From the NCBI GenBank assembly GCA_008632985.1, contig QPGO01000202.1, positions 111,691 through 131,690 on the forward strand: a DNA stretch of 20,000 bases. Reading direction: 5' to 3'. This document shows positions 1-20,000 of this stretch, in pieces. This DNA comes from Psammoneis japonica. Its lineage: Eukaryota. Within the stretch, counting starts at the first letter, position 1. Each line of letters starts with the position of its first letter. The notes below the pieces were generated by a model. It ran no database searches, was not told the DNA's origin, and saw only the letters and a program-made list of their open reading frames with translations. The position numbers and the translations under genes were made by a program.

Positions 1-399
1 ACATGACCATTTCGTCTTGACAATCAATCCTGTGACAGTTGTGAACTCGATTGTTGATTTTTTGTGCTTCAACCATCTGTCAGTTGGATTTTAATTGTCA
101 TTTGGACGTTTCTTTTTGACATGCCGGTGTCATTTTGTCATTCCGAAGGCACTGCTCAATGGGAATCTTTTGAAAATGACCCGTGACGTGCAACCCACAA
201 ATCAATTGAGGACGCCTGTAGAATCCACACGTTTTTGCACTGAAACTGTCATGTTCACACAATTTGTGCAAAAATGGACTTGACTGTCATCGGGTCAGGT
301 GCATTTTTGCAAATGTGTTGAAGAAAAAATGCGCCTGATCAGAAAACAGTCAAATCCATTTTTTGCAAAGTTAAAATTCACTGAGGACAGACAGACAGA

Positions 400-2872
400 C
401 TTGTCTTGGTGCTGTCCCACACGATTTCTGCACAATGACTCTACAGCGCGAAAGATTGCCATTGTCATGCACTGGTGGACAAATGTCCATTTTTCTTTTC
501 TTTTTTTTTCTGAATCTTTGGCACATCTCGTGTGTCGACATGACAAGTTGTTTGTGTCTTGCCTCGTACATTGTGCAGTGCAACCACACGGGTGTTGTGA
601 GATTGTCTTTTGCCAGTGTGAAGTGGACACTGCAATGCCGCACACCAATCTGTCACAGAGTTTTTTTCTAACCGTCCTTTAAAACAAGGCAATTTTGTCC
701 TTGTGACATGAGCATTTTTTGATCTCGCTCGCCTCCACGAAAAGTGTTCATGTGACATGTCGCGTCCGACAATTTGGAGGGAAATGTCTTTGTCCCATTT
801 TGACGGTGGGACATTGTCGCAGGATTCAATTTTCTTCACAGTAAGTCGGCTGATCGTGTCGATCAATGGCATTGCAACGACGTTTGCCTTGCCCTTGATT
901 GACATTTGTTCGGGACTGAAGTTTTCCATTGCAAGTCGCCAACGTGTGACTTTGTCCATTGTGTCTTGTGATCCGCAAATTTTTTAATCTGTTGGCCAAA
1001 CAGTGTGTTTCGGAATTTTATGAGTTTTTTCACTGTGGACAGAAGTTCTTTTTTCCATTGCAACGCATGACATTGAAATGCGTGTGTGACAACAATGTAG
1101 TTTTTGATTTGATGCGCTCCATGTTTTCGGAGACTTTTTGTTCCGCACTTGCACTTTTGCCGTTTGACCTTCATTGAGGTGAATCTGGCCAGCATTGTAC
1201 AGGAGATTGTTGAGACTGCGTGTTTCGACAGCAATGATGTGCAACAACGAGTTGTCGCAGTGTTGTTTGCGTTTTTCTCGTGTTGCGATTGCTTGAATCG
1301 CCTCCATTTCCTTTGCAATCGAGTGCATGTCATTGCGTGTGGAAGTCTTGACAGTTCATTTCAAGTTAAATGGTGAAGGACTTTTGTTGTCAAACTTCCA
1401 AGCAACTGTTCCAGTCATTTGAATGCCGCACCAAGCCATCACTTGTGCAGGTGACATTTTGAAGTCACTTTTTGTCAGGCACAAACAATCGTGTGCAGTC
1501 GTTCTGACAACTTCAAACCTGTTGTGAGTTCACTCATGTGTTGTTTAAAAACATCTGGGGCTCCACAGCTTCTCACAGGAAGTCCACAGCACTTTTTTTC
1601 TCCCCACGGCATGATTTTTGTGTTGGCACGACATGTGCTTTTTTAATTTGATGTGACAGTGTCCCACATTCAAATCGAGTGAGGTCACATGTGTGAACCT
1701 TCTAGTTTCTGAAGCACATCCTGAACATTTGGCAGAGGATGCGGCGCACGTGCTGGCCTCTTGTTCAGTTCACGAAAGTCGGGTGGAAACCGAGCTTTGA
1801 CCATTTTTCTGTTTTTTAAAGGTTGGAGCTGTCCACTCAGAACTGTTTGTTTTCCTTTGGGACTTTTAGCTTACAGAGCCTTTCAATCTCCTTGCGAGTC
1901 GCCTCCAAGGCTTGTGGAAACAGGAAACCTTTTGCGTGACACGGTTTTGAGCCAGCGAATCATTTCTGCCTTTTTCCCAGGCTTCCCAACACCCAGCAGA
2001 GCACACAATTCGTGAACAGACCCAAATTGTTCTTCGGATTCACTCTGGATCATCTGATCAAATTGGCAATTTTCTTCACTGAGGGCATCAGAATCCAACT
2101 CTTTGCCCTCATGCTCTTTTTCTTTGTTCGAGGAACTCGCTTTGAGTGTTTTTTAAACCGCCTGATCAATCATGACGTTCAACTCTTTTTTTGCGAGCGG
2201 CATTTTTGTCATCGTGATGCCACGTGCGATTGCCATTTGAACGGCGCCGTTTCGGATCACGCTCAATGTGTCCATGGTGTTCTTTCGCCAGCTCATTTTC
2301 AGAATGGTTTCAATCCGTGATGCAGGTGTTCTTTTTTCAAAGATTGCACCTTTTGTTCACTTTGGATTGTTCAGGCACCACACAGGAGACCATTTTTGGA
2401 ACCAAATTTGGAGCCATTTTGGTTTTGGAATCAACTCTGCTGTCAGAGCCTGATTTGACATGGTTCATTGTCATGGACGTCATGAACGACTTCCAAACGA
2501 CTCAAAACTTAATCAGCTCATCAAGAGCATGTTCCAGCATTTCAGCATTTTGGGCAGTCGACTGATGCCACCATCCTTGTGGCGCGAGTGACAGCTGATG
2601 GCTCGCAGCTCGGTTTCCCGCTAGATTCAACTTAGAGTCGATTGAAGGGTCACACAGATGCTCTTCATTGACGTCTTGGGTCCAACAGAGGCTTTCTTGC
2701 TGTTGAGCTGCTCTGGTTTCTTCAGATCATCTTGAAAATGGCAACTCTGATTCTGAAGTGCAGTTCTTGGAAAGACATGAGACAAGAGACTCTTGAGGCA
2801 CTTTCCAACGGTTCCATCTTGCTCTTTGGACTCGAGGTTTGTCGATTCGGTCTCTAAAAAATCTCCAACAGT
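400..2872 (-). mobile_element. Degenerate, internally deleted Ty3/Gypsy internal region (gag, RT, RNase H, integrase remnants), related to the element at 11178-16354
   Basis: Peptides match the intact copy: KCLKSLLSHVFPRTALQNQ..DLKKP (gag, 2720-2810), DALSEENCQFDQM (gag end), KELLSTVKKLIKFRNTLFGQQ and VTRWRLAMENFSP..KGKANVVA (RNase H), KWDKDI. Many frameshifts and deletions, and the protease region is missing near 1960-1990. Left boundary uncertain; right end is cut by an LTR at 2873. Confidence 0.9.
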
Positions 2873-3239
2873 TGCAGCATGCGACTGTTGTGTGCACATT
2901 CATAATTGTGTGTTGTGTGTGTGTCAATCGCACCACAGTCGTGGATGCGCACAAAGGACAGAACGATCACACAGAGTTGATCGGATGTCGAAAATTACAA
3001 ATACGATCGATTGACGATGTTGACATCTTGCGTGTCAATGGCAATCGTATCCGGACAATCTGTTGTCACGAATATATTCTCCGAAAGGCCTTTTGTCTGT
3101 GGAAGCAGTGCAGAAGCTTTGGGCCATTGAGAACTTGTTCGGAGAAACCAAAAATCACAGAGTAAAATTTAATCTCATAATTTCCACTTTTCGCACACTG
3201 TTCTACTTTCGTTTGCACTCGTTCTTCGAGCATGGTGCA
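2873..3239 (+). mobile_element. Solo LTR (367 bp), subfamily related to the Gypsy LTRs, opposite orientation
   Basis: TGCA...TGCA termini. Reverse complement aligns with LTR 11178-11556 (e.g. tctccgaaaggccttttgtctgt, tttcgtttgcactcgttcttcgagcatggtgca). Flanks cagt/gctt give no TSD. Confidence 0.9.
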
Positions 3240-3620
3240 GCTTGTCACTGCAACTCCCATTCCAGCAACATCTCTCAGATGAACAGTGACTGTGACATGC
3301 CACAGCATTTTGGTGACAACCCCTCATTTGCTTGCAATTTGGTGGAACAAGAGAATGTCCAGGGGACAGTGGAGGCTGTCATGGTGGTCATGGAGGAAAG
3401 GCATCATGGCAAGGCAACTGCTGCTTGCAAATGGTGCAAGGACATTTCTCAGCACTTGGCTCATCCTGTGTTTCAGAACATCCCTCACTGTGGAGGAAAG
3501 CATGGCATTTTTGGCATGCTCCCCTGGGAGCTGTTGCATGCCTTGCACTTGGCTTTTTGCAAGTGTCTGCTTCAACAATGCAGGAAACTTGAACAGACAA
3601 CAGGGAGAAGGGGGGGTCAT
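3240..3620 (+). pseudogene. Plavaka-like DNA transposase fragment
   Basis: KHGIFGMLPWELLHALHLAFCKC (3498-3566). After restoring H/C to Y it resembles the [DE]-x-L-H-x-L-x-L/K-G-x-x-K motif I recall from Plavaka transposases. Recognised by eye only. Confidence 0.45.
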
Positions 3621-4080
3621 TGATGCTTGAGAGGCATGGAGAGAGACCAGTCGGCAGTTTGATGAGTCATCTGTCTAAAATGCCTTGCAGAACATGCAGA
3701 GTTTGCACTGAAACCTGTGTGGAAACCTTGCATGTGAGAACAACAAATGCCAAGAAGAGTGCTGAGCAAATGAGCCAACAGGGCTTGACGCCAATTGTTT
3801 TCCACTGCATGAGATTGCCAATGATTGTAGAACAAAGGCATGTTGACAAAAGAGCACATCTGAACAGGCAGGTGAGAACCATCACCACACCATCAGAGAA
3901 AGGCAACATCAGCACCAGAGCTTGTGCAGAAAAACATGCAGAGGGTGCGGCCGTGAAGCTGAGGCAGAATTGTGCAATCATCCAAAAACAGCAGAGCACT
4001 GCAATGAAACTGCATTTTTTGAAGACAGCCACGTGCACTTCATTCAAATCAACCAAAAGTGGAGTTAGAAAAACCAGTTG

Positions 4081-4448
4081 TGCAGCATGCAACTGTTGTG
4101 TGCATGTTTGTGATCACACATTGTTTGTGTGTCAATCGCACCACAGTCGCGGATGTGCACGAAGGACAGAATGATCACACAGAGTTCATCGGAAGTCAAA
4201 AATTGCAAATGCAATTGACAGACAATGTCGACATCTCATGTGTCAATGGCAATCACATCCCAACAATCTGTTGTCATGAACAACTTTTTCGAAAGGCCTT
4301 TTAGTCTGTGGGACCAGCACAAGAGCTTTGGACCATTGAGAACTCATTCGGAGAAACCAAAAATCACAGAGCAAAACTCAATCTCACAATTTCCACTTTT
4401 TGCACTTTGCCCCACTTTTGTTTGTGCTTGTTCTTTGAGCATGGTGCA
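4081..4448 (+). mobile_element. Second solo LTR (368 bp), same subfamily as 2873-3239 but more decayed
   Basis: TGCA...TGCA termini and collinear with 2873-3239 over its full length. Differences are mainly TA>TG/CA and CG>TG/CA. Flanks gttg/actg differ by two transitions. Confidence 0.9.
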
Positions 4449-4591
4449 ACTGTTGTGGATGACACAAAGTTGGACAAGACACTTGAAGTTTTGCAAAAAA
4501 ATTGTGGTTGTCCATTGCCAGTGATGCCAACACACAATCTGAGGATGAAATTGGCCATTTGGACTTGGATGAGTGCTCCTGACAGGAGGCC

Positions 4592-5490
4592 TTGGATGAA
4601 CTGTTTGAATTGACAGAGAAAAGAGTGGTCAAAATGGATGGGAAGGAGTGGTCTGCAAAGAGTGGGAAGGCCCCCAAAACTTCAAGGAAATGCCAAGTGC
4701 ATTTTGGCAACTGGGGCAATCCAAGGTTGAGTGTTCCCATTCCACACACTCCAAGAAATGCAGACATGGCTTGGCATGGCTCTGTCAGGCTCATCCAAAA
4801 GCATTTGGAAAATGAGGACAAGGAGATGGAAGAGCAAAAACAAGGTGCATCATTGATCGCTTGGGCAAGGCAGTGCCAAACACATTCTGCAAGGCTTGGT
4901 CCATTCACAAAGAGTGGCTTCATTGAGTGGCAAAAGAGTTGGCCAATGGCAACAAAATGTTGTGCTCAATGGAGGATGAGCACCTGCACACAACCCTTGC
5001 CATCAACAGTTGCTGTGGTGGTGGGGTTGCTGGCATTCATGTGGACACACACAATGCATCCATGCATTGGAGGGGATTGCCAGACTTTCATTGCAACCCA
5101 ACCGGCAATGCAGACATTGCCCTCCTTGTGTGTGCTCCAGTCAAGAAAGGTGTGTTGAAGCCAATCTTGGTGTTGCAACATGCCAAAACCATGACTTTTT
5201 TCAATGCAGGATCCTTTTGTCATGGAGCAATTCATGTGGGGATGCACCTCACTCATTTGAACAGTTTGTTCTTCTGTGCAAGTGAGTCAAACAAATTGCT
5301 CAGGCCCAAGCCAAAGTGGGTTGGCAATCACAGCAAGAATGGACAACATCTGTTCCTTGCTTGGCACACAAAGCAAAACTTGCCGATGGTGGATGCAACG
5401 GATGAGGTGCTGAAAACACAACATGGAACCTTGTTTGTTCATGATGAAGATTGGCAATGGGTGCAATCAAATTTGAAAGAACAGAAATGA
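4592..5490 (+). pseudogene. 2OG-Fe(II) dioxygenase remnant, TET/JBP-like
   Basis: TTLAIN...GIHVD (HxD at 5038-5046), distal His in TFFNAGSFCHG (5221-5223), then GQHLFLAWH (5341-5367), which restores to GR-x-LFLAWY and would supply the 2OG-binding Arg strand. Probable frameshift near 4870-4930 joins ORFs 4592..5158 and 4927..5490. Confidence 0.55.
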
Positions 5491-5549
5491 GTGCAATGAC
5501 CTGAGCAGCGATGGTTCCGACAAGGATTGGACATGTCTGCACAAAAGGT

Positions 5550-7540
5550 CAGACAGAATGGAACCAGTTCATGACTGCAGTGAGGCATCCAAAATTTGGC
5601 AACTTCAGGAAAGGTGACAACTGCAATGACAATGCACACAAGGAGCTGCTTTTGCAGACAACAGACAGGGTTGACACAGTTGGAACATTCCAAAAAGGAC
5701 ACAACTGAGACACATCAAACTCCAGCAGATCCGTTGGCCTCATCAAACATGTCATCATTGTCTGCCATAGAATGCTCCAGCTCCTTGGTTGCATGTCACT
5801 TGTTTCCATTCAGTTGCACCTCATTGTCCAGCTCGGAGGGTGGGAAAATGACTTGCTCCACTGGGAAAAGGTTGCTGTGGTCTGTTCCCTTGGTGCGTGA
5901 CAGAAAATCAAGAGTTGGTCCAACCAGGACATCCATTGCAACAGCAGCCAAATCTGCATTTGTGGGGCAAAAGCTGGCTGATTTGGTTTCTCCACCTCCA
6001 AATTGTTGCTTCAGGAAAGAAAGGCCCATGTTCACTGAAAGTGCCATCCAATGCACGGTTGGAGGTCATGACAATGTTGCGCCACTTCATGAAATGTGCA
6101 ATGTCTGGGGCAGCATGCTTCTGCTTGGATTTAGCCAAAGGGACATTGGCAATGAAGTGATTGTGCAAACGCGCACATTTTTGAACAACACCATCATTGG
6201 CTGGATCACTGCTTTTGGGTGCAGCTGGCATGTCATCCATGTTGCACAGGCTGTCAATCAGATCATCCTCATGATGCCAGAACACATTGGCAAGGAGAAA
6301 CTTTGCAGTGATCAACTGGGTGAGTGCCTCCTGAGCAGCACTTTCCATGCAGTGGGTCACAGCTGGCTCATTGTTCTTGGCGTAAAAGTTGGTGACTTTG
6401 TCGTGGCTCTGACTGCAGTCTTTCATTGGCATTCAAGTGCAACAAAGGCTGACAGCAGCAGCAAGAGGCAAGAAAAAATCTGCCCACAGAGATGGGGCCA
6501 ACCATCCAAAGTGGCAGGTGGTGCAGAGACAGGCTGCATTGTGACGACACGCAACAGCACTGTTTTCCTCAACTGTTGACACAGTGCCAGCAGGAGGGGC
6601 AGTGAACAAGTCAACAGGAGTGTGCTGGCCTGCAAAAAAGACAAATGAACCACAAACCCATCATGAGTCACACAGAGAAGATTCAAAGAAGAGGGGACAA
6701 GGATTTGCATCACCTGCATCACCATGATGGGAGCCACAGACTCCACAAAGGACTGTGGGAAACAAGGCACTGCCGGCCTTTTTGGGTGGCAGAGTGTGGT
6801 TGATTTGTGTTCTGAGACAGGAAGCAAAGGTGTTTTGTTCTTGATTCATGAAGTTGAGGGCCAAGGGGCCAACCTTCTCCCAAAACTTTTGACAAACTTC
6901 AGGTTTGTTGAATTCATTGTCAGACCTGTCCTTGTCATTTTTTGGGTTTTTTGGGAAGACATGTTCCCAAACCATCAAGGCAAAGGGACATTTGGAGTTT
7001 GCACCAGCATCCAGGAGTGGATGGCAATTCACAGTGTTGCCAATCTCTTGTTTGGATGGAAAACCCAGAGAGAACAGAGCAGCATGACCCACCTTTGAGT
7101 TGCCCACTTTCTTCACAAAGTTGGTCTCCAAATTTGTCATTTTGCTGGCATGAAAGGTCTGTTTCTGAGCTTTCTAGAGAGAGGCAACGGCCTTGTTGGC
7201 GGTGACAATTTTTGCACCACAGGCGTTGTGCTTTTGCTGCAGTTGCTTGCACATCTTTTTGTTGTGGTTTTTGCATGGGCTGCACATCCTCCAGCAAAAC
7301 AAAAGCCACACTCTGCAATCATTGCCAGACATTTGGTTTCACTTTGTCATGCTGCTTGAGAGAAATTCAACATCTTCTTTTTGAATTTGAGGGGAACAGT
7401 TCTCAGACACATCATCAGAGGAGTCGGCTTCTTCATTGATGGAGGCTGCAGCAGCAGTGGCAGCTGCTGGGTCATTGACTGGTGGAGCAGCTGTGGATGA
7501 CATGTTCCAGCCCTGGGTGGAAGCTTGTGGTGCTGACATG
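5550..7540 (-). pseudogene. Decayed large ORF of unknown function, convergent with the dioxygenase remnant
   Basis: Successive protein-like minus-strand segments (MSAPQASTQG..AAATAAAASINEEADSSDD; LETNFVKKVG..WEKVGPLALNFMNQ; NADLAAVAMDVLVGPTLDFL) broken by stops and frameshifts. No family recognised. Confidence 0.35.
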
Positions 7541-9412
7541 TGACATGATCATTTTTGTCGTCTGTTGCATGTTTCACACTCACATTTCTGCATGTGATCT
7601 TTCAAAAAATTGTTCCACACTCCCTGTTTTGCAAAGCCCCAGATGTTTCATTTGGCACATTTGTGGGAACAACAATGCACCAGGCACATCCTTCAATGTC
7701 TGAAGAATGCACCTGGCTGAGTGAGAACTGACTTGCTTCAATCATGAACAAGTTTGTGCGTTCTCAAAATTGCCTCTTTTTCTGTTGGCAATCATTGACA
7801 TTTTCATTGCCTGACAATTTTACTGCGGAGCTTGCACGCAGAATTGCATGGGCCCAATGTCACATGGATTCCCACCTGCATCTGGAGCATGTCGGACAAA
7901 GAGCCTTGACATCACAGAGGGCCAGTCCTGGAGAGCCTTGCCTGGGCTGCCCAGAAGGACGAACTTGGCAACCTCCACCATGACCTCCACCATGGCTGCC
8001 AGCACCACTGGCACGACTGGCATTGTTGGGGCCAGCAACTTGTTGGTTTGGCTTCTTCCATTTTTTGGGCGGCATGGTTGATGACAGCACAAAATGGAAA
8101 AAGGGGTTGATTTAAGTCCTGGAAATGGGAGTGCAAAGGCAGAAGTGTGTGAAATTTCCAATCTTGACAAGGGCACTTTAATGTCATAAAATCAAACTTG
8201 TTGAACAAATGTGGGATGTCAATGACTGAATGATTCATCAAGGTTTTCAAATCATTCAAACCATTGCATTGTGGCAAAAAGATTGAATTTTAAAATGAAA
8301 TTGTTGCTGAGAAAGAGATGCTGGTGGGAATCAACTGATGGCGATGCTCACAGTTTGGCCAAAAAACGAGTTGTCCCTCCCTCACAAGACACAGAAAATG
8401 CAAACTCAAGTTGCAAGCAATGCATGAAAATGTGAGCGGCAGTGACAAGTGGCGGCATTGTGGATGGGACAGAATGAAATGCAGGACACAAGGTGAGAAA
8501 GAGGAAACAAGTGGCTGGTGCATGGAGATCAGGTGCACAACGCAAACAACGGACACTTGTGCACATCTTTGCACACAGAAATCTGCACAGCAACCTGACA
8601 TGATGCAAAGGAAGATTGGCAATGGGGAAGGGCACAAAGGCGAGCCAAAGCAATGCATGAGACAAGATTGCAGGAAACACAAGACACACGCAAAAACTGA
8701 TCATTGGCACAAAGGTTTGTCCAGTTGCAGGCAATGCTTTGCCCAGCCAAACAGAAGGAACCTGAGATTGATCATTCATCAGCGGCTGCAACACAGTGGT
8801 GTTCACTTCCCTTCATCTGGTTTGTGCCAATTGACGTTGTGTGAGTTTGTCTTTTTTTTTACTCAAGAACAAGCATGTGAGGTGAGAAATTGGGCTTCAT
8901 TGGAAAACCTCTGCTGCTGTGATTTTTTGCACATTCATCACCAACATTCATCCAGTCCATCAAGTTGTGCATGTTTGCACACAAACGTCAGAGCCACACT
9001 CACCACTCTCAAGGCTGCAGCATTCAGATGGGGTGAGATGTGGCTCAACCCCAGAGCCATGATTGCAAACATTTTCAGCTTTGCTGCTGTGCAACGGTGT
9101 GACCATGATTCTCACCTGCCCACTCCAACTGCTTCTCTCTTGACACACACTCATTTCATCAAAAGTGAGTGGCATTGAGCCCTTTGGCTTGTTTGCTCAT
9201 CATCCTTCTTGGCATTTTTCTTCCTTGTGTGCAAAATTTCCACACAAGTTTCAGCACAATCTCCACACATTCTGAAAGTCAACTTGCCAAACTGTTGACT
9301 GCTCTCCATCCATGCCTCTCAGGTGTCAGTGACCCAAATTCTGTCCATTGTCAATTTAAATTCCATGCTTCACATGGTGAACAACCTTCTGTTGTTGTTG
9401 CTCTTCAAAGTT

Positions 9413-9850
9413 TTGTCATCCATTTGCTTCTCCCATTGGCTTTTCCGTGCAAGATCTGGCACTGTTTCTGTGTGACACCACTGACAATCTGTGTGTCACT
9501 TCTCTGGACTGCTTTTGTCCTTGCCAATTGGCCCCCAATGCTGCTTCTTTTCTCTGCTGTTCAATCAAATCCTTCACTCTTTGGGGTGAATGTGCTGCTT
9601 CTGTTGTGGCCTTTCCAGCAAGAGTGCAAGTCATCCTGTGGCATCATTTGATTGTCATCCTGTTTGCTGCTCCCATCAGCTTTTCTGCACAAGACCTGGC
9701 ACTGTTTCAACATGCAACAAATGTTTTTGCCAATGACCTGCTTGTCTCACCTTCACGGCTTCTTTTGCAAACTCTTTTGGCAACCTGTCCAAATGCAATT
9801 GTCCTCTGCAGCTGTGGTGTGCATTCTGTGGCTGTCATCAGCAAGCACAC
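9413..9850. repeat. Degenerate direct repeat, period about 240 bp (probably an 80-aa protein repeat on the minus strand)
   Basis: 9421 catttgcttctcccattggcttttccgtgcaagatctggcactgtttc versus 9661 tgtttgctgctcccatcagcttttctgcacaagacctggcactgtttc. Minus-strand translations NSARSCTEKPMG and NSARSCAEKLMG. Right boundary approximate. Confidence 0.65.
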
Positions 9851-10899
9851 AATGAATTCCTCATGTGAGTCATTCCTTTTCAGTTGTTTTGGTGGGGTGT
9901 CACCTTCTGGTGGTGCCCATTCTGGCCAATCCCATGCAAGCTCCTGCTGCACTGAAACAGTGCACTGGGAGTGTGGGTCAGCTGGCACCGGCGTGGCTGG
10001 CAATGGAGTGACTGCACTTGCAACTCAGATTTCTTTTTTTTTTTGTTCACTGGGGGTGTGGGTCGCTTGTTGTCAGAGTTGCAGGATGGAAGCACAGCAG
10101 CAGTTTAAGTGCAGATTTTGGGTTTTGCTTTGCTTTGACTGATGCAAGCAGCACAAAGCAGTGTGACTGCCTTGAAGTGCAGATCAGGAAGAGCAGTGTG
10201 CAACCCCACGAATGACATGTTGTGATGTGGCACTTGCTTCACTGTCAATGGAAAGACAGCAAGCAAACCCCTCAACAAGAAGCTTGTGTGCCTCAGGTTG
10301 GCAGCAGCAGCAAAGCACATGCCCCATTCATTCCATCCAATGAGCGGCTTTGACAAAGGCAAGATGCCCAAGTTGTCACTCAGCTGTGCTGAGGCAAAGC
10401 AAGGAAGACAAATCAGATGTTGGTAAAAAGGAACCTCTTCTCCAGTCTCCTGGGATCAGCTGGTCAGGAATTCACTCAAAGTGATGCAGAGATGTTTGTC
10501 CAAGCACTGGTCAAAACAAAGAGAAGAGAGGCAGAGTTGGGTGCAATGCAAACTGACATCTCCAAGAGAGCTGCTTTTGCTGCCAGTTTGTGTCTTGAAA
10601 CAACAAAAAAAATGACAAAAGACAGAAAAAGAAAGTTCTGTGGTTGCATCAACTCTGTCAATGCCAGCAGCAACAAAGGGAAAAGCAAAAAAAATCTTTG
10701 TTCACCCATGGTGTGACCCATGTTGTGCCAGTTGCATCGTGACAAATGGCTTGTGCACAATCACATCTGGCACACATCAACCACCTTTGTGTGCATGTTG
10801 GTCAGGAGGGGTGCAGAGGTGCACTTGCAGGATTCAATGGGGTCCCTGTGTGCAAGTTCATGGTGCAGTGTCTGCCCTTGGGCAGATCAAAACATGGTT

Positions 10900-11177
10900 G
10901 CAGGCACACACTGTCAAAGCCATGTGCATCCATGGTGTTTGTTGGGCTGTTCTCAACTTGAGAAATGTTGTTCACTTTGAATGCTGTGTCCTGTTTGCCA
11001 GTCTTCTTGTTCAGCAGTTGGAGTCAATCCACCACTCAGCTGTCATGAGCAATGCAGCACTTGTTCTTTGCATCCTTTAAACTCAGGATGTTTGCAGCTG
11101 TGTTCTGTGATCCAAACTTCATGTCTCCTCATCCAGTCATGGTGGCATGGTGCTTGTCCAAGGCACACCAGTGGACA
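10900..11177 (-). mobile_element. Ty1/Copia remnant, downstream half of the protease region (split by the Gypsy insertion)
   Basis: Minus strand reads AANILSLKDAKNKCCIAHDS (11040-11100), resembling the ANILSL....KYRVTYDS segment of diatom-type Copia polyproteins. Joins 16355 across the TSD. Left boundary uncertain. Confidence 0.65.
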
Positions 11178-11556
11178 TGCACTATGCTCGAAGAACGAGT
11201 GTAAACGAAAGTATGACGAAGTTCAAAAGGTGAAAATTATGAGAATCATTTCTGCGCAATCATTTTGGGTTTCTCCGAACGGGTTCTCAATAGCCTGAAC
11301 CTTTTGCACTGCTCCTACAGACAAAAGGCCTTTCGGAGAATATGATCGTGACGACAGATTGTCCGGATACGATTGACATTGACACGTAAGATGTCAACAT
11401 CATCGTACGATCGCATTTGCGATTCTCGACATCCAATCACTTCTGTGTGACTGATCTGTACTTCGTACGAACCCACGATTGACGTACGATTGAAACATAC
11501 TTTTATTTAATATATAGATATACATATATAATACGTACATGACAACGCACATTGCA
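11178..11556 (-). repeat. 3' LTR (379 bp)
   Basis: Gap-free alignment to 15976-16354, TGCA...TGCA ends, adjacent to the PPT. Confidence 0.97.
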
Positions 11557-11566
11557 TTCGCCTCCC
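11557..11566 (-). other. Polypurine tract
   Basis: Minus strand GGGAGGCGAA directly abuts the TG of the 3' LTR. Confidence 0.85.
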
Positions 11567-11582
11567 TAATTGCACATTAGAG

Positions 11583-20000: not shown

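What the first reader, a model, noticed from the sequence alone, without database searches (positions are those of the whole stretch)
3240..11170. About 8 kb nearly devoid of TpA and poor in CpG: old repeats converge on a TG/CA sink
Seen: I count only about 17 TA dinucleotides in about 7.9 kb, where several hundred are expected from base composition. CG is also scarce and TG/CA dominate. The stretch covers unrelated elements (DNA transposon, solo LTR, Copia, unknown ORFs) in both orientations. Inference: this is the end state of TA>TG/CA plus CG>TG/CA, and the process is regional or chromatin-directed rather than family-specific or retro-specific.
Basis: partly seen in the sequence, partly recalled or inferred. 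Interest (0 to 1): 0.8.

Follow-up and report, generated by a model that had tools for sequence, protein, structure and literature searches.

The report
TpA-to-TpG/CpA hypermutated repeat tract
Old mobile-element DNA next to a ribosomal RNA gene has had nearly every TA step rewritten to TG or CA after it entered the chromosome, which matches a TA-specific DNA hypermutation reported so far in only one alga.

Summary
The composition claim holds. Window 3240-11170 has 18 TA where 559 are expected (o/e 0.03) and 63 CG where 435 are expected (0.14). CA is at 1.95 and TG at 1.78. TA+CG lost (913) roughly equals TG+CA gained (854).

The direction and timing of the change can be read in the window. 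The two LTRs of one Ty3/Gypsy insertion (11178-16354, 4-bp target duplication GACA) differ mainly at TA. Of 26 TA in one LTR, 18 are TG (10) or CA (8) in its sister and none is CG. At 18 conserved-Tyr columns the element has Cys 5, His 5, Tyr 3. So this is a DNA-level, post-integration TA>TG/CA process that hits both strands.

CpG decay is a separate process confined to a nested domain. TA depletion reaches well beyond the flagged span (1-11177 and 12000-18140). It spares 0.8 kb of the young element and stops about 520 bp from a 28S rRNA gene.

The same signature was measured directly in Bigelowiella natans (bioRxiv 10.64898/2026.01.13.699255). The source organism here is unknown. I rate this a new member of a very recently described kind.

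The parts
25..2859 (-). E2: older, degraded copy of the same Ty3/Gypsy family as E1. TA o/e is 0.10-0.14 and CG is near normal (0.68-0.81).
   Evidence: blastn to E1 at 66-80% identity. Purine/pyrimidine-coded identity is 80-86% over 465-2859. tblastn hits to Gypsy Pol fall at 756-1953. None of the 36 TA in E1 and none of the 18 TA in E2 is shared.
2873..3242 (+). LTR copy C of the Gypsy family, inverted relative to E1's LTRs. It has 10 TA and 20 CG.
3240..11177 (.). Core tract, saturated for both TA loss (o/e 0.03) and CG loss (o/e 0.14). Its content is unrecognisable, but it holds more long ORFs than chance predicts.
   Evidence: Composition. No Pfam hit in six frames. No relatives for ORF 5584-6576 among 1.84 billion representative proteins or in the Atlas. 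No relatives for ORF 8339-9175. ORF excess over shuffles.
3564..3852 (+). Left copy of an inverted pair of an unclassified repeat. Its partner is at 9109-9383.
   Evidence: 70% nucleotide identity and 85% purine/pyrimidine-coded identity, 252 bits against a noise ceiling of 97 bits
9109..9383 (-). Right copy of the inverted repeat pair.
4081..4451 (+). LTR copy D, a solo or truncated Gypsy-family LTR lying inside the CG-depleted domain. It has 1 TA and 8 CG.
   Evidence: Against C: 82% nucleotide identity but 97.3% in purine/pyrimidine coding. Of C's 20 CG, 5 are kept, 9 are TG and 5 are CA. Of C's 10 TA, none is kept, 6 are CA and 3 are TG.
11174..11177 (.). Target-site duplication GACA, left copy.
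   Evidence: Read directly from the sequence
11178..16354 (-). E1: complete-looking Ty3/Gypsy insertion with 379-bp LTRs at 11178-11556 and 15976-16354. The integrase ORF is 11583-12800 and the RT/RNase H ORF is 12857-14785. TA is partly depleted from about 12000 rightwards, and CG is normal.
   Evidence: Pfam RVT_1 2.7e-16, RT_RNaseH_2 2.2e-08, Integrase_H2C2 1.8e-13, rve 9.6e-10. LTR pair. 861 homologues, best at 60% identity. Tyr is 0.5% against 3.8 +/- 0.4% in 120 homologues.
11178..12000 (.). Spared island inside E1, covering the 3' LTR and the last ~0.45 kb of the internal region. TA o/e is about 1 (66 TA) and includes a (TA)n run at 11504-11536.
16355..16358 (.). Target-site duplication GACA, right copy.
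16359..18139 (.). Continuation of the TA- and CG-depleted tract on the far side of E1, with 2 TA in 1.8 kb. It contains purine-rich subrepeats at 17043-18121 that look like rDNA spacer repeats.
18657..20000 (-). 3' part of a eukaryotic large-subunit rRNA gene with normal TA and CG. It serves as the spared neighbour and internal control.
   Evidence: Rfam RF02543, 857.5 bits, model positions 1994-3401. Composition.

Best explanation
The tract is repeat-derived and otherwise unclassifiable DNA that has been driven almost to completion by a TpA-specific transition process acting on chromosomal DNA after integration. Each TA becomes TG or CA, depending on which strand is hit. The first hit destroys the target, so CG is never produced.

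A second, separable process is ordinary CpG>TpG/CpA decay, most likely deamination of methylated cytosine. It has acted only in a nested older domain, about 3500-11177 plus 16355-18000. Both processes feed the same TG/CA pool, which explains the arithmetic.

A younger Ty3/Gypsy element (E1) inserted into the already saturated tract and has since been partly converted. A 0.8-kb end of it and the neighbouring 28S rRNA gene are spared, so targeting has sharp boundaries.

This is the same kind of process that a 2026 preprint measured directly in mutation-accumulation lines of Bigelowiella natans.

Shown here: the signature, its direction, that it happens after integration, that it hits both strands, and where its boundaries lie.

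Inferred: that it is enzyme-driven, most likely adenine deamination to inosine at 5'-TA-3' by an ADAT2/TadA-like deaminase as the preprint proposes, and that it serves as a defence against mobile or foreign DNA.
For: (1) Composition. TA 18 of 559 expected, CG 63 of 435, CA 1.95, TG 1.78. The deficit is 541+372 = 913 and the surplus 398+456 = 854.

(2) Sister LTRs of E1, bounded by a perfect 4-bp duplication GACA. There are 31-32 mismatches in 384 aligned bp. Of 26 TA in LTR A, 8 are kept, 10 are TG, 8 are CA and 0 are CG in LTR B. Of 10 TA in B, 8 are kept. CG is kept at 24 of 26. Purine/pyrimidine-coded identity is 98.75%, so nearly all differences are transitions.

(3) Polarity. At the A/B sites that differ, the outgroup LTRs carry TA (4), the opposite derived state (13), the same derived state (14) or something uninformative (15). 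At 18 columns where at least 70% of 40 homologues have Tyr, E1 has Cys 5, His 5, Tyr 3, Phe 2, Trp 2 and Ser 1. Every other residue class is 48-100% conserved. E1 RT has Tyr 0.5% and Cys+His 7.8%, against 3.8 +/- 0.4% (minimum 2.9) and 4.1 +/- 0.5% (maximum 5.5) in 120 homologues.

(4) E1 against E2. None of the 36 TA in E1 and none of the 18 TA in E2 is shared, while other dinucleotides are 35-63% conserved. There are 51 TG<->CA swaps, which indicate independent hits on ancestral TA.

(5) Both strands are hit: TG 10 vs CA 8 and Cys 5 vs His 5.

(6) CpG decay is separate. D kept 5 of C's 20 CG (9 TG, 5 CA) although C and D are 97.3% alike in purine/pyrimidine coding. CG in E1/E2 is conserved (36-50%) like other dinucleotides.

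(7) Controls. A 59%-identical Gypsy relative from a metagenome has TA o/e 0.90. The 28S part has TA o/e 0.7-1.4.

(8) Preprint 10.64898/2026.01.13.699255 (Results and Discussion read). 230 of 231 de novo mutations in two viral inserts were A>G or T>C. Per the preprint, all of the GC-biased mutations fall on TpA. It reports 124 TpA-depleted / CpA+TpG-enriched clusters, with RT and DDE domains enriched among TpA-depleted CDS. Eight consecutive 1-kb windows here pass that paper's cut-offs.
Against: The source organism and the rest of its genome are unknown.

No reads could be laid, so the assembly was not checked against raw data. The one run that holds 55% of the sampled words may be the assembly's own data.

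The spared island inside E1 does not fit a simple regional model. It could instead reflect gene conversion from an unmutated copy.

Because TA is its own reverse complement, the sequence cannot tell whether the base that is attacked is the A or the T.

The purine-rich spacer repeats (17043-18121) may lack TA partly through amplification of a TA-free unit.

The preprint's cut-offs are quantiles of the B. natans genome and may not transfer to this one.
Confidence: 0.78

Rival explanations
1. Same signature, different chemistry. The attacked base is the thymine of TpA, for example through enzymatic oxidation or hypermodification to a 5-hydroxymethyl- or 5-formyl-uracil-like base that mispairs with G. 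This would give T>C on one strand and read as A>G on the other.
For: TA is palindromic, so TA>CA and TA>TG are the same event seen from the two strands. The near-equal counts (TG 10 vs CA 8; Cys 5 vs His 5) fit either chemistry. From recall, not from any call: some protist lineages replace thymine with 5-hydroxymethyluracil preferentially at TpA, and 5-formyluracil mispairs with G.
Against: No evidence in this window points to a modified thymine. The only experimental report of the signature proposes adenine deamination and names an ADAT2-like candidate, though it does not test it.
Confidence: 0.12
2. Sequencing or assembly artefact. Heavily modified bases in silent chromatin (for example methylated C at CpG and a modified A or T at TpA) are systematically miscalled, so real TA and CG are written as TG/CA.
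For: Both 'mutations' hit self-complementary dinucleotides of the kind that modification systems mark. No raw reads could be laid. The only holder run may be the assembly's own data.
Against: Per-base miscalling on both strands should often give the double product CG. It is found at 0 of 18 changed TA in the LTR pair and 0 of 10 in C against D, and CG itself is depleted. Conversion is close to all-or-none over kilobases (97% of TA). Homologous sites in different copies carry opposite products (51 TG<->CA swaps; 13 opposite states), as independent heritable hits would. The same signature was obtained as de novo mutations from Illumina data in B. natans.
Confidence: 0.05
3. RNA-level A-to-I editing (ADAR-like) of retroelement transcripts before reverse transcription, so that copies arrive already edited.
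For: Part of the TA loss in E1 and E2 could have been inherited from already edited or mutated source copies. The preprint's Discussion notes that ADAR favours U upstream of the edited A.
Against: The two LTRs of one insertion are identical at integration (established knowledge of LTR retrotransposition), yet they differ at 20 TA sites. The changes are strand-symmetric. The most saturated DNA shows no retroelement similarity and extends into rDNA-spacer-like repeats. AA is not depleted (o/e 1.23).
Confidence: 0.03
4. A non-mutational or untargeted cause: selection against TA, GC-biased gene conversion near the rDNA, or a genome-wide dinucleotide bias.
For: TA is mildly under-represented in most genomes (general knowledge). 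The tract lies next to rDNA, a recombination-prone setting.
Against: GC content is only 0.42-0.50 and AT, AA and TT are not depleted, so there is no general AT>GC drive. The depletion is 30-fold and falls in non-coding, degraded DNA on both strands. Two segments of the same window keep TA o/e near 1.
Confidence: 0.02

Closest known systems
TpA hypermutation of integrated viral DNA in Bigelowiella natans (Mettrop et al., bioRxiv 10.64898/2026.01.13.699255). I read the abstract, Results and Discussion and ran a term search; I did not see the supplements.
   Same: Both show an exclusive TpA>TpG/CpA transition signature. Both show TpA depletion coupled to CpA+TpG enrichment in kilobase clusters. 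Reverse-transcriptase-bearing sequences are among the depleted ones. Targeting is local with sharp contrasts to neighbouring DNA. Eight consecutive 1-kb windows here pass that paper's cluster cut-offs.
   Different: There the rate was measured in mutation-accumulation lines, on an NCLDV insert and a virophage insert that are still far from saturation (rho TpA 0.45 for the NCLDV). Here the evidence is historical and the tract is saturated (0.03). The carriers here are LTR retrotransposon copies, unclassifiable DNA and rDNA-spacer-like repeats. A term search found no mention in the preprint of CpG, LTR elements or an rDNA neighbourhood. It is not known whether this window comes from B. natans.
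Repeat-induced point mutation (RIP) of ascomycete fungi
   Same: Both are dinucleotide-context transition hypermutation of repeated or mobile DNA at the DNA level, after integration. Both leave kilobase tracts of skewed dinucleotide composition.
   Different: The direction is opposite. RIP turns CpA/TpG into TpA (C>T). Here TpA is consumed and CpA/TpG accumulate. The RIP indices are inverted: TpA/ApT = 0.04 and (CpA+TpG)/(ApC+GpT) = 2.0. Dependence on duplication was not shown here.
CpG decay by deamination of 5-methylcytosine in methylated repeats (plants, vertebrates, some fungi and protists)
   Same: CG>TG/CA is seen in the nested domain. LTR D kept 5 of the 20 CG present in its close relative C, with 9 TG and 5 CA. 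CG o/e is 0.07-0.31 in 3001-11000.
   Different: Methylation itself was not observed. CpG decay accounts for only about 40% of the TG/CA surplus. It is absent from E1, E2 and C, which are nonetheless TA-depleted.
Deaminase editing of retroelements (APOBEC C>U on cDNA; ADAR A>I on dsRNA)
   Same: Both are context-dependent transition hypermutation that inactivates mobile elements. Here that shows as Tyr>Cys/His throughout E1 Pol.
   Different: Those systems act before integration and on one strand. Here sister LTRs diverged after integration and both strands are hit equally.

Membership tests
TpA>TpG/CpA hypermutation (B. natans type, bioRxiv 10.64898/2026.01.13.699255) | Substitutions are almost exclusively A>G / T>C and fall on TpA | tested here: met
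   In the LTR pair, 18 of 18 changed TA became TG or CA, and about 23 of 31-32 mismatches are TA-associated. C against D: 9 of 10. Purine/pyrimidine-coded identity is 98.75% and 97.3%.
TpA>TpG/CpA hypermutation (B. natans type, bioRxiv 10.64898/2026.01.13.699255) | [quoted passage not shown] | tested here: met
   Windows 3001-11000 pass (8 in a row), as do 1-2000 and 16001-18000. Caveat: the cut-offs are 5% quantiles of the B. natans genome.
TpA>TpG/CpA hypermutation (B. natans type, bioRxiv 10.64898/2026.01.13.699255) | Targets are foreign or mobile DNA, with host genes spared | tested here: inconclusive
   Gypsy copies are hit and the 28S gene is spared. However, 7 kb of the tract has no recognisable origin, and the window holds no protein-coding host gene for comparison.
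TpA>TpG/CpA hypermutation (B. natans type, bioRxiv 10.64898/2026.01.13.699255) | Present-day de novo rate elevated about 1000-fold, and episodic between lines | not testable with these tools
   No reads could be laid. Only a historical estimate is possible: TA sites in LTR B were lost at 18 of 26, against about 2-3% background divergence.
TpA>TpG/CpA hypermutation (B. natans type, bioRxiv 10.64898/2026.01.13.699255) | Host is B. natans or a relative with an ADAT2-like candidate deaminase | not testable with these tools
Fungal RIP | C>T at CpA producing excess TpA: TpA/ApT high and (CpA+TpG)/(ApC+GpT) low | tested here: not met
   TpA/ApT = 0.038 and (CpA+TpG)/(ApC+GpT) = 2.0. The polarity tests show that TA is the ancestral state.
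5mC-driven CpG decay | CG>TG/CA with CG o/e far below 1 in the affected DNA | tested here: met
   CG o/e 0.14. C>D: 14 of 20 CG became TG or CA.
5mC-driven CpG decay | Cytosine methylation present at CpG in the tract | not testable with these tools
   No modification data are available.
ADAR-type RNA editing of retroelement transcripts | A>G on the sense strand only, acquired before integration and so shared by both LTRs | tested here: not met
   Sister LTRs differ at 20 TA sites. TG 10 vs CA 8 and Cys 5 vs His 5.
Ty3/Gypsy LTR retrotransposon (element E1) | Direct LTRs ending TG...CA, a short target-site duplication, and Pol order RT-RNase H-integrase | tested here: met
   379-bp LTRs that start with TG and end with CA, with a GACA duplication. 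RVT_1, RT_RNaseH_2, Integrase_H2C2 and rve occur in that order on the minus strand.

The most novel reading that the evidence does not exclude
The window comes from an organism other than B. natans. That would make TpA-directed DNA editing a wider eukaryotic genome-defence system that polices LTR retrotransposons and rDNA-flanking heterochromatin as well as viral inserts. It would have stable boundaries set by chromatin or small RNA, a measurable extended context preference (TTA/TAA refractory), and possibly one dual A/C deaminase behind both the TA loss and the CG loss.
Probability: 0.25. Interest if true: 0.85.

Novelty: new member of a known kind. Interest (0 to 1): 0.62.

Why it matters
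A natural process that rewrites A:T to G:C at one dinucleotide in chromosomal DNA has so far been reported in a single 2026 preprint. That report was for two viral inserts far from saturation, and no enzyme has been demonstrated.

This locus shows what the end state looks like: TA o/e 0.03.

The two LTRs of one element give a built-in clock, which shows that the process acts on integrated DNA, on both strands, one hit per site.

The locus separates the TA process from CpG decay.

It also provides sharp natural boundaries, inside one retrotransposon and 0.5 kb from a 28S gene, that any targeting model has to explain.

There are practical consequences for annotation. Because TAA and TAG disappear (29 of 433 stop triplets on both strands), hypermutated elements keep long open frames and protein searches fail. 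Purine/pyrimidine recoding recovers the homology: 82% becomes 97% and 66% becomes 80-86%.

If a DNA adenine deaminase is responsible, it would be a natural counterpart of engineered adenine base editors.

Tried and rejected
- Whole-genome comparison: no genome is held for this window.
- Earlier notes of this scan: four look-ups by place, words and sequence returned nothing.
- Sequencing runs: one holder (X1, share 0.55) and two same-sample runs with next to none of the words. No RNA holder is listed. Names are coded.
- Laying reads: the first request failed because of short pieces between Ns.
- Cluster look-up for names of Gypsy homologues: unavailable.
- Pfam on six read-through frames of 1-11501 and 16300-20000: 0 families at E <= 0.1. 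Pfam on 19 long ORFs: hits only in E1.
- tblastn with 6 Gypsy polyproteins: only E1 and E2 matched.
- ORF 5584-6576: the best Atlas hit scored 0.76, below the level that means anything, and 0 of 1.84 billion representatives reached E <= 0.001.
- ORF 8339-9175: 79 candidates, none at E <= 0.01.
- Metagenome scan with E1 RT: 1 locus of 1 kb at 59% identity with normal TA. It served only as a control.
- Purine/pyrimidine-coded self-comparison: very noisy. Block-shuffled queries reach 97 bits, so only hits above that were used. It gave no evidence that the DNA after LTR D (4452 onward) is Gypsy-internal sequence.
- C and D as the two LTRs of one element: their flanks show no matching duplication, so this is left open.
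- Apparent C>T excess in E2 against E1: not interpreted, because overlapping-dinucleotide effects of TA changes confound it.
- Literature: four full-text searches found only the B. natans preprint for the TA>TG/CA direction. All other hits concerned RIP, ADAR, APOBEC or base editors.

Full report
**1. Observation**

Window 3240-11170 (7931 bp; A 0.27, C 0.22, G 0.25, T 0.26) holds 18 TA where 559 are expected (o/e 0.03). It holds 63 CG where 435 are expected (0.14). CA is at 1.95 and TG at 1.78. AT (0.84), AA (1.23) and TT (1.28) are unremarkable. The Poisson probabilities are about 1e-209 for TA and 1e-110 for CG.

The missing TA (541) and missing CG (372) sum to 913. The surplus TG (398) and surplus CA (456) sum to 854.

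The 500-bp and 1-kb profiles show that the flagged span is only the core of a larger pattern.
- TA is also strongly depleted in 1-3239 (o/e 0.14), in 12000-16354 (0.15-0.35) and in 16355-18139 (2 TA in 1.8 kb).
- CG is depleted only in about 3500-11177 and 16355-18000.
- Two segments keep normal values: 11178-12000 (TA o/e about 1) and 18140-20000.

**2. Anatomy**

*E1.* A Ty3/Gypsy element lies on the minus strand at 11178-16354. It has 379-bp LTRs (11178-11556 and 15976-16354) that start with TG and end with CA, and a perfect 4-bp target duplication GACA at 11174-11177 and 16355-16358. Pfam finds RVT_1 (2.7e-16), RT_RNaseH_2, Integrase_H2C2 and rve in the Gypsy order. There are 861 homologues, the best at 60% identity.

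*E2.* An older copy of the same family occupies about 25-2859.

*LTR copies C and D.* Two further copies of the family's LTR, inverted relative to E1, lie at 2873-3242 (C) and 4081-4451 (D).

*The right end.* The right end of the window (18657-20000, minus strand) is the 3' part of a eukaryotic LSU rRNA gene (RF02543, 857.5 bits). The purine-rich subrepeats at 17043-18121 look like rDNA spacer repeats.

*Order of events.* The DNA on both sides of E1 has the same extreme composition (10501-11000: 0 TA, 1 CG; 16401-16800: 1 TA, 3 CG), while E1 keeps its CG. I infer from this that E1 inserted into a tract that was already saturated.

*The core tract.* I could not assign its content.
- No Pfam family was found in any read-through frame.
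- tblastn with Gypsy Pol gave nothing.
- The 331-aa ORF has no relative among 1.84 billion representative proteins and no Atlas match worth quoting.
- The 279-aa ORF has no relative either.
- An inverted pair of a short repeat sits at 3564-3852 / 9109-9383.

The labels "DNA transposon" and "Copia" are therefore unsupported. The tract still holds 12 stop-to-stop ORFs of at least 150 aa. Dinucleotide-preserving shuffles give 4.45 +/- 1.9, and 0 of 200 reach 12. This suggests remnants of real coding sequence that stay open because TAA and TAG have nearly vanished (21 and 8, against 404 TGA, on both strands).

**3. Direction, timing and strand**

*Sister LTRs.* The two LTRs of one insertion are identical when it integrates; this is established knowledge of LTR retrotransposition. 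Here they differ at 31-32 of 384 aligned positions.
- Of 26 TA in LTR A, 8 are kept in B, 10 are TG, 8 are CA and none is CG.
- Of 10 TA in B, 8 are kept in A.
- 24 of 26 CG are kept.
- In purine/pyrimidine coding the pair is 98.75% identical.

*Polarity from outgroups.* A RIP-like reading would have TG/CA turning into TA. At the sites where A and B differ, the outgroup LTRs C and D carry TA (4) or the opposite derived state (13), as well as the same derived state (14); 15 are uninformative.

*Polarity from protein.* At 18 alignment columns where at least 70% of 40 homologues have Tyr, E1 has Cys 5, His 5, Tyr 3, Phe 2, Trp 2 and Ser 1. All other residue classes are 48-100% conserved. E1 RT has 0.5% Tyr and 7.8% Cys+His. 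The 120 homologues have 3.8 +/- 0.4% Tyr (minimum 2.9) and 4.1 +/- 0.5% Cys+His (maximum 5.5). TAY>TGY gives Cys and TAY>CAY gives His, so TA was ancestral. None of the 120 nearest relatives shares the signature.

*E1 against E2.* Over 2374 aligned bp, none of the 36 TA in E1 and none of the 18 TA in E2 is shared. Other dinucleotides are 35-63% conserved. There are 51 TG<->CA swaps, which are the trace of independent hits on the same ancestral TA.

*Strand and single-hit behaviour.* TG and CA products are balanced (10 vs 8; Cys 5 vs His 5), so both strands are hit. The double product CG is never seen (0 of 18 and 0 of 10). This is what a sequential process predicts when the first hit removes the target.

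**4. Two processes, two domains**

C and D are 82% identical as nucleotides but 97.3% in purine/pyrimidine coding. Even so, D kept only 5 of C's 20 CG (9 TG, 5 CA), and C kept 5 of D's 8. In E1 against E2, CG is conserved at 36-50%, like any other dinucleotide.

CpG decay therefore depends on position. It is not simply a matter of age. It is absent from DNA that is already strongly TA-depleted.

The TA process also has sharp limits.
- Inside E1, TA o/e falls from about 1 (11400-12000) through 0.5 (12001-12200) to 0.15 (12201 onward).
- On the right it recovers from 18140, which is 517 bp from the end of the 28S gene.

Surviving TA in the depleted parts are enriched for TTA/TAA contexts: 82 of 120 against 55 of 137 in the two undepleted parts (odds ratio 3.2, P = 6e-6). 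This hints at an extended context preference. The control set is small and includes a (TA)n run.

**5. Mechanism**

What is shown is a TpA-specific transition process that acts on DNA after integration, hits both strands and allows one hit per site, plus a separate CpG decay.

What is inferred is that an enzyme drives it. The preprint's proposal is adenine deamination to inosine by an ADAT2/TadA-like enzyme. From recall, this fits the U33-A34 context of the tRNA substrate of such enzymes.

Because TA is palindromic, the sequence allows an attack on the thymine equally well. I keep that as a rival at 0.12.

The other rivals and the evidence against them:
- RNA editing before reverse transcription is contradicted by the LTR pair and by the strand symmetry.
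- Biased gene conversion or selection is contradicted by normal AT/AA/TT frequencies and a GC content near 0.47.
- An artefact from miscalled modified bases is made unlikely by the absence of CG double products and by opposite products at homologous sites. It could not be excluded with reads.

**6. Comparison with what is known**

Four full-text searches found one report of this direction of change: Mettrop et al., bioRxiv 10.64898/2026.01.13.699255. I read its abstract, Results and Discussion and ran a term search on it. I did not see its supplements.

In B. natans mutation-accumulation lines, 230 of 231 mutations in an NCLDV insert and a virophage insert were A>G or T>C. Per the preprint, all of the GC-biased mutations fall on TpA. 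The rates were about 1000 times the background rate. The paper also reports 124 TpA-depleted / CpA+TpG-enriched clusters and an enrichment of RT and DDE domains among TpA-depleted CDS.

This window meets that paper's cluster criteria in eight consecutive 1-kb windows.

A term search found no mention in the preprint of CpG, LTR elements or an rDNA neighbourhood. The LTR-clock evidence, the saturated end state, the separable CpG domain and the context bias are therefore additions.

Fungal RIP is the mirror image: TpA/ApT is 0.04 here and (CpA+TpG)/(ApC+GpT) is 2.0.

I could not tell whether the window comes from B. natans.

**7. Verdict**

I file it as a new member of a kind described only in 2026.

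Interest is 0.62. It would be higher if the source proves to be a different lineage, and lower if it is one of the preprint's 124 clusters.

Noticed in passing
18657-20000 (minus strand); N runs at 19101-19195 and 19261-19359: The 3' part of a eukaryotic LSU rRNA gene (RF02543, 857.5 bits, model positions 1994-3401) with normal TA and CG. The window therefore sits at the edge of an rDNA unit, or of an orphan rDNA fragment. Two N runs lie inside the gene.
   Followed up: partly
17043-18121: Purine-rich subrepeats (for example 17081-17177 / 17431-17527 at 94% and 17180-17271 / 17656-17747 at 95%). They resemble rDNA intergenic-spacer repeats and lie inside the TA- and CG-depleted tract.
   Followed up: partly
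11504-11536 vs 16302-16334: A (TA)n microsatellite in E1's spared LTR corresponds in the sister LTR to short runs of CA followed by short runs of TG. This suggests locally strand-coordinated hits, or later slippage of the products.
   Followed up: no
11583-14785 (minus strand): E1's integrase ORF (405 aa) and RT ORF (642 aa) remain open although most conserved Tyr are replaced by Cys or His. TA>TG/CA cannot create TAA or TAG, so hypermutated elements look intact when judged by ORF length.
   Followed up: yes
3240-11170: There are more long ORFs than dinucleotide-preserving shuffles give (12 against 4.45 +/- 1.9), mostly on the plus strand in two runs (4583-6579 and 8339-11080). These may be remnants of genes that are no longer recognisable.
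   Followed up: partly
all TA-depleted parts vs 11178-12000 and 18140-20000: Surviving TA are enriched for TTA/TAA flanks (82 of 120 against 55 of 137; TTAA 29 of 120 against 10 of 137) and poor in ATAT, ATAC and GTAC. This may reflect an extended context preference of the process.
   Followed up: partly
270-363: A 94-bp imperfect palindrome (75% self-complementary as nucleotides, 87.5% in purine/pyrimidine coding) inside the old Gypsy copy E2.
   Followed up: no
2859-2873 and 3242: E2's internal region ends at 2859, equivalent to E1 position 15620, and is followed by an LTR copy in the opposite orientation. This indicates a rearrangement or a nested insertion. No matching target duplications were found around C or D.
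   Followed up: partly
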